64,000 nucleotides of DNA, from positions 256,001-320,000 of the forward strand of contig CAWCKJ010000003.1 of NCBI GenBank assembly GCA_963796105.1. Direction: 5' to 3'. Made by a program: the position numbers and the translations under genes. Of the stretch, positions 1-64,000 are shown piece after piece (positions within the stretch are counted from its first letter, which is position 1; each line of letters opens with the position of its first letter). The notes below the pieces were generated by a model that was not told the origin of the DNA, did no database searches, and worked only from the letters and a program-made list of their open reading frames with translations. The stretch comes from a candidate division FCPU426 bacterium (GTDB lineage Bacteria > Oederibacteriota > Muellerivitia > Muellerivitales > Muellerivitaceae).

Positions 1-2
1 TC

Positions 3-635
3 CTCAGGGTCCTGCAGGAAAAAGAATTCGAGCGGGTTGGAGGCGTCGAAAGCCTGAGGACGGATGTACGGGTCATCGCGGCCACCAATAAAAACCTGGA
101 GGAGGGAATTAAAAAGGGCCAATTCAGGGAAGATCTCTTCTTCCGATTGAATGTGGTCCCGATTTTCGTCCCCCCTCTCAAGGAGCGTAGGGATGATATC
201 GAACGTTTAAGCTATCATTTTTTAAGCCGTTACAGCCTCGAAGCGAACAAAAAGATCACGAAAATTGAAAAGCGCGCCCTTGAATTGATGTCCAGGTACA
301 ACTGGCCGGGTAACGTAAGGGAGTTGGAAAACACGATTCAGCGGGCGGTCGTTTTATCGGATTCTGACACCATTTACCCCTCCAGCCTGCCCCTGGATGT
401 TCAAACCTACCAAAAAGACGATTACATGCACTATTTAAACGATAACGCGAGCCTGACGGAAAAAGTGGAGAATTACGAAAAAGAGCTCATCTTGAAAGCC
501 ATGGAAAAATCTAATCATGTCCAGACAAAAGCCGCCAAGTTGTTGAACATCAACCGGACCGCTTTGATCTATAAGCTGAAGAAATATGGATTGTTCTCCG
601 ATGCATCGCTTGAAATCGAGGAAAAACCTGAATGA
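3..635 (+). CDS. Sigma54-dependent (NtrC/Fis-family) transcriptional activator, 5'-partial
   Basis: Frame is open from the window start: LRVLQEKEFERVGG...DVRVIAATNKNL...FREDLFFRLNVVPI, WPGNVRELEN, and a C-terminal Fis-type HTH (QTKAAKLLNINRTAL). Confidence 0.95.
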   Translation, partial: LRVLQEKEFERVGGVESLRTDVRVIAATNKNLEEGIKKGQFREDLFFRLNVVPIFVPPLKERRDDIERLSYHFLSRYSLEANKKITKIEKRALELMSRYNWPGNVRELENTIQRAVVLSDSDTIYPSSLPLDVQTYQKDDYMHYLNDNASLTEKVENYEKELILKAMEKSNHVQTKAAKLLNINRTALIYKLKKYGLFSDASLEIEEKPE

Positions 636-1606
636 AGCTTATCCCCGTTATATTTCTTTTTTCCTGCTTTTTGGCAATTCCAGAATTGAGTTATTGCGGC
701 CCCGGGGAAAAAAACCTTCCAGCTGAAACGAGTTTTGAATTTTCCGATTCCCATTGGGTTAAAGTCCTCGCGGAATTCGAGGAATCCGTCAAAGGTTTGA
801 CCACGGATTTGGAAAACCTGCAAAACCAAAAAAAGGCGCATCAAGAAGCCATCGCAGGCTTGGAAAGCAAAATCAATGATCTCCGGCAAAAGGAAAAAGA
901 GGGCTCGAATTTGTTCGAGGAAATACGCTTGAAGGGTTTGTTGAATGATTTGAAGCAAAAGCTGGAGGAAAACTCGGAAATAGAGAGGCAATGGGTGGAT
1001 GTCCAGAAATCTTTTGAGCAAAAGGCGTTATCCCTACAGGAGCTTTATAATGAGCGCATCGAATATGAATTGAATAACACCCCGCCTAACGCCTCGCCCG
1101 CCTTATTGGATTCCCGGCTTACCGAATTGGCATCTATCGCCCAAAAACGGAACCAGGTTGATGCTGTCCTGTGGAAATATAAAAAATCCGACGTTGATCA
1201 AAAAATACCCCCTTTGACATTTTTAAAGAAGTTCAACTCCAGGGATAGTGAAAACCTTCAATCGGTCCTTGATCTTCTCATGGATAGGAAAAAAACCATG
1301 GAAGTCAAAATGGAAAAATGGTCCCAGGAAGAGGATGAACTCGTAAACGAATTGAAGTTACAGGGCAAAATGCAGGAATTTCTCGACGACATACAGCGCT
1401 CGAACGAGGATTTAGGCTTGCCTCATGGTAATTTGAAACGAAATGATCTGGAAGGCATGCTTGGCAAAAATAAGCGCGCCACGTTGGAGAGCCGGCTGAA
1501 TGATGTCCGCAAAAGCGAAACACAAGGCCAGGCAATGTTGGAAGAAATCGTGAAACTTATTGACAAAATCAACGGCCAAATTAACCTCTTAAAGAAGGGG
1601 CGTTAA
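632..1606 (+). CDS. Secreted coiled-coil hypothetical protein
   Basis: N-terminal signal-like hydrophobic stretch, E/K/L/Q-rich heptad pattern, ATGA overlap with the upstream gene. Confidence 0.8.
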   Translation: MKLIPVIFLFSCFLAIPELSYCGPGEKNLPAETSFEFSDSHWVKVLAEFEESVKGLTTDLENLQNQKKAHQEAIAGLESKINDLRQKEKEGSNLFEEIRLKGLLNDLKQKLEENSEIERQWVDVQKSFEQKALSLQELYNERIEYELNNTPPNASPALLDSRLTELASIAQKRNQVDAVLWKYKKSDVDQKIPPLTFLKKFNSRDSENLQSVLDLLMDRKKTMEVKMEKWSQEEDELVNELKLQGKMQEFLDDIQRSNEDLGLPHGNLKRNDLEGMLGKNKRATLESRLNDVRKSETQGQAMLEEIVKLIDKINGQINLLKKGR

Positions 1607-1607
1607 A

Positions 1608-2690
1608 ATGAAAAAGAAAGAATTATTGTTATTCACGCTTTTTCTTTTATCCGCGTTCAGCTTACGGAGCGTCGGCAACGCGGACGAACCCGGATTCAAC
1701 GCGAACGCGACGGTTCTTCCGGCGGTATTCGGCTTGCGCTTGGATGACAATGTCGTGGGACAATTTGATCCAATGTCGCGTGTTTCGGATGAAATATACT
1801 CTTTGAATTTGGGGGGGCAAGTAAAAGCCGATTACTCCTATTTCAAGGGAAAACTCGAGTATCACGTCGGGGGGGATCAATATCAAAACTACCTTTATCT
1901 GGATAACTTAAAAAATGATTTTGTTTTATTGTTGTCGATGAATATCGGCGAATTCACTTTTTACGGGCTCAAGGAATATTTTTTCCGCGATAGCTCCTAT
2001 GATTACTTCAATTACACGGATGATGATTCTACAGGGGGTATCGACTGGACCCCGCCAGGTTCCTGGAATTTAGAAATAAAATATAAGGATTTTACCCGTA
2101 AATACGACAGCCCAATGGATTACATCAGGAACATGAATTTGATCGATGATGCCTTTTTCGGGAGCATCACGAAGGAAATCACCGAGGAATTATCATTGAA
2201 AGCCGGGGGTGGATACAACAACCGGCAATACAACCGCCTCGCGTTGGATTCTAACCTTAACCCGACCCCTGACCTGCAAACCGACTCGACTTGGACCATC
2301 CTTTTGAACGCCAGGATCTATTTTGACCAAATTCTTCATGAAATCACCCTGGAACATGATCAAACTCAATCAAACAGTTTTGGCTATTCCAACGCCGTCG
2401 ATAGCATTTCATGGGCGGCAGTTGTTCGGCCGGTTTCCACCCTCTACCTGGAGTTGTTTTTCCGATTGTATGACAAAACCTATAGTGATAAACCTTTGGC
2501 CTACCTGCCGGATTACAAGATTGTCGTGGATGAGGACAGCCAAGACTTGCTTTCAGTGAAAACAAGCTGGGAGTGGACTACCGGCTGGTCCAGCAGTATA
2601 AGTTTAAGCCGGGAGAGGGCTGAAACCATTTTCGCCAATCAATACTACATTAAAAACGTGGCTGCGATTCAAATCAAAAAATCTTTTTAA
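1608..2690 (+). CDS. Putative outer-membrane beta-barrel protein
   Basis: Signal peptide, Y/D/N/G-rich alternating strand pattern, C-terminal Phe (AAIQIKKSF). Confidence 0.7.
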   Translation: MKKKELLLFTLFLLSAFSLRSVGNADEPGFNANATVLPAVFGLRLDDNVVGQFDPMSRVSDEIYSLNLGGQVKADYSYFKGKLEYHVGGDQYQNYLYLDNLKNDFVLLLSMNIGEFTFYGLKEYFFRDSSYDYFNYTDDDSTGGIDWTPPGSWNLEIKYKDFTRKYDSPMDYIRNMNLIDDAFFGSITKEITEELSLKAGGGYNNRQYNRLALDSNLNPTPDLQTDSTWTILLNARIYFDQILHEITLEHDQTQSNSFGYSNAVDSISWAAVVRPVSTLYLELFFRLYDKTYSDKPLAYLPDYKIVVDEDSQDLLSVKTSWEWTTGWSSSISLSRERAETIFANQYYIKNVAAIQIKKSF

Positions 2691-2734
2691 CTGGAATTTT
2701 TGCGCGGATATTTTTTTCGGGGAAAGCGAATATT

Positions 2735-3619
2735 TTGAAAAAACCGGATGATGACTTAAAAATCGACATTTCGGAAATTTTCGGGGGAGAACTTCCTGAA
2801 TTACCCGCCGAAAAAAAAACAAGCAACGAAACGGTACCCCAGGCTCAAGAGGATGCCGGAGAATTATCCAGGGATACGCAAGCCCAATACCAAGCCTGGT
2901 TTACCGCGCGGGAAAAAGAGCTGGAGAGCAAAACAAAAAACCTTGAGAAAAGAGTTGAGGAACTTCAGCTTCAATTATCCCAGACAACTAAAATGGACGA
3001 AATTCATTCTCCCGCACTCCCGCCGTCCCCTGTGGATTTTAACGCGCCTATTCCTCCTCCTTTTTTTAATACTCTTAATTCATCTCCTATAAAAACCGAA
3101 TCAAAACCATTTGATTCCCCCATATCGCATGTACCGCCTCAAAGCCCGGTCAACCCCTTGAATTTCAATGGATTAGAGTCCGATTTAAAATTCCTTATTT
3201 TTTATGACGAGTTCCGAGTCATCATCGCCCACGAAATAACCGATTTGGTCGGCGAACGTAAAACTGCGACTATGCTGGAGCGAACTTTTGAAATCGCTAG
3301 GGGAAAATACCCATCGATATTCAAAAACGCCAATTGGGATTCCGCGGGAAACCTCCTCAACGACGGGTCCTTGAATGGCCAGAAGATTATTGAGAATAAA
3401 TCATCATTGCGCTCGGCTCATGCTGAAGTCCTCCTGGATTCCGCCCTCACCAGCCTTTTAAATTTACGCCTCCAGGCTGTGGAAAAGGGCCTCGGAAGCG
3501 GCTTGAGAAATAAAGTGCGCGCTCATTTACTTCACTGGATCGGAGAAAAGTGCGACAGCGAAAAAAAACTAGGCAATGACATTTCGATGTTTAAAAGATT
3601 GTCGGCTTATATTCCTTAG
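2735..3619 (+). CDS. Hypothetical cytoplasmic protein (acidic N-terminus, coiled coil, Pro-rich linker, helical C-terminal domain)
   Basis: 294-aa ORF with TTG start, co-oriented with the upstream operon. Confidence 0.7.
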   Translation: MKKPDDDLKIDISEIFGGELPELPAEKKTSNETVPQAQEDAGELSRDTQAQYQAWFTAREKELESKTKNLEKRVEELQLQLSQTTKMDEIHSPALPPSPVDFNAPIPPPFFNTLNSSPIKTESKPFDSPISHVPPQSPVNPLNFNGLESDLKFLIFYDEFRVIIAHEITDLVGERKTATMLERTFEIARGKYPSIFKNANWDSAGNLLNDGSLNGQKIIENKSSLRSAHAEVLLDSALTSLLNLRLQAVEKGLGSGLRNKVRAHLLHWIGEKCDSEKKLGNDISMFKRLSAYIP

Positions 3620-3636
3620 ATTGATTAACCGTTTTA

Positions 3637-3665
3637 TTGACAACCCTAATTGTGATAGATAAAAT
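3637..3665 (+). promoter_or_regulatory. Sigma70-type promoter
   Basis: TTGACA-17 bp-TAAAAT. Confidence 0.65.
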
Positions 3666-3690
3666 TAAATTCATGATTGATGGTTATGCG

Positions 3691-3885
3691 ATGACGATTG
3701 ACAGTTTATTCCTTAAGCGTTGGAACCAGGACGTTCTCCAAGAGATTAACCGCCACAAGTGGTTTGAGAGTGAAAAGGCCGGTTACGACATTGGTATGGA
3801 TTTAGCCGCGTTCGACTGGCTGAATAAATATTATGAGAACTGGTGCAGGAATCAGGACTACTTAAAACCTTTTTTCCAGGGTTGA
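3691..3885 (+). CDS. Small DUF4032-like protein
   Basis: EINRHKWFESEKAGYDIG..AAFDW motif; start moved to a downstream ATG (3673 is an alternative) because the TTG at 3637 is the -35 box. Confidence 0.75.
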   Translation: MTIDSLFLKRWNQDVLQEINRHKWFESEKAGYDIGMDLAAFDWLNKYYENWCRNQDYLKPFFQG

Positions 3886-3913
3886 TTTTTCTTTAAGCGA
3901 AAACCAAATCCTT

Positions 3914-3952
3914 AAAACCTCATCTAAAGCGTTTAATAGGTGGGGTTTTTTT
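3914..3952 (+). terminator. Intrinsic terminator
   Basis: aaaacctcatcta...taggtggggtttt hairpin followed by a T run. Confidence 0.55.
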
Positions 3953-3969
3953 GTTACACCGAGGTCAAA

Positions 3970-4668
3970 TTGAAACAATTTATACGTCCAATAAGTTTTA
4001 CCCGTTCTTACACGAAATTCGCGGGCGGTTCGGTTTTAATTTGCATGGGCGATACCCGGGTACTTTGCACCGCGTCAGTATCAGAGGATGTCCCGTCTTT
4101 TTTAAAGGGGAAGGGAAAAGGCTGGATTACGGCGGAATACTCAATGCTTCCCGGGAGCACGAATGTGCGCACCCCGAGGGATTCGGTCAAGGGCAAAATC
4201 AACGGCAGAACCCATGAAATCCAAAGGCTGATAGGCCGGTCTTTGAGATCTGTTTTCAAATCCGAGCTTTTGGGCGAGCGCCAAATCATTGTTGATTGCG
4301 ACGTCCTTCAAGCTGACGGCGGAACGAGAACCGCTTCCATAAACGGCGCTTATGTCGCTTTGTTTGACGCTCTTGAAAAATTACGGCACAAAGGCGTCAT
4401 TACCGTGAACCCGATGAGGGAACCAGTGGCGGCCACTAGCGTCGGGATAGTTTCAGGCAAACCGGTTTTGGACCTTTGTTATGAGCAGGATTCAAATGCG
4501 GATGTCGATTTTAATGTTGTGATGACGGGATCCGGCCGTTTTATCGAGATCCAAGGGACGGCTGAAAAAGAACCTTTCTCCAGAAAACAATTAGATTCTC
4601 TTTTGGCGTTGGCTAAAACGGGGATCGTTCAAGTCATGGCCGCCCAAAAAAAGGTCCTTCGCTCGTGA
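3970..4668 (+). CDS. rph: Ribonuclease PH
   Basis: [50 protein letters not shown] start after GAGG. Confidence 0.97.
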
Positions 4669-5252
4669 GGAAATTCGTCATCGCAACGCAAAACCGTGAT
4701 AAATTCTTGGAAATAAAGAGTTTTTTTGACGGTTCGAATTTGGAGCTTTTGCCCGCCTTTGATTTTCCCGGTATTCCGGAAGTAAAAGAAGATGGCCAAA
4801 CACTTGAGGAAAATTCCCACAAGAAGGCAAAAACCGTTTCTTTATTTACCGGGCACCCTGCGATGGCTGACGACACCGGCCTTTTTGTGGGGGCCTTGAA
4901 CGGAAGCCCTGGTGTTTATTCCGGACGTTTCGCGGGCGAAGGATGTTCTTACAAGGATAATGTCCGAAAACTTTTGGGTTTGATGAAAGGCATTCCGCCT
5001 TCCCGAAGAAACGCGTATTTTCGCACCGTCATCACGGTATTTTACCCTGACGGGACTTATCACCAAGTCGCCGGGGAGGTTCAGGGATTCATCACGGAGG
5101 AAACAAGGGGATCAGGCGACTTCGGGTATGACCCCGTTTTCCAGCCCTTGGGTTCGGATAAAGTATTTTCGGAAATGTCACTGGAAGAAAAAAACAAGAT
5201 CAGTCACCGGGGAAAAGCCCTTCTCGCCGCGAGAAACTTGCTTTGTACTTGA
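4665..5252 (+). CDS. rdgB: dITP/XTP pyrophosphatase (Ham1 family)
   Basis: [33 protein letters not shown]; canonical position after rph. Confidence 0.96.
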
Positions 5253-5324
5253 ACGTGTGATTTTAGCTTTTTTAAGCTTTTGTCTTTCTGGGCAAAAGCT
5301 TAACATGTTGATAATGTTGTTGAT

Positions 5325-5548
5325 CTCAACATTGGCAAATTTTCAGGACTTTGGTTCTTCCCCCCTCTGAAAGAGGGGGATAAAGGGGAAGTTAGACTTG
5401 TTTCAGGTTTTAGCAACTACTAATACCCCCCATCCCAAAGGCGCTCATAGGGAAAACCCCCTATGGTACCCACAAACCGAAAGGCCCCTTTTTCAAAGGG
5501 GGGAATATTTATCTGAAGCATGTCTTTCGGAATTTGCCAAAGGTCGAG
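5325..5548. repeat. MITE-like element family B, copy 1 (carries an extra hairpin insertion)
   Basis: Shares CTCAACATTGGCAAATTTT...TTCTTCCCCCTCTGAAAGAGGGGGA...CCCCTTTTTCAAAGGG...TTGCC..GAG with 57270-57444; imperfect terminal inverted repeats. Confidence 0.8.
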
Positions 5549-5637
5549 TTTGATTTAATATTCAGCGTATTTATGGCATAAGTTGGGCGTAACGTATTTG
5601 GTTTGGGATAAAAGTTCATATAAGTCTGATTTTCGGC

Positions 5638-5712
<75 letters not shown>

Positions 5713-5792
5713 AAAATCAGAAATAACTAAACTAAAAAAATCATTGTCCGAAGTTTTGCTTATGTTTTCCCTTTCTCTTTTGCTTATTAAAT

Positions 5793-5869
<77 letters not shown>

Positions 5870-5879
5870 TCTTTTCTTT

Positions 5880-6022
5880 AGGGAACCTCTAAATATTCAT
5901 TTTAACCCTCGCCCCTTGAGGGAGAGGGTAGGGTGAGGGGTGTTAATTTAAGACAATTTCACTCTCATCCCATCCTTCTCCCCTCCAGGGAGAAGGGGAA
6001 CAGCAATTATTAGAGTTGCCCT
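5880..6022. repeat. MITE/REP-like element family A, copy 1 (empty site)
   Basis: TIRs AGGGAACCTCTAA/TTAGAGTTGCCCT; internal CCCTCGCCCCTTGAGGGAGAGGGTAGGGTGAGGGG also present at 12778 and, reversed, at 43434. Confidence 0.85.
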
Positions 6023-6096
6023 TTAAATAATTTCAAACAAAGTTTGCCAATAAATGAATGTGTGGTTTTAACCTGGTGGTTGTGAAAGGGGAATAA

Positions 6097-6321
<225 letters not shown>

Positions 6322-6331
6322 CGAGGATTAA

Positions 6332-6661
6332 ATGGAAACCATCAATGCTCAAGAAATTATCCAGGAAATGGTCCGGCGGATCGTTGAGAAATTCGATCCG
6401 GTTCAAATAATTCTTTTCGGTTCCTATGCGCGTGGAACTGCCGGGCCGGACAGTGACGTGGACCTGTTGGTGGTCATGCCAATTGACAATTCCCACAAGG
6501 AAAAAAACCTCGAAGTCAGCCTGGAATTGCGTGCAATGGGTTTGGCAAAAGATGTTTTTGTGGTGACCCCGGAAGAAGTCCAAAAGTACCGCGATATCGT
6601 GGGAAGCATTATTAAGACGGCTGTTCACGAAGGGAAAATTATCTATGAGCGTGCCGCCTGA
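6332..6661 (+). CDS. Minimal nucleotidyltransferase (MNT) antitoxin
   Basis: IILFGSYARG...DSDVDLLVV motif. Confidence 0.93.
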   Translation: METINAQEIIQEMVRRIVEKFDPVQIILFGSYARGTAGPDSDVDLLVVMPIDNSHKEKNLEVSLELRAMGLAKDVFVVTPEEVQKYRDIVGSIIKTAVHEGKIIYERAA

Positions 6662-7058
6662 ACAAATATATTTAGTCCGCCAATGGATTGAAAAGGCGGA
6701 AAGCGACTATAGGAATTTCCAGAACACGCTCAAAATGGACAAAGATTGTCCCTTCGATACCGTTTGCTTCCACACCCAACAATGTGCTGAAAAATACCTT
6801 AAAGCCCGCTTGGTTTATCTTTCCATCGATTTTCCCAAGATTCATGACATTTCGGAGATCATCAAACTCTTTCCGCCCGGCCTTGGAATCCCCCTAACCC
6901 CCGCAGATCAAGAAAAGTTAACGAGGTATGCCTGGATGGGACGCTATCCTGGTAATTGGGAACCGATGAACCGTCAAGACGCCGAGGAAACGGCAGCCTT
7001 GGCCACCAAGGTTCGAACTGCTATCCGGGCAAGCTTTCCAAAGGAAATTTTGAATTAA
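6645..7058 (+). CDS. HEPN-domain protein (MNT-HEPN pair)
   Basis: WIEKAESD, CFHTQQCAEKYLKA, FPKIHDI, RYP; overlaps the MNT gene. Confidence 0.92.
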   Translation: MSVPPEQIYLVRQWIEKAESDYRNFQNTLKMDKDCPFDTVCFHTQQCAEKYLKARLVYLSIDFPKIHDISEIIKLFPPGLGIPLTPADQEKLTRYAWMGRYPGNWEPMNRQDAEETAALATKVRTAIRASFPKEILN

Positions 7059-7082
7059 ACCTTTTTTGAAAGTGGGCGCGAA

Positions 7083-7424
7083 ATGAAGGGAACAATGAAA
7101 CATAAGGAATCCTTGCCGGGGGGAGCGCTTCAAGAACATGCCCAAATTCCGAAAAAGAAACGACCTGATATTTACGCCGCTTTGAAACACCCGGACCCCC
7201 ACATCAATCTCGCGCGGAATATTCTGAACTTGCGACATAAGCACGGTTTCACCCAGATTGAGCTTGCGTAACGGTCAGGAGTTACCAGCCGAACCATCCA
7301 GAACATTGAAAATGTAAATAGCGGGTACAAACCAACCCTTGACGTTATTACGGGGCTTGCCAAGGCGCTCGAGGTAAAGCCGGAAGATTTGATAAAAACC
7401 GTGGACTTGGCTGAAAATTTTTAA
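7083..7424 (+). pseudogene. XRE/Cro-family HTH regulator with in-frame TAA at 7269-7271
   Basis: LRHKHGFTQIELA*RSGVTSRTIQNIEN...KPTLDVITGLAKALEV continues in frame to TAA at 7422-7424. Confidence 0.85.
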
Positions 7425-7463
7425 TTTGAACAAAAAAGATTTATGTTTTTAAAAGGGAAATTT

Positions 7464-7937
7464 ATGACGGTAATGACTGATTTCGATTGGTTTAAATCTG
7501 GATTTGATTTAGAGATTCAGCTTATGGAGGAATACGTAAAAGGAGTAGAACCTCTAATACAAAAAGAATTAAACGACTTTAAGGGAAAAATTGATGCTGA
7601 AGCGACAAAGATTAGCGATCCGACCTTTAAAGATGATTTTTATGAATTTCATTCTGGAGATTATTCAAATCTTAACGAGGGATTTCCAAATATTCTTAAT
7701 GAGTCCGCTCTGATTTCAATAATGGCGATGTTTGAAAAATATTTAAATTTCTCTTGTGCTTTTTTGGCTCAAAAAAGGCAAACCAAAATGGAATTAAAAG
7801 ATATCCAAGGCAAAGGCGTTTATAGGGCGAAAGTTTATTTGAGCAAAGTAATAGGGCTAAATTTAGAAACCGTAAATTTTTACTGGGACGACTTATCTTT
7901 GATTGGGGAGATTAGAAACGCGTGCGTCCAGATATGA
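7464..7937 (+). CDS. AT-rich hypothetical protein, possibly a truncated HEPN-like domain
   Basis: Helical ORF that ends abruptly at IRNACVQI*, where an R-x4-H motif would be expected. Confidence 0.5.
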   Translation: MTVMTDFDWFKSGFDLEIQLMEEYVKGVEPLIQKELNDFKGKIDAEATKISDPTFKDDFYEFHSGDYSNLNEGFPNILNESALISIMAMFEKYLNFSCAFLAQKRQTKMELKDIQGKGVYRAKVYLSKVIGLNLETVNFYWDDLSLIGEIRNACVQI

Positions 7938-8023
7938 CAGGTGCTTGTCGACTCAATGGATTAGGCATAAAATGAAATTAATTTTGAAGATCAAAAGACA
8001 TTGATTTTAATCCGGGGGCTTAA

Positions 8024-8340
8024 GTGCTAGTTGAAAAGTCAGTTGTGGACAATTTGGTAAATCAAATCGTGGAAGCGGTCCACCCGCTTCGCATAATCCT
8101 TTTCGGATCGGCGGTCAGGGGGGATATGGGCCGGATAGCGATATTGACCTTTTGATTGTCATGCCGGAAGGAACTGACCGGGACAAGGTCAGCAAATTGC
8201 TTTATTGCCAGGTAACCGAACTTAAGGTGGCGTTTGATATGGTGGTTGCCACTCCTGATGTTCTTGAGAAATATAAAAACAATTGCGCCCTGGTTTACAA
8301 ATGGGCACTTAAAGATGGCCGTGAAGTTTATGCCGCCTGA
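8024..8340 (+). pseudogene. Second MNT antitoxin, frameshifted
   Basis: VEAVHPLRIILFGSAVRGDMG in one frame and DSDIDLLIVMP...GREVYAA in another (1-nt loss near 8130); followed only by the MPPE stub of a HEPN partner. Confidence 0.85.
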
Positions 8341-8431
8341 GTGTAGTAAAAAACCATTTAAGGGTACGAGAGTAGTAAACGGCGAATGTAGGGCTCCGTC
8401 GCTTAGAGGCCTTAAGCCGGGGACCTGGATT

Positions 8432-9685
8432 TTAGGTTTTCGGCTCCTGCATAAGGAACCCCACCAACTTGGCGGTTAAGCCGCCTTTCAAGAACCTTTG
8501 GGCGGCCTGGGCCGTCTCCAAGGCCTTTTGCCCCCCGGTCACGGACAAGTGGATCTCATAAGCCTCCCCGCCCTTGTGTTTGACCTTAATATCGGGCCCC
8601 AAACCCTTCCAAGCCTCCGCCATGGGGTCTTTTTCCTTATTGGAAGCCTTTTTAGTGTCAAAATCCCTAGCTTCATTCCCGTCCTTGACCCATTCGACCA
8701 TCTTTTTGGCTAAAACTTCCGGCATTCTGTTATCAATGACGATTTCAAGGGTTTCTTCAATCAAATCAGGGTCCGCCAATTTAGCCAATATCAGCAAAAT
8801 GGACTCGGTTATCAAATATTCGGGCTCTTCTTTGCCCAGCTGCTGGGCAGGATCGTCTCCAGTCTCTGCCTGGGTGCCCAGCGGCTGGGCATTTGTAACA
8901 CCGGTATCGATCTTTGCGCCCAGAGGCTGGGCAGTATCGGTCCCAGTCTCGGCTTGGGTGCCCAGCGGCTGGGCAGTTTTAACCCCGGTATCGGCCTCCG
9001 CGCCCAGCGGCTGGGCATGGTAATCCTCTGGAAGAAGGGCTTTGTCCTTGTTCAACATAATCGAAATCCTGGCGTCCTCAGTAAGGAGACTTGTCAATAT
9101 CAAAGCATTATAAACCTTGCCTTTGGACAAGCCCAACAGCTTGGCAAGCTGTCTTTGGGACAATTTCGGATTGGCCTTATGTTCCACTTCAATCGCTACA
9201 TCCAAATCCCACCAATCCATTTCAACAAGGTTATTGTCCATAAAGGCGGAAAAATGGGTTTTTTCGGGGGGAATATCCACGATTTCACATTTCAAGGCCT
9301 CAAACCCGGCCAGCTTTGCCCCTTCCAGGCGCCTGTGGCCCCCGATCACCATATATTCGAAACCCATTTCAGCGAGCGTTTCCTTGGGTACTACCTGTCC
9401 CTCATATTCCGGTTTTCGTAGGGAAGCTTTTTCTTCCGCCGTCAGGGGACGGACTTTTAGCAGGGTTTGCTGGCCTATGGCTTTCAGGGAATCGGCCATT
9501 TCCCCGATGCAACCAGGCCTTATTAGATGCCGTGGCTGATCGATATTGGGCATTAGCTTTTTTATGGGAATCTTTTTCACCTGAACCCGGGTCTCCAATC
9601 CGGGTTCGTGGTTTGGTATCTTCTTTTTCGGGTTGGCGTCGGTCGATGCTGGATTGGGGGAAGAAGCTTTTGGATTTTTCGACAT
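8432..9685 (-). CDS. Orphan ParB/KorB-like CTPase-HTH protein with an internal 14-aa repeat insert
   Basis: PNIDQPR, IGGHRRLEGAK (GxRR motif), HTH SQRQLAKLLGLSKGKVYNAL; GGAGG RBS before ATG 9685; no parA adjacent. Confidence 0.88.
   Translation of the reverse strand: MSKNPKASSPNPASTDANPKKKIPNHEPGLETRVQVKKIPIKKLMPNIDQPRHLIRPGCIGEMADSLKAIGQQTLLKVRPLTAEEKASLRKPEYEGQVVPKETLAEMGFEYMVIGGHRRLEGAKLAGFEALKCEIVDIPPEKTHFSAFMDNNLVEMDWWDLDVAIEVEHKANPKLSQRQLAKLLGLSKGKVYNALILTSLLTEDARISIMLNKDKALLPEDYHAQPLGAEADTGVKTAQPLGTQAETGTDTAQPLGAKIDTGVTNAQPLGTQAETGDDPAQQLGKEEPEYLITESILLILAKLADPDLIEETLEIVIDNRMPEVLAKKMVEWVKDGNEARDFDTKKASNKEKDPMAEAWKGLGPDIKVKHKGGEAYEIHLSVTGGQKALETAQAAQRFLKGGLTAKLVGFLMQEPKT
8833..9017. 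repeat. Five 17-bp palindromes (consensus TGCCCAGCNGCTGGGCA) at 42-bp period inside parB
   Basis: Copies at 8833, 8875, 8917, 8959 and 9001; they encode AQPLG (x4) and AQQLG (x1). Confidence 0.95.
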
Positions 9686-9858
9686 AAGGAACCTCCAAAT
9701 AAATAGTTTTTGAGGGTTGAAAAACCCATCTGCGATGGAATTTTTCAACAGTCTCAGATTTGAGCCGCTTACGTATCCAAAAATAATCCCGACCCTTCGA
9801 ATGGGTCAATAGGAAAATGTATTCCACGGTATATAATGCGAAACTAATCCAGCTTTAA

Positions 9859-11292
9859 TTGGAGCCAATTTTGTCAATCGTACCGCCGGAAATATTAAAA
9901 GCCTGCGACATTCGCGGCATTTACCCAAAACCCTTGGGAAATTCACAAGCTGAAAAAATAGGGTTGGCCCTTGGAACCCTCGTCAAGGAAGAATCCCATA
10001 GGAACATTAAAGTCGTGGTGGGCCATGATATCCGCCGGTCGAGTGTCAAATTATCCCAATACCTGATCCGGGGTTTGCACGAAACAGGACTGAAAACCCT
10101 GGACGCGGGGTTGGTTTCAACCCCTCTGCTGGCCTTCGCCACAAGGTTTAGCGGCGCGTCGGTTGGAATCATGGTTACCGCCTCCCACAATCCGCCCCAA
10201 TACAATGGGTTTAAATTCTTCACCCGGGGAATTCCAGCTTCCATTTCATGGATCAATAAATTTTACGCGCTTCTAAGAAAAGGAAATTTCAGAAAAGGCG
10301 CGGGTATTTTAGAAAAAAAAGATTTTTACCCTGATTATCGAAACGCGTTAGTGAATGAGATTGCCGTTAATTTCAATGGATTCCGGCTGGTTCTTGATCC
10401 TGGAAACGGCATGGCTTCCCTGACAGCTCCATTGATATTAAAAACACTACATTGCGACTTGAGAATGATGAACGGAAAACCTAATGGAAGCTTTCCAGGA
10501 AGGGGCGCGGACAGTTCTTCACCTCACGCATTGACCGCTGTTGGGGAAAAAGTGAAAAAATCAAAAGCTCAGCTGGGAGTGACATTTGACGGGGACGCCG
10601 ACCGGGTAAGCTTCGTGGATGAAACGGGAACCGTTGTCCCAAACGACATCATTCTTTGTTTATTCGCGAAAAAGTTCCTCAAGGTTAATAAGGTAAAAGG
10701 GGTCGTTTTCGACGTTAAGTGCTCAAATATTTTGGAAAAAACAATTCAGGATGCAGGAGGAAAACCACTTTTGGAAAGATCCGGCCATACCTTCATTTTT
10801 GACCGTATCCTTCATGAAAAGGCCCTGTTTGGCGGGGAAGCAAGCGGTCATTTTTTCCTGCCCGGACCATTTCCTGGGGACGCTCTTTATGCCTGTCTTA
10901 AACTTATGGAAATCATGAAAGAATCCGGTCAGAGCTTGTCCCAGCTCTGTCATTCCTATCCACCCCGGGTTTCAAGCCATGATATCAAGATAAAGTTTCC
11001 CACCGACAAACTTCCGCATTTATATGAAACCCTAAAAACCAGGGCGCTTCAAATGGGAGGTTCTGTTTCGAATGTGGATGGCGTAAGAGCCGTGTTTAAC
11101 TCCGGTTGGGGATTATTCCGCATGTCGGTGACGGAATCAGTCCTTTCATGCCGCTTTGAGGGGAACTCTGCCGCGGAAATATCTTCAATCGCTCAATCAT
11201 GGCTTCACGATGTCCCGGAACTTCAAGCGGAGGTTTTATCAGGTTTGCCGTCAAACCTATCAGACGTGCGCCAGGCAAAGGGCGGAAAATGA
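9859..11292 (+). CDS. Phosphomannomutase/phosphoglucomutase
   Basis: DIRGIY, TASHNP, FDGDADR, GGEASGH motifs. Confidence 0.93.
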   Translation: MEPILSIVPPEILKACDIRGIYPKPLGNSQAEKIGLALGTLVKEESHRNIKVVVGHDIRRSSVKLSQYLIRGLHETGLKTLDAGLVSTPLLAFATRFSGASVGIMVTASHNPPQYNGFKFFTRGIPASISWINKFYALLRKGNFRKGAGILEKKDFYPDYRNALVNEIAVNFNGFRLVLDPGNGMASLTAPLILKTLHCDLRMMNGKPNGSFPGRGADSSSPHALTAVGEKVKKSKAQLGVTFDGDADRVSFVDETGTVVPNDIILCLFAKKFLKVNKVKGVVFDVKCSNILEKTIQDAGGKPLLERSGHTFIFDRILHEKALFGGEASGHFFLPGPFPGDALYACLKLMEIMKESGQSLSQLCHSYPPRVSSHDIKIKFPTDKLPHLYETLKTRALQMGGSVSNVDGVRAVFNSGWGLFRMSVTESVLSCRFEGNSAAEISSIAQSWLHDVPELQAEVLSGLPSNLSDVRQAKGGK

Positions 11293-11711
11293 TCTATTGT
11301 CTTTGGTGTGGTTCCGTCCGGGATCAACGCCTAGTGGAAATGGCCGCTGATTATGACCACAGGCTTAAACGGTTATGGCCAGTTTCCATAGTGGAAATAC
11401 GTGATTCCATAAAGGATATCAAGAAATGGGCTGAGGGGAAAAAGGGGCGCGGCCTTTTTGTCTCCCTGGACCCGAATGGGGAACTTATGGATTCGGATAA
11501 ATTCGGACGCTGGGTGACGGAATCCGCCAGAGAAATATATTTTTTCGCGTGGGGGACAGACGGTCCGCCGCCGGATTTAGGTATTTCTTGGGATCTTAAA
11601 CTAAGCTTATCACCCATGACCTACTCTCATGGTCTGGCACGGGTTCTCTTGATGGAACAATTGTATCGGGCTGGAGCGGTTTTGAAAGGTCATCCTTATC
11701 CCCATCATTAA
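11289..11711 (+). CDS. rlmH: 23S rRNA m3Psi1915 methyltransferase (SPOUT)
   Basis: LSLSPMTYSHGLARVLLMEQLYRA...GHPY; ATG at 11289 overlaps the upstream stop. Confidence 0.88.
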   Translation: MIYCLWCGSVRDQRLVEMAADYDHRLKRLWPVSIVEIRDSIKDIKKWAEGKKGRGLFVSLDPNGELMDSDKFGRWVTESAREIYFFAWGTDGPPPDLGISWDLKLSLSPMTYSHGLARVLLMEQLYRAGAVLKGHPYPHH

Positions 11712-11830
11712 GGAGTTTCGATTCGATCAAACCATATGAAATCACCCGTATTTATTTTGAAACTGTCCAGTGATTAAAATCGTCATATAGTGGAATGTAT
11801 CTATTCGTAAAATCATGCTTGGAGGAAGAA

Positions 11831-12640
11831 ATGCCTGGAAAAATGCTTACTCGAGTTTTTATGGGTTTCTCTTTTAGCCTCGTTATCGCGTTTTCCTACC
11901 CCTATGAATCCCATTCTCAGACTCTTAAAAACAATAACCCTGCGGAGTACATTGTTGAGGACATCCATGGGAACAACGTCCAGGTGTTGGAAGGGGGAAC
12001 CAAAGAATGGGAACAAACGCAAGAAGGCCAGGTTCTGGAAAACGGGGACGAGATCAAAACCGGAACCGACAGCGAGGCAACTTTAATGCTTCAATCGGAA
12101 ACATCCGTCCATTTGAGTCCCGGATCCGACTTGAAAGTGGGTCAAGTGGAGCCTAACGAGAATTCGGGGTTTGTCAGCCGGTTGGAACTGCTTTTCGGCG
12201 GAATTCTCGCGGATGTGAAAAAAAATCTACAAGACAGCCATTCCACTTTCGAGGTGGATTCCAACGGGGTGGTATGCGGAGTGAGGGGAACAGCCTTTGA
12301 GGTCGAGACAAAAGGCGACAATGTCCTCGCCTCCACCCACGAGGGAAACGTGGAAGTGACGGGGAGTAATGGCGTATCCCGAACTGTTTCCGCCGGAACC
12401 GCGTCCTCTTTCCAAAGGGGAATGTTCAGGCTTGAGAGGCGCTTAGACCGGAAACAAATCGAAAGGTTTGAAAAATGGAGGGAGTTCCGCGGGTTTGTTA
12501 TGAAAAAACGCATGAGGAGAATCGAAGCTTTGAGACACCATCTTAGAAAGCCGTGGAAACGCAGGCATCCCATGAACGGGAATAATTGGAAAAAAAAGAT
12601 GTTGAACCGAAGACCCGGATTTCATCCCGATCATACGTGA
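11831..12640 (+). CDS. Secreted FecR-domain protein with a basic C-terminal tail
   Basis: GDEIKTGTDSEATL, VCGVRGTAFEV, HEGNVEV motifs; signal peptide. Confidence 0.82.
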   Translation: MPGKMLTRVFMGFSFSLVIAFSYPYESHSQTLKNNNPAEYIVEDIHGNNVQVLEGGTKEWEQTQEGQVLENGDEIKTGTDSEATLMLQSETSVHLSPGSDLKVGQVEPNENSGFVSRLELLFGGILADVKKNLQDSHSTFEVDSNGVVCGVRGTAFEVETKGDNVLASTHEGNVEVTGSNGVSRTVSAGTASSFQRGMFRLERRLDRKQIERFEKWREFRGFVMKKRMRRIEALRHHLRKPWKRRHPMNGNNWKKKMLNRRPGFHPDHT

Positions 12641-12750
12641 GATCCGGCGGACTCCATCGTTTTGTTTAAAGACATCTTTTAAAACGAAAAACAATACAAA
12701 CCGCAAGTCATCCCTCTGAGAAAATTATTAATGATCCCATTAAGGCTATT

Positions 12751-12972
12751 AGGGGAACCTCTAAATATTCATATAGACCCTCGCCCCTTGAGGGAGAGGG
12801 TAGGGTGAGGGGTATTTATTCAAAACAATTTCACCCTCATGCCGACCCTTCTATAAAGCTTTTAAAGAGGTCGGTATCGTACCGATCTCCTTAAATTTTT
12901 AAAGATAATCGGTACATCCCATCCTTACTCCCCTCCAGGGAGAAGGTGAACGGTAATTTTTAGTGGTGCCTT
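12751..12972. repeat. Family A element, copy 2, interrupted by a family C element
   Basis: Colinear with 5880-6022 apart from a 77-bp insert at 12841-12917. Confidence 0.85.
12838..12917 (+). mobile_element. Double-hairpin element family C, copy 1
   Basis: CAT-GCCGAC..GTCGGTAT-C-GTACCGAT..ATCGGTA-CAT; the empty site at ~5966 has a single CAT. Confidence 0.8.
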
Positions 12973-13028
12973 CAATTATTTTTCCTCCTCCCCTAGCCGA
13001 AAAGACATCTAAAGGTTAGTCTAATCCC

Positions 13029-15083
13029 ATGAACGTGTCCCAGAGACTTCTTCCTGTTTTCAAAAATATGGTTTTGGAAGACCGGCCCCAGCAGAACCAA
13101 ATGGCTGAGGCCGTCAAAAACACCCTTCAAAACGGCGGATTCCTGATGGTCGAAGCCGGAACAGGGGTTGGAAAGAGTTTCGCCTACCTTCTTCCAGCCT
13201 TGGATTACGCCCTTCAATCGGACGGTCCACTGGTCGTTTCCACCCATACCTTGACCCTACAGGAACAACTTTTCCAAAAAGACCTTCCCATGGTGTTAAA
13301 GGCTTTGGAAGCGGAGGGACATGGCAGGGTCCAGGCGGTCTTACTCAAGGGAAGAGGGAATTATTTATCAAAAAGACGTTTAAAACTGGCTTTGGAAAGC
13401 CGGTCGCAATTGGATTTTGACGGGGAACCAGGCACCCTTTACAAAATACAAGAATGGGCCGAGGGATCGCTGGAGGGCACTCTATCCACGGTTGATTTTC
13501 CAATTTCAAATGAGATCTGGAGCGAGGTAAGGAGCGATCAATACCACTGTCTCGGGTCCACCTGTCCAACTTATGAAAGTTGTTTCTACCAGCAAGCACG
13601 GAAAAAAGCCTATTCAGCGAAGCTGGTTCTGGTTAATCACGCTCTTTTACTCGCGGACCTTGCCTTGAAAATGGAGTCGGAGCAGGGGGTCCTTCCCCCC
13701 TATGAGGCTCTCATTGTGGACGAGGCCCATCATTTTCCCTCCATGGCCTCTGAGCATCTGGCGTCTTCTGTGACGCTGTCCGAATGCTACGCCTTGGGCA
13801 GGCATCTTCTTTATTCCGACGATGGGGAAGGGAAAAAAGGAAAGGGCTTGTTCGCCTTGATCCCTACCCAAGGCGCCGGGGAAGCCGTTTCGGTATTTTT
13901 ATCTTCAGTTTCCGATTTTTTCTCCGGTTTTTTTCCCGGTAAGCGTGATTCCACCGTCAATCCGCGCGCCATTCATTTACCGAAGACTCCCCCCTCGCCA
14001 GGACCTCTCACGCGGGCTTTGACCACCCTGGAAGGTTTGCTGGAAAGGGCCGCTGAATCGGCACCATCGGATGAGTTGAGACTGGAGGCTTTGGGTTCAA
14101 GGGAAGAATGCCGGGAATTGGTCAGACGCCTATCATTCATTTTGGAGAGGGGATTGGGCGATGAAGCCTGTTATGTTGTGGAGCCCGACATTTATGCCTT
14201 TAAAAAAGGGGAAATGAGGGCGGGACAACTAAGGGCGATACCATTAGATTCCTCTGAATTGATTAGGGAACATCTTCTTTCCTCGGTTAAAACCGCCGTG
14301 TTTACTAGCGCGACCTTGTCCGTAGGGAAGGATTTCCGTTATTTCAAACACGCGTTGGGACTGGATGGCCCGGACGAAGCGCCCCGGGTGGTGACGCTCC
14401 AGGTGGGTTCCCCATTTGATTTCAAAAAACAGGTGACCATTCTTCTACCAAGGGGGATGCCTCACCCCCGAAGAGAGGAAGCACGCTATCAAGAAGAAGT
14501 CATTCGTTACGTCAGGGCCTCCATAAAAGATTCCCACGGAAAGGCCTTTGTCCTGTTTACGAGTTTTAAAATGCTCAGGCAGGTCGCAGAGGCCATTCGC
14601 GGCGACCTTGAGGATTGGGGCATTACCCTTTTAATCCAAGGCGAGGAAGGATGGGACAGGACCAAGCTGTTAAAGGCCTTTCGAGAGGATATCCATTCGG
14701 TCTTGTTGGGCGTCAACAGTTTTTGGGAAGGGGTGGATGTCCCGGGAGAGGCCCTTTCCAATTTGATCATCACCAAAATCCCTTTCCAGGTTCCCGAAGG
14801 ACCCTTGGTGGAAGCTCGGCATGCTCGATTAAAGGAACAAGGCTTGGAACCCTTCCGCGTGGAAAGCCTGCCCGAGGCGGTCCTCCGGTTAAAACAGGGT
14901 TTTGGGCGCTTAATCAGGACTTCCACTGACGTGGGCACCGTGACATTATTGGACCCGCGCTTGACTACAGAGTCTTGGGGGAAGATCTTCCTGGAGTCCA
15001 TTCCGGAATGCAGGATCGCGTACCTTGATAAAAACGGACAACAGGATAAAAAGACTTCTTCGGGACGTAAGCGCTCAAATTAA
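13029..15083 (+). CDS. dinG: DinG/YoaA-family Fe-S DNA helicase
   Basis: EAGTGVGKS, KGRGNYL, CLGSTCP..C, DEAH, SATL, FWEGVD, QGFGRLIR. Confidence 0.93.
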   Translation: MNVSQRLLPVFKNMVLEDRPQQNQMAEAVKNTLQNGGFLMVEAGTGVGKSFAYLLPALDYALQSDGPLVVSTHTLTLQEQLFQKDLPMVLKALEAEGHGRVQAVLLKGRGNYLSKRRLKLALESRSQLDFDGEPGTLYKIQEWAEGSLEGTLSTVDFPISNEIWSEVRSDQYHCLGSTCPTYESCFYQQARKKAYSAKLVLVNHALLLADLALKMESEQGVLPPYEALIVDEAHHFPSMASEHLASSVTLSECYALGRHLLYSDDGEGKKGKGLFALIPTQGAGEAVSVFLSSVSDFFSGFFPGKRDSTVNPRAIHLPKTPPSPGPLTRALTTLEGLLERAAESAPSDELRLEALGSREECRELVRRLSFILERGLGDEACYVVEPDIYAFKKGEMRAGQLRAIPLDSSELIREHLLSSVKTAVFTSATLSVGKDFRYFKHALGLDGPDEAPRVVTLQVGSPFDFKKQVTILLPRGMPHPRREEARYQEEVIRYVRASIKDSHGKAFVLFTSFKMLRQVAEAIRGDLEDWGITLLIQGEEGWDRTKLLKAFREDIHSVLLGVNSFWEGVDVPGEALSNLIITKIPFQVPEGPLVEARHARLKEQGLEPFRVESLPEAVLRLKQGFGRLIRTSTDVGTVTLLDPRLTTESWGKIFLESIPECRIAYLDKNGQQDKKTSSGRKRSN

Positions 15084-15129
15084 GGTCCATTCCTTCAATG
15101 AAATCCCCGAAATGATAAAGATGATGGGC

Positions 15130-15208
15130 TTGTGCCGATCTTCCATGAAAGTATATGGAGATCGGTACGATACAAGCCTCACTTATAGATTAATAGATGG
15201 CTGGCATG
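15130..15208 (-). mobile_element. Family C element, copy 2
   Basis: Reverse strand reads CATGCCAGCC..GGCTTGTATCGTACCGATC..GATCGGCACAA. Confidence 0.75.
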
Positions 15209-15288
15209 CCCCCTGTCGTTTTAAAAAGATTTCACTCTTCCATTCAATTTCAGGGTTGAACCCTGGCATTTTCCTGTAAAATGATTTC

Positions 15289-16356
15289 ATGCCCCGACAA
15301 AAAACGCCTTTAACCGCCAAGCCGCCTGAGGGACCAGCGGAAGATGAAATCCGCGTCATGAACCCTGAAAAATCCGGCGAAGATGAGGAAGCCACCCTCA
15401 GGCCAAGACATTTAAACGAATACGTGGGTCAGAAAGCCCTAAAGGAATCCCTCTCCATCGCGCTGATGGCGGCCCAGAACCGGAAGGAAGCCCTGGAACA
15501 TTTGCTTCTCGCCGGGCCCCCCGGATTGGGTAAAACCACCTTAGCTTCGATTATCGCCAAGGAAATGGGAGTTAATATCAAGACCACCTCCGGTCCCATC
15601 ATTGAAAGAGCCGGGGATTTGGCCGCCATTCTTACCAACCTTCAACCCCAAGATTTGCTGTTCATAGATGAAATTCACCGCCTTCCGCGCGTCGTGGAGG
15701 AGGTTCTGTATCCCGCCATGGAGGATTTTCAGCTTGATATCATGATCGGCAAGGGTCCCACGGCCAGGGCCATCCGCCTTCAGCTGCCTCCTTTCACGCT
15801 CGTGGGGGCTACCACCCGGGCGGGAAAAGTCAGCGCTCCTTTGCGTGACCGCTTCGGCCTGACGTTCCGGCTGGAGTTTTACCAGACCGAGGATTTGGTG
15901 GAAATCGTGAAGAGATCCGCCCAGGTTCTGAAGGTTCCGGTGACGGATGACGGCGCTCTCGAAATCGCCAAACGCTCCAGGGGCACCCCCCGTCTCGCCA
16001 ATCGATTGTTGAAAAGGGTCCGGGATTTCGCGGATGTACGCCGAAAAGGCTTGGTGGATAAGGAAGTCGCCGACTCGGCCCTGCTATTATTGGAGGTGGA
16101 CCAATTGGGATTGGACCGGATGGACAAGAGGATTCTTTCCTGCGTGATTGAGAAATTCTCGGGAGGCCCTGTGGGTATCGACACCCTCGCCATGGCTGTC
16201 GGGGAGGAGGCGGAAACCATTGAGGATCTTCATGAACCATTTCTGGTCCAAATCGGTTTTTTACAAAGGACCTCGAACGGCAGGAAAGCCACCCTGCTGG
16301 CCTATGAGCATTTAGGTTTGAAACCCCCAGCGGGATCTCAAGGGAGCCTCTTATGA
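15289..16356 (+). CDS. ruvB: Holliday junction helicase RuvB
   Basis: [43 protein letters not shown]. Confidence 0.98.
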
Positions 16357-17621
16357 ACTACGGCAAGTCGGGTTTGAAACGCTCAGAACTGTTCCTTTAC
16401 GGCATCGTGGCCTTCATGGGAGCCGTTGTGGGTTTGGTATTCCCTTTTTTAACCAAAATCAAGGCTCCAAACCCGAATTGGGTTTACGTCATTGGCATTT
16501 TTTACGGCATTTTCGCGGCGGGATTGATCCTGTGGGTGATCCAGCGAATTGTCTTAAGCCCCCTGGAGGAATTTTTAACCTGCATGGAGGGTGTCGCCGG
16601 CGGTAACCTCAACGCCGCCATCCAAGGAAAGTACAGCGGGGATTTCCAGGATTTAGCGCGTCATTTCAATACCATGCTGGAATCACTGCGCGCCTCCATC
16701 ACCCAATTGAAAAAAAGCTCAGGGGATACCCTTCATCTGGCCCAGCAGCTTACAAGGACCGTTCAACAGATGCACGGCGCCACGGAGGAAGTCTCTTCCA
16801 CTATCCAGAATATCTCGAGAGGGGCGGAGGAACAGGCCCAAAAGGTCCAGGATACCTTCAACATCATCGACAAGATGGCCGGAAACATCCAAACCTCCGC
16901 GGAATTGCTCAATAGCTCAGGAAAGGTGGTCGCGCGCTCCAAAAAAGCCTCCGAGGCGGGAAGCCTCGCGGTTCAAAAAGCCATTTCCCAAATGCAGGCT
17001 ATCCATGAGGTTGTCCAGAATTCCGCCAGGGAGGTGACCGAGCTTGGGAACCGATCCAAGGCCATCGGAAAGGTCGTGGAAGTCATCACGAGCATCGCTG
17101 ACCAAACCAATTTGTTGGCCCTGAACGCCGCAATCGAGGCGGCTCGGGCCGGGGAATCCGGCCGGGGGTTCGCCGTCGTGGCCGAGGAAGTAAAAAAATT
17201 AGCCGACGGTTCCGCGGAAGCGGCCAGCCAGATCGGTCTTCGGGTCCGGGAGATCCAAAAGGAAATTTCAGCGGTCGTCTCCAGCATGGGGGCGGGAGCG
17301 GAAAAAGTGACTGAGGGCTTAAGGGTGGTCACGGAGGGCGGCGAAGCCCTTCAGGAAATCCAGTCAGCCTCCGATGAGGTTGTCATGCATACCCAGGAGA
17401 TCTCAAAATCTTTTGAAAACCAGGCCGACCAAGCCTCGAGCGTGGTTGAGGCTATAACCAACATCGTGGCGGTCTCGGAAGAAAACGCCTCCGCGACCGA
17501 GGAAATTTCCGCATCCACGCAGGAATTGACCGCCTCCATGGAATCCATGGTCGCCGCGGCCAGGCAATTGGAAGGGGTGGCCCAAGGATTAAAGGAAGCC
17601 TCGGCTAATTTCAAGGAATAA
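16353..17621 (+). CDS. Methyl-accepting chemotaxis protein
   Basis: Two TM helices, HAMP domain, [37 protein letters not shown]. Confidence 0.96.
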
Positions 17622-17863
17622 ACCCCAAAATTCGATTGTTATTGGCCTAAGATGAAAATTTTTTATTTCCCCATTCCTTCTAAACCACGTTAAATCAACA
17701 GTGATTTCAATCTTGAAAATTTAAAAAAAAATATTATTTTATAAATCTTGAATAAACCTATAAAAGCACCCAGATCCCTGAAAAAGATGCTTGAAAAATT
17801 GAATAAAATGGTTATAAATCTTCACGCTTATCGTCGAAATAGATCATCGGCAAGGTTAACGGA

Positions 17864-18808
17864 ATGATTGAAGTCAAAGATTTAGTGAAAATGTACGGTA
17901 ATTTGGCGGCGGTGGATCATGTTTCCTTTACCGTGCCGAAAGGTACGATCCTGGGCCTTTTGGGCCCTAACGGCGCCGGCAAAACAACAACGATGAGGGT
18001 TCTAACCACCTCGCTTCCCCTGAACGCGGGAAGCGTGACAGTCGCCGGTTATGACGTCGTGGAAGCCCCGCAGGAAGTGCGTAAACACATAGGTTATCTA
18101 CCTGAAGTTCCTCCCCTTTACGCCGATATGACCGTCGTTTCATATTTAAAATTCGTCTCTTCCATAAAGGAAATACCAGCGAAGAAAAGAGCCGACAGAA
18201 TCGGCGAAATCATGGAAATGCTCTCCCTCACGGACGTAAGCCGCAGAATGATTGGTCATTTATCCCTTGGTTACCGGCAAAGGGTGGGACTTGCCCAGGC
18301 CCTGATTCACGACCCGGATGTGTTGATCCTGGACGAACCCACGAGAGGGTTGGATCCCAAGCAGATTCAGGAAATTCGCAAGCTCATCAAATCCTTGAGC
18401 GGCCAAAAAACCATTATCCTCTCCACCCACATTCTGCCTGAGGTTTCGACAACCTGTGATGACGTCGTGATCATTGACCAGGGCCGGGTGGTAGCGGCTG
18501 ACTCGGTTGAAAACCTATCCCAGCGGATGGCCGGGGGAAATCTTCTGGAGGTAGAGATTAAGGGCGTCTCCGCTGATGTTGAAAAAGCATTTGGGAAAAT
18601 CGAGGGCATTACCGCAATCAAGTCGCTCGGGAAGGAAACCAAGGGAGTCTGCAAGTTTCAGATTACCACGGATGGTACCAACGATACCCGCGAGGCCCTT
18701 TTCCAATCCGTGGTTAAGAACAAATGGATTCTTTATCAACTCACCCCCGTCGGAATGAGCCTTGAAGACGTGTTTTTGAAACTGACCACGAAGGAAAGCG
18801 CCGCATGA
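17864..18808 (+). CDS. ABC-2 exporter ATP-binding subunit (GldA-like)
   Basis: GPNGAGKTT, LSLGYRQRVGLAQA, LDEPT. Confidence 0.93.
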   Translation: MIEVKDLVKMYGNLAAVDHVSFTVPKGTILGLLGPNGAGKTTTMRVLTTSLPLNAGSVTVAGYDVVEAPQEVRKHIGYLPEVPPLYADMTVVSYLKFVSSIKEIPAKKRADRIGEIMEMLSLTDVSRRMIGHLSLGYRQRVGLAQALIHDPDVLILDEPTRGLDPKQIQEIRKLIKSLSGQKTIILSTHILPEVSTTCDDVVIIDQGRVVAADSVENLSQRMAGGNLLEVEIKGVSADVEKAFGKIEGITAIKSLGKETKGVCKFQITTDGTNDTREALFQSVVKNKWILYQLTPVGMSLEDVFLKLTTKESAA

Positions 18809-19518
18809 ACCTCGAAAAAATAATGGCGATCGTCCGCAAGGACTTGTCTTATTATTTTGTGTCTCCCATTGGCTACATTGTCCTGGCGATGTATTACTTC
18901 GTCACCGGGTTTTTCTTTTGGCTCATCGCAGCTGGAAGCAAAAGCGCCAATATGGCGCCCGTCTTCCAAAACTCGACCGTTATTTTCCTTTTTCTCACTC
19001 CCATTGTTACCATGCGCTTGTGGTCCGAGGAGGAGAAAACGGGAACCTCCGAGCTATTGCGCACCTCACCGCTGTCTCTATGGGAAATTGTTTTGGGGAA
19101 ATATTTTGCGGCCATTTGTTTTTTCCTGGTCATGCTGGCTGTGAACCTGGTTTACTTGTTGATCATGGCAGTGAACGGGAACCCTGATCCCGGCCCCACC
19201 TTTTGCGATTTCTTCGGGTACACCTTGGCGGGAATGGCTTTTTTCTCGCTGGGCCTTCTTGCCTCGACCCTAAGCGAAAACCAAATTGTCTCCGCGGTCA
19301 TTACCTTTGGAACCCTCTTGATGTTGTACGTGATAGGCGCGGCCAGCAACAATGTTCCTGACGCGTTGGGGGCCATCTTCAAGTATATTTCCATATTCGA
19401 GCACTTGAATGATTTCTTCATCGGAGTCATTGATCTGAATCATGTCATTTACTTCCTAAGCGTTACTTTCCTCGGCCTTTTCTTATCGGTGAAGGTCATG
19501 GAAAGCAAGAGGAGTTGA
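18805..19518 (+). CDS. ABC-2 permease (GldF-like)
   Basis: TMRLWSEEEKTGTSELL, IVLGKY, TLSENQIVSA; multiple TM helices. Confidence 0.92.
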   Translation: MNLEKIMAIVRKDLSYYFVSPIGYIVLAMYYFVTGFFFWLIAAGSKSANMAPVFQNSTVIFLFLTPIVTMRLWSEEEKTGTSELLRTSPLSLWEIVLGKYFAAICFFLVMLAVNLVYLLIMAVNGNPDPGPTFCDFFGYTLAGMAFFSLGLLASTLSENQIVSAVITFGTLLMLYVIGAASNNVPDALGAIFKYISIFEHLNDFFIGVIDLNHVIYFLSVTFLGLFLSVKVMESKRS

Positions 19519-21146
19519 AATTGGACTTTAAAGTGGTGATGAGCCAAATTCGGGAAAAGAATCAATATGTTGTTTGGAGTGGGCTTGGTTTGGTTTTAGC
19601 CGGTATTTTTGCCATGCTCATCATGAACACGACCAATTGGTGGAATCTCCTTATTTTGATAATCGGCATCCTTGCGCTGGGTTGCTTTGTCGCTGTCAAT
19701 CTCGCCGAAGTTAGGGAAGTGGGAAAAAAGCACTCCACCCAAGTGAAAGCCAATCTGGTAATGGTGGCTATAGCCATGTTGGGCGTCATAGTCGCCATTA
19801 ATTATATTTTTTCACGGCATCCGGTTCGATTCGACCTAACCGCAAACAAGCTTTACACTCTTTCGGATCAGACAACCGACATTCTTCATAAACTCGGACA
19901 GGACGTTAATGTCACATTTTTCAGTTCCGCCAAAAGATCCTCCGCGGAAGTCCAGAAAGCGCAACAACTTCTGGAAGAATACTCTAAAAACAGCACCAAG
20001 TTTCATTTCAAGGTCATTGATGTGGACAAAAGCCCAACCGAGGCAAAGCGCCTGAGCATTCATGAATACAACACAGTGGTTTTTGAAAGCGGCGACAATC
20101 GAAAAGACGTCCTTCAGCGGGACTATGTGACTTACGCCTTGCAGGGACGGCAGCCCATGCCTAAGTTTCAAGGAGAGGGCGCCTTCACCGCCGCGCTCAT
20201 CAAGATGACCAGCACTACCCATCTGACTTTTTATTTCACCGAGGGACATGGGGAAAGGGATTTAAACAGTCCCGAACCGGACGGTTTGAATACTTTCAAG
20301 GATATGCTGGATAAGGAAAATTATGCCGTCAAATCCTTGAATCTCTTGACGTCTGGGAAAATGCCAACCGACGCGGCTGTTTTGGCTATCGTCGGACCCA
20401 CCAAGCCCTTTCAGCCCTCAGAAGTATCGCTCATTGAGGATTATTTGAAAACCGGTGGTAAGGTCATTGCTTGCTTGGATCCGATCATTAAATCCGGCAT
20501 GTTGGCGAATACCGGCTTGGACCAGCTCCTGAAGCAGTATGGCGTGAAACTCGGAAACGACTTGGTTTATGACTCCACTAGTTTCGCGTTCCCGGACGTC
20601 CGGGCGGTCATTCCTCAATACGGCGCCTCGCCCATTGTCGAAAAACTCTCCAGCGAGCACATCGCGACAATCATGCCTTTCACCCGAAGCGTCCAAAAAA
20701 TCGATCCTGAGTTAAAGAACGTGAACCAATCGATTTTCATGCAAACCACATCCAACGGCTGGGGAGAAACGAACTTCAAGCTGAAATCCCCGAAATATAA
20801 CCCTGCGGTGGATACCAAACCCCCGGTTCCAATGGCTATGACTTGCGAGGTTTCCCCAGTGGACAATGCCGTGAAGAAGACGCGGTTGGTCGTGTACGGC
20901 AACTCCAATTTCTTCACGAATCAATTCCTCCAGGGCCCTGGCAACCTCGATGTCGGCTTGAACAGTTTCAGCTGGGCCGCGGAGGAAGAGGACAAGGTTA
21001 CGGTTCACCCTAAGGAAGATACCCTCCGCGTGATGAACCTCTCGAATGTCGCGGCTCAGTTCATCAAATATCTGACTGTTATCATTATGCCCGTCGGCGT
21101 CCTCTTTGCCGGCGGCATCATCTGGTACCGCCGCCGCTCCTTATGA
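19515..21146 (+). CDS. GldG-like ABC auxiliary protein
   Basis: RFDLTANKLYTLS, YFTEGHGE, RLVVYGNSNF; C-terminal TM followed by RRR. Confidence 0.92.
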   Translation: MKLDFKVVMSQIREKNQYVVWSGLGLVLAGIFAMLIMNTTNWWNLLILIIGILALGCFVAVNLAEVREVGKKHSTQVKANLVMVAIAMLGVIVAINYIFSRHPVRFDLTANKLYTLSDQTTDILHKLGQDVNVTFFSSAKRSSAEVQKAQQLLEEYSKNSTKFHFKVIDVDKSPTEAKRLSIHEYNTVVFESGDNRKDVLQRDYVTYALQGRQPMPKFQGEGAFTAALIKMTSTTHLTFYFTEGHGERDLNSPEPDGLNTFKDMLDKENYAVKSLNLLTSGKMPTDAAVLAIVGPTKPFQPSEVSLIEDYLKTGGKVIACLDPIIKSGMLANTGLDQLLKQYGVKLGNDLVYDSTSFAFPDVRAVIPQYGASPIVEKLSSEHIATIMPFTRSVQKIDPELKNVNQSIFMQTTSNGWGETNFKLKSPKYNPAVDTKPPVPMAMTCEVSPVDNAVKKTRLVVYGNSNFFTNQFLQGPGNLDVGLNSFSWAAEEEDKVTVHPKEDTLRVMNLSNVAAQFIKYLTVIIMPVGVLFAGGIIWYRRRSL

Positions 21147-22522
21147 AATCCTTCAGAACGACCCTCATTTTCTTTGGAATCTTGGCCCTTTTGGGTGGAT
21201 ACATCTATTTTTTCGAGAGGGGTCCTGTCAAGAAAGCCGAGGAAAAAAGAGAAAAAGTATTTGAGAATTTCGTGGCCGACGATATCCAGGAAATCCGCGT
21301 GGAAAACCTTGGAAACAGCTTGACTCCCGCCGCTCCCCCTATTGACATAAAAAAAGACGAGAAGGACGTTTGGCAGATTCTTTCCCCGCAAAAATATCAG
21401 GCTGACGAGAACACCCTCCGTGTTTTATTGCAATCGATAGGTGACCTTAATCCTGACGCGGCCATTACCAACATCTCAAACCTGGCTGATTACGGTTTGA
21501 ACAGCCCAACCGCCCGGTGCATTCTCACCGACAAGAAGGGAACATCCCACACCTTGATCGTGGGCGACAAAGGCGTTACAGGTTCTGACACCTATATTAA
21601 GACCTCTGAAAAACCAGCTGTTTACCTAATCCCGGCCTATACCACGGACAATATCAAAAAATCCGTCAACGACTACCGTAACCGGGTTCTTTTCAAAACC
21701 GACCTTGTTGCCGCTCAAAAAGTCGAGGTTGTTTATGGCGACAAGACTTTGGTTCTTGAGAAAGACGCGCAAAACACTTGGAATATTAAATCCCCCATTG
21801 AGGAAAAGGCTGACAGCTCGAAAATCCGCGATCTTTTAAACAGTTTGAACGACATGAAAGTCAATGAGTTCGTGGATGAGCATCCGAAGGACATAAAAAT
21901 ATACGGTTTATCCAAACCGCGTGGAAAAGTCACACTATGGCCTAGTGATAAAGGGTCTCCGAAAACTGTTTTAATAGGCCGTCAGAAACTTAAGACCACA
22001 GATGATTTCGTCAAGATGGAAGGCCAGGATTCGGTTTACCAGGTGGGCGATGCCTTTGTGAAACCCATGGATTTCAAAATCAACAATTTCCGGGATAAAC
22101 TTGTTATGCAATTTGCCGCGGATGTGGCTAAATCCTTGACGATCAAATCCCCACGCACTAATGTCACCTATCAAAAAGACGATAAAGGGATATGGACTTG
22201 TCCGGGACGGGTAAAAGCCCAGGATGAGGCATCCAATCTTATTTCCCAATTGTCTGAAACAGTCATCGTGGATTTCGCCTCCAATACCGTCAATACCGGT
22301 GTCGAGAACCCCTCCTTTGAGGCGAATGTGACTTTGAAGGATGGAACTTCCCGCCTTTACCGTTTCGGCCGGATCGACAATGGCCAGGTTTATCTCGCGT
22401 CCGACAAGAGCAAGGACACCTATCTGGTTTATATCAACCCCGTTTCCCAAATGGAATCCTATTACAACTCCATTTTGACCCCGATTCCGATTGCCTCCCC
22501 GGCGCCTTTGCCGAAAAAATAG
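21143..22522 (+). CDS. DUF4340-domain protein
   Basis: N-terminal TM, repeated W..P..AD / YGL..P units; usual position after a GldG-like gene. Confidence 0.88.
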   Translation: MKSFRTTLIFFGILALLGGYIYFFERGPVKKAEEKREKVFENFVADDIQEIRVENLGNSLTPAAPPIDIKKDEKDVWQILSPQKYQADENTLRVLLQSIGDLNPDAAITNISNLADYGLNSPTARCILTDKKGTSHTLIVGDKGVTGSDTYIKTSEKPAVYLIPAYTTDNIKKSVNDYRNRVLFKTDLVAAQKVEVVYGDKTLVLEKDAQNTWNIKSPIEEKADSSKIRDLLNSLNDMKVNEFVDEHPKDIKIYGLSKPRGKVTLWPSDKGSPKTVLIGRQKLKTTDDFVKMEGQDSVYQVGDAFVKPMDFKINNFRDKLVMQFAADVAKSLTIKSPRTNVTYQKDDKGIWTCPGRVKAQDEASNLISQLSETVIVDFASNTVNTGVENPSFEANVTLKDGTSRLYRFGRIDNGQVYLASDKSKDTYLVYINPVSQMESYYNSILTPIPIASPAPLPKK

Positions 22523-22589
22523 AATACTCAAAAGTGCCTTTTTCGGCTTTTTGATCCCAAGAACTTCCTAATTCGATTCTTTGCCTTCG

Positions 22590-22618
22590 TTGACTTTCAA
22601 TTGACTCGGCTCCATAAT
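22590..22618 (+). promoter_or_regulatory. Sigma70-type promoter
   Basis: TTGACT-17 bp-CATAAT upstream of fsa. Confidence 0.55.
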
Positions 22619-22667
22619 TCACTCAAACAAGGTTTGACGCGAAAATCAGGCAATTACGGAGGCTGCG

Positions 22668-23327
22668 ATGAAGTTTTTTTTAGACACCGCCAACCTGGAT
22701 GAGATCAAACAGGGAGTGGCATGGGGAATCATCGACGGAGTCACCACCAATCCCTCCCTGGTCGCCAAGGAAGGCGTAGATTTCTTCTCCAGGATCAAGG
22801 AAATCTGCTCCATCGTGAACGGATCGGTTTCGGCCGAGGTCACTGCGACTGATTTTGAGGGCATGGTCCGCGAGGGTCATGTCCTGGCCAAGCTTCATAA
22901 AAACGTGACCATAAAAATTCCCTTGATCCCCGCGGGAATCCAGGCTTGCAAAGCACTCAGTTCCGAGGGGCATGCCGTCAACGTGACTCTTTGCTTTTCC
23001 GCCTCGCAGGCTCTCTTGGCCGCCAAAGCCGGCGCCACCTATGTCAGCCCCTTTGTGGGCCGCTTGGACGACGTTTCTCAGGACGGCATGCAATTGATCC
23101 GGGATATCGTGAAAATTTACGGAAATTACGGCTACAAAACCCAGGTCCTGGCCGCCTCCTTGCGGCATCCCATTCATGTGGTGGATTCCGCGTTGGCGGG
23201 AGCCCATGTCGGCACGATGCCCTTCACCGTCATGAAAATGCTTTTTAACCACCCCTTAACTGATATCGGCCTAAAGCGATTTCTTGAGGATTGGGAAAAA
23301 GTTAAAGATAAAGTGATGAAAAAATAG
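22668..23327 (+). CDS. fsa: Transaldolase / fructose-6-phosphate aldolase family
   Basis: [37 protein letters not shown]. Confidence 0.95.
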
Positions 23328-23399
23328 AACCGCCTGCGACCTTCCCCCTTCAAATCCGGAGTGGGGGTGCTCATGTAATTAATTTGGAGAACAGGATCC

Positions 23400-23627
23400 A
23401 TGTCTGAATTGACTTCCTTGGGAAAATGGTTTGTCTTGACCGGCGCAACACTGATAGTTCTTGGCTCTTTCATCCTGATCCCGGGAAAAATACCATTTTT
23501 AGGACGTCTCCCCGGTGATATTCGCGTTGAAAAAGGGAATTTTTCTTTTTATTTTCCAGTCATGACCTGTATTTTGGCTTCCGGGCTGCTTTCCATCATT
23601 CTCCGGTTGGTTTCAAAGCTTAAATGA
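23400..23627 (+). CDS. DUF2905 membrane protein
   Basis: LGRLPGDI...FYFPVMTCIL. Confidence 0.93.
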   Translation: MSELTSLGKWFVLTGATLIVLGSFILIPGKIPFLGRLPGDIRVEKGNFSFYFPVMTCILASGLLSIILRLVSKLK

Positions 23628-23631
23628 TCCC

Positions 23632-24840
23632 ATGGTGAAGCCCCAATCCCCCCCCCTCTCCAGGTTGTTGTATTTTCTTTTTTTAATATTTCTTCTTTCA
23701 GGATGCGCCACGACGCCGATCCCGGTCTATATCCCCCATCAAGAGGCCCTGAGCCCAAGCCTTGAAAAGGAATCCAGGCCCGAGGGCCAACGCATTCGTG
23801 TCGCCATTGCGGTCAAGAAACCCTCCGTGACGTTAAGAGTACCTGAAAGCTATTCCTTGTCAGGTCTTCTTCCCGACGGCAATCAGGAATTCAACGCGGG
23901 GGCAAATCATGTCCGGGAATTCTTCCTAACCCCCGGCCGCCTTTCAAAATCAACGGCGACCATCGAACCTTCTGGAGGCTCCGGCGTGATTTCCCTGGAC
24001 GGGAAAACTTACCGGGGAGCCATGGACATCACTAAGGATTCAGGGGGAACCCTGACGGTCATCAATGACGTGCCCCTGGAGGAATACGTCATGGGTGTCC
24101 TCGCGGGGGAAGTCTCGCCCCAATGGCCCCTTGAGGCCTTGAAGGCGCAGGCCATCGCGGCCCGGACATTCGCCTTATTGAAGAGACAATCCAGAACTAA
24201 GGGGGAGGAATATGATCTTGATAATTCCGAGACTAACCAAATGTACCAAGGCACTGGATTGGTGAACGCGAACATCCAGAGCGCCGTTTTGGAAACCCGC
24301 GGCCAGGTCCTGATTTACAAGAATTCGCCCGTGGAGGCGTTTTTCCATTCCAATTGCGGTGGCCGGACATCCAAGGCCAGCGATGTCTGGGGCCGGGATT
24401 TACCGTACCTCCAGTCGGTCTCCTGTCCCTATTGCCGAAAAGGCCCCCATTTCCGCTGGGCCACCAAGATCCTCATCCAAGACCTTGTCCGGAAACTTCG
24501 GAAATCCGGGCTGGCGGTCGGGGACATCGTTCGTTTGAAAGGCCTGGAACGGGATGAAAGCGAACGCTTCCGCCTTGTTGAGATCATGGACGCCGATGGG
24601 CGCTATAAGACTCTCAAGGCGATTGAATTCCGGAAGGCCGTCGGGTCCGACCTCATCCGAAGCACTGATTTCACCGCCGTCGTGGAAGGAAACGCCGTGG
24701 TCTTTAACGGAAAAGGATGCGGCCACGGAGTCGGACTTTGCCAGGAAGGCGCTTACGGAATGGCCATGAGAGGCTACAACGCCTTTGAAATCCTCCGCCA
24801 TTACTACCGTGGAATCATGATCGAAAAACTGAAGGAATGA
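23632..24840 (+). CDS. SpoIID/LytB-domain lipoprotein
   Basis: LSGC lipobox, LEEYVMGVLAGE, ALKAQAIAARTF, GHGVGLCQEGA, ILRHYY. Confidence 0.93.
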   Translation: MVKPQSPPLSRLLYFLFLIFLLSGCATTPIPVYIPHQEALSPSLEKESRPEGQRIRVAIAVKKPSVTLRVPESYSLSGLLPDGNQEFNAGANHVREFFLTPGRLSKSTATIEPSGGSGVISLDGKTYRGAMDITKDSGGTLTVINDVPLEEYVMGVLAGEVSPQWPLEALKAQAIAARTFALLKRQSRTKGEEYDLDNSETNQMYQGTGLVNANIQSAVLETRGQVLIYKNSPVEAFFHSNCGGRTSKASDVWGRDLPYLQSVSCPYCRKGPHFRWATKILIQDLVRKLRKSGLAVGDIVRLKGLERDESERFRLVEIMDADGRYKTLKAIEFRKAVGSDLIRSTDFTAVVEGNAVVFNGKGCGHGVGLCQEGAYGMAMRGYNAFEILRHYYRGIMIEKLKE

Positions 24841-24914
24841 CCGAGTAAATTCAAATGCCGGATGGCAAGCGATAAAGTTCAGATGACTTTTCTTTTTTGT
24901 GGAGAAGGCGCGAT

Positions 24915-25952
24915 ATGAAAACGAATCTCTTCAATTACGATTTACCGGCGAAGCTAATTGCCCAACGGCCCCTCGCAAGACGGGATGCCTCCCGCATGCT
25001 GGTCCTGGACCGGAAAACCGGACGAGTGGAACACAGCCTGGTTGGGGAACTGCCGCGCTGGCTCCTGGCTGGGGACCTGATGGTGGTGAATCAATCCAAG
25101 GTGATCCCAGCACGGCTGTTCGCCCGCAAGACCGATACCGGGGCCAGCCTTGAGATATTCCTGCTTCGTCCAGCCTTGCAGGCCTCGGGATGCGAATGGG
25201 AAGTTCTCATCAGCCCCGCGAAACGGATCAAGGGTTTTCCCAATCTCCAGCTATTACCCAAGGGAGAGGCGGCTGTCTTGGAAGCCTTGGGCGATGGGCA
25301 TTATTTGGTTCGATTCCTGAAAACAGGAAACTGGAATAATTTTTTGGGCAGGCACGGGCATATTCCCCTTCCTCCCTACATCAAGAGGAAAGACGATCTC
25401 CTTGACCGGGACAGATACCAGACTCTATTCGCGAAAAAAGAAGGCTCGGTTGCCGCCCCCACTGCCGGCCTTCATTTCACGAAACATTTGTTGGGAGAGC
25501 TTAAAAAAAGAGGCGTCCGTCAATCCCAGGTATTGCTTCACGTGGGCCTTGGCACTTTCCTTCCTGTTTCCTCAGAGGATATCGAGGGTCATGTCATGCA
25601 TCCGGAAAGATATGAGATTTCGGCTCAAACCGTCTCGAAAATCCGCGATACCCGGCGCCGCGGGGGACGTGTCGTCGCGATCGGTACCACCGTCGTGCGG
25701 GCCCTGGAATCCTCCGCCGGGGAATGTGGAATTCCTGTTGTGTCAACGGATGAAACCCGCTTGTTCATCAATCCGGGCTATATCTTTAAAACCGCTGATA
25801 TCCTTTTCACCAATTTCCACCAACCCAAATCCACACTTCTCATGCTTGTTTGCGCCTTTGCAGGAAGGGAGAGGGTTTTAGCAGCTTATGAGGAAGCCAT
25901 TCAGGAAGGGTACCGGTTTTTATCCTACGGCGACGCCATGTTGATTTTGTAA
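24915..25952 (+). CDS. queA: SAM:tRNA ribosyltransferase-isomerase
   Basis: PLPPYIKR, GSVAAPTAGLHF, LHVGLGTF, TNFHQPKSTL, SYGDAM. Confidence 0.97.
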   Translation: MKTNLFNYDLPAKLIAQRPLARRDASRMLVLDRKTGRVEHSLVGELPRWLLAGDLMVVNQSKVIPARLFARKTDTGASLEIFLLRPALQASGCEWEVLISPAKRIKGFPNLQLLPKGEAAVLEALGDGHYLVRFLKTGNWNNFLGRHGHIPLPPYIKRKDDLLDRDRYQTLFAKKEGSVAAPTAGLHFTKHLLGELKKRGVRQSQVLLHVGLGTFLPVSSEDIEGHVMHPERYEISAQTVSKIRDTRRRGGRVVAIGTTVVRALESSAGECGIPVVSTDETRLFINPGYIFKTADILFTNFHQPKSTLLMLVCAFAGRERVLAAYEEAIQEGYRFLSYGDAMLIL

Positions 25953-26222
25953 TGAAGGCTGAAATTATCCCCTTGTGTCGTCTTATTATTTCCTGTTCAA
26001 AATCCCGAGTTCATCGGAAAGCACCTTTTACTTTTCAAAAATACTTCCTTAAACCCAACCTTAATAAAACAAATAAATCTTTACAATTAAGAGGGCTACT
26101 TTTAAACTTTTAGGGCTTTTCTCCTGGAATTTGGAGAAGACGCCTTTTCTTGAAGAATTGGTCATTTCAGAATTGAAACATGGTTTTCTGACCCCCGAAT
26201 AATTGACGGTGCGAAGGAAAAT

Positions 26223-26300
26223 GGTGGGAGTAGCTCAATTGGTTAGAGCACCAGATTGTGGATCTGGGGGTTGCGGGTTCGATTCCCGTCTCTCACCCCA
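26223..26300 (+). tRNA. tRNA-His(GUG)
   Basis: Anticodon arm CCAGA-TTGTGGA-TCTGG; G-1 and C discriminator; encoded CCA. Confidence 0.96.
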
Positions 26301-26407
26301 TTTCACGTTTCGAGTCGTAATTCCGATGGAAAAGCGGGTTTACCACTGACCTTGGGAATATCGTGTAAAGTCGAACCGGAAAATCCGTTGAATTGGAATC
26401 AGAGGAT

Positions 26408-26484
26408 GCGCCTGTAGCTCAGTTGGATAGAGCGACAGATTCCGGATCTGTAGGTCAGAGGTTCGAGCCCTCTCAGGCGTACCA
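26408..26484 (+). tRNA. tRNA-Arg(CCG)
   Basis: Anticodon arm ACAGA-TTCCGGA-TCTGT; encoded CCA. Confidence 0.96.
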
Positions 26485-26605
26485 TTTTTTTCGTTTTGAT
26501 AAGATGGTTAAAAATGCGGGATTTAAGGCCTTTTCAAAACCCTGTTTATTACCAAACATAAAGCGATCCTAACGATGAACTTTTGATGAAAGCTTTTCTT
26601 TCAGT

Positions 26606-26681
<76 letters not shown>

Positions 26682-26776
26682 TCATTTTAGAAGTTTGGTC
26701 AATAGAAGTTTCCGAATTTTTTTCGGCAATAAAGAGGATTAGGTAACTCGGGGATCCTTCGAAGGAAATTCCAAGC

Positions 26777-27973
26777 ATGGCTCAAGTCACTAACAACACT
26801 CCCTCGAAAAATCCCTATGTTTCCATAATCATTCCCGTCCTCAATTCTGCTCGAACCTTAAATGAGACCTTCCTCTCTTTATTCGGAGGGACGGCCATGA
26901 ACGGCAATGAAATATCCGGTATCCAATATCCCCAGGATCGGCTTGAAGTGGTGGTAGCGGATGGGGATAGTGCCGACGACACACTCGTGATTATTGAGAG
27001 TTGGCAAAAAAAATTTCCCTGCGTTCAATCCGTCCATGTACCCAATTTGAAAACCCCAGGTCAGGCTCGAAACGCCGCCTTGACTCTGGCGAGGGGTGAA
27101 ATCATCGTTTTCACGGATGGCGATTGCGCGCCCCATTCCGACTGGCTGGAAAAAATCATTCAACCCTTCTTGAATGATCCTGAAATAGGCATGGTGGGGG
27201 GAGAGGTGGAAACCTTTTCTTTTGATCCCAAAAATAAAGTTGAGCAATATTGCCAACAGATCGGATTTCTTTCAGTCGGGGACAGGGTCTCCATGAAAAA
27301 CGGCGGTTACTACCCCCCCGCCAAAAAACGCTATCCCCGCGAGGTCAATGGCAGTCCGACTTGCCCCTTTTTCTCCACATCCAACGCAGCGGTCAGCAAA
27401 AAAGCGGCCCAAGCTGTCGGCAATCATTTTTGGAGTGAAATGACAGGGGAGGACTTGGACTTTTCCCTCCGGATTTCCAATGCCGGGTACAAGTTGTTCT
27501 TTCGGCCATCCGCTGTGGTCAAACACCTTCACCGGACTAGTTTAAGGCAGTTATGCAGGCGGGTTTCCGCCGATGGCGCCTGTCATTCCTTGGCTCTCAA
27601 GACCCATGCCAGGAGAGTCCTGGAATTTCGTCTTCAGTTATGGGGAGAGTATTCGCTGGTCATCCCATTTCCCATCCAATCCATGATTTATTGGGGTGAT
27701 TTCCATTTTATGCACTTATTCGGCCTTTGGGCCTTGTTCAAAACCCTTATAACCTTGCATTCCGGGATAGTCTGGGAGAAGGATGTGCTTCTTTTATGGG
27801 GCATTTTCTTTTTTTTCTTTTTGAAATATTTCATTCCAGTCCTTAAAATTCAGCCCGCCTCTAATTTCCCGCTTTGGGCCTGGATTCGTTACCGCACCAA
27901 CCTGGCCTTGCTCCTAGGGGGCCTAAAAGGAAGCCTGAAGTACAAAAGGCTTAACATAGAATTGAGCTGGTAA
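26777..27973 (+). CDS. Family 2 glycosyltransferase with C-terminal TM helices
   Basis: VSIIIPVLN, VVVADGDSAD, ARNAA, FTDGDC, GEDLDF. Confidence 0.92.
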   Translation: MAQVTNNTPSKNPYVSIIIPVLNSARTLNETFLSLFGGTAMNGNEISGIQYPQDRLEVVVADGDSADDTLVIIESWQKKFPCVQSVHVPNLKTPGQARNAALTLARGEIIVFTDGDCAPHSDWLEKIIQPFLNDPEIGMVGGEVETFSFDPKNKVEQYCQQIGFLSVGDRVSMKNGGYYPPAKKRYPREVNGSPTCPFFSTSNAAVSKKAAQAVGNHFWSEMTGEDLDFSLRISNAGYKLFFRPSAVVKHLHRTSLRQLCRRVSADGACHSLALKTHARRVLEFRLQLWGEYSLVIPFPIQSMIYWGDFHFMHLFGLWALFKTLITLHSGIVWEKDVLLLWGIFFFFFLKYFIPVLKIQPASNFPLWAWIRYRTNLALLLGGLKGSLKYKRLNIELSW

Positions 27974-28001
27974 AACTTTATAAAACATGAAAAGAGGATC
28001 C

Positions 28002-30341
28002 ATGCGATACGGATTTTTTGACGTAGAAAATAAAGAGTATGTCATCGAGCGGCCCGACACTCCCGTCCCCTGGATGAACTACCTTCATAATGATGAATAT
28101 TGCGCCCTGATCTCCAATAATGCCGGAGGCTACAGCTTTCATCTTTCGGCCCGCGACAAAAGAATCCTGCGTTACAGGCTCAACAACATCCCCATGGACC
28201 GCCCGGGCCGTTACATCTACATCCGCGACGATATAAGCGGGGATTTCTGGTCCAACACCTGGCAGCCTGTCCTTAAGGACTTGGCCGAGTATAAAACCGA
28301 AACACGCCATGGGTTCGGCTATACGCGGGTCGCCACCTCCTATAAGGGCGTTTCTTCCGAGACCCTTTACGTGGTTCCTGTTTCCGATAACCTGGAAATT
28401 TGGAAAATCACGCTCACGAATAGAGGCTCAAACGTCCGGAATTTGACCTTGTTCTCCTACGCTGAACTCTGTCTTTTTTACGCCCAAAACGACATGATGA
28501 ATTTCCAATACACCTACAACATCGCCAAGGCATACGCGAAGGATGGAATGATCCACCACACCACCATGATCGAGAACGCTGGCCATTACGCCTTTTTCAC
28601 GGCCGATAAGAAATTCACCTCATTCGACTGCGACAGGGAAAAATTCATGGGGCTCTACCATTCCGAGGTTAATCCCCAGGCTGTCGTCGATGGAAAATGC
28701 CTCGGGTCCACCGCCGACGGCGGGAACCCCATCGCGGCCACGGCCATCCCGGTAAGTTTGAAGCCCGGGGAAACCAAATCCATCACCTATATTCTAGGCG
28801 TGGCCCCCTCCATCCAGGCGGGAGCCAAGCTCGCCGCCAATTACCGTAAAGCCGGAGCGGTGGATAAAGTCATGAGGGAACTGGAGGAACACTGGCAGGA
28901 GAAACTCGGCTCCCTTCAGGTCCAAACCCCGGACAAGGATATTAACCTCTGCCTTAACCAGTGGAACGCCTACCAGATCCACACCACCTTCAGCATGTCC
29001 CGCGGGCCCTCCATTTATGAGGGCGGAATCGGCCGGGGAATGGGTTTCCGTGACAGTAACCAGGATGCGCTCAGCGTCATCCACAGTGTTCCCAAGAAGG
29101 TCAAGAAGCTCATCACCGACCTGGCCAAGAACATGTTCAAGGATGGCACGGCTTACCACCAGTTCTTCCGCTTGACCGGGGAAGGGGATGGAAAGGGCTA
29201 TTCGGATGATCCGCTTTGGATCATTCTCTCCACGACGGCCTATGTCAAGGAAACGGGCGACATCCGTTTCCTGAGTGAAAAGGTGAAATGGGCGGACGGC
29301 GGCTCCGCCACCATGTATGAGCATCTCAGGGCACCGTTGGATTACACCTACAAAAACGTGGGAGCCCACAAGATCCCCTGCATGGGATTCGCTGATTGGA
29401 ATGACACCCTGCATATCAACGGGCCCAAACCAGGGGAAAGCGTTTGGGTCGCGGAGTTCCTTGTGAAATGCGCCAGGGATTTCGTTGAATTGGCCGACTA
29501 CCTCGGGAAAACTTCTGACGCAAAGAAGTACCGGAAAATGGCGGACGACATGGCCGTAAGGACCAATAAGGTTTGTTGGGACGGCGGGTGGTACGCCATG
29601 GCTTTCAACGGATGGGGAACCATGCTGGGTTCCAAGAAACAATCCGACGGAAAAGTTTACTTGAATACCCAAACCTGGGCTGTCATCTCAGGGGTAGCGG
29701 ACACTAAAAGGGGACCAGCCTGCATGGATGCCGTAAAAAAACACTTGGACTCAAAATATGGCGTCGCCTTGATGTATCCGGGTTACAAGCATTTCAGCCC
29801 GCGCTTGGGCGGGGTCAGCACCTTCCCTCCGGGGCTTAAGGAAAACGGGGGCATTTTCTCTCACGCCAATCCCTGGGCCGTGATCGCAGAGACCCTTTTG
29901 GGGCGTGCGGATATAGCCATGAAATACTATAAACAACTTTTACCCACGACGAAGGACAGGATTCAGGAAGTCCACAAGGCGGAACCCTATATTTACGCGC
30001 AGGCCATCGCCTCAGCGGAACACCGCGATTTCGGTTTCGCGCGTAACTCATGGTTGACCGGCGCGGCCAGTTGGAATTACGTGGCGGCGACCCAGTACCT
30101 TCTCGGAATCAGACCGCATTATTCCGGATTGATGATCGATCCCTGCGTTCCAAAGGATTGGGATCGTTACGAGGTCACCCGGCGGTTCCGCGGATCGACT
30201 TACCATATTGTCGTAAATAATCCAAAGAATTTGAGCAAGGGAGTCTTCTCACTTAAAGTGAACGGAAAAAAAATCTCGGGGAATATCATCCCGGCCACAG
30301 CCTCGAATAAAGTGGTTGAAGTCGAGGCCATCCTAGGGTAA
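28002..30341 (+). CDS. GH94 glycoside phosphorylase (cellobiose/chitobiose phosphorylase family)
   Basis: PDTPVPWMNYL, GRGMGFRDSNQD, DWND, KENGGIFSHANPW, SWLTGAASW. Confidence 0.94.
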   Translation: MRYGFFDVENKEYVIERPDTPVPWMNYLHNDEYCALISNNAGGYSFHLSARDKRILRYRLNNIPMDRPGRYIYIRDDISGDFWSNTWQPVLKDLAEYKTETRHGFGYTRVATSYKGVSSETLYVVPVSDNLEIWKITLTNRGSNVRNLTLFSYAELCLFYAQNDMMNFQYTYNIAKAYAKDGMIHHTTMIENAGHYAFFTADKKFTSFDCDREKFMGLYHSEVNPQAVVDGKCLGSTADGGNPIAATAIPVSLKPGETKSITYILGVAPSIQAGAKLAANYRKAGAVDKVMRELEEHWQEKLGSLQVQTPDKDINLCLNQWNAYQIHTTFSMSRGPSIYEGGIGRGMGFRDSNQDALSVIHSVPKKVKKLITDLAKNMFKDGTAYHQFFRLTGEGDGKGYSDDPLWIILSTTAYVKETGDIRFLSEKVKWADGGSATMYEHLRAPLDYTYKNVGAHKIPCMGFADWNDTLHINGPKPGESVWVAEFLVKCARDFVELADYLGKTSDAKKYRKMADDMAVRTNKVCWDGGWYAMAFNGWGTMLGSKKQSDGKVYLNTQTWAVISGVADTKRGPACMDAVKKHLDSKYGVALMYPGYKHFSPRLGGVSTFPPGLKENGGIFSHANPWAVIAETLLGRADIAMKYYKQLLPTTKDRIQEVHKAEPYIYAQAIASAEHRDFGFARNSWLTGAASWNYVAATQYLLGIRPHYSGLMIDPCVPKDWDRYEVTRRFRGSTYHIVVNNPKNLSKGVFSLKVNGKKISGNIIPATASNKVVEVEAILG

Positions 30342-30368
30342 CAAGCCGTTGAGTATAGGGTGGTTTTG

Positions 30369-30397
30369 TTGACAGCCCCTGGAAGCCATGCTATAAA
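30369..30397 (+). promoter_or_regulatory. Sigma70-type promoter
   Basis: TTGACA-17 bp-TATAAA upstream of spoVS. Confidence 0.65.
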
Positions 30398-30442
30398 AAG
30401 CTTGGTAAGTATTTATACGGTTGAACAAAGAAGGAGCCACGC

Positions 30443-30724
30443 TTGGTTGAGATAATGACTCTAAAGGTAGCCGCCAAAAGCAATCCCTCAACCGTGGCGG
30501 GAGCAATCGCTAATAACGTTCGTGACGGCAAAAGCGTTGAAATAGTGGCAATGGGCCCGGAAAGCATCAACAACACCGTCAAGGCCATCGCGATCGCACG
30601 GGGGTTTTTAAAGGGCGACGGCATGGACGCCAATTTCAAGCCTGAGTTCATCCACTTGACTATTGACGGGGAAAAGAAGAGCGCTATTAAGTTTCTTTTG
30701 TACATTGAGAAAAACACCAAGTAA
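30443..30724 (+). CDS. spoVS: SpoVS-family protein
   Basis: LKVAAKSNPSTVAGAIA...VKAIAIARGF. Confidence 0.92.
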   Translation: MVEIMTLKVAAKSNPSTVAGAIANNVRDGKSVEIVAMGPESINNTVKAIAIARGFLKGDGMDANFKPEFIHLTIDGEKKSAIKFLLYIEKNTK

Positions 30725-30740
30725 ACATTAAGTTCCATAT

Positions 30741-30776
30741 AACCTCGGCCGACCTTTGGCTGGGGTTTATTTTTTT
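30741..30776 (+). terminator. Intrinsic terminator
   Basis: aacctcggcc..ggctggggtt hairpin followed by a T run. Confidence 0.55.
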
Positions 30777-30789
30777 ACCGACAAGAGGA

Positions 30790-30866
30790 GGGCGAATAGC
30801 TCAGCTGGTTAGAGCACCTGCTTTACACGCAGGGGGTCACAGGTTCAAGTCCTGTTTCGCCCACCA
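30790..30866 (+). tRNA. tRNA-Val(UAC)
   Basis: Anticodon arm CCTGC-TTTACAC-GCAGG; encoded CCA. Confidence 0.97.
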
Positions 30867-31020
30867 TGTTTTCAACGGTTTTACGACTTCACATCCTGGC
30901 CGGCAAGGGTCCGTATCATATCCGTTTCAAACTTAGAGGCCTGTGCTTGTGCCGCCCATTTGCTGATCAGGAACTTCAAGGACTTTGGCCCCAAATAAAT
31001 AATCGAGTATACTGATACTC

Positions 31021-31302
31021 ATGATTATCGAATGGGATGCCGTTAAAGCTCGGAAAAACCAGGCTAAACACCATGTGTCTTTTGATGAAGCCACCACAGT
31101 GTTTGGAGATCCGCTGGCTTTGACCATTCCAGATCCCGTCCATAGCGACGAGGAAGAAAGGTTCGTAACGATAGGCGTTACGGCAAATTTAAAGATGGTG
31201 GTTGTTGTGCATGTTGACCATAATGAACAAATCCGGATCATCAGCGCAAGAAATGCCAATTGGCGTGAAAGGAGCGATTATGAAGAAGGTATCAAATCGT
31301 GA
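31021..31302 (+). CDS. BrnT-family toxin
   Basis: EWDAVKARKNQAKHHVSFDEA..F.DP, EERF, IRIISARNA. Confidence 0.93.
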   Translation: MIIEWDAVKARKNQAKHHVSFDEATTVFGDPLALTIPDPVHSDEEERFVTIGVTANLKMVVVVHVDHNEQIRIISARNANWRERSDYEEGIKS

Positions 31303-31477
31303 AAGGGTACTTCCGGAATACGATTTTTCCCGGGGTGTAAGGGGAAAATACGCCAAACGGTACCATCAGAAAGTCAATGTAGCCGTGTTGGAGCCGGATG
31401 TGGCCGAGCATTTCCCGAATTCGGAAGCCGTCAATCAAGCTCTGCGGTCCGTGGTGGCTGTGCGGGGTAAGAAGTGA
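31280..31477 (+). CDS. BrnA-like antitoxin
   Basis: EYDFSRGVRGKYAKRY...LEPDVAEHFPNSEAVNQALR; overlaps the toxin gene. Confidence 0.88.
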   Translation: MKKVSNRERVLPEYDFSRGVRGKYAKRYHQKVNVAVLEPDVAEHFPNSEAVNQALRSVVAVRGKK

Positions 31478-31818
31478 TATGAATAAGCCTCACAAGACCG
31501 TCGAACATTGATTCAAAACCCATTGCAATTCTAAAATTCTTTGAGCCAGTCTTAGGTATTTTTTGATTTATTGTCATAATCGGGTTTGATGCGTATAAGA
31601 CAGCGTGCCAGGAACAAGGGAGCAGCAGGTACGGATAGAAACAACCATAATCCAATCCTGCTGGGGTAACCGCCTTTGACTTTCATTTGAAAATAAGAGT
31701 GCAAACTAAATTTCATTTGGACGAGAACTATCCGAAGGATTCCGAAGATTGGCTTGTTTTTTTAAGGGTTTTGGTTAAAATTGCCTTCCTCGCATCGAAA
31801 TTTTTTCAATTTTAAACT

Positions 31819-31894
31819 GGGGGCGTAGCTCAGCTGGGAGAGCACTTCCATGGCATGGAAGGGGTCGTGGGTTCGATCCCCATCGCCTCCACCA
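31819..31894 (+). tRNA. tRNA-Ala(GGC)
   Basis: Anticodon arm CTTCC-ATGGCAT-GGAAG; GGGGGCG acceptor stem; encoded CCA. Confidence 0.96.
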
Positions 31895-32040
31895 GTTTTT
31901 TAGTTTTCCCGAATCTTGTTTTTTCCTCTTCCTCTTCTTTTAATCGTTATTTCCATTAAAATAACAATCTCCTGAACCTTATCGTTCCTTGTTTGATTAA
32001 TCCGGACGGTAAAATGGAACAAAAATCAAAAAGGCTTCTC

Positions 32041-33186
32041 ATGCGCACTCGTGAGCAACTCGAAAATATTGAACGGGAAACCTTAGCTCCTTTCGCCCAG
32101 AAATCAAGAGAAAGCCGGGGACGGCAATATCCAGAGGCCGAGCACCCCTACCGCACGGCTTTCCAAAGGGATCGGGACCGCATCATCCATTCCTCCGCTT
32201 TCAGGCGGCTTCAATATAAAACCCAAGTGTTCGTCAATCATGAGGGGGATTATTACCGGACCCGGATTACCCATACCTTGGAAGTGGCCCAAATCGCCCG
32301 TTCCATCGCTAGAAGCCTGGGCTTGAACCAGGACTTAACCGAGGCTGTAGCCCTGGCCCATGACCTGGGCCATACCCCCTTCGGGCACTCAGGGGAAAAA
32401 GTCCTGAACGAGATCATGAAAAATGATGGCGGGTTCGAGCATAACGCGCAAAGCTACAAGGTAGTAACCCACTTGGAGGACAAATACCCCTCCTTCCGGG
32501 GTCTTAACCTTTCCTTCGAAGTACTGGAGGGAATTGACAAGCACCGGACCCGCTACGACCGGAAGGAGGAAACCCAGGAGCAATACACCCTGGAGGCTCA
32601 AATCGTGGACTTGTCCGATGAAATAGCCTATACCTCCCATGACGTGGACGACGGTTTGACCTCCGGCCTGCTTGATTTCGATGGTTTGAACGAAGTTCCC
32701 CTCTGGAGAAAAAATCTCGATAAGGTGAAGGCGGCTGATCCCGAGATGGGAAAGGACAAATTGAAATACCAGGCTGTCCGGGAACTCATCAACGAGCAGG
32801 TATCCGATCTACTGGATGAAACCGACCGCCGAATCTTGACCTTCAAGATACAAACCTGCGCTGATGTCCGGAAATGCCCGGAAGAGCTCGCGGCTTTTTC
32901 CCCGGATTTCCGGCACCAGCACTTGGAGTTGAAGCGCTACCTGTTTCAGCACATGTACCGCCACAACAAGGTGACCAGGATGGAGTCCAAAGCCCACAGG
33001 GTCTTGAAAGAATTGTTCAGCCTTTACGAGGAAAATCCAGAAATCCTCCCGGCGAATACCCGGGAAAAAATCCGCGTAAACCAGGAGCCGCTCCGCAGGA
33101 TCATTTGCGACTACATCGCCGGGATGACCGACCGTTACGCCATCGAGGAATATGAAAAGCTGACCGAACCCTCCATGAGGGTTTAA
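32041..33186 (+). CDS. dgt: dGTP triphosphohydrolase-like HD protein
   Basis: FQRDRDRI, RRLQYKTQVF, TRITHTLEV, HDLGHTPFGHSGE, DYIAGMTD; 32014 is an alternative start. Confidence 0.95.
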   Translation: MRTREQLENIERETLAPFAQKSRESRGRQYPEAEHPYRTAFQRDRDRIIHSSAFRRLQYKTQVFVNHEGDYYRTRITHTLEVAQIARSIARSLGLNQDLTEAVALAHDLGHTPFGHSGEKVLNEIMKNDGGFEHNAQSYKVVTHLEDKYPSFRGLNLSFEVLEGIDKHRTRYDRKEETQEQYTLEAQIVDLSDEIAYTSHDVDDGLTSGLLDFDGLNEVPLWRKNLDKVKAADPEMGKDKLKYQAVRELINEQVSDLLDETDRRILTFKIQTCADVRKCPEELAAFSPDFRHQHLELKRYLFQHMYRHNKVTRMESKAHRVLKELFSLYEENPEILPANTREKIRVNQEPLRRIICDYIAGMTDRYAIEEYEKLTEPSMRV

Positions 33187-33238
33187 GCCGTTTTCCCTTC
33201 GGGTATAACCGCCGGTATCTCCTCCTTTCCGCCCCATG

Positions 33239-33325
33239 TTGACAGCTTTCCGCCTTTAACTTAAGATGCCCTTGTTAAAAGTCCCCGTAAGTACGCCTCA
33301 AGCGTTTCGCCTACGGGGGCTTTTT
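33239..33325 (+). promoter_or_regulatory. Sigma70 promoter followed by a terminator-like hairpin in the arg operon leader
   Basis: TTGACA-17-TAAGAT at 33239-33267; AAAAGTCCCCGTA...TACGGGGGCTTTTT at 33277-33325. Confidence 0.6.
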
Positions 33326-33344
33326 CATTTTGAGGAGAAGAAAA

Positions 33345-34547
33345 ATGGAAACATACCAAATCATCCAGCAGGGCGACGATTATCTTTTGCCGGTGTACAG
33401 CCGGAAGAAGATCGTGCTCATGCGAGGGGAAGGGGTCCATGTTTACGACTCCGAAAGGGCCGTCTATCTCGACTTTTTCTCCGGGATCGCGGTGAACGGG
33501 CTGGGGCAAGCCCACCCGGACGTCGTAAGCGCCATCATCGAGGAAACCAAAAAGCTCGGGCATGTCTCCAACTATTACTACAACGAGCCCAACGTGAAAC
33601 TAGCCAAGCTCCTGTGCGACGTCTCCTTCGCCCAGAAGGTGTTTTTCTGCAACTCTGGCACCGAGGCGACCGAGGCGGCCATCAAGCTGACCAGGAAGTA
33701 TTTCAGGGGAAAAGGGCAGGATAAATACGAAATCATCAGTTTCTACAATTCATTCCACGGAAGAACCCTTGGGTCCATTTCGGCCACCGGCCAGGTCAAG
33801 TTCCAGGAGGGATTGGACCCGCTTCTTCCCGGTTTCAAGCACGCAACCTTCAACAACATTGAAAGCGTGAAGAAACTGGTGAATGACAAGACAGGCGCCA
33901 TCCTGGTCGAACCGATCCAATGCGAGGGCGGCATCCGGATCTCGGACCAGGCGTTTTTAAGGGAGTTGAGGGATCTCTGCGATGAAAAGGGGATTTTCCT
34001 CATCCTGGACGAGGTGCAGTGCGGAATGGGCAGAACCGGCAAGATGTGGGCTTATGAGCATTATGGAATCGAGCCGGACATGATGACGGCCGCGAAAGCG
34101 CTTGGGGGCGGATTGCCCATGGGCGCCTTGTTGGTGACCAACCAGGCGGCGCAGGGCTTCAAACCCGGCGACCACGCCTCCACTTTCGGGGGCAATCCCA
34201 TCGTCAGCGCGGCCTCGGTCGCCACTCTCGAGGTCATCATCGGAAAAGACCTTTTACAGCACGCCACCCAGGAAGGGGAATACCTGAAGCAGGCGCTCCA
34301 ATCCATCTTGAGGGAACACCCGACTTTGTTTACCCAATGGAGGGGCATGGGCCTCATTCAAGGCCTTGAAATGAATCGGAAAGCCTCTTCCTTGGTGGAC
34401 AACTGCGCCAAGCAGGGGCTACTGGTCGGGACCGCTAACGAGAATGTCCTCCGGTTCCTGCCTCCCTTGGTGATCAAGCATTCGGATATAGACCAAGCGA
34501 TGGATAAGCTGAGAAAAGCCATCGCTGAAGAACTCAAAAGCGCCTGA
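33345..34547 (+). CDS. argD: Acetylornithine aminotransferase
   Basis: NSGTEA, FHGRT, DEVQCGMGRTG, AKALGGG, HASTFGGNP. Confidence 0.95.
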   Translation: METYQIIQQGDDYLLPVYSRKKIVLMRGEGVHVYDSERAVYLDFFSGIAVNGLGQAHPDVVSAIIEETKKLGHVSNYYYNEPNVKLAKLLCDVSFAQKVFFCNSGTEATEAAIKLTRKYFRGKGQDKYEIISFYNSFHGRTLGSISATGQVKFQEGLDPLLPGFKHATFNNIESVKKLVNDKTGAILVEPIQCEGGIRISDQAFLRELRDLCDEKGIFLILDEVQCGMGRTGKMWAYEHYGIEPDMMTAAKALGGGLPMGALLVTNQAAQGFKPGDHASTFGGNPIVSAASVATLEVIIGKDLLQHATQEGEYLKQALQSILREHPTLFTQWRGMGLIQGLEMNRKASSLVDNCAKQGLLVGTANENVLRFLPPLVIKHSDIDQAMDKLRKAIAEELKSA

Positions 34548-34557
34548 GGTTAACGCC

Positions 34558-35499
34558 ATGCAAAAACAACCGCGTCATTTACTGACGCTTCAGGAATTTT
34601 CCACCGGTGAAATCCTGGAGCTGTTAAACCTTGCCAAGAAGTTGAAGGAGAATCCCCTCAAGTATCAATACGCCTTGAAGGGCCAATGCCTGGCCATGAT
34701 TTTTGACAAGAGCTCCACGAGGACGAGGGTTTCCTTCGAGGTCGGCATGACCCAATTGGGCGGCCATGCCCTTTTCATGAACGGGACCGACTTGCAGTTG
34801 GGCCGGGGTGAAACCATATCGGACACGGCTAAAGTCCTGTCCCGCTATGTTCAGGGGATCATGGTGAGGACCTTCGCGCACAAGATCGTCGAGGAGCTCG
34901 CCGAGAACTCCACCATCCCCATCATCAACGGTTTGACCGACAGCCACCATCCCTGCCAGATCCTGGCCGACATGCAGACGATCCTGGAGGCCTTCAAGAG
35001 ATTGAACGGGATCCAGGTGGTTTTCGTGGGGGACGGCAACAATGTGGCCCACAGCCTTTTGGTGGGCGCGGTGAAAACGGGAATGCATCTCAGGCTGGTA
35101 TGCCCCGAGGGCTACAAGCCCGACGCCGCCATCCTGGAATACGCGATGAAGGAAGCCAAAAAAACCGGAAGCCATATTGAGGTGACCTCCAAGGTCAAGG
35201 GCTCCGCCGTCGGCGCCCACGTGGTTTATACGGATGTCTGGGCCAGCATGGGACAGGAAAAGGAGAAATCAAAAAGGCACGAAGCTTTTCAGGGGTTCCA
35301 GGTTGACCAGAAACTCATGGCTGAATCCCCGCGCGCCATATTCCTGCATTGCCTTCCGGCCCACAGGGGCGAGGAAGTTTCGGCGGAAGTCATTGACGGT
35401 TCAAGGTCCAGGGTATGGGACGAGGCGGAAAACCGCCTGCACGCCCAAAAGGCCGTGCTGGCGACCCTCATGGGCAAAAACACAAGGAGCAAGACATGA
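34558..35499 (+). CDS. argF: Ornithine carbamoyltransferase
   Basis: STRTR, HPCQ, GDGNN, DVWASMG, HCLP. Confidence 0.97.
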
Positions 35500-36707
35500 A
35501 AAACATAAAAAAAGTAGTATTGGCCTATTCCGGGGGTTTGGATACCTCCATCATCATTCCATGGCTGAGGGAAAATTACGGCTGTGAGGTGGTGGCTTTC
35601 ATCGCCGATGTCGGCCAGGGCCCAGAGATCGGCCCGGCCCGGCAAAAGGCCCTCAAGACCGGCGCGAAAAAAGTCGTGGTCCAGGACTTGAGAAAGGAAT
35701 TCCTCGATCAATTTTGTTTTCCCGCCCTCCGGGCCCAAGCCAAATACGAGGGGACCTATTTGCTGGGGACCTCCCTGGCAAGGCCCGTGATCGCCAAGGG
35801 AATGGTGGAAACCGCCCTTCGGGAAGGCGCGGACGCCATCGCCCACGGGGCGACAGGCAAGGGAAATGACCAGGTCCGGTTCGAGTTGACCGTCATGGCC
35901 CTCGCGCCCCACTTGAAAATCATCGCCCCTTGGCGGGAATGGGATATCCGGTCCCGGGAAGACGCGATTGATTACGCCACCCGGCACGGGATCCCGGTTC
36001 CAGTCACGAAAAAGCGGCCCTATTCCATGGACGGGAACCTGTGGCATTTGAGCCACGAGGGAGGGGAATTGGAAAACCCCTGGAATGAGCCGACCAAGCA
36101 CGTATTCCTGACGACCAAGGATCCTGCCTCGGCCCCTAAAAGCCAAAAGAACCTTTTGATTATTTTCAAGAACGGAATACCCGTGGGTTTGAACGGGCGT
36201 AAGATGGGATCAGTAGTCCTGGTCCAGAAACTCAATCAACTTGCCGCCGTTTACGGGATTGGCCGGGTGGATATGGTGGAGAACCGTCTAGTGGGGATGA
36301 AAAGCCGGGGCGTTTACGAGTCGCCAGGCGCCACGGTGCTCTACGAGGCCCACAGGGCCCTTCAAACCCTGACGGTTGAGAGGGAATTGCTGCATTACGG
36401 GCAAGTCCTCTCGGTAAAATACGCCGAACTGATATATTACGGCCAATGGTTCTCGCCTCTTCGGGACAGCCTGGAAGCCTTTTTCAAGGATATGCAAAAG
36501 ACCGTGACCGGAGAGGTCAGGGTGGCCCTGCATCCGGGCCGGGTGGTGGCGACAGGTGTCAAATCGCCATACTCGCTTTACCAGGAAGCCCTGGCGACTT
36601 TCGGCGAGGACGAAGTTTACAACCAAAAGGACGCGGAAGGTTTCATAAAGCTTTTCGGACTGCCGATGAAAGTGGTTGGCATGATGAAACGCAGGAGTAA
36701 ATTTTAA
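35496..36707 (+). CDS. argG: Argininosuccinate synthase
   Basis: [37 protein letters not shown]. Confidence 0.97.
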
Positions 36708-36791
36708 ATTCTTAATTTTAAATGACGGATTCATTTTTAATACCAAGTTAAAAATGTTTTTTAAACTTTTATTAAAAAATCGAGGTCTTTC

Positions 36792-38195
36792 ATGAAAAAG
36801 ACATGGGGCGGGAGATTTAAGAAAAACACCGATCCTCAAGTCGAGGCCTTTACCGAGTCGATCTCCTTCGACAGTCGGTTGGGGCTTTTCGATATCGAGG
36901 CCAGCCTGGCCCATGTCCAATCCCTGGTGAAAGCCAAGCTTTTGAAGCCCGATGAGGGGAAAAAGCTTTCCGCTGGCCTCCAAAAGGTCAAAAAACTTTT
37001 CTTGGCGGGCAAACTGCCCATGGGCTCAAACCTGGAGGATATCCACACGGCGGTTGAAAAAGCCCTGACCTCCATCGTCGGGCCTTTGGGAGGCAAGCTC
37101 CACACCGGCAGGTCCAGGAACGACCAGGTCGCCACGGATTTCAGACTCTATCTGCGCCACGCCGTCAAAACCATGGTCCTTGCCGGCTGCGGGTTGATTG
37201 AAACCATCCAAAAAAGAGCCTTGGCTGAGAAAGACACCATCCTTCCTGGATACACCCATCTTCAAAGGGCCATGCCGGTGACCTTGGGCCACCATTTGGC
37301 CGCCTATGCCCATATGCTTTGCAGGGACATGGACAGGTTCCTTTCGTCATGGCATAGGGCCGACGCCCTGCCTTTGGGATCAGGCGCACTCGCAGGCACC
37401 AACCATCCGATCGACCGGATGGCGGTTGCCCGGAATCTCGGCCTTAAAACCATCCTTGAGAACAGCCTGGACGCGGTATCGGACAGGGATGTTTTCGTGG
37501 ATTTCCTTTCAGCCGCCGCGACCACCCAAATGCACCTCTCCCGGCTCTCTGAGGACTTGATCCTTTGGGCCAGCGCAGAGTTCAATTTCATTGAAATGGA
37601 CGACGCCTTTGCCACAGGGTCCAGCCTCATGCCCCAGAAAAAAAATCCCGATGTGGCGGAACTCGTCAGGGGAAAAACAGGAAGAGTTTATGGAAATCTT
37701 TTGGGCCTCCTGACTGTCTTGAAAGGCCTGCCATTGGCTTACAACAGGGACCTGCAAGAGGACAAACATTTTGTATTTGATTCCGCCGACACCGTTCTTT
37801 CCTCCCTTCAAGTGATGAACGGTTTTCTAGGAACCCTTAAATTCAACAGGCCCAGGATGAAAGAAGCCGCCGACGGGGACTTGACCCTCTTGGCCACGGA
37901 TCTGGCCGACTTACTGGTGAAAGAGGGGGTTCCCTTCAGGGAGTCTCATGAAATCGTAGGTAAAGTTGTCCAATACACGCTGAATCTTGGAAAAAGAATT
38001 CAGGACTTAAGCGATGGGGATTTGAAAAAAATCTCGGCTAAGTTCCCAGGGAAGTTCTCGAAAAACCTTTCGATCACGAAATCTGTCGCAAATAAGAAAG
38101 CCCTTGGTGGCCCTTCACCCCAGAATGTGCGGAGACAGGTGATATCTTTGAAAAAAATGGCAAGCCGGCTTAAAAAAGCGGCTCAGACCTTGTAA
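36792..38195 (+). CDS. argH: Argininosuccinate lyase
   Basis: HTGRSRNDQVATD, PGYTHLQRA, GSSLMPQKKNPD. Confidence 0.97.
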   Translation: MKKTWGGRFKKNTDPQVEAFTESISFDSRLGLFDIEASLAHVQSLVKAKLLKPDEGKKLSAGLQKVKKLFLAGKLPMGSNLEDIHTAVEKALTSIVGPLGGKLHTGRSRNDQVATDFRLYLRHAVKTMVLAGCGLIETIQKRALAEKDTILPGYTHLQRAMPVTLGHHLAAYAHMLCRDMDRFLSSWHRADALPLGSGALAGTNHPIDRMAVARNLGLKTILENSLDAVSDRDVFVDFLSAAATTQMHLSRLSEDLILWASAEFNFIEMDDAFATGSSLMPQKKNPDVAELVRGKTGRVYGNLLGLLTVLKGLPLAYNRDLQEDKHFVFDSADTVLSSLQVMNGFLGTLKFNRPRMKEAADGDLTLLATDLADLLVKEGVPFRESHEIVGKVVQYTLNLGKRIQDLSDGDLKKISAKFPGKFSKNLSITKSVANKKALGGPSPQNVRRQVISLKKMASRLKKAAQTL

Positions 38196-38201
38196 GAGGG
38201 A

Positions 38202-39452
38202 ATGATGAAAGGTTTTCATTTAAGTAAAAATCGTTGGTACGCCGAAGGCGTCGATCTTTCCAAAATCGCCCAAAAAGCCGGCACGCCCTGTTACGTCTAT
38301 AGCCTTTCATCCTTCGAGGAAAGATGGAAGGAAATGGACAGGGCCTTTCAATCTGTCCCTCATTTAGTGGCATATTCCATTAAGGTCAACTCCAACCTTT
38401 CGGTGATCCATACCCTCGCCAAACTCGGGACTGGTGTGGACGTCGTCTCGGGAGGAGAGATCTATATCGCCCTCCAGGCTGGGATTCCCGCCAACCGTAT
38501 CATTTACGCGGGGGTCGGCAAAACTGACCGTGATATAACTTACGCCCTTGGCAAAGGCATCCGTTATTTCAACGTGGAATCCATCCCGGAATTGCTGGCG
38601 ATCAACGAGGTCGCGAAAAGGCTCCATAAAATCGCCCCTGTCGCGGTCCGCTTCAATCCAGACGTGGACGCGAAAACCCACCATCACATCACGACGGGCA
38701 AAAAAGAGACCAAATTCGGCGTGGATCTGGACGATTTGGACCTAGTCATGAGAACCGCCAGGAAATGCGGCAATATCAATTGGACCGGCATCCATATGCA
38801 CATTGGAAGCCAGATGACCCAAACCAACTCCATCGGCCAAGCCGTAAAAGTAATGGAAAACCTGGTGTTGAAACTCCGCCGGGAGGCTTTCCCCATTTAC
38901 ACCCTTAATATTGGCGGCGGTTACGGAATTGAATATCACGGGGAAAAACCTCCCAAACCGTCCCAATACGCTTCGAAGGTCCTTCCGATTGTGAAAAAGC
39001 TCAACGCTGAATTAATCCTTGAGCCAGGTAGATATATCGCTGGCAATTCAGGAGTCCTTTTGACCACCCTCACTTACGTGAAAAAAGCCGGGTCCAAAAC
39101 CTTTTATATCGTGGACGCAGGCATGGGGGAATTGATCCGCCCCGCTCTTTACGAGGCCTACCACCGGATCGCGCCTGTCTCGGGTCACCAAAAACCTGCC
39201 CTGAAAGCCGACGTAGTCGGCCCGATCTGCGAATCAACGGACTTTTTCGCCAAAAACCGGCCTCTTCCGAGTTTGAAAAGAGGGGACCTCCTGGTCGTTT
39301 TCTCGGCTGGGGCTTATGGAAGCGTCATGTCCAGCACCTACAACGCCCGCCCTCTGGCTCCGGAGGTCGTCGTGAGGGGAAACCGCTTTGCCATCGCCCG
39401 CCGGCGGCAAAGTTGGAAAGATTTGATTCGCTTGGAAAAAATCACCCTGTAG
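38202..39452 (+). CDS. lysA: Diaminopimelate decarboxylase
   Basis: YSIKVN, KFG, HIGSQ, EPGR, GPICESTD, GAYG. Confidence 0.96.
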   Translation: MMKGFHLSKNRWYAEGVDLSKIAQKAGTPCYVYSLSSFEERWKEMDRAFQSVPHLVAYSIKVNSNLSVIHTLAKLGTGVDVVSGGEIYIALQAGIPANRIIYAGVGKTDRDITYALGKGIRYFNVESIPELLAINEVAKRLHKIAPVAVRFNPDVDAKTHHHITTGKKETKFGVDLDDLDLVMRTARKCGNINWTGIHMHIGSQMTQTNSIGQAVKVMENLVLKLRREAFPIYTLNIGGGYGIEYHGEKPPKPSQYASKVLPIVKKLNAELILEPGRYIAGNSGVLLTTLTYVKKAGSKTFYIVDAGMGELIRPALYEAYHRIAPVSGHQKPALKADVVGPICESTDFFAKNRPLPSLKRGDLLVVFSAGAYGSVMSSTYNARPLAPEVVVRGNRFAIARRRQSWKDLIRLEKITL

Positions 39453-39633
39453 CCATCCGGCCTTCTTAGCCTAAAATATTTTTTAAGTTTCTCAAATCGC
39501 ATTCCCAGGTCCAAAGTACGTCGCGGAACCCTCCTCCACAAAGTTTGCTTGCGATAGGAAGTTAAATTCAATAATATGAACACATTAAAATTATTTTGTG
39601 TGTTTTTTTGTACAGTTAAAAACAGGAGGAAAA

Positions 39634-40530
39634 ATGTTTCGCGGCGCTTTTACAGCCTTGATCACACCTTTTAAAAACGGGGAAGTGGATTTTTCAACCC
39701 TGGAATCCTTGATTGAGAGCCAGATCACGGGAGGAATAGACGGTCTCGTTCCCTGCGGAACCACCGGCGAGTCACCCACGCTCACTGAGAAGGAACATGA
39801 GGCTGTCATCGCCTTCACGGTGAAAACCGCCCGCAAACGCGTTCCTGTTATCGCCGGGACCGGATCTAATTCCACCGCCGAGGCCATCCTTTTAACCAAG
39901 TTCGCCAAGGAAGCCGGCGCTGACGCCGTGCTATTGATTTGCCCTTATTACAACAAACCCAGCCAGAGGGGCTTGATCGCCCATTTCACGGCCATCGCGG
40001 ACAAAGTCCAAATCCCCCAAATCCTCTATAACATCCCGGGACGAACCGGTATCAATTTGCTGCCTGATACACTAGCTGAAATCTCCCGTCACAGGAACAT
40101 CGTCGGGGTCAAGGAAGCCAGCGGCAACCTGGAACAAATGGCTAAAATCAAATCCCTTTGCGGACCTGATTTCGACCTGCTCTCGGGCGACGACCCCCTC
40201 ACCTATTCGCTTCTTGAACTAGGGGGAGTGGGAGTCATTTCCGTCATCTCGAATATTCTTCCCGGTGAGACATCCCGAATGGTCCACAGCTACCTGGATG
40301 GAAAAGTCGAGGAAAGCCGACGGTCTTTTTTGAAATACCTCGACCTGGTCAAAACCATCATGACGGCGGATGTGAATCCCACCGGTATCAAGGCCGCCAT
40401 GGCCCTACGCGGCCAAATCAAAGAGGATTTAAGGCTTCCTTTGGTTCCGGTTACCAGCGAAGCCCGGGAAGCCATCCGCAAACAAATGGACCGCCTCGGT
40501 TTATTGAGCGCGGTCGGTCAAAAACGATGA
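39634..40530 (+). CDS. dapA: 4-hydroxy-tetrahydrodipicolinate synthase
   Basis: GTTGESPTL, PYYNKP, YNIPGRT, VKEASG. Confidence 0.96.
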   Translation: MFRGAFTALITPFKNGEVDFSTLESLIESQITGGIDGLVPCGTTGESPTLTEKEHEAVIAFTVKTARKRVPVIAGTGSNSTAEAILLTKFAKEAGADAVLLICPYYNKPSQRGLIAHFTAIADKVQIPQILYNIPGRTGINLLPDTLAEISRHRNIVGVKEASGNLEQMAKIKSLCGPDFDLLSGDDPLTYSLLELGGVGVISVISNILPGETSRMVHSYLDGKVEESRRSFLKYLDLVKTIMTADVNPTGIKAAMALRGQIKEDLRLPLVPVTSEAREAIRKQMDRLGLLSAVGQKR

Positions 40531-41348
40531 CCGTTAAAATCGCGGTTTCCGGCGCGAGCGGAAGGATGGGTTCCGCCATCCTGGGCTTGGCGGCTAAGGA
40601 CAAGCAATTTGAGATCGTGGGCGCCCTCGATATGTCCTCAAGCCCATCGCAGGGAAAATCTTTGGCGTCGTCATGGCCTTCCTTGGGAATTAAGAACCAA
40701 GCAACCCTACATTCAAACCTCAAATCATTCCCGAATAAGCCTCAGGTCCTGATCGATTTCACCCAACCTCCAGCCACTCTTCAGTACTTGAAAGAAGCAT
40801 TGGCCCTGGGCGTCGGGATGGTGATTGGAACCACCGGCTTTTCAGAATTAGAGAAAAAAACCATCCAATCCGCCTCCAAGAAAATACCTATTGTCCTGTC
40901 CCCCAATATGGCGATCGGGATGAACCTTCTTTTCTTGCTGGCCGAGGAAACAGCCAAGCGATTGGGTATGGAATATGACGTGGAGATCGCGGAAGCCCAC
41001 CACAACCTGAAAAAAGACGCCCCTTCAGGAACAGCCCTGGGCTTGGGCGAGGCCGTAGCAAGGGCCTGGAACGTGGATCTCAATCAAGTTTCCACCCATG
41101 GACGGCAAGGCAAGACTGGAGAAAGGGTCAAGGGAACCATCGGTTTTCACGCCATCCGTGGCGGGGATATCGTGGGGGATCACACGGTCCTTTTTGCCGG
41201 CACGGGTGAGCGCTTGGAATTAACCCATAGGGCCCATAACCGTACGGGATTGGCCCAGGGAGCCCTTAAAGCCGCGATGTTTTTGGGAAAAAAGAAAAAC
41301 GGATTTTTCAACATGGGCGATGTCCTGGGACTTCATTCAAAACACTGA
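40527..41348 (+). CDS. dapB: 4-hydroxy-tetrahydrodipicolinate reductase
   Basis: GASGRMG, IGTTG, EAHHNLKKDAPSGTA. Confidence 0.97.
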   Translation: MTVKIAVSGASGRMGSAILGLAAKDKQFEIVGALDMSSSPSQGKSLASSWPSLGIKNQATLHSNLKSFPNKPQVLIDFTQPPATLQYLKEALALGVGMVIGTTGFSELEKKTIQSASKKIPIVLSPNMAIGMNLLFLLAEETAKRLGMEYDVEIAEAHHNLKKDAPSGTALGLGEAVARAWNVDLNQVSTHGRQGKTGERVKGTIGFHAIRGGDIVGDHTVLFAGTGERLELTHRAHNRTGLAQGALKAAMFLGKKKNGFFNMGDVLGLHSKH

Positions 41349-41428
41349 TTTCTCGTTTCTTCTGGTACTTTTCCATTTTCCGCCGATACCTTACATTCAC
41401 ATATCTTTAGGCAATAAAAGAGGTCGCG

Positions 41429-42193
41429 TTGAGAATCGCCCGGCTCCTTCATAACAACAAAGCCCGATGGGCCATGCTCCTGGAATCCGTGGATACCTAC
41501 CGGGTTTTCCAATCGGATGAGCCCTGGAATGACACGACCCTGGACGCGAAATCATATCCTTTCAAGGAAGCCCAGCTTCTGGCCCCGTCCCTTCCGTCGA
41601 AAATCATCGGTGTGGGTTTGAATTACTTGGATCACATGAAGGAAATGGGTCATGAGAAACCCAAAAACCCGATTCTCTTCCTGAAACCACCTTCCAGCCT
41701 GTTGAACCCTGGGGGCTCCATCCCTTATCCTCCTTCCGCCGCAAGAGTGGACCACGAGGCCGAATTGGCGGTGGTCTTGAAAGCCCGGTTGAAAAACGCC
41801 GAGCCCGCGGAGGCTCTCAAGGCGGTATGGGGATTTACCTGTTGCAACGATGTGACAGCCCGCGATTTGCAAAAAGCCGACGGGCAATGGACCCGCGCGA
41901 AAGGCTTCGACGGTTTTTGCCCCCTGGGACCCTGGCTCGTGACGGATTTCGTGGAGAAGGACCAGAAAATTGTCTGCAGGTTGAATGGCGAGGTAAAGCA
42001 ATCCTCGAAAATTTCACAGAGGATTTGGAACACGGCTGAATTGCTATCTTTCATATCCAAAGCAATGACCTTGGAGCCTTTGGATGTGATCACCACCGGC
42101 ACTTCCGGCGGAATTAGCCCGATGAAGTTGGGGGAAATGGTCGAGGTGGAAATAGAGGGCATTGGGATCCTAAGAAATACAGTCGGAAACTGA
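41429..42193 (+). CDS. Fumarylacetoacetate hydrolase family protein
   Basis: GVGLNY, FLKP, HEAEL, NDVTARDLQ, KGFDGFCPLGP, TGT. Confidence 0.93.
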   Translation: MRIARLLHNNKARWAMLLESVDTYRVFQSDEPWNDTTLDAKSYPFKEAQLLAPSLPSKIIGVGLNYLDHMKEMGHEKPKNPILFLKPPSSLLNPGGSIPYPPSAARVDHEAELAVVLKARLKNAEPAEALKAVWGFTCCNDVTARDLQKADGQWTRAKGFDGFCPLGPWLVTDFVEKDQKIVCRLNGEVKQSSKISQRIWNTAELLSFISKAMTLEPLDVITTGTSGGISPMKLGEMVEVEIEGIGILRNTVGN

Positions 42194-42234
42194 TTACAAA
42201 ATCCAGAGAATGCCTTTAGATTCTTAGGTGGTAT

Positions 42235-42720
42235 ATGACAACAGTTTATCTTTCACTGGGCTCGAATTTAGGCGATCGGGCCAAATACCTGGCGGAAGCG
42301 CGGTTGGCCCTGGAAAAGGATTTTGCCAATGCCCGGTTCTCAAGCGTCTATGAAACAGAGCCGGTGGACTATAAGAATCAAGGCTGGTTTTTAAACCAGG
42401 TGGCTGAAGTTCAAACCGGAATGGAACCAAAATCTTTGCTAGAATGGGCGCGCCAATTGGAAGCCAGTCAGGGCAGGCAAAGAGATATCCCAAAAGGGCC
42501 CAGAAGCCTGGATGTGGATATATTGCTTTACGGTGACTTGGTTTATCAGGATCAGGAACTGGTTTTGCCCCATCCTGCGATTCGCTTCAGGAGGCATGTT
42601 TTAATCCCACTAGCGGAGCTAGCCGAGGCTAAAATACTGCCGGATCTCAAGTTGACAGTGAAAGAAGCGCTTAAATTGACTCAAGATGATTCAAAGGTGA
42701 ATCCATATGCTCCATCATAA
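42235..42720 (+). CDS. folK: HPPK (folate biosynthesis)
   Basis: LSLGSNLG, FLNQV, GPRSLDVDIL, LPHP. Confidence 0.95.
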   Translation: MTTVYLSLGSNLGDRAKYLAEARLALEKDFANARFSSVYETEPVDYKNQGWFLNQVAEVQTGMEPKSLLEWARQLEASQGRQRDIPKGPRSLDVDILLYGDLVYQDQELVLPHPAIRFRRHVLIPLAELAEAKILPDLKLTVKEALKLTQDDSKVNPYAPS

Positions 42721-43351
42721 GTACATCGCTATCGAGGGCCCCATCGGCGTCGGCAAAACCAGCTTGGCCGAGATCCTTTCTAAAAAACTCAATACCCGCC
42801 TGATTTTAGAGGGCGCGGAAAACAACCCCTTCATCCACCATTTTTACAGCAACATGGAAAAACACGCCTTCCAAACCCAGTTGTTCTTTCTTCTCACCCG
42901 GTACAAGCAACAGCAGGACATGGCCCAAAGCGACCTTTTCCAACAAGGATTGATCAGCGATTATCTCTTCGCGAAAGACCGGATCTTCGCTAACCTCACA
43001 CTCAACGATAACGAGTTAAAACTTTATGAGCAAATTCACTCCATCCTCAATGGCAGGGTCTTGAAGCCTGATTTCGTGATTTACCTCCAAGCCTCCACAG
43101 ATGTTCTTTTGAAGCGCATCTCCGGGAGGGGCAGGAAATTCGAGTCCCAAATCACGGGGGATTACCTCGCCGAATTGAACCAGGCCTATAACTATTATTT
43201 CTTCCATTACGAGGAAACGCCCTTGATGGTCGTAAACACCAGCGAAATTGATTTCGTCCACCGCGACGCGGACTTGGATGATCTATTGACTCATCTGGCG
43301 AAGGTCACCAAAGGGACGGTTTATTACCAGCCTGTCAGCTTGAAGAAATAA
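42707..43351 (+). CDS. Deoxynucleoside kinase
   Basis: IEGPIGVGKTS, FQTQLFFL, RISGRGRKFE. Confidence 0.93.
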   Translation: MLHHKYIAIEGPIGVGKTSLAEILSKKLNTRLILEGAENNPFIHHFYSNMEKHAFQTQLFFLLTRYKQQQDMAQSDLFQQGLISDYLFAKDRIFANLTLNDNELKLYEQIHSILNGRVLKPDFVIYLQASTDVLLKRISGRGRKFESQITGDYLAELNQAYNYYFFHYEETPLMVVNTSEIDFVHRDADLDDLLTHLAKVTKGTVYYQPVSLKK

Positions 43352-43468
43352 AGGACACGCCTAATACTTATTGGTCACCTTCTCCCTAGAGAGGTGAAGG
43401 CTGGGATGAGGGTGGTAATATCTTAAACAAGAACCCCTCACCCTACCCTCTCCCTCAAGGGGCGAGGG
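43352..43468. repeat. Family A element, copy 3 (reverse orientation, one end degenerate)
   Basis: CCCCTCACCCTACCCTCTCCCTCAAGGGGCGAGGG is the exact reverse complement of the family A core. Confidence 0.8.
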
Positions 43469-43521
43469 TAAATAAAGAATTTTTATCTTTAAACAAAAAT
43501 TAAAGACTGGCAAAAACTCTC

Positions 43522-44307
43522 ATGACTAAAAGAATGACCACCTTGGACTTCATCAAGAAAAGCGACGACGGGGAAAAACTCGTCGTTTGCACCGCTTACG
43601 ATTATTCCATGGCCTTGGCCGTGGACGCCGCTGGGGTGGATGCCATCCTCGTGGGGGACAGCCTCAACATGACCATGTTGGGCAGGGAAAACACCCTTAC
43701 TGCCACCATGGATGAAATGATTCACCATTGCAGGGCGGTTGCCAGGGGCACCAAGCAGGCTATGGTCATCGCGGACATGCCTTTTCTTTCCTACCAGTTG
43801 GAGCAGGAGGAAGCCCTTGAGAACGCCGGTTTGTTCCTGACGGAAGGAGGAGCCCAGGCCGTTAAATTGGAGTGGTGTCCCCAAGCCGCTGAAGTGACTT
43901 CTTTCCTCGTCCAAAACGGAATTCCTGTCATGGGTCACGTGGGGTTCACGCCCCAGCATATCCACCAATTGGGTGGTTACCATCAGCAGGGCAAAGATTC
44001 GGCTTCCGCCGCCAGACTGATTAAAGAAGCCAAGGCCTTGGAATCAGCCGGGGCCTTCTCCATTGTCTTGGAGTTGGTATCCCCGGAAATCGCCCGTAAA
44101 ATCACCCAAAGACTTCAAATTCCGACCATAGGCATTGGCGCTGGACCCCATTGTGACGGCCAAGTCCAGGTTCTGCATGATCTCCTGGGACTATTACCAG
44201 ATTTCCAACCCAAACACGCCAAGGCTTATTTGAAGCTCCACGAGGAAATTAAAAAGGCAATCAAGCTCTATGCCGATGAAGTTCGTTCCGGAAAGTTCCC
44301 CTCTTAA
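43522..44307 (+). CDS. panB: Ketopantoate hydroxymethyltransferase
   Basis: TAYD, LVGDS, DMPF, GHVGFTPQ, TIGIGAG. Confidence 0.97.
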   Translation: MTKRMTTLDFIKKSDDGEKLVVCTAYDYSMALAVDAAGVDAILVGDSLNMTMLGRENTLTATMDEMIHHCRAVARGTKQAMVIADMPFLSYQLEQEEALENAGLFLTEGGAQAVKLEWCPQAAEVTSFLVQNGIPVMGHVGFTPQHIHQLGGYHQQGKDSASAARLIKEAKALESAGAFSIVLELVSPEIARKITQRLQIPTIGIGAGPHCDGQVQVLHDLLGLLPDFQPKHAKAYLKLHEEIKKAIKLYADEVRSGKFPS

Positions 44308-44475
44308 AATTTTCGATTTAACCGAGACTCTCCTTATCCCAATTCCTTAATTCATTTTTTCAAGTCATCATAGTTAACTGTTTAAAGTTATAATTCATGG
44401 TCGATATGTTGAGATCGGTTGTCCGCACTGGATACCCATCGTGGAAAAAGAAAAAAACGAAAAGGTTGCAAAATA

Positions 44476-45366
44476 ATGAAAATATTATTTTTAATGTTTT
44501 TCCTTTCCTCATTAATTTCATCCGTTTGTTATTGTTCAGATCCCACTAACTACTTTATAAGGGTCCAAATCACTCTAAATAATGGTCAAGTGTTCGAGGG
44601 TTATTTGCCTACCAATATCGAAATGGGGGACGAATTTTATAATGGTCCGCTTCCCTCATATATCCAAAGTCTAAAAGATAGAATGAATTATTTTAAAAAT
44701 CATACAGATGATAATTATTTGATTTTATTGCATGAAGCAATTCACCGTTCGTACGAGGGATTTGATGAAAATGCAAGATCATCTTATTTCAAAAAACGCA
44801 AATTCACGATTTATCAAAAATTTTATAATGTTACTTGGTCCACAATTGTTGAAGAGGATGATGTTAAAACTATTTCGGTCACGGATATAAAGATAATCGA
44901 AAAAGATGAAAAACTTCCTAAAACGATGAACAATGCAGCTGGTTTAACTATTTTGAAGAAATCCGAAATGAAGTTGTTTAAAAGTGGTCCGCCAAAGGTT
45001 GTAATTTTGTTAACAGATGATAGTGGACTATCGTTTTCCAAAGTGATGTTCTACGAAAATTTTTCCCTTTCTAAGATTTTGAGTCTTTTGTTTTGCATCG
45101 AGAATTACGGTTCCCTTGAATATAAAGGTTTAAACCTTAATTTTAGGAGCATTAAGGAAAAGGAAAAGAACACTAAAAATATAAATTCAAGTTCATTACC
45201 AAAAGAAGAAAAAATGGCATTTTTAAGTTTTTGTGAAAAGACGAATAAGTTATTTTTGAACAGTGATCATATTTCATCGGGTTGTGATAAATGTAAACAT
45301 TTGGCGGGGATTGATGAACTAAAAAGGAAATATAAAGTATTGGTTTTTGAAACTGATGAAGATTGA
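44476..45366 (+). CDS. AT-rich secreted hypothetical protein
   Basis: Signal-like MKILFLMFFLSSLISSVC; visibly lower GC than panB/panC; C-terminal CxxC. Confidence 0.7.
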   Translation: MKILFLMFFLSSLISSVCYCSDPTNYFIRVQITLNNGQVFEGYLPTNIEMGDEFYNGPLPSYIQSLKDRMNYFKNHTDDNYLILLHEAIHRSYEGFDENARSSYFKKRKFTIYQKFYNVTWSTIVEEDDVKTISVTDIKIIEKDEKLPKTMNNAAGLTILKKSEMKLFKSGPPKVVILLTDDSGLSFSKVMFYENFSLSKILSLLFCIENYGSLEYKGLNLNFRSIKEKEKNTKNINSSSLPKEEKMAFLSFCEKTNKLFLNSDHISSGCDKCKHLAGIDELKRKYKVLVFETDED

Positions 45367-45428
45367 TTGTTCCTTTTGGGGACTCGTCATGGACAACAGT
45401 TTTTACGTTAAGAATTTAAGGGAATTAC

Positions 45429-46274
45429 ATGAAACTCATTACTAAAGCACAAACCATGCTGGACCAAAGCCTGAAATGGCGGCAGGAAAAGAAATCAATC
45501 GGTTTCGTCCCTACCATGGGCGCGCTTCACGCTGGTCATTTGGAATTGGTTAAGGTTTCTAAAAAAGAAAACCAGATCACGATCGTTTCCATTTTCGTCA
45601 ATCCAACCCAATTCGGGCCTTCCGAAGATTTCCTCAGATACCCCCGAACCTTGGATAAAGATAGGGAGCTTCTAAAGCCATTGAAAATCAACGCTTTGTT
45701 TAACCCGAACAAAAGGGAAATGTATCCTCCGGTGTTTTCTTCCAAAGTCATCGTATCCGGAAGCTTGGTGCGGAATCTCTGTGGGCCTCATCGTCCTGGC
45801 CATTTTGACGGCGTGGCGACGGTCGTGGCAAAACTCCTGGCTATTACCCAACCTACACGCCTTTATCTTGGCCAAAAAGACGCCCAACAAACGGCCGTCC
45901 TTAAGCAAGTCATCAAGGATTTGAATATCCCAGTTATTCCTATCATCTGCCCCATTGTGCGGGAGCACGACGGCCTGGCAATGAGTTCGCGGAACTTGAA
46001 TCTCACTCTTCAAGGCCGCAAGATCGCTCCGACCCTTTACCGAGCCCTCAAGGTGGGGAAGAGCATCGTGGACCTGGGGGAAAGCGACCTCACAAAAGTT
46101 ATAAAAGAGATTAAAAAAGTGATCCTGGAAAACAATAGGTTCGAACTCCAATATCTTGAGGCTGTTGACTCCGAAAACTTGGAACCCTTGAAACGAATCA
46201 AGCCCGGCCATACTTTAATCGCGTTGGCTGCATACCTTGACAATGTTCGGCTGATTGACAATATTATTGTTTAA
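45429..46274 (+). CDS. panC: Pantothenate synthetase
   Basis: PTMGALHAGH, FVNPTQF, RPGHFDGV, GQKDAQQ, GLAMSSRN, RLIDN. Confidence 0.97.
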   Translation: MKLITKAQTMLDQSLKWRQEKKSIGFVPTMGALHAGHLELVKVSKKENQITIVSIFVNPTQFGPSEDFLRYPRTLDKDRELLKPLKINALFNPNKREMYPPVFSSKVIVSGSLVRNLCGPHRPGHFDGVATVVAKLLAITQPTRLYLGQKDAQQTAVLKQVIKDLNIPVIPIICPIVREHDGLAMSSRNLNLTLQGRKIAPTLYRALKVGKSIVDLGESDLTKVIKEIKKVILENNRFELQYLEAVDSENLEPLKRIKPGHTLIALAAYLDNVRLIDNIIV

Positions 46275-46537
46275 TAGTTAACCCATTCCGATTTGACTCA
46301 ATACCCAAATCCTTATTTGCCAGCTATTCAATCAACTTTGATCACATCCTCTTAAAATAATCTTTGGCCAATGAGCCAAAGGGGGCAGATGCATGGGATT
46401 AATTAAAAATTTAAAATTAAGAATTTAAAATTCGCGTTATTCCACCCAAAAACGCGCTAGGGGGGTTTTAATCAGTTAATCCTTTCGTTAAACTATCTGC
46501 CATTCTTGATGGGCTTTTTACAGGAGAATAAAGTTAA

Positions 46538-46903
46538 ATGGCTAGAATTTTCGTCAAATCCAAAATCCAAAAAGCGACCGTGACCCAAACGGACCTCCAA
46601 TACGAGGGAAGCATCACGCTCGATCCCAAGCTTATGCGCGCCGCCGATATCGCGCCCTATGAGCAGGTCCATGTACTTAACCTGAACAACGGGGCCCGCC
46701 TGGAAACCTACGCCATCGAGGGAAAACTTAATTCCGGTGTTGTTTGCCTGAATGGGGCCGCGGCCAGGCACGCAGAAAAAGGGGATTTGGTCATCGTCCT
46801 GACCTATGAGTCTTTTCCCCAGCTTCCGCCGGCAGGCTACAAACCTAAGGTGGTTTGGGTGGATGCTAAGAACAGGATCAAGAAAGTCGTGAAGGGGAGC
46901 TGA
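46538..46903 (+). CDS. panD: Aspartate 1-decarboxylase
   Basis: YEGSIT cleavage motif, NGARLETY, LNGAAAR. Confidence 0.96.
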   Translation: MARIFVKSKIQKATVTQTDLQYEGSITLDPKLMRAADIAPYEQVHVLNLNNGARLETYAIEGKLNSGVVCLNGAAARHAEKGDLVIVLTYESFPQLPPAGYKPKVVWVDAKNRIKKVVKGS

Positions 46904-46905
46904 CC

Positions 46906-47841
46906 ATGTCCTTGGACCTATTCCTGGATGACGAGGAACTTTGTTCCCGGATTGGGGAACTAAAAAAAGAGCGTAACGCCGTCATCCTGGCCCATAGCTA
47001 TGAGAGGCCGGAAGTTCAGGATATCGCCGACCACGTGGGGGATTCCCTGGAGTTGTCCCGCTTGGCGGCCAAGACCGACGCGGATGTCATCGTCTTTTGC
47101 AGTGTGATGTTCATGGCCGAGACGGCCAAGATCCTCTCCCCAGAGAAAATAGTCCTTCTCCCAGCCGCGGAGGCAGGATGTCCCCTGGCAGATATGATCA
47201 CTCCCGCCCAGTTGGCGGCGGAAAAAGCCAAGCATCCCGACGCGGCGGTCGTGGCCTATGTCAACTGCTCCGCCGAGATCAAATCCATGTCGGACGTGTG
47301 CTGTACCTCAGCCAACGCGGTACAGGTGGTCAACGACGTTGATGCCGATGAAATCCTTTTCGTTCCCGACCAGCACTTGGGCCGGTGGGTGCAAACCCAG
47401 ACGAACAAGAAGCTGATCCTTTGGCCTGGCTGCTGCCCCACCCACCAGCGCATGAAACCCAAGGATATCTTGGACATGAAACGCGGCCACCCGGACGCAT
47501 TGGTGGTGGTGCACCCCGAGTCCAACGAGGACATTTGCAATCTGGCGGACGAGATTCTTTCCACCTCCCAAATGCTGCGTTTTTGCCAGACCTCCAGCGC
47601 CAAGACCTTCATCATCGGAACCGAGATGGGCCTTTTGCACCGCCTGCGCAAAGCCATGCCTGACAAGTTATTCCTCCAGCCCAGCAAGGGATTGATCTGC
47701 CCCAACATGAAGATGACCCAGTTGGAGGACCTTTACGAATCCTTGAAAGAACTCAAGACGGCCATCGAGATACCAGAACCCATCCGAGTCAAGGCCCTCA
47801 GGGCTCTTGACGGAATGATAGCGGCGGTTCCATCCAAGTAA
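46906..47841 (+). CDS. nadA: Quinolinate synthase
   Basis: ILAHSY, GDSLELS, AGCPLAD, YVNCSA, CPTH, HPE, CPNMK. Confidence 0.96.
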   Translation: MSLDLFLDDEELCSRIGELKKERNAVILAHSYERPEVQDIADHVGDSLELSRLAAKTDADVIVFCSVMFMAETAKILSPEKIVLLPAAEAGCPLADMITPAQLAAEKAKHPDAAVVAYVNCSAEIKSMSDVCCTSANAVQVVNDVDADEILFVPDQHLGRWVQTQTNKKLILWPGCCPTHQRMKPKDILDMKRGHPDALVVVHPESNEDICNLADEILSTSQMLRFCQTSSAKTFIIGTEMGLLHRLRKAMPDKLFLQPSKGLICPNMKMTQLEDLYESLKELKTAIEIPEPIRVKALRALDGMIAAVPSK

Positions 47842-48089
47842 GCGTTGTGGTTCTAAAACACGGTTTGGGCATTCCGGTCGCGGGACCAACAGCTCGGTCG
47901 GTGAATCCTTCCTGGAAAAACTCGAATTCAAGTCTGAACCTGTCCCCAAAAAAGAACCTTGCCCAGGCTGAAAAAGCCTTATATCTTTAAAGACGTTGTT
48001 TCGGGCGCTATCATGTTTTTTCCCTCTAAATGTGAACGTAGCGGCTTCACTGCTTGAAAGCTTTATAGAAGAAGGAGTCGAATTACTCC

Positions 48090-49035
48090 ATGCCTATCGC
48101 GATAACCATCAAGAGCCTATCCAAGACCTATAAAACCGGGTTCTGGTTTAAACCCAAAGTCACCCACGCCTTGAAATCCCTTTCCCTTGAGATCCCGCGA
48201 AAAGGAAGCCTTCGGACTCCTGGGCTTGAACGGGGCGGGGAAGACCACCACTATAAAATTAATCCTGGGCCTCCTGAAGGCGACCACCGGCGACATCACC
48301 GTCCTGGGCGGGAAAATCTCTGACCGGTCAATCCGCGAAAAAATCGGCTATCTCCCGGAGATGCCTTATTTCTCGAAACAGCACACAGGCCGGGAAATCC
48401 TCGAGTACTACGGCTCCCTCTGCGGTTTAACAGGCAAAGCCCTGTCCCAGCGGGTGGACGAGGTTCTGGACCTCGTCCGCATGACCAACGCGTCGCGCCA
48501 ACGGATTGCCGGTTATTCCAAGGGCATGCAACAGAGAATCGGAATCGGCCAAGCCTTGATCGGGAAACCCCTCCTCTTGGTCTGCGACGAGCCCATGAGC
48601 GGCTTGGACCCGGTGGGTTACAAGGAAATGCGCGATATCTTCCTGGACTTGAAAAAGACCGGCACGACTCTTTTCCTGAACACCCATATCCTGGATGAGG
48701 TGGAAAGGATCTGCGACAGGGTCGGTGTTTTACACGAGGGAATGCTGGCGGATGTCGCGACTATTCCCAGCATCATGGAATCCTCGATCCCGGTGGATTA
48801 CTGGGTGGAAGTCCCGAAATCGGACGCGTCCAAACTTTCCGGAATGCCTTTCCAGGAATCCATCGCCAAACTCGGGGGAGTCCAAGTGGCTGGCATGGTC
48901 CTTCCGGAAACCCTGACCTTATTGACCGCCAGCAGGGCCGTTGTCAAAGGCATCCGGCCCCTTTCCTCGATCGTCGAGGCTTATTTCCTGAAAACCATCG
49001 GCGCCGATTCGTCCTTGACCCAAGGGAGGCGGTAA
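48090..49035 (+). pseudogene. ABC ATP-binding protein (PilH-like), frameshifted near 48197
   Basis: LSKTYKTGFW...LSLEIP in one frame, EKEAFGLLGLNGAGKTT in the +1 frame; one extra base in ATCCCGCGAA; could be a sequencing error. Confidence 0.8.
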
Positions 49036-49036
49036 G

Positions 49037-49813
49037 ATGAACAGAATCCTGAGAGTCTGCGGATATACCTTCCGGGAACTGGTCCGAAGCAAGATGCTTT
49101 ATATCTGGATCATCAGCGTGGTGGTCCTTTGCGGGCTGGCCTTCCTGCTTTCCCTCCTGAGCTTCGGGGAAGTCCACAAAATCTTCATGGACCTGGGACT
49201 GGTCGGCATGGAAATGACGGGTCTGCTCGTGCTTTTATTGAGCCTGGCAGTGACTTACGCCACCGATATGGACCAGAAGGCCATCTATCTTCAAATGGCC
49301 AAGCCCATCACAAGGGGGGAATACCTCATGGGCCGGGTCCTGGGTTTTTTCAGCGTGATCGCCCTGGTGGTGGTGGGAATGGGAGCCATTGTGGTGGGCC
49401 TGGTTGTTTTCGTCGGCGGAGGCCAAGTACCCCCTCTTTTTTACGCCTGCGCGGCCTTCACCCTCCTGGAGCTGTTCCTCCTGACGGTATTGGGACTGAC
49501 CTTCCAGATGATCTCCACATCCATGGTGGGTGTTTTTCTCTATTCCTTTTTCACCATTTTCCTGGGCCACTTGATCGGGGAAGTCCAATGGCTTCTCCAA
49601 CAGCAAATCGGCCCCGGACTCAAGCACATCCTCCAGGTCGTGTATTACTGCCTTCCCAACCTGGAGATTTTCAACCTCAAGGACCGGTTATATGACCCCG
49701 CGCTGGTGCTGGGCTGGGCCCAATGGAGGGATGTCATCCTCTACACCTTCGCTTATTCCTTCGTGGTCTTCCTTATCGGCTGGATCAACCTTGAAAAAAG
49801 GGAATTCCGTTGA
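49037..49813 (+). CDS. ABC-2 permease (PilI-like)
   Basis: TFRELVRSK, KPITRGEYLMGR, LPNLEIFN; multiple TM helices. Confidence 0.88.
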   Translation: MNRILRVCGYTFRELVRSKMLYIWIISVVVLCGLAFLLSLLSFGEVHKIFMDLGLVGMEMTGLLVLLLSLAVTYATDMDQKAIYLQMAKPITRGEYLMGRVLGFFSVIALVVVGMGAIVVGLVVFVGGGQVPPLFYACAAFTLLELFLLTVLGLTFQMISTSMVGVFLYSFFTIFLGHLIGEVQWLLQQQIGPGLKHILQVVYYCLPNLEIFNLKDRLYDPALVLGWAQWRDVILYTFAYSFVVFLIGWINLEKREFR

Positions 49814-50547
49814 GATCCCAGCCGCTCTACAACAGGTTCATGAAGCTGGCGCCATATTTCCTCGCCGCGGTATTCATCATCCAGGCGGTTTTTTCCCGGC
49901 ATCTGGACTCCTGGGTCCATCCCGTGCCTTTTGAATCCGGCCAGGTCCAGCACATGGACAAGAGAACAGCCTCCACGGTCCGGGCCCTGGCCTTTCTCGG
50001 CGGCTTCAAGGTCCTGGTGGGGCATTTATTTTGGATCCAAGTCATCCAGTACTACGGCGACGCTGATAACTCATTGGACCGCTATTCGAAATTATACGAT
50101 TACTGCAACCTGGCCTCAGATTTGAATCCCCAATTCGTTCCCATCTACACCTACGGCGCCGCCGCCCTGGCCTTTCACCTGAAACGAATCGGCCAAGCCG
50201 AGGAACTCCTGCAAAAAGGCATAAGCAACAACCCGAAAGAAAACCGTTTGAAATTCATGATGGCGGCCATCCTTTATCAGCACGCTGAGAATTACCAAAG
50301 GGTGATCCCTTTCCTGGAAGCGCAACTCGCGACGGGAGACGCGCCGGATATGCTGGTGAATATCCTGGCCAACACCTACATGAAGGTGAACCGCTTCAAC
50401 GACGCGATCCGGCTTTGGAAAAAAATATTGAGGGTATCGGATACGGACCAACAGAAGATCGAGGCCGGTGAAAAGCTCCAGGAAATCTACAACACTTTGA
50501 AAAAGTCAGGGCAAAACACCCAGGCAAAAGGCGAGACAAAACCCTAA
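49810..50547 (+). CDS. TPR-containing membrane protein accompanying the ABC exporter
   Basis: N-terminal TM, WIQVIQYYG, DLNPQF, helical repeats. Confidence 0.75.
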   Translation: MRSQPLYNRFMKLAPYFLAAVFIIQAVFSRHLDSWVHPVPFESGQVQHMDKRTASTVRALAFLGGFKVLVGHLFWIQVIQYYGDADNSLDRYSKLYDYCNLASDLNPQFVPIYTYGAAALAFHLKRIGQAEELLQKGISNNPKENRLKFMMAAILYQHAENYQRVIPFLEAQLATGDAPDMLVNILANTYMKVNRFNDAIRLWKKILRVSDTDQQKIEAGEKLQEIYNTLKKSGQNTQAKGETKP

Positions 50548-50570
50548 AAAGTAAAAACCTATTTTCACCA

Positions 50571-50648
50571 CATGCCGACTTTCTAAAAGAAATTAAGAGG
50601 TCGGTATGGTACCGATTTCCTTTTTCGTAATATGGAAAATCGGTACAG
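50571..50648 (+). mobile_element. Family C element, copy 3
   Basis: CATGCCGAC..GTCGGTATGGTACCGAT..ATCGGTACAG, inside a CACCACA|GGACACAGAG-type sequence. Confidence 0.78.
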
Positions 50649-50670
50649 GGACACAGAGAAAAACTTACTC

Positions 50671-50860
50671 AAAACCAAGTCCTTGGCCACAGATTCAGGG
50701 GATGCACTTGGATAGGCCAACGAAAAAGGCTTTAAATGTTTATGTTTATTAAATTTCATGAATCCCATGCATGCCAGCCTTCCATAAAACTTTTAAGAGG
50801 CTGGTATTGTACCGATTTCCATAATTGCTTTATGGTGAATCGGCACATCCGTGGCTAGAA
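50671..50860. repeat. Family D repeat (GCCACAGAT...ATCCGTGGC type), left copy, containing family C copy 4 (50770-50848)
   Basis: AAAACCAAGTC..GCCACAGATTCAGGGGATGCA...CCGTGGCTAG; inverted homolog at 51897-52204. Confidence 0.8.
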
Positions 50861-50940
50861 ATTATTTTGACAAGTGTAAAAAACTTATTAGTTTTCTGAA
50901 AAAAACAAAAACTTTCTAAAACCAAATACAAAGGACCTTC

Positions 50941-51862
50941 ATGATTCACCTGGTTACCTTGAACCCCGCTTTGGACCTATTCCTGGCCTTAAAAGAACCC
51001 TCAAAAGGGAAGATTGGGGAAGCGGCGTCCATGGATGGCTCCCGGGGGAAAAGCCCTAAATATCGCCCGTTTTATGAGAAAATGGGGCGTCAGGAACCGC
51101 GTTTGGCTGGGGACCGGCGGGGGTCAAGATCCCTCTCATGTCCTATTCCAGGCTCTCTTGAAAAGGGATGGAATCCCAGCCAGCTTCTTGAGCCAAAAGG
51201 CTCCCATCCGTTGGAACGTCGTAGTTCGCCAGAATAACCGCTCTCGAAAGTACAACCACCCCGGCTACCGGTTGGAACCAGGTTTGATGGCTAAGCTCAA
51301 AAGCAGGGTCCACAAAGGGGACTATCTTGTCATTACCGGCAGGCTCCCTCATGGCATGAAAGAATCTTTTTACGCCCACTCGGTCCGGTTCTTTGAGGCT
51401 CGGGGAGTCAAGACCATCGTGGATACGTCAGGTAAAGCTTTAGGTGAGGCTTTAAAGGCTATTCCGTGGTTCTTTAAAGTTAATCTTTATGAGCTCTCAG
51501 AGGCGTTGGGCCGCACGATTTCCCAATTGAACCAGGTTCCATCCATCGTGACAAAACAACTCATTCAAAAAGGCCTCGTCCACGGGGCTGTCACGGATGG
51601 GCCGAGGGGAGCGATTCTTTGGAGGGGTAATGAGTTCATCAAAGTCGACACCCAGAAGACGGCAAACCAATTAGTCATCGGAGCGGGGGATGGTTTCTTG
51701 GCTGGGTACCTGAAAGGTATTCTCGCCGGAAAATCCTTCGAGGATTGCGCGAAGTGGGCCTCCGCCTCAGGCGCAACGGTTGCTTCGAATGGGATTGAAG
51801 GGTTTGAGCCTAAAGAAGTCGTCAGGCAATTGAAATTTGTTAAGGTGCGTAATATAGGTTGA
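50941..51862 (+). pseudogene. PfkB/1-phosphofructokinase-family kinase, frameshifted near 51020-51040
   Basis: MIHLVTLNPALD in one frame; PGGKALNIAR, DTSG, KVNLYEL, GAGDGFLAG in the +1 frame. Confidence 0.82.
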
Positions 51863-51896
51863 TCTGATATTTTTGTACACACTTGTTCTAAATAGC

Positions 51897-52204
51897 TTCT
51901 AGCCACAGATGTGCCGATTCACCATAAAGCAATTATGGAAATCGGTACAATACCAGCCTCTTAAAAGTTTTATGGAAGGCTGGCATGCATGGGATACAAG
52001 GGATTCAACAAGTCTAAATCGTGACAAAGGCTTTGCCTTTGCGCCCGATGGGCGATATGGCTATGCCTGCGGACCGTGAAAAAATTGATTTTTCCATCGG
52101 CCGTCGGCTGAGCCATAGTACACGATCAATAAAATTTTCATTCTAAATCCAATTTTCTTGCCATCCCCTGCATCCCCTGAATCCGTGGCAAAAGACTTGG
52201 TTTT
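51897..52204. repeat. Family D repeat, right inverted copy, containing family C copy 5 (51909-51987)
   Basis: 51897-51995 is the reverse complement of 50762-50860 at 98/99 positions. Confidence 0.85.
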
Positions 52205-52298
52205 ATTTGGCTGGTTGTGATTTAAACTCTTTGTTTAACTAGTCATTGTGAGCCGCGATTTTTTCTTCTGTCAAAAGCTGCTTTGCTCGGAGGGAGAA

Positions 52299-53615
52299 AT
52301 GACAACGAAAAAACAGGAAAAACAACTCATGAACCTCGAAAACAGGGTCATCTACTCAGTAGCCGAACTCATCCAGACCGCAAGAGCCCTTCTGGAAGCC
52401 AAATTCCCCTATGTGCTAGTTGAAGGGGAAATCGGCGAATACACGCTCGCCCCCTCCGGCCACATGTACTTCAACCTCAAGGACTCCAAAAGCTCCCTCG
52501 CTTGCGCCTTTTTCAAGGGTAGTAACCAAGCCCTGGCTTTCAAACCGGAAGCCGGGATGAAGGTGATCGCCGGAGGAGTCCTGACCCTTTATGAGCGTAA
52601 CGGCAAGTTCCAGCTCAATGTCCGGACCTTGGAACCTAAAGGTGTTGGTGCCCTTCAGATTGCTTATGAACAGTTAAAGAAAAAGTTGATGGCCGAGGGC
52701 CTCTTCGAAGAGGAGAGAAAGAAGCCCGTCCCCGAATACCCCCATCGGATCGCCTTGATCACCTCGCCCAGCGGGGCCGCAATCCAGGACTTCATGAAGA
52801 TCCTGGAAACCAGGGTGGGAATCGAGGAAGTGGAGCTATTCCCAGTGAAGGTCCAAGGAACCGAAGCCCCTTTTGAAATCCAAACGGCTATCGAGGAAGT
52901 TTCCCGCTTGGCCTCCCACGATGTCCTGATTCTCACCAGGGGAGGCGGCAGTTTGGAAGATTTGGCCGCCTTTAATGACGAGGGAGTCGTCCGAGCACTG
53001 GCTGAATGCTCCATCCCCACCATCAGCGCCATAGGGCATGAGGTGGATTTCACCCTTTGTGATTTCGTCGCGGACCGCCGGGAACCCACTCCCACCGCGG
53101 CCGCGACCCATTTGGCCCCTGGCAGGGACGAGATCAAGGATCAGTTGGATAATCTCCGCCACCGGTTGCTGGAGGCGCTCGAAAACAACTTGGAATTGAA
53201 AAAGCGTGACTTAAGGGAACTGTTGAAAGCCTTGAGCGAACGACGTCCGGCTTTCTTGTTGGACCAGGCCCGGCAGGACCTGGATTCCCAGGCTGAGGAG
53301 CTCAAGCAACTGCTGCGGAACAATCTTGAGGAAAAACAACTTCAACTGGGCCGGTTAAAGGACATTCTAACCAGGGTCACGCCCCTGATTTTGATCAAAC
53401 CTTACCGGGAAAAGCTTCAGGGGCTCCAAGCCCAAATGGAGGCCTACCATCCCTACGGTCCCTTGAAGCGGGGATATGCCATTGTGACCCGGAAGAAGAC
53501 GGGGAAGATTTTAAGGTCGCCCAAGGGCTTGGAAGCCGGCGAAAGGCTTCAGATCCGGTTCGAGAAAGGCTCCTTGGAGTCGGATGTGGTTTCAATCGAA
53601 TCCGACGAGGGCTAA
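52299..53615 (+). CDS. xseA: Exodeoxyribonuclease VII large subunit
   Basis: SGHMYFNLKD, GAAIQD, RGGGSLEDLAAFNDE, SAIGHEVD, TPTAAA, LKRGY. Confidence 0.96.
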   Translation: MTTKKQEKQLMNLENRVIYSVAELIQTARALLEAKFPYVLVEGEIGEYTLAPSGHMYFNLKDSKSSLACAFFKGSNQALAFKPEAGMKVIAGGVLTLYERNGKFQLNVRTLEPKGVGALQIAYEQLKKKLMAEGLFEEERKKPVPEYPHRIALITSPSGAAIQDFMKILETRVGIEEVELFPVKVQGTEAPFEIQTAIEEVSRLASHDVLILTRGGGSLEDLAAFNDEGVVRALAECSIPTISAIGHEVDFTLCDFVADRREPTPTAAATHLAPGRDEIKDQLDNLRHRLLEALENNLELKKRDLRELLKALSERRPAFLLDQARQDLDSQAEELKQLLRNNLEEKQLQLGRLKDILTRVTPLILIKPYREKLQGLQAQMEAYHPYGPLKRGYAIVTRKKTGKILRSPKGLEAGERLQIRFEKGSLESDVVSIESDEG

Positions 53616-53640
53616 TCAAGACGCATTGAAGTCTTGGGGT

Positions 53641-53682
53641 AAAAAAAATCCCCCATGCTTCTTGGCGAAACATGGGGGATTG
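53641..53682 (-). terminator. Intrinsic terminator between convergent genes
   Basis: A run followed by the hairpin atcccccatg...catgggggat. Confidence 0.6.
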
Positions 53683-53723
53683 GAAGTTTAATTTTTTATA
53701 AAGCGGTCAACAAAAGGCCGAAA

Positions 53724-54239
53724 TTACTTGTCCGTATCAACCGCCGGCAGGTCCTTGTAGCTCTTCAGGACATCTTCCGTGAGATCCACGGCGTCCCTGG
53801 CATAAACGGTCTTGTCCGAGTCCAAAATCAGGTCCACGCCCTTGTCCTTGGCGATTTTCCCGATGATCACCTTGATCTGGTCCAGTAGCTTTTCGGTCAT
53901 CTCCGTGTCCTTATCGGCCAATTCCGACTGCATCTGCTTCTGCTGGGTGGTGAAATCATCCATTTTTTTCTGGAACTCGTATTGTTTTTCCTTCTTCTCG
54001 GCCTTGGTCAAAACGGCGCTGGAGCTTTCCAGCTCGGTTTGAAGTTTTTCCAAATCCTTCTTCAGGGGAAGTAAATCCGCCTGTTTCTCCTGGATCAATT
54101 CCTTCATCTTGATGTCCCCGGCTTTTTTGCCCGGAAACTCGTTGAAGAGTTTCTTCAAATCCACCGTACCGACCTTGTAATCCTTGGCGAACGAAACCGA
54201 CGCAACCATAACACAGCACAGAAAAGTGATGAACCGCAT
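53724..54239 (-). CDS. OmpH/Skp periplasmic chaperone
   Basis: Signal peptide, KVGTVDL, IAKDKGVDLILD, DLTEDVLK. Confidence 0.92.
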   Translation of the reverse strand: MRFITFLCCVMVASVSFAKDYKVGTVDLKKLFNEFPGKKAGDIKMKELIQEKQADLLPLKKDLEKLQTELESSSAVLTKAEKKEKQYEFQKKMDDFTTQQKQMQSELADKDTEMTEKLLDQIKVIIGKIAKDKGVDLILDSDKTVYARDAVDLTEDVLKSYKDLPAVDTDK

Positions 54240-54663
54240 GAAAGCTCCTTTGAGAATATTTGTTTGAATTAAAACCCCTAACATGAACACCACAGACTTG
54301 CCTGTGGGCGGCCTTCCTTACAAGAAAACCAGCCGCATAAGATAACCACTGAACCAGGTTAAAATCCAGAGACTTTTTCCGGGAATCCGAAAAAGCCCGC
54401 CAGAATGAAGCTCATCTTGGACCTAATCACAAGCCGGAATTCGCCTAATGTTTTCGTTGCTTTTAATGTCTGGCGCGGTTTTAGACGCATTTGCATGGCC
54501 TGGAGGGTCATTTGTTTTCAACCTCATTGGGGTGGAATTAATCATAACCTTTTACCTATTCGTAACAATAATTGGGACCCGACACTTACTTGACGGGTCC
54601 TTCGTCAAAACCGCATACACATTCATCAACCCGTTTCAGGTTGAATTTTCAGGGAGGCATTAC

Positions 54664-55281
54664 ATGAAAAAATTATCGAGTCTCATCTTAGCGGGAAGCC
54701 TGGTGGCGGCCTTGGCCTTCAGCTTCTCGCCCGTTCTCCGCGCCCAGGACCAGGATCAGTCCCCTCAACCGGACCAGGCCAAAGGCGGAAGGTCCGCTGA
54801 AAAGGGCGGTTGGGGAAAAAGCCATATGGGCTGGGGCCCCATGGGAAAATTGGGCCTGACCGACGACCAACAAGCCAAGATGAAGGAATTGTTCAAGTCT
54901 CGTGGAGAGGACATGAAACCCCTGAAGGACCACGTCCAACTGGACAGGGATACCTTGAGGCTCCAGGTTGATTCCAACGCCTCCAAGTCCGAATTGACCT
55001 CCACGATGGAGAAGCTCTCTAACGATCAAAAAGCCCTTCGTTCTTCCCAGGAGAAATTCCAGGATAAGCTCAAATCCATTCTCACCCCCAAACAGCAGGC
55101 CCAGATGATCCTCTTCAAGGGCGGCCACCGGGGCGGTGGTTTTGGCTGCCAAAACCGCGGGGGAAAAGGAAGCTGGGGCAAACCAGGCATGGGACGCGCC
55201 CACGGTCATTGGGACAAATCCAAGAAATCAAAAAGGGATGGCTCAAAAGATACCCCAGCCCCCCCTGCCGACCAGAATTAA
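54664..55281 (+). CDS. Spy/CpxP-family periplasmic protein
   Basis: Two LTxxQ motifs (LGLTDDQQ, ILTPKQQ), signal peptide, GGAGG RBS. Confidence 0.9.
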   Translation: MKKLSSLILAGSLVAALAFSFSPVLRAQDQDQSPQPDQAKGGRSAEKGGWGKSHMGWGPMGKLGLTDDQQAKMKELFKSRGEDMKPLKDHVQLDRDTLRLQVDSNASKSELTSTMEKLSNDQKALRSSQEKFQDKLKSILTPKQQAQMILFKGGHRGGGFGCQNRGGKGSWGKPGMGRAHGHWDKSKKSKRDGSKDTPAPPADQN

Positions 55282-55302
55282 ATTCACTTCTCTCCGCACC
55301 TC

Positions 55303-55340
55303 CGCCTGCCGGTTCCCAAATCCGGCAGGCGTTTGTTTTT
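55303..55340 (+). terminator. Intrinsic terminator
   Basis: cgcctgccgg..ccggcaggcg followed by a T-rich tail. Confidence 0.65.
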
Positions 55341-55478
55341 CGGCGAATCAGCCTTTCCCTTGAGCTTTTGGCCGTGTGAATTGTCAAAATTTCAATTCAG
55401 GGGCCTGAACAACCGCCGGTAAATTCTTAAATTCAATCCGAGGCAGAAAAAAACTCAATTCCTAAGTTGGAGCAAACC

Positions 55479-57269
55479 ATGAGGACTGAAGCCATAAAGA
55501 ACGACCGAGCCAGGAACATCCTCGCCGCGGGCAAGGAACGGGGATTTATCACCCATAAGCAGGTAAATGATCTGTTGCCCGAGGATTCCGTTTCTTCCGG
55601 TGAAATCGAGGACATCCTCCTCTTGCTGGGGGAGAACGACGTTAAGATCCTGGAACCGGACGATCAAAACGAATCCCTGGAGGAAAAGGAGGATCCGAAA
55701 CCCGTCTCAACCGGCGCCTCTCTGCTCCTGGAAGAACCAGGGGACAACATGGATTCGGAGGAAGCCGCCGCCTTCCGGTCGGCCGATTCCGTCAAAATGT
55801 ACCTTCGGCAGATGGGGCGGACACCGCTCCTGACACGCGAGCAGGAAATCTCCACCGCCAAGCGCATGGAAGCCGGCGATTTCAAGCATGAAAAGATAGT
55901 CCTGGGTTCCTCCCTTGGGTCCCAGGTATTGCGAAACCTCCTGGACGGCATCCTCAAGAAAAAGAAAACCCTCCAGGAGAGCATCAACCTGGAGCCTTAC
56001 GACGGACTGCCTTGGGGACCTCCGGAAAAGAAAATCCTGGCCGGGCTCAGGAAGAATTTCTCCAAGCTCAGGATTTTGGAACGGAAGATCAAGATTCTTC
56101 AGGGCCGATTGGAGTTGAAGAACATGGACCCCGCGAGACGGGAGGCCTTCACCAAAAAGCTGGATGACCTTCTCATCGACCTCATCTGGCTGGTCAAGGA
56201 GTGCCAATTCCATAAGAAGGTCAAGGAAAGCCTCCTGGGATGCCTGCACGAGCCCTGCGAGGCCATCGAGAGGCATGAACAGACCATGCGCCTCCAGGAG
56301 AAGAGGCTGAAACTTTCCGCAGAGGGCTACCTTAAACTTCCCGGCGCCCTCAAGCGGGGTTTGCCGGGCGAGATCAAGGCCCTGGTGAAAAAAAGCGCCC
56401 TGAAGGGGGACGCGTTCGCCGAATCATGCCAACTCTGGGATGAGGCGAGGCGGGGGATCAAGCAATGGGAGAAAAAGGCCATGGCCGGCAGGGAACAGAT
56501 CAAAGCCATGATGAAATTGATTCGGGAAGGGGAGCGGGAGGCCTACCGCGCCCGCATGGAAATGGTGGAGGCCAACCTGCGCCTGGTCATTTCCATCGCC
56601 AAAAGGCACGTCAACCGGGGTTTGCCGTTCCTGGACCTCATCCAGGAGGGGAACATCGGCCTTATGCGGGCCGTCGAGAAATTCGAGTACCGGCGGGGTT
56701 ACAAATTCTCAACCTATGCCACCTGGTGGATCCGCCAGGCTATTACCCGGGCCGTCATGGACCGTTCCCGCACCATCCGCATCCCGGTCCATTTGGTCGA
56801 GGTCATCAACAAGTCCTTAAAAGCCTCAAGCGAGCTGGTGCAGGAACTGGGCCATGAGCCCACGGTGGATGAGATCGCGGAACGCCTGAAAATGCCCGTT
56901 GAGAAAGTCCGTTTTTTCCTCAAGTCCGCCCAGGCCCCTGTTTCACTGGAAACACCCATCGGAGAGGAGAAGGACAGCCACTTGGGTGATTTTATCGCCG
57001 ACAAAGAAGCCATAAGTCCTGAAACAGCGGCTTCCGAGACGCGGTTAAAGGAACACATTTCCGAAGCCCTGGGCAAACTCCATGAACGGGAAGCGGAAGT
57101 CTTGCGCCACCGGTTCGGCCTGAAAAACGGGGTCCCGCTTACCCTGGAGGAAGTGGGGAATATCTTCAAGGTCAGCCGTGAGCGAATCCGGCAGATCGAG
57201 GCTAAGGCCCTCAAGAAATTAAAAAGTCCCTCCCGAAACCGCGTCCTGAAGGACTATTTCGAGCTGTAA
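55479..57269 (+). CDS. RpoD-like sigma70 factor (regions 1.1-4, divergent)
   Basis: [59 protein letters not shown]. Confidence 0.93.
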
Positions 57270-57444
57270 ACTCAACATTGGCAAATTTTAGGATGTTGGT
57301 TCTTCCCCCTCTGAAAGAGGGGGATTGAGGGGAAGTTAGCCTCTAAGTGTTACACAGTAAAAACCAATACCCCCTCCCTCCCCTTTTTCAAAGGGTGATA
57401 ACTTTGTATATATTGAATCAGATAAATACTTGCCGAACCTGAGT
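57270..57444. repeat. Family B element, copy 2
   Basis: ACTCAACATTGGCAA...TTGCCGAACCTGAGT; colinear with 5325-5548 without the insert. Confidence 0.8.
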
Positions 57445-57563
57445 AAATCACAAACACTTTTTGGATGAGCATGCAAATTGAATTATAGCCGACACTAAAG
57501 GGCGGACATATACGTCCAAATCACACGACGTTTTAAATAACACAATTTAAAAGGGAGGCATTT

Positions 57564-57728
57564 GTGAGGAAATTATTCTTGTTTTGCATTCTGGGTTTGA
57601 CCGCGTTTGTGTTGGTGACGGGTTGCGAATCCATTCCGGTTGAGAAAAGCACCACCGGCGCCGCGGCGCAAACGGCTCCCTCAGCCGCTACCACACCCAC
57701 CACGGCAGTAGCGACTCCGGCGAAGTAA
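57564..57728 (+). CDS. Small 54-aa Thr/Ala-rich lipoprotein (not in the ORF track)
   Basis: GGGAGG RBS, GTG start, MRKLFLFCILGLTAFVLVTG-C lipobox, terminator downstream. Confidence 0.8.
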   Translation: MRKLFLFCILGLTAFVLVTGCESIPVEKSTTGAAAQTAPSAATTPTTAVATPAK

Positions 57729-57765
57729 CTCCAATAGTCCTTTCGCCTCAAAATTAAATCAGTCC

Positions 57766-57803
57766 AAAAAAGCCCCTTTGGTTTAAACCGAAGGGGCTTT
57801 TTT
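57766..57803. terminator. Bidirectional intrinsic terminator
   Basis: aaaaaagcccctttgg..ccgaaggggctttttt. Confidence 0.8.
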
Positions 57804-57826
57804 ATCAGCAGATGAACCGCTAAGCT

Positions 57827-59053
57827 TCAATAGGGGTTCGGGCCGAAGATCTCAATGATGTTTTTATCATAATCCGCGACGAAAATATTATTGTTGTAAA
57901 GCAGGACGCCATCAGGCCCCAGCAGGGGCGTGGCGCCAGCTCCACTTCCGTCAATCAAGCCCAGTTGTGTTCCGGAATTCGTGTAAACCTCCACCTGGCT
58001 GTTGTAATAATCCGCCACGTAAACATTGTTGGAGGCGTCCAGGCAAAGGCCGTAAATGCCGAAAGAAGAGGTTTCTGGCAGGTCCCAAACCCCATTGACC
58101 GAGATTGTTCCCCCGCTGGATGAAAGATTCCAAAGCTCGTTATTGTAGCCGTCCGCGAAATAAATATTGTCGCTGGAATCCAGGGCGACAGCGGAGGCCC
58201 CGATCTGGGTTCCGCCGCCGCTCCAAGATGCGATAGGTGATCCGGTGGGACCAAACTCCTCCAACATAGCGTTACCCGCGTCGGCGACATAAACATTGCC
58301 GTTTGAATCCATCGCGATGCCGTAGGGATAATAGAAGTTCGTCCCGTTATAGCCGGTCCAATATCCAAGGGTGGCAGGGACGGCGCCAGGGGAGAAGGCA
58401 TAAACCGCGGCTCCCGCGCCGGTTGTCTCATTTCCAAGCTCCAAAACATAAACCGTGGAACCGGCCGAATTGACGGCCACACCATTAGGGTATTGGAACG
58501 CGGTTGTCCCGTAACTGGACCAGGTCCATTTCAAGGTGTTTCCAACGGCGTTAAAGACCTGGACTTGTGCGATTGTCGAACCGTCGCCCTCGGCGGCATA
58601 AATGTACCCGTTGGCATAGGCGATACCGTTTGGAACGGTTACCCCAATGTTGGCGACGAATGCCGGGGTCGAGAGGAAGGTCGGAGTAATGGTGGGCGAT
58701 AAGGTAGCCGTGGGACTGTTGGTAATGGTGGGTGTCAGGGTGATCGTCGGGGTTAAGGTTATCGTGGGGGTATTGGTTGAGGTCGGGCTCCACGTGGGGG
58801 TCAATGTCATGGTAGGGGACAGGGTATTCGTCGGCGTGAGGCTTGGAGTGAGGGTAGGGGTTAAGGTCGGTGTATTGGTAGGGGTATGTGTCGGGGTGGG
58901 TGTAAGGGTATCAGTCGGGGTGGAAGTCCAACCGTTCAGGTTGGTGGGCGTCGCCGTCGGAGGAACCGGCTTTGGCGAAACACTGTATGAATTACTGCAT
59001 GCCAGTGGAAATAACATTCCCATCAAAGCCAGGGCAAGTAATAAATACCTCAT
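57827..59053 (-). CDS. Lipoprotein with Pro/Thr linker and NHL beta-propeller repeats
   Basis: PLAC lipobox, long TPT linker, repeated P.GIA.DS.GNVYVAD units. Confidence 0.9.
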
Positions 59054-59488
59054 CAAAGCCTCCAATCGGAATAAAAAGAACGCCTACATTAGACGCTTTC
59101 CAGGCCCAAATAAGCCTTTTTATTAAAGCTCAAACCTTTTATAAGTGGCATTTCCGCATATATGTTCACCTGCGGGCAAGGGCGTGTTCCTAGTAAACTT
59201 AATTGGCAAGAGACCGGTTTTCTGGCGACATTTGGAGATAAACCGCCCACATCTCTGCTGGCATGGGGGATAAACTGCCCACATTCCTGCCCGCAAGTTT
59301 CGGGATTTGACGGTTTGGCACAATCGCTTCGAAGTGGCACAATCCTCGAAAAGTGGCACAATCGGCCGGGATACCCCTGAGCCCACAAGGCGAAGCATGG
59401 AACGCGCCCTACAAGTTGGACAGTTGAAGCAAAAAATAGAGAATAGGGAAACGGCTCAAGGGGTAACCCCCCAAAGGAGCATTTCCAA

Positions 59489-59836
59489 ATGGGTAAAATA
59501 AGACGGAAGTTCAGTATTGATTTCAAAGAACAAGTCGTCCACGAGGTAGAAACTGGCCTATCGCTCAATGAAGCTGCTCGTCAATACCAGCTCAATCCAA
59601 GCGTTATAACCCGTTGGCGCGATAAATATCGCCAAGGAACCTTGGTTGAAAAACCTTCCCTTCACGAAAAAATATTGGAAAAAGAGAATGAGAAACTCAA
59701 AGCCAAGATTGGGGAATTGATCATGGCGATAGACCTTTTAAAAAAATTCCAAAAATACGCGGAAAACCAGAGAAAGCTCGATACCTCCGTGATCACCTCA
59801 AGGAATTTGGCTCAATTTCAAGAGGATGCCAAATGA
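59489..59836 (+). CDS. IS3 transposase OrfA
   Basis: RRKFSIDFKEQVV, HTH, coiled coil; A7 run at 59740-59746. Confidence 0.92.
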   Translation: MGKIRRKFSIDFKEQVVHEVETGLSLNEAARQYQLNPSVITRWRDKYRQGTLVEKPSLHEKILEKENEKLKAKIGELIMAIDLLKKFQKYAENQRKLDTSVITSRNLAQFQEDAK

Positions 59837-60594
59837 TGGGGCTTCCTCGAAGTACCTATTATTCTGCACTTAAAAGTGAACCGGAGATTCAGGAACAAAG
59901 AGATTTGGACTTAAAGAACCGAATCGAGCAGGTGAGATTGACCTTCCCCTACTACGGCTATCGGAGGCTCTACCACCACTTTTTACGGGAGGGATTAAGG
60001 ATTAACGCCAAACGGATTCGGCGGGTGGTAAGGAAATACGGTCTTTACCCTATTATTTGGGGGAAAAGGTTCAAGATCCAAACCACCCAATCCAATCACG
60101 ACCTGCCGGTGTTCCCCAACCTCTTGGAAAGGGTGGCAGAAACTGCTGTCAATCAAGTGTGGGTGGCGGATATTACCTATATCCGAATCCTCACTTGCTT
60201 TGTTTATCTGGCGGCCATTCTGGATCGTTTTTCCAGAAAGGTGATCGGGTGGGCGGTTTCCAAGAGACTGGATCGGGAGTTGTCGCTTTCGGCTTTACGC
60301 ATGGCTTTAGAGGAAAGGAATCCTCTTCCGGGATGCATCCACCATTCAGACAGAGGGGTGCAATATGCCTGCTGGGATTACGTGGCCCTGCTTGAGTCCA
60401 AAGGATTAAGGATCAGCATGTCCAGGACAGGCAACCCTTACGACAATGCAAATGCGGAATCCTTTTTCAAAACCTTGAAATATGAGGAGGTGCATCTATT
60501 CAATTACGAAACTTATCAGGAAGTGCTTCAAAGACTTCCATACTTCATCGAGGAGGTGTATAACAAAAAACGGTTGCATTCTTCTATCGGCTAA
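59833..60594 (+). CDS. IS3 transposase OrfB (DDE) with a premature stop near the C-terminus
   Basis: WVADITYI, HHSDRGVQY, DNANAESFFKTLK; LHSSIG*MPPEEFE. Confidence 0.92.
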   Translation: MMGLPRSTYYSALKSEPEIQEQRDLDLKNRIEQVRLTFPYYGYRRLYHHFLREGLRINAKRIRRVVRKYGLYPIIWGKRFKIQTTQSNHDLPVFPNLLERVAETAVNQVWVADITYIRILTCFVYLAAILDRFSRKVIGWAVSKRLDRELSLSALRMALEERNPLPGCIHHSDRGVQYACWDYVALLESKGLRISMSRTGNPYDNANAESFFKTLKYEEVHLFNYETYQEVLQRLPYFIEEVYNKKRLHSSIG

Positions 60595-60930
60595 ATGCCG
60601 CCTGAGGAGTTCGAGGCTTTAAAGTCACTCAAACCAATCGCCGGAAAACCTATTCTCAACTTGGAGTAAAAACTGTCCAAGGTTTGGGGCGCACACCAGC
60701 ATGTGATTTGGGTGTGTTGGCGCCAATATAATGGCGCCAATAACCCGGTGTCAGGAAAACTATGGTTTTATTGGCGTTTTTAATCCGTTTTATTAATCGT
60801 TTTTGATTGTGCCAACCGATTGTGCCATTGTGCCACTCCGTGACATGCCGGTTTTTACTGGTTTGGCACAATCGCCCCGAAGTGGCACAATCCGGCTCCG
60901 GGAACATGAGGATAAACCGCCCACATTTCC

Positions 60931-61107
60931 GTCGGTAAGCCGGGATAACCTGGTGACAGTACCGCCGGCACGGGTCGGTAAGCTGGGATAACCTGGTGAC
61001 AGTACCGTCGGCACGGGTCGGTAAGCTGGGATAACCTGGTGACAGTACCGTCGGCACGGGTCGGTAACCCAGGATAACCTGGTGACAGTCCCGTCGGCAT
61101 CTGTCGG
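60931..61107. repeat. Tandem repeat, 4 x 43 bp
   Basis: Unit GTCGGTAAGCYGGGATAACCTGGTGACAGTACCGYCGGCACGG at 60931, 60974, 61017 and 61060. Confidence 0.92.
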
Positions 61108-61182
61108 AAATAGAAGCCGTTACTTGGGAACATAATTAGATTTTATTTGTTATTCACGGCGTGAATAATTATTATAAATCAC

Positions 61183-62436
61183 ATGAATAACTTATCAAAA
61201 CCCCTTCCCCGTGTTTTACAGGGTAAACTTCAACAGGCTCTTAAACATTTCCCGGTTGTGGTTTTAACCGGGGCAAGGCAGACCGGCAAAAGCACCCTGA
61301 TCCAGCGTCTCCTGGACCCCAACAGGGAATACTACACGCTGGACGATATGGATGTGTTGGAGCGGGCCAAAAAGGAACCAGCCGCATTACTCCGGTCAAA
61401 CAAGCCCATAACCCTGGATGAGGTCCAACGCAGTCCTGAACTTCTTTTAACACTCAAGCGGGAGGTGGATCAGAACCGCCAGGCTGGACGGTTCCTTCTT
61501 TCGGGATCGGCTAACTTGGCCCTTATGAGCAAAGTCACCGAGTCGCTCGCGGGAAGGGCTGTTTACCTGGTCCTTAATCCATTCACTTTGTCCGAAAAAA
61601 AGGGCCAGGGCGGCTCCGGGCGGTGGGAGTTGCTTTTGGATAATCCATCCCAAACCGCCAAATCCTTTGAACCAAGCCAGGGTAAGCAAACGGTAAAGAT
61701 CGGGGACCTATTCGCCGGAGGTTTCCCCCCCATAGCTTTGGAAACGGACCGCTCTACCACAAAAGCCTGGCTGGAAGGTTACATTCAAACCTATTTGGAA
61801 CGGGATTTAAGGGCCTTATCCGCGGTATCAGACCTGGCCGATTTCAGGCGTCTCATGCGGCTCGCTGCTTTACGTTCGGGGAAAGTCGCCAACCAGAACG
61901 AGCTTGCCCGTGATGCCGGTTTAAAACAACCAACAGTCCATCGTTATTTGAACCTATTGGAGACTTCCTACGTTATCCGGAGAATTCCGGCTTATGCCGT
62001 GAATCGCTCCAGCCGGGTCATTAAAAGCCCTAAACTCTATTTCGTTGATACGGCTTTGGCGGCGGCGGGAGCTGGGGTTTACTCGCCGGAGGAGCTTGAA
62101 AAGGCCAATATGACCGGACACTTTTGGGAAACATTGGTGGTTAACGAACTGACGGCATGGAAAGAAACCGTCGATCCGAAACCTGAGATTCTCCATTGGC
62201 GCACGACGCAAAATGAGGAAGTGGATTTCATCGTTGAATGGGATGGAAAAGTGTACCCCATTGAAGTCAAGTCAGCGGAAAAGGCCAGGCTTGAGGATGT
62301 AAAACATATTCAAAAATTTTTCAAAGAATACGGAAAAACCGCTCCGCATGGATTAATTCTTTATAACGGTTCCAAATTCGAGGAGATCGCGGATCGGATT
62401 TGGGCAGTTCCAATGGGATTCGCCTTAGGATTGTAA
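61183..62436 (+). CDS. AAA+ ATPase (AAA_14) with DUF4143 nuclease-like C-terminus
   Basis: LTGARQTGKST, LDEVQ, LSGSA, GGFP, KSPKLYFVD, EVDF...IEVK. Confidence 0.93.
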   Translation: MNNLSKPLPRVLQGKLQQALKHFPVVVLTGARQTGKSTLIQRLLDPNREYYTLDDMDVLERAKKEPAALLRSNKPITLDEVQRSPELLLTLKREVDQNRQAGRFLLSGSANLALMSKVTESLAGRAVYLVLNPFTLSEKKGQGGSGRWELLLDNPSQTAKSFEPSQGKQTVKIGDLFAGGFPPIALETDRSTTKAWLEGYIQTYLERDLRALSAVSDLADFRRLMRLAALRSGKVANQNELARDAGLKQPTVHRYLNLLETSYVIRRIPAYAVNRSSRVIKSPKLYFVDTALAAAGAGVYSPEELEKANMTGHFWETLVVNELTAWKETVDPKPEILHWRTTQNEEVDFIVEWDGKVYPIEVKSAEKARLEDVKHIQKFFKEYGKTAPHGLILYNGSKFEEIADRIWAVPMGFALGL

Positions 62437-62788
62437 GCGGAATGGATATGGATGGAACGGAGGATTTAAGACCGAATCCTGGCCAGAATAAGAGATGGAT
62501 TTTGTGCTGTGCAGGAAAATGTATCGTGCTCGGCGAAATCATGGCACCTGCCAGATGGCTGACCCATAGTCAGCAAAGGCAATAAGAGCGCAATGCATCT
62601 TGAAAACAGCCCCGCGAAAGACCTTTCGATGGTTGTTGGGAGACTTTCCGCCTGGAAGCTTGCGGGAATATTTAAAAAGCGGTACAAGGGGATGATGGAA
62701 TACGCAGAAAGAAAAATCACTCAGTTAACCCTCGATGGTTGGAAAAAATTGTCGTGCTTAACAGAAAATTCCGGAAGATATTTTGTAA

Positions 62789-64000
62789 CAAACCGACCCC
62801 CTCCAGCACACGGTGAGCTACACCTACGACGTTCAGAACCACGTCTTGACGACAACCGACGCCAGGCACAACACCACCACCAACACCTACGATGCCAACG
62901 GCAACCTCCTGACCACCGCCAATCCAGACGGAGGCCAAACCCTGAACACCTATGACCCCACGAGCCACCTGCTTATATCCACCCAGGACGCCGAATTGAA
63001 CATGACGAATTACCTCTATGACGCCCAGGGAAATCTCATGACTGAAACCGACGGGGCCAACGGGAATAATCCCCAGGTGACCGATTACCAATACGATCCC
63101 AACGGCAACAGGAAAAAGGAAACCAAGCACAACAGTCCCAACCAGGTGACCCAATTCGCCTACGACAGCGAGAACCGGCTAGTGACGACCACCTACCCGG
63201 ACAACACCACGACCAGCACTATCTATGACGAATTAGGCAAGGCAGTGGGACAGGTGGACCAGAAAGGCCGCGACACAGGCACCTTGTACGACAACCTTGG
63301 AAGACCGGCCACCGTGACATACCCCGACCAGACCACCCAAATCACCCAGTACGATCAGGACGGCAGGCCCGTGACCGTGACTGACCGGGGAGGACGCAAC
63401 ACCGTCACAAACTACGACGAACTAGGCCGGGCCATCGGGGTGGTTTACCTGGGAGGGGGCGGGAGCACCTCCACGACTTATGATGACTTGGGAAGGGTGA
63501 TATCTACCACCGACGAGAACCTTCATACCACCAACTATACCTACGACGACGCCGGAAGAAGGACCCAGGTGACTGACGCCGAGTCAAAGACAACCCTATA
63601 CCAATACGACGAGAACGGGAACCAGCTCCAGGTTACGGACCCGGGCCTGAAATACGTGACGACCAATTACGACTCCATGAACCGCCCCACGACCGTTACT
63701 TATCCTGACACCTTCTGGACCGCCACTTCCTACGACCATTTGGGCCGCAAAACCAAAGACTTTGACCGCGACGGCCATGAGACGGACTACAAGTACGACG
63801 CCTTGGGAAGGCTTGTCGAGGTGGACCAAGTGGGAGATACTGGAATCCTCCCGACCTTATATGGTTATGACCAAGTCGGCAATGAGACCAGCCAGCAGGA
63901 CGCCAGGACAAATATTACCACTTACCAGTACGACGCCATGAACCGGAGGATCAAACGCAAACTTCCCGGAAACCAATACGAGACCTACGACTTTTACGAC
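62789..64000 (+). pseudogene. Rhs/YD-repeat protein fragment, 5'-truncated, running off the window
   Basis: Open frame from 62789 to the end: TDPLQHTVSYTYD...YDANGNLL...YDDAGRRTQVTD...YDALGRLVEV; preceded by an in-frame TAA; first possible start is GTG 62813. Confidence 0.85.

Follow-up and report, generated by a model that had tools for sequence, protein, structure and literature searches.

An orphan ParB-like gene with a palindrome array in its reading frame that probably serves as the binding site of its own product

Why does a solitary ParB-like gene carry a regular array of palindromes within its own coding sequence, and what reads it? The question is raised by a locus in the window, as we call the whole stretch of 64,000 nucleotides that was analysed, which derives from a candidate division FCPU426 bacterium. 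A preliminary description of this DNA had proposed that the gene encodes its own operator array and thereby forms a one-gene, self-loading partition or silencing module.

The ParB-like gene and its locus

The gene encodes a protein of 417 aa and starts with an ATG at 9685, preceded by a GGAGG at 9692-9696. The locus and the domains of the protein are as follows.

5870..9858, no strand: insert of about 4 kb with a tRNA-Arg and a phosphoglucomutase-family gene as boundaries, containing a DUF433 gene, an MNT-HEPN pair, broken genes, and the ParB-like gene
8432..9685, minus strand: orphan ParB-like gene, a soluble (tail-less) member of its family (open reading frame with ribosome-binding site, ParB/Noc matches, no hydrophobic segment)
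9230..9586, minus strand: ParB/Srx NTP-binding domain, residues 34-152, with NIDQPR, GGHRR (9329-9343), and MDNN (family conservation; ParB/Spo0J structure alignment)
9092..9163, minus strand: helix-turn-helix (HTH), residues 175-198, with the covarying R178 (9152-9154), K188 (9122-9124), and Y192 (covariation; AlphaFold2 model)
8642..8818, minus strand: second half of the helical DNA-binding domain, residues 290-348, resuming past the array (predicted helices)
8450..8620, minus strand: C-terminal domain of two strands and a helix, residues 356-412, with no membrane tail beyond it (model pLDDT about 43-66)

All three signature boxes of the ParB-CTPase fold (Box I, the GxxR of Box II, and Box III) are present in the window protein, as are a central HTH and a C-terminal domain, the latter at modest model confidence. 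The motif previously described as an intact GHRR is found as GGHRR at residues 115-119. Pfam ParB_N matches with an E-value of 4e-5 and a score of 23.9, below the cut-off of 26.3, whereas an HMM comparison with ParB structures matched ParB, Spo0J, and Noc (E 5e-16), and a Foldseek search with the predicted model retrieved Noc, ParB, and KorB, with Noc as the best match. In the AlphaFold2 model, the NTP-binding domain, the HTH, and the helical bundle are confidently predicted (pLDDT >90 for about residues 291-340), and residues 216-287, which hold the repeat peptide, are disordered. By analogy with ParB, the C-terminal domain likely mediates dimerisation. A simple hydropathy scan found no hydrophobic segment in the protein.

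The ParB-like gene forms the end of the 4-kb insert that follows the tRNA-Arg. This insert is absent from a genome of the same genus (G051), in which the tRNA-Arg is directly followed by the phosphoglucomutase-family gene. It is chromosomal, and no replicon was seen around the gene. Nor is there a parA nearby, as had been stated: no ParA-type KGGxGK[ST] motif was found near the gene, and the sole match of this pattern in the window lies about 45 kb away. A canonical parAB pair is located on a different contig (C4) of the genome to which the window belongs (G000), and its ParB contains the ParA-binding motif.

The palindrome array

Past the HTH, the reading frame runs through five closely similar palindromes.

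8833..9017, no strand: array of five odd-centred 17-bp palindromes at 42-bp spacing, in frame in the predicted disordered linker; putative self-loading sites
8833..8849, no strand: perfect palindrome site, TGCCCAGCTGCTGGGCA, at the family-typical offset (-31) from the Y-x-ITE motif
8875..8891, no strand: perfect palindrome site
8917..8933, no strand: palindrome site with 2 mismatches
8959..8975, no strand: perfect palindrome site
9001..9017, no strand: palindrome site with 1 mismatch

The coordinates and mismatch counts agree with the earlier claim of five 17-bp palindromes at 42-bp steps, three of them perfect: compared to TGCCCAGCNGCTGGGCA, the copies starting at 8833, 8875, 8917, 8959, and 9001 have 0, 0, 2, 0, and 1 mismatches, respectively. 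When up to 3 mismatches are allowed, the window contains 6 matches to TGCCCAGCNGCTGGGCA (0.22 expected), a number reached in 0 of 100 shuffles. The linkers indeed alternate between two types, as linkers 1 and 3 share 19/25 and linkers 2 and 4 share 18/25 positions, compared to 10/25 for linkers 1 and 2, resulting in an 84-bp higher-order repeat with 82% identity. The encoded peptide contains AQPLG four times and AQQLG once. The array had been described as an in-frame insert just after the HTH; it is in frame and lies past the HTH, but in the AlphaFold2 model an extra helix (residues 203-215) separates the HTH from the array peptide. Two DNA runs gave patchy coverage of the region; one 151-base contig from them, which may belong to the same campaign, spans positions 8893-9043 without differences.

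Selection on DNA symmetry in the family

Twenty homologous proteins led to 3 genome loci and 21 metagenome loci, and a scan of 99 genomes of the phylum was positive in 21 (17 of 30 in the same family), with up to 14 matches per genome (counted as matches, not as genes). In total, 142 open reading frames were matched by the profile and 111 non-identical ones spanned the HTH. The analysed set comprises 110 members and leaves out L009, a divergent relative from G000 that has neither the GxxR motif nor a site.

The preliminary description had suggested looking for intragenic palindromes at the same position in homologs, and these are found almost throughout the family. A 17-bp, odd-centred linker palindrome is perfect in 72 of the 110 members, has at most one mismatch in 94 and at most two in 104, leaving six members with no site within two mismatches. 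By comparison, none of 564 same-length windows from the N-terminal domain was perfect, synonymous recoding of the linkers produced a mean of 0.34 perfect sites (maximum 2 in 200 runs), and with the peptides held the same, 0.11 perfect sites would be expected compared to the 71 found. These 71 perfect frame-2 sites share their frame, lie mostly at offsets of -28, -31, or -34, and represent 60 different half-sites, and the peptides encoded by the family's sites are unrelated among members (e.g. AQPLG, YNSVI, ESSRF, and LAPRK). Conservation of the peptide with loss of the DNA symmetry had been named as evidence against the proposal; the reverse was observed, with symmetry kept while the peptides differ. 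Two observations come from outside the analysed set: the linker of a second family member in G000 holds a perfect palindrome that shares the frame of the others, and 107 of 109 further proteins, for which only the peptide is available, have a linker pentapeptide compatible with a palindrome (about 51% by chance).

These comparisons strongly support the claim that selection acts on the symmetry of the DNA and that the AQPLG repeat peptide is a by-product. An ordinary peptide-linker repeat with accidental symmetry, which would fit the predicted disorder of the linker and its expansion by an 84-bp duplication, has a negligible probability in view of the 0.11 perfect sites expected with the same peptides and of the wholly different peptides among relatives in which the symmetry persists.

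Covariation between the helix-turn-helix and the site

If the palindromes are binding sites, their bases may be linked to residues of the protein that reads them, and such covariation, for which the earlier description had proposed a test, was found. The analysis used the 93 members with a frame-2 site of at most one mismatch (17 of 110 dropped), which were reduced to 89 by near-duplicate removal. With tree distance removed, the top three of about 190 columns in these 89 rows were the HTH positions 178, 188, and 192, with z-values of 7.8, 6.3, and 4.7 against 167 other columns, and the 8-residue window that best explained half-site similarity was the recognition helix. Of the 48 rows with arginine at position 178, 46 show G at base 2 (5/40 otherwise). 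Glutamine at position 188 is accompanied by A at base 3 in 17/17 (2/72 otherwise), and arginine at position 188 by G at base 3 in 8/8 (1/81 otherwise). On a tree built without the HTH and the linker, these residue states changed 7-13 times. Phylogenetically independent pairs were concordant in 6.1/7 (R178-G2), 4.8/5 (Q188-A3), and 4.9/5 (R188-G3) cases and almost never opposite, with a median p of 0.031 for R178 and p = 0.0625 for both tests at position 188, which comprise five pairs each, so that only R178 falls below 0.05. In the 109 further proteins, with bases inferred from the peptide, the pairings Q188-A3 (17/20 vs. 0/23) and R178-G2 (10/10 vs. 6/29) recur, and R188-G3 is represented by one unambiguous case only, with G at base 3 in 5/42 rows with other residues than arginine. 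Outside the HTH, W159 also follows base 2 (r = 0.32), and no clear residue code emerged from the family covariation for the inner bases 5-8. The window gene and a distant long member (L062) agree in the KVYNA helix and have identical sites.

K188 aligns with the arginine of the ParB "KSR" motif, corresponding to R173 of Caulobacter ParB. This arginine bonds a guanine of parS, and the glutamine of Noc bonds an adenine of its binding site NBS (PMC7383237); position 188 is thus the position of the published R-G/Q-A specificity switch between ParB and Noc. Given the covariation between the bases of the site and residues of the HTH, the HTH encoded in the same gene is very likely the reader of the palindrome. 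Together with the identity of position 188, this covariation makes the array very likely the loading site of the protein itself, and we consider recognition of the palindrome by the gene's own product highly probable.

Alternatively, the symmetry might be selected as a nucleic acid structure, such as an mRNA hairpin, a cruciform, or a single-stranded nick site, with the HTH not being the reader. The persistence of perfect symmetry while the sequence varies and a member with a frameshift at its own site (L013) would be compatible with this explanation. However, it predicts no link to the HTH, whereas the observed link is strong and obeys Arg-G and Gln-A chemistry; moreover, the symmetry reaches within one base of the centre, and the copies are phased to the pitch of the DNA duplex. 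A purely structural role is thus extremely unlikely.

Extragenic sites and mixed arrays

The genome scan for the palindrome, recommended in the preliminary description, revealed four extragenic matches in G000, three perfect and one with one mismatch, all located inside mixed arrays. Each adjoins a sister palindrome at a distance of 41, 42, or 52 bp. Half-sites of sister sites include TGTCCAGC and TGCCCCGA. The view of the gene as a self-contained module is not consistent with these four additional places. The exact window site was found in 3 of 31 family genomes, and the short-type genes in G047, G049, and G052 have two extragenic copies each of their own site.

Extragenic copies sit in intergenic arrays that mix the sites of different paralogs. 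Another near-palindrome lies no more than 250 bp away from 20 of the 23 extragenic seeds; 18 further perfect palindromes surround the seeds (0.44 expected), 35 of 54 array neighbours differ from a family half-site by at most one base (background 16/358), and the 46 array spacings follow a 10.5-bp period (R = 0.73, mean phase 0.1 bp), although these statistics are not independent, since several arrays are copies of each other and the seeds were chosen by family patterns. A AAATAAGG-like box, encoding K-N-K-G in the genes, follows the site in 33/93 genes and also flanks several array sites. For some array sites, a matching paralog resides in the genome concerned, and for others, the matching gene was seen only elsewhere (L152, L154, L174, L191, and L199). 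The genome G051, which is 93% complete, has array sites, and no family gene was found in it.

The helical phasing proposed for the window array thus extends to the family: 25 of 27 spacings in the 18 genes with more than one site are 42 bp, and the intergenic spacings fall on multiples of 10.5 bp. A spacing of 42 bp is likely favoured because it corresponds to both 14 codons and four helical turns.

Distribution and NTP pocket of the family

Family members are chromosomal, solitary, and patchily distributed, with different neighbours at almost every locus (neighbouring open reading frames compared by eye). Some genomes contain about ten different paralogs, and no match was obtained in 13 of the 30 other genomes of the same family, including one that is 99% complete. 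Positions and sites turn over fast, and pseudogenes occur (L187, L189, and C8 of G000). Paralogs within a genome nearly always differ in their site (9/9 in G047, 10/10 in G044); a comparison of pairs revealed no excess avoidance of shared sites within genomes, with identical sites in 2/167 pairs compared to 9/2608 cross-genome pairs. No shared terminal repeats or common end motif were detected in 87 upstream and 72 downstream flanks, and no mobility genes, transfer origin, or relaxase were seen flanking family genes. Among 133 pattern matches in IMG/VR no family member was confirmed, and the 18 viral contigs with the exact 17-mer contain single copies and no family HMM score above 7.3 bits. 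Plasmid collections yielded 19 weak ParB matches, none covering 80%, and no family member.

On the tree, the window gene groups with other short, soluble members in a clade (support 96) that branches from within the long ones; genes with several sites are common in this clade. The window gene represents a soluble offshoot without a tail from a lineage-expanded family of solitary genes that combine a site with its likely reader. The NTP pocket is conserved in the family (G116 in 109/110, R119 in 109/110, and N151 in 110/110 members). The position of the GERR glutamate is often occupied by His or Gln, with His in the window protein and in 59/110 members, and hydrolysis may be slow because of this replacement by His. 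According to the text of PMC12704722, ATP and GTP also occur as ligands of the ParB fold, and the sequence of a protein does not reveal which base it binds. As a side observation, the datasets of that study may list members of this family.

Predicted membrane tails of the long relatives

A simple hydropathy scan predicted a hydrophobic or membrane segment in 43 of the 71 members of at least 450 aa. Their tails fall into several classes that are swapped among clades. The largest class (15/79) has an NTF2-like fold behind the membrane segment, which resembles DotI/IcmL, TcpC, and CagV (model pLDDT 91). IcmL/DotI/TcpC/CagV were also the best Foldseek matches of this domain (E 3e-6, TM about 0.67), and the ten best named matches in the ESM Atlas are within the VirB8-like clan. 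When the tail profile was used in a six-frame scan of G000, the top ranks were six open reading frames that follow six VirB4-like genes (E 1e-4 to 0.6), and HHalign of the tail class against these resident type IV secretion system (T4SS) frames gave a probability of 95.6. A PDB sequence search with the tail profile returned nothing, and a Pfam search of 49 of the 79 tails yielded only weak PDZ and TPR matches, with no VirB8 and no toxin domain. Across 31 genomes, 11 contain both the family and VirB4, 7 only the family, 2 only VirB4, and 11 neither, a co-occurrence with a Fisher p of 0.025 that is weakened by kinship among the genomes and by assembly gaps. In G047 (90% complete), nine VirB8-like tail matches were found and no VirB4 match. 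Based on these model and profile comparisons, one tail class is predicted to be VirB8-like and related to the resident conjugation machinery. As the window protein has no tail, arguments on tethering and the T4SS concern its relatives.

Proposed mechanism and possible purposes

Overall, the ParB-like protein encoded here very likely binds and loads at the array in its own gene, and it would act as a nucleotide-gated sliding clamp with autorepression and loading at the four extragenic sites. In this mechanism, a dimer would bind the palindrome via R178, K188, and neighbouring residues, and a nucleotide, probably CTP, would close the clamp. The closed clamp could then slide along the gene that encodes it, at 670-850 bp from the start codon, and would likely limit transcription of that gene. 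The five in-phase copies may raise loading, and the clamp would also load at the four matching sites in the mixed intergenic arrays. The load-and-slide steps would follow the mechanism described for ParB, KorB, VirB, and BisD in the available text of PMC10770331, PMC13768133, and PMC12409273. Autorepression is the weakest step, because sliding KorB alone represses poorly and needs a locking partner to repress well (PMC13768133). As the site is kept inside the reading frame, each gene may be regarded as a self-contained unit in which site and reader change together. The majority of long members, which have a predicted membrane anchor, would likely hold the locus that encodes them, together with the mixed arrays, at the inner membrane, and the VirB8-like domain may serve this purpose in some of them.

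The purpose of such a clamp may lie in a conflict between selfish elements and hosts with decoy arrays or in a domesticated membrane tether, and partition is unlikely. In the first scenario, which likewise requires self-binding and differs in purpose only, family members would be selfish one-gene elements whose product, unless held at its own site as a DNA "antidote", is harmful or uses its VirB8-like tail to hijack the conjugation pore. The mixed arrays would be host decoy or immunity libraries of the sites of past and present members, and the window gene, with its soluble product and several sites, would act as a competitor or sponge. The patchy occurrence as solitary genes whose flanks are new at nearly all loci, the retention of array sites with a reader found only elsewhere, the sites in G051, the swapping of tails among clades, and the co-occurrence of the family with VirB4 (with the reservation that kin are not independent) are consistent with this scenario. 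However, the Pfam search of 49 tails returned no toxin domain, no transfer origin, relaxase, or terminal repeat was seen, absent readers may be merely unassembled, shared sites are not avoided more strongly within genomes, and no family member was found in IMG/VR or the plasmid collections. We thus regard this conflict as possible but not probable. A further reading is equally tentative: the family may be an as yet undescribed class of one-gene mobile DNA clamps with a private address in their coding sequence that evolves by a residue-for-base code, membrane-anchored and linked to conjugation pores via a stolen VirB8-like domain, with the helically phased host arrays serving as decoys, hitch-hiking tags, or a memory of invaders.

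The family could also comprise domesticated, Noc-like chromosome organisers or regulators, with several specificities that tether loci or regulate array-adjacent genes and with the intragenic site used for feedback only. Such a role would fit the predicted membrane segments of the long members, the arrays phased as if several proteins occupied one face of the DNA, and the best fold match, Noc, which clamps DNA and binds the membrane (PMC12704722, PMC10770331). In contrast, it is difficult to reconcile with the missing matches in 13 of 30 other same-family genomes, including the 99% complete one, the rapid turnover of positions and sites, and the pseudogenes, making it rather unlikely.

Finally, a function of the array as a parS centromere through which the protein segregates its own DNA, as implied by the proposed one-gene partition module, is very unlikely. 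The ParB fold and the phased palindromes would be in line with partition, and parS-359 lies within parB of B. subtilis (PMC4442127). However, a ParA Walker motif adjoins none of the 109 family loci, apart from one short off-gene match, the ParA-binding motif LG[RK]G[LM] is found in the first 60 residues of 0/111 rows, and the gene resides in a chromosomal insert of a genome that already has its canonical parAB pair on C4.

Comparison with known systems

The parS consensus comprises 16 bp, and neither this consensus nor parA adjacency nor the LG-R/K-GL motif was found for the window gene, which sets it apart from ParABS. The domain order (ParB/Srx, HTH, helical bundle, C-terminal domain), the GxxR motif, and the Box III asparagine are shared with chromosomal ParB, as are a palindromic site, a site inside a gene (parS-359, PMC4442127), and the R/Q specificity position. 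In contrast to parS, the family site is 17 bp long and odd-centred, differs in nearly every paralog, and is always found at one place within the coding sequence of the DNA-binding domain; in addition, the family has many solitary paralogs per genome, with no ParA and no ParA-binding motif.

The membrane anchor of Noc is N-terminal and amphipathic, whereas long family members have C-terminal predicted transmembrane segments with swapped outer domains and the window protein has no anchor. Noc also has a single conserved specificity, and the window protein scores 35.6 bits with TIGR04285 (cut-off 315). Similarities include the orphan ParB clamp, the best structural match, the glutamine-adenine contact at the R173-equivalent position (PMC7383237), and the DNA-to-membrane tether predicted for long relatives.

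KorB of RK2 resembles the window system in its odd-centred palindromic operator with dispersed copies and in the predicted load-and-slide control of transcription. The operator had been quoted correctly as TTTAGC(G/C)GCTAAA (PMC13768133). Its AGCNGCT core had been likened to the window palindrome; since AGC occupies positions 6-8 in only 6 of the 71 perfect family sites, this likeness is probably due to chance. The KorB operator has 13 bp and is conserved, and KorB works with IncC (ParA) and needs KorA or TrbA to repress well (PMC13768133), whereas the window gene has a different site, is located in a chromosomal insert, and no gene for any of these partners was found.

Shigella VirB (PMC10770331) and BisD of ICEclc (PMC12409273) are orphan ParB-like CTP clamps for gene control, and bisS is likewise odd-centred and located within genes. 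Unlike in the family studied here, the VirB and BisD sites described in the available text of both reports lie in target promoters or other genes (inrR, ssb) and not in the clamp's own gene, with no paralog-specific code. The VirB8-like T4SS proteins (DotI/IcmL, TcpC, CagV, TraM) share fold and profile matches with one tail class of the long relatives; here, this domain follows a ParB clamp in the same protein, its gene lies apart from T4SS operons, and the window protein lacks it.

In B. subtilis, a parS site within parB is already known (PMC4442127). In the main texts of the open-access literature searched, we found no account of a self-encoded, covarying, paralog-specific site, of a ParB-VirB8 fusion, or of mixed arrays, and the main text of a recent ParB-fold survey does not contain "palindrom" or "transmembrane".

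Implications

About 60 readers and their matching sites are available in this family as a natural library, and each pair is legible from a single gene. It extends the two-state ParB/Noc switch to a code with many states, making the evolution of HTH-DNA specificity directly testable, and could supply orthogonal ParB/parS-type labels for chromosome imaging. Orphan ParB proteins are common and mostly have no known targets according to the text of PMC12704722; the intragenic palindrome offers a simple rule to locate such sites. Together, the membrane- and conjugation-type fusions and the mixed, phased arrays point to an unrecognised chromosome-membrane or host-parasite system.

Mixed arrays and palindromic repeats

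Palindromes of the family type also occur outside the ParB-like genes. Helically phased intergenic arrays, each holding at most seven different family-type palindromes, were found at nine loci (L152, L154, L165, L174, L175, L177, L181, L191, and L199), some of them flanked on both sides by AAAATAAGGG boxes. Several palindrome-bearing repeat patches (L002, L003, L004, and L005) are adjoined by IS21-like transposase pairs, recognized by eye.

The genome containing the window carries further palindromic repeats. On contig C16, a CRISPR-like array of palindromic repeats with a 61-bp period begins at approximately position 42900, and the core of its repeat is present in 55 copies across the genome. 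The even palindrome TGGAAAAATTAATTTTTCCA is dispersed over several contigs, and its inner arms are common to 22 perfect palindromes.

Variability of the family genes

The ParB-like gene of the window contains, within its HTH-coding part, a sixth perfect 17-bp palindrome, whose sequence is unlike the five array sites and whose frame is the same as theirs. This palindrome and the toxin-antitoxin-like genes sharing the approximately 4-kb insert are located as follows:

Window 9136-9152: sixth palindrome, ACAGCTTGGCAAGCTGT
Window 6103-8340: toxin-antitoxin-like gene cluster (DUF433, a nucleotidyltransferase-HEPN pair, and two broken genes, one for an HTH protein and one for a second nucleotidyltransferase)

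Broken family genes were found in three other genomes (L189 in G050, L187 in G048, and L013 in G067); one of these genes keeps four sites at 42 bp, and a frameshift lies at the gene's own site in one of them. In ten long members (tail class 2, e.g. L092, L132, and L135), the VirB8-like domain is replaced at the C-terminus by a pair of domains that matches PDZ weakly.

Conjugative elements and relatives in the same genome

The genome of the window encodes six VirB4-like genes (contigs C1, C5, C13, C14, and C16), each followed by a VirB8-like gene, and these gene sets represent several minimal conjugative elements. On C14, one region additionally encodes a ParA-ParB pair of its own. The same genome encodes a second family member (L256) and six relatives without the ParB NTP domain:

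C3:513318-516080: L256, long, with a perfect site of its own, AGTTAGACTGTCTAACT, and a membrane segment
C4:724380, C2:127577, C4:1196524, C12:9472, C2:368832, and C12:331464: relatives consisting of an HTH and a helical bundle

A membrane segment is predicted in most of these six relatives, and tandem direct-repeat tracts lie immediately upstream of them. The NTP-domain-less proteins are candidate readers of the tandem repeat tracts of this genome.

Follow-up and report, generated by a model that had tools for sequence, protein, structure and literature searches.

A small twin-hairpin repeat whose centre matches the dinucleotide at which it is inserted

How a non-coding repeat of fewer than a hundred bases comes to lie with clean edges inside other small repeats, and how it finds its place there, is the question raised by five loci in the window, the 64-kb stretch of DNA analysed here (G000:C3:256001-320000, where G000 is the source genome). 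The first-pass annotation had described five copies of a double hairpin with covarying stems. All five were recovered, with covariance-model scores of 73.7-90.7 bits against 19.7 bits for the next-best other locus in the window (Table 1). The element is non-coding, about 75-89 bases long, and consists of two inverted hairpins linked by a three-base centre, with the unit consensus R-TRCC-xxx-loop-xxx'-GGYA-Y-N-R-YRCC-RAT-loop-ATY-GGYR-Y. Its ends, R-TGCC...GGYR-Y, lie within a repeated YR dinucleotide. As the two hairpins are inverted versions of each other, the same layout is found on both strands.

Table 1. Coordinates of the element copies, their host repeats and associated features (plain numbers are positions in the window)
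Feature	Position	Strand	Remarks
Copy 1	12838..12916	+	CA + 77-nt element 12839-12915 (ATGCC...GGTAC) + CA; the 77 nt include the A of the CA on the left and the C of that on the right
Copy 1, hairpins			hairpin 1 ATGCCGAC/GTCGGTAT, then centre, then hairpin 2 GTACCGAT/ATCGGTAC
Copy 1, centre tetranucleotide A-T-C-G	12876..12879	+	directly 5' of hairpin 2; candidate guide
Copy 2	15131..15208	-	centre T-C-G, CA ends; flanked by ruvB and a DinG-like helicase gene
Copy 3	50571..50647	+	centre T-G-G, CA ends; host repeat CACCA^CA^GGGACACAGAG
Copy 4	50770..50847	+	centre T-T-G, CA ends; host D site ATCCCATG^CA^TCCGTGGC
Copy 5	51910..51987	-	body identical to that of copy 4; same site in another host D copy
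Filled family A repeat	12751..12972	+	GGGAGAGGGTAGGGTGAGGGG...CACCCT^CA^TCCC; holds copy 1
Empty family A repeat	5880..6022	+	unoccupied target CA at 5966-5967
Host D repeat with copy 4	50686..50855	+	GCCACAGATTCAGGGGATG...ATCCCATG^CA^TCCGTGGC
Host D end with copy 5	51902..52007	-	extent approximate
CACCACAGAGAC-type host repeat with copy 3	50563..50658	+	extent approximate
Start-codon loci	L032, L057, L051, L020, L050, L058, L148, L003, L054, L139, L180, L192		L032, L057 presumably dnaE-like; L051, L020 presumably guaB-like
TIRYT elements	G000:C11:133902, C3:193643, C3:665009, C7:100369, C2:159178
Insert of ~60 nt in element centre	G000:C2:103367-103509, C2:154140-154272, C2:161022, 161360, 164618, C4:769514-769652
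AAAYGGCAAAGCCRTTT hairpin insertions	G000:C6:183087, C4:589548, C4:903599, C2:97778

The conservation of structure over sequence is borne out by an alignment of 79 related copies from the window, relatives and metagenomes, which were picked from 140 and deliberately enriched for rare variants. In this set 91.9% of cells over 19 named pairs are paired, against 21-40% in slid controls, and 135 cells carry double-sided stem changes against a shuffled mean of 43, a count that none of 500 shuffles reached; the proposed stem covariation is thus real. The pairs 2-48 and 50-91, which join bases of the centre to bases of the end dinucleotide, covary as well. A mismatch near the foot of each stem is fixed, being G.T in 73 of the 79 copies in hairpin 1 and non-pairing in 63 of the 79 in hairpin 2, of the G.T or A.C types. 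The loops are AT-rich, free in sequence and mostly 21-24 nt long between the core stems. Folded as single-stranded DNA, the five window copies give z-scores of -3.2 to -5.9 relative to shuffles, with minimum-energy folds of two hairpins in which hairpin 1 of copy 2 is only partly formed. An Rfam scan of the window for known RNA or terminator families returned nothing but tRNAs at the gathering threshold, and over copies 3-5 only chance matches with E of 3.8 or more.

The edges of the element had been read as a CAT triplet at both ends, and here the earlier description has to be amended. The right-hand CA is followed by G in copy 3 and by A in copy 2, and genome-wide by T in 80, G in 55, A in 12 and C in 2 cases; the repeated boundary is a YR dinucleotide (CA, CG or TA). 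When the element is excised and one dinucleotide is kept, an empty allele is found elsewhere in G000 for 94 of 126 events, with at least three matches for 73, as against 3, 1 and 2 events restored if 0, 1 or 4 nt are kept. Of 600 random intergenic CA sites taken as a control, 113 have a second copy. Duplication of a CAT triplet is ruled out by the flank counts together with this test. The left and right dinucleotides agree in 122 of the 131 copies of G000 that could be parsed.

The comparison of a filled with an empty copy of the family A repeat, which may be linked to DUF559-type genes, shows a clean insertion when the alignment is read by hand, just as had been claimed. The placement of copies 4 and 5 inside family D, which is the GCCACGGAT...ATCCGTGGC repeat, and of copy 3 inside a CACCACA-type sequence also stands, and the target of copy 3 has 11 empty alleles in G000. 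Copy 2 lies outside any recognisable repeat and has no empty allele in G000; the orthologous spacer of the related genome G001 is without it, in a setting where genes of 74-84% identity are too diverged for base-exact alleles. The empty alleles within the genome and an orthologous start-codon site on C8 that is empty in G000 and filled in relatives support the proposal of a mobile, non-autonomous element. That it goes into other repeats holds for 100 of the 126 events, which fall into seven repeat classes defined by regular expressions, the main hosts being two fixed positions in the GCCACGGAT...ATCCGTGGC repeat (51 events) and the CACCACAGAGAC-type repeats (33 events). The targeting is not exclusive, with 17 of 126 events in a CAT, start-codon or other class and 9 unclassified. 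Only 5 of 144 events lie inside ORF calls of at least 150 aa, though such ORFs cover 81% of G000. The flanks of the target are slightly more paired than controls (0.57 vs 0.51, among related sites) and the dinucleotide itself is not, which is a weak sign of a structural target preference. A target in the form of a bulge in the host stem was also considered; it fits family A and not all hosts, and the pairing excess is small.

Repeats of the host D type also occur around a gene. Two GxxExxY (PDDEXK_3) genes are present in G000, at C4:588700-589700 (L029:1100-2300; gene at C4:589026) and at C4:1488850. The former is flanked by host-D-type GCCACGGAT/ATCCCATGCATCCGTGGC repeats, which are dispersed empty across the genome. 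No description of a GxxExxY gene with flanking repeats was found in the library searched, and within that literature the gene-repeat unit looks undescribed.

The centre of the element is related to its target. In copy 1, T2 of the candidate guide complements the A of the left CA and G4 complements the C of the right CA, with position 3 free. Put generally, bases 1 and 3 of the centre Y-N-R complement bases 2 and 1 of the terminal dinucleotide. This rule is followed by 120 of the 131 parsed copies of G000 (106 of the form CA/T.G/CA, 11 CG/C.G/CG and 3 TA/T.A/TA) and broken by 11. It can be followed at single host positions, one of which has a CA allele with 20 T.G and no T.A copies and a TA allele with 2 T.A and no T.G copies, while the CG allele at another holds 10 C.G and no T.G copies. 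The right terminus is variable (GGCA, GGTA, GGCG, GGGA) and covaries with its internal partner. The tetranucleotide at the position of the tag reads A-Y-N-R (ATAG, ATCG, ATTG, ATGG, ACAG, ACTG, ATNA), and both Y2 and R4 take part in base pairs at the feet of the hairpins.

The 31 genomes of the family were searched twice for non-standard centres, yielding loci for 30 matches in the first search and 21 in the second. Outside G000, 11 of 14 T.A copies lie in TA...TA, across three host types and five genomes, and the other three in TA/TT, CA/TA and CA/CA; all four C.G copies have a left CG (2 CG/CG, 2 CG/AG). In G001, copies of one subfamily at the same host position have C.G at a CG allele (L263) and C.A at a TG allele (L267, L277). 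Six copies found in CA have off-code centres (A.G, G.G, T.C); three of these occupy the old ftsE-like site, and such centres are what decayed guides would show. On a tree that omits the trait columns, has few columns and is poorly resolved, TA needs 6 changes and CG needs 4, with 3 of the former and 2 of the latter forced by starred branches. To judge from the copies themselves, the guide rule holds in the relatives and appears to have arisen several times. As the left Y lies outside both hairpins and yet tracks the centre, and as uncorrected combinations are nearly absent, the centre would most simply have picked the target before insertion. The match between the letters of the centre and the landing dinucleotide makes it likely that the element picks its own site by base-pairing.

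A guide of this kind has a counterpart in a known enzyme. In PMC8266576, the TnpA-REP of Marinomonas (TnpA-Mb) cuts CT and CA in vitro; the GTAG tetranucleotide that precedes the hairpin on its 5' side selects C|A through its T2 and G4, and changes to the guide shift the cut. The natural covariation of the element resembles that of this Marinomonas REPtron Mb, in that a C|A-type cut dinucleotide matches positions 2 and 4 of a tetranucleotide 5' of a hairpin. Guide-directed cut choice has been shown in vitro for one TnpA-REP (PMC8266576), and a search of open-access text turned up no account of it in natural copies. How repeats of the REP/REPIN type spread in living cells is an open question, on which hundreds of natural insertions that record the guide rule, with several independent retargetings, exact boundaries and empty alleles, can be brought to bear.

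By analogy, the element is on balance probably REPIN-like and non-autonomous, and would be mobilised in trans, as single-stranded DNA, by an HUH enzyme (Y1, TnpA-REP-like). Such an enzyme would bind a hairpin and read the A-Y-N-R 5' of it as a guide, with Y2 and R4 pairing with the target and position 3 passed over. Cleavage of one strand at Y|R, at the feet of both hairpins, would be followed by resealing of the donor and the release of a single-stranded circle; in its folded dumbbell form, the centre of this circle would hold the circle junction together as a splint. In three of four copies the predicted circular fold is a duplex from which one base bulges out across from the junction. The circle would insert at the same Y|R step in exposed DNA, that is in hairpin-forming repeats, open promoter or start-codon regions, or its own junction, and arrays could come from insertion into this junction or from rolling amplification. 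With the mirror guide on the other strand (A-C-N-A for T|G), either strand could be the substrate. Surviving copies would be those outside coding sequence, or those in start codons with translation rescued. The record of the guide rule in natural copies makes the mechanism testable with short oligonucleotides and provides a bait for the enzyme.

The likeness to REPINs and BIMEs goes beyond the guide and includes an inverted hairpin pair as the mobile unit, an extragenic location, hundreds of copies, tandem arrays and a stem mismatch. In the accessible parts of the respective papers, group 2 REPs are said to require a stem mismatch and BIMEs to be inverted REP pairs, often in tandem (PMC8266576), a REP doublet is treated as the mobile unit (PMC3116915), and dimers with spacers of 1-2 bp in O. 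terrae as well as REP families without a known transposase are described (PMC3733652). By analogy, then, the element would work like a REPIN. Unlike REPs, it carries the tag A-Y-N-R in place of GTAG, GTGG, GGAG or CGTC. Unlike in REPINs, its two tags overlap, sharing the 3 nt of the centre, the cut sites adjoin the hairpin feet immediately and pair with the guide inside the stem, the hairpins of about 38 nt each fold separately and have long AT-rich loops, the guide varies naturally with the target following, and no REPtron (a tnpA-REP flanked by the repeats) was found in the draft genomes. As tag sequence and cognate REPtron, two of the defining tests of a REP, came out differently here, the element is best regarded as a variant and not as a member.

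The enzyme was sought well beyond the window, in which none had been visible, and inspection of G000 and its relatives likewise gave no HUH, RAYT or IS200/605 partner. The Y1 genes of G000 comprise two IS200-like genes (151 aa) and about 14 of the TIRYT type (about 318 aa), with ends unrelated to the element, and 34 regions around Y1 matches in relatives (20 + 14) contained neither the element nor element-like ends. RAYTs seen in G024 have ordinary GTAG REPs. In a survey of draft genomes, where absence is no proof, eight genomes that bear the element gave no Y1 match (G004, G007, G018, G019, G021, G023, G041, G046), and the three family genomes without the element (G008, G012, G017) have TIRYT matches. 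No autonomous form, carrying a gene within its hairpins or between them, turned up among 54 partial matches or orphan hairpins of G000. It had been suggested to look for an HUH, RAYT or other transposase gene next to the copies; no gene family recurs there, be it among 253 neighbouring ORFs in G000, 691 ORFs from loci in relatives and metagenomes, or 70 proteins from dense regions and the window (a subset of 125 dense-region proteins, plus 8 window proteins). IS1595 adjoins 4 of 58 copies in G000.

Screens by enzyme type gave a similar picture. In G000 there was no match for a reverse transcriptase and none in a screen for IS91 Y2 proteins, in which the positive control was likewise without a match, and a scan for the HUH motif, which also missed the two IS200-like genes, returned only TIRYT-type Y1 genes and metabolic enzymes. 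No integron integrase scored above the TIGR02249 cut-off in any of the 31 family genomes. A single IS110 gene and two large serine recombinases (512 and 608 aa) occur in G000, with no visible link to the element. TIRYT, the only class 2 Y1 of G000, was considered as the mobiliser and is a weak candidate, since its ends are unrelated and its presence does not track the element; an event is found no more than 500 bp away for 3 of 13 TIRYT copies and for 4 of 53 IS1595 copies. The earlier guess of an HUH substrate gains one specific argument, as the centre Y-N-R predicts the target dinucleotide like a TnpA-REP guide, and is left without its partner gene. With no cognate HUH, RAYT or IS200/605 gene found in G000 or the relatives inspected, the class of the enzyme remains an inference.

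Several observations on these genes were made in passing. TIRYT elements, with GGGGTCAGG ends, often abut tandem arrays of unrelated units, one of them lies about 150 bp from an 8-unit array of the twin-hairpin element, and many TIRYT ends read CA..GGGG / CCCC..TG. The right end of the G000 IS110 (L031, G000:C13:24000-27500) lies directly against TIRYT inverted repeats in G001 (L064, L073; on both sides in L073), which suggests that this IS110 targets TIRYT ends. A divergent Xer-like tyrosine recombinase of 320 aa is encoded in a housekeeping context at G000:C3:368879-369841, and no canonical XerC/XerD pair was obvious among 36 integrase matches.

Since no partner HUH gene was found and no gene recurs beside the copies, the main rival to the HUH reading is a different enzyme acting on the same single-stranded dumbbell, for which an integron- or CTX-type tyrosine recombinase, a host Xer-like protein or another host enzyme would qualify. 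We regard it as rather unlikely. It would exchange one strand at Y|R, check one or two bases of homology against the centre strand and leave the junction to be resolved by replication, and a two-base homology check would yield the same covariation. The predicted circle, with its single bulged base opposite the junction, recalls attC; moreover, the element is found family-wide while no Y1 gene tracks it, and the small excess of pairing in the related target flanks would fit such an enzyme as well. This is countered by the lack of an integron integrase above cut-off, by targets without a common recombinase box beyond Y-R^YR, and by a skip-one guide geometry that is exactly that of the TnpA-REP scheme in the accessible sections of PMC8266576. 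The HUH reading has to face objections of its own, namely the missing cognate enzyme, the unrelated ends of the Y1 genes of G000, the draft genomes in which element and Y1 matches do not coincide, a guide that is not GTAG and whose Y2 and R4 are paired in the hairpin feet, unlike the free REP tag, and the copies that break the rule. In addition, 96 of the 98 bodies outside arrays in G000 differ from one another, which is unusual for a recently active family, and no bias towards one replication strand was seen (54:54 with 36 ambiguous, a weak test given the weak skew). An enzyme other than a Y1 HUH protein would mean a new way for DNA to move. A bolder version, tentative and in our view doubtful, holds the repeat to be a new class of minimal self-guided element, a single-stranded dumbbell of about 77 nt in which the centre would be both junction splint and target program. 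In place of a transposase flanked by REPs, its mover would be an enzyme conserved in the family, unlinked to the element and without a known role in DNA movement, and the element would have been repeatedly retargeted (CA, CG, TA) and recruited at start codons as a translation-compatible 5' leader.

Explanations that work with double-stranded DNA or with RNA fare worse. Partnership with an IS110 (bridge RNA) or an IS607-type serine recombinase, using a 2-bp core and a double-stranded circle, is improbable: the dinucleotide common to circle junction and target, the palindromic junction GGCA-CA-TGCC, the arrays and the presence of one IS110 gene in G000 would suit it, but the loops do not match the target flanks (12 tests on 98 copies gave no signal, with z reaching 1.73 at most), the flanks of the G000 IS110 copy are without element ends, the two large proteins are the only serine recombinase matches, and a double-stranded model does not need the distal stem covariation. 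Also quite improbable is an ordinary MITE, mobilised by a DDE transposase that duplicates 2 bp of the target, with the centre corrected later by hairpin template switching. Short terminal inverted repeats (TGCC...GGCA) and the agreement of left and right dinucleotides speak for it; however, the right terminus is variable and has its pairing partner inside the element, the dinucleotide changes with the centre, and the fixed G.T and A.C mismatches have been left uncorrected. No IS with these ends was among the elements inspected, a set that excluded the ends of other multicopy IS. What largely refutes such a MITE is the near absence of uncorrected combinations of centre and allele, with no T.G centre at the TA or the CG allele of the two main hosts. 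The most improbable of these readings is an RNA element, retro-mobilised or spliced from transcripts, in spite of both strands folding, many sites lying at gene starts, and the reverse strand starting with GTGCC and ending with AT, which group II intron ends loosely resemble. G000 gave no reverse transcriptase match and Rfam no family, the scarcity of events in long ORF calls argues against splicing, and the start-codon copies are filtered for frame, which goes against their removal by splicing.

Other small mobile elements offer partial parallels to the HUH-moved element favoured here. Integron attC cassettes and the attP(+) of CTX phage are folded single-stranded substrates with an extra base, a variable sequence and a conserved structure, and undergo single-strand exchange. 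Unlike attC cassettes, the element has no IntI in the 31 genomes, no RYYYAAC/GTTRRRY cores and no cargo gene, and its targets are dispersed. The SDR elements of cyanobacteria, reportedly described by Elhai in 2008, are said to be very small structured repeats that insert cleanly and in some cases into other repeats, and the double-hairpin elements of fungal mitochondria share these properties; both differ from the present element in size, sequence and hosts, and we know of no guide-target rule in either. For IS200/IS605, the available portion of PMC6006769 gives the same guide logic and single-stranded circles, with TIRYT as subclass 2.1. Like IS200/IS605 and PATEs, as far as the available portions of PMC6006769 and PMC3119063 go, the element has end hairpins, guide-selected cleavage, no need of a true duplication and a predicted single-stranded circle. 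Unlike IS200/IS605 PATEs, its target is a dinucleotide and not 4-5 nt, it is symmetric on both strands, its hairpins are terminal instead of subterminal, and its ends have no sequence link to resident IS200-like elements. The SMR-A repeats of Haloquadratum, in the available portion of PMC3119063, are about 100 nt long, lack a transposase and have a strong preference for palindromes of other mobile elements, as does the element for other repeats, and their mobilisation is called enigmatic. They differ in their prominent terminal inverted repeats and identities above 95% among copies, and no twin-hairpin or internal-guide architecture is reported for them in that portion of the source.

The family is large. 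In G000, whose size is 4.98 Mb, 203 loci match a profile made from 77 distinct seed copies, and 149 of them are near full length. Several matches from genome contigs and metagenomes lie by chance in coding DNA and were left out of the evidence (for example L002, L005, L007-L009, L017, L019, L022, L025, L096 and L097). Divergent members with the same architecture and the stems GTCCC/GGGAC, CCACT/AGTGG or CCGCT/AGCGG were seen at G000:C4:1403774, C5:4292, C3:19528, C6:282036, C4:572240 and C4:684012, and the true family is therefore larger than 203 loci. Isolated single hairpins are rare in G000. Ten head-to-tail arrays of 2-8 units each are present in that genome. Among four that were inspected, three have identical units and one mixes two types, the units always being joined by a single CA. 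Covariance-model matches, for which 47 candidates were scored per genome, occur in 27 of 30 other genomes of the family and in none of 68 other genomes of the phylum; a half-element pattern was likewise found in 27 of the 30 and in 4 of the 68, there as isolated matches at chance level. A search of viral contigs for the element gave no match. G044 and G006 hold many copies with equal model scores, which suggests recent bursts.

The start-codon copies show how the element is tolerated and kept beside core genes. At a unique gene start near position 66090 of C8 the site is empty in G000 and filled in G002, G003, G016, G018 and G041; the gene is presumably an ftsE-like ABC ATPase. By hand count, 20 reverse-oriented copies lie in a start codon that is regenerated at both ends, after 7 of 27 rows of the reverse class were dropped for want of a regenerated upstream start codon or for ORFs inside repeats. 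The length of these 20, which are not independent as some are orthologous, is divisible by three in 6 cases (5 of them open in frame) and leaves a remainder of two in 14 and of one in none, as against a remainder of one in 81 of 201 other copies. In 11 of the 14 with remainder two, an upstream ORF of about 26-29 codons ends in a TGA that overlaps the ATG of the gene. Judged by their reading frames, the start-codon copies would thus keep translation intact, either in frame or via ATGA coupling, and the frame filter is selection on the outcome of insertion. Several have TATAAT or TAATTT 6-7 bases upstream of the start, which suggests leaderless genes. Some start-codon sites are filled in several genera, with stems intact and loops drifting. 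A possible ribosome-binding site, GGAG, is present in loop 2 of the forward copies found at the ftsE-like start.

A few loci of G000 show further forms of the element. An identical block with three copies lies on two contigs beside response-regulator genes (G000:C6:200046-200500, C7:97606-98060) and is a segmental duplication or an assembly repeat. Variants at tRNA 3' ends have tandem copies (G000:C4:1278239-1278636, C8:2257-2411, C2:4126-4186), those at C4 and C2 with C.G centres and CG ends, and as their left arm begins with CACCA the tRNA end is regenerated. In several copies a small AAAYGGCAAAGCCRTTT hairpin lies within hairpin 1, sometimes in place of part of the stem. The centre of the element is itself a target for a further insert of about 60 nt (CAGATTTACTATAAATCTG...GCGGCCTG), which lies at GG^TA with TA on both sides and is a third level of nesting.
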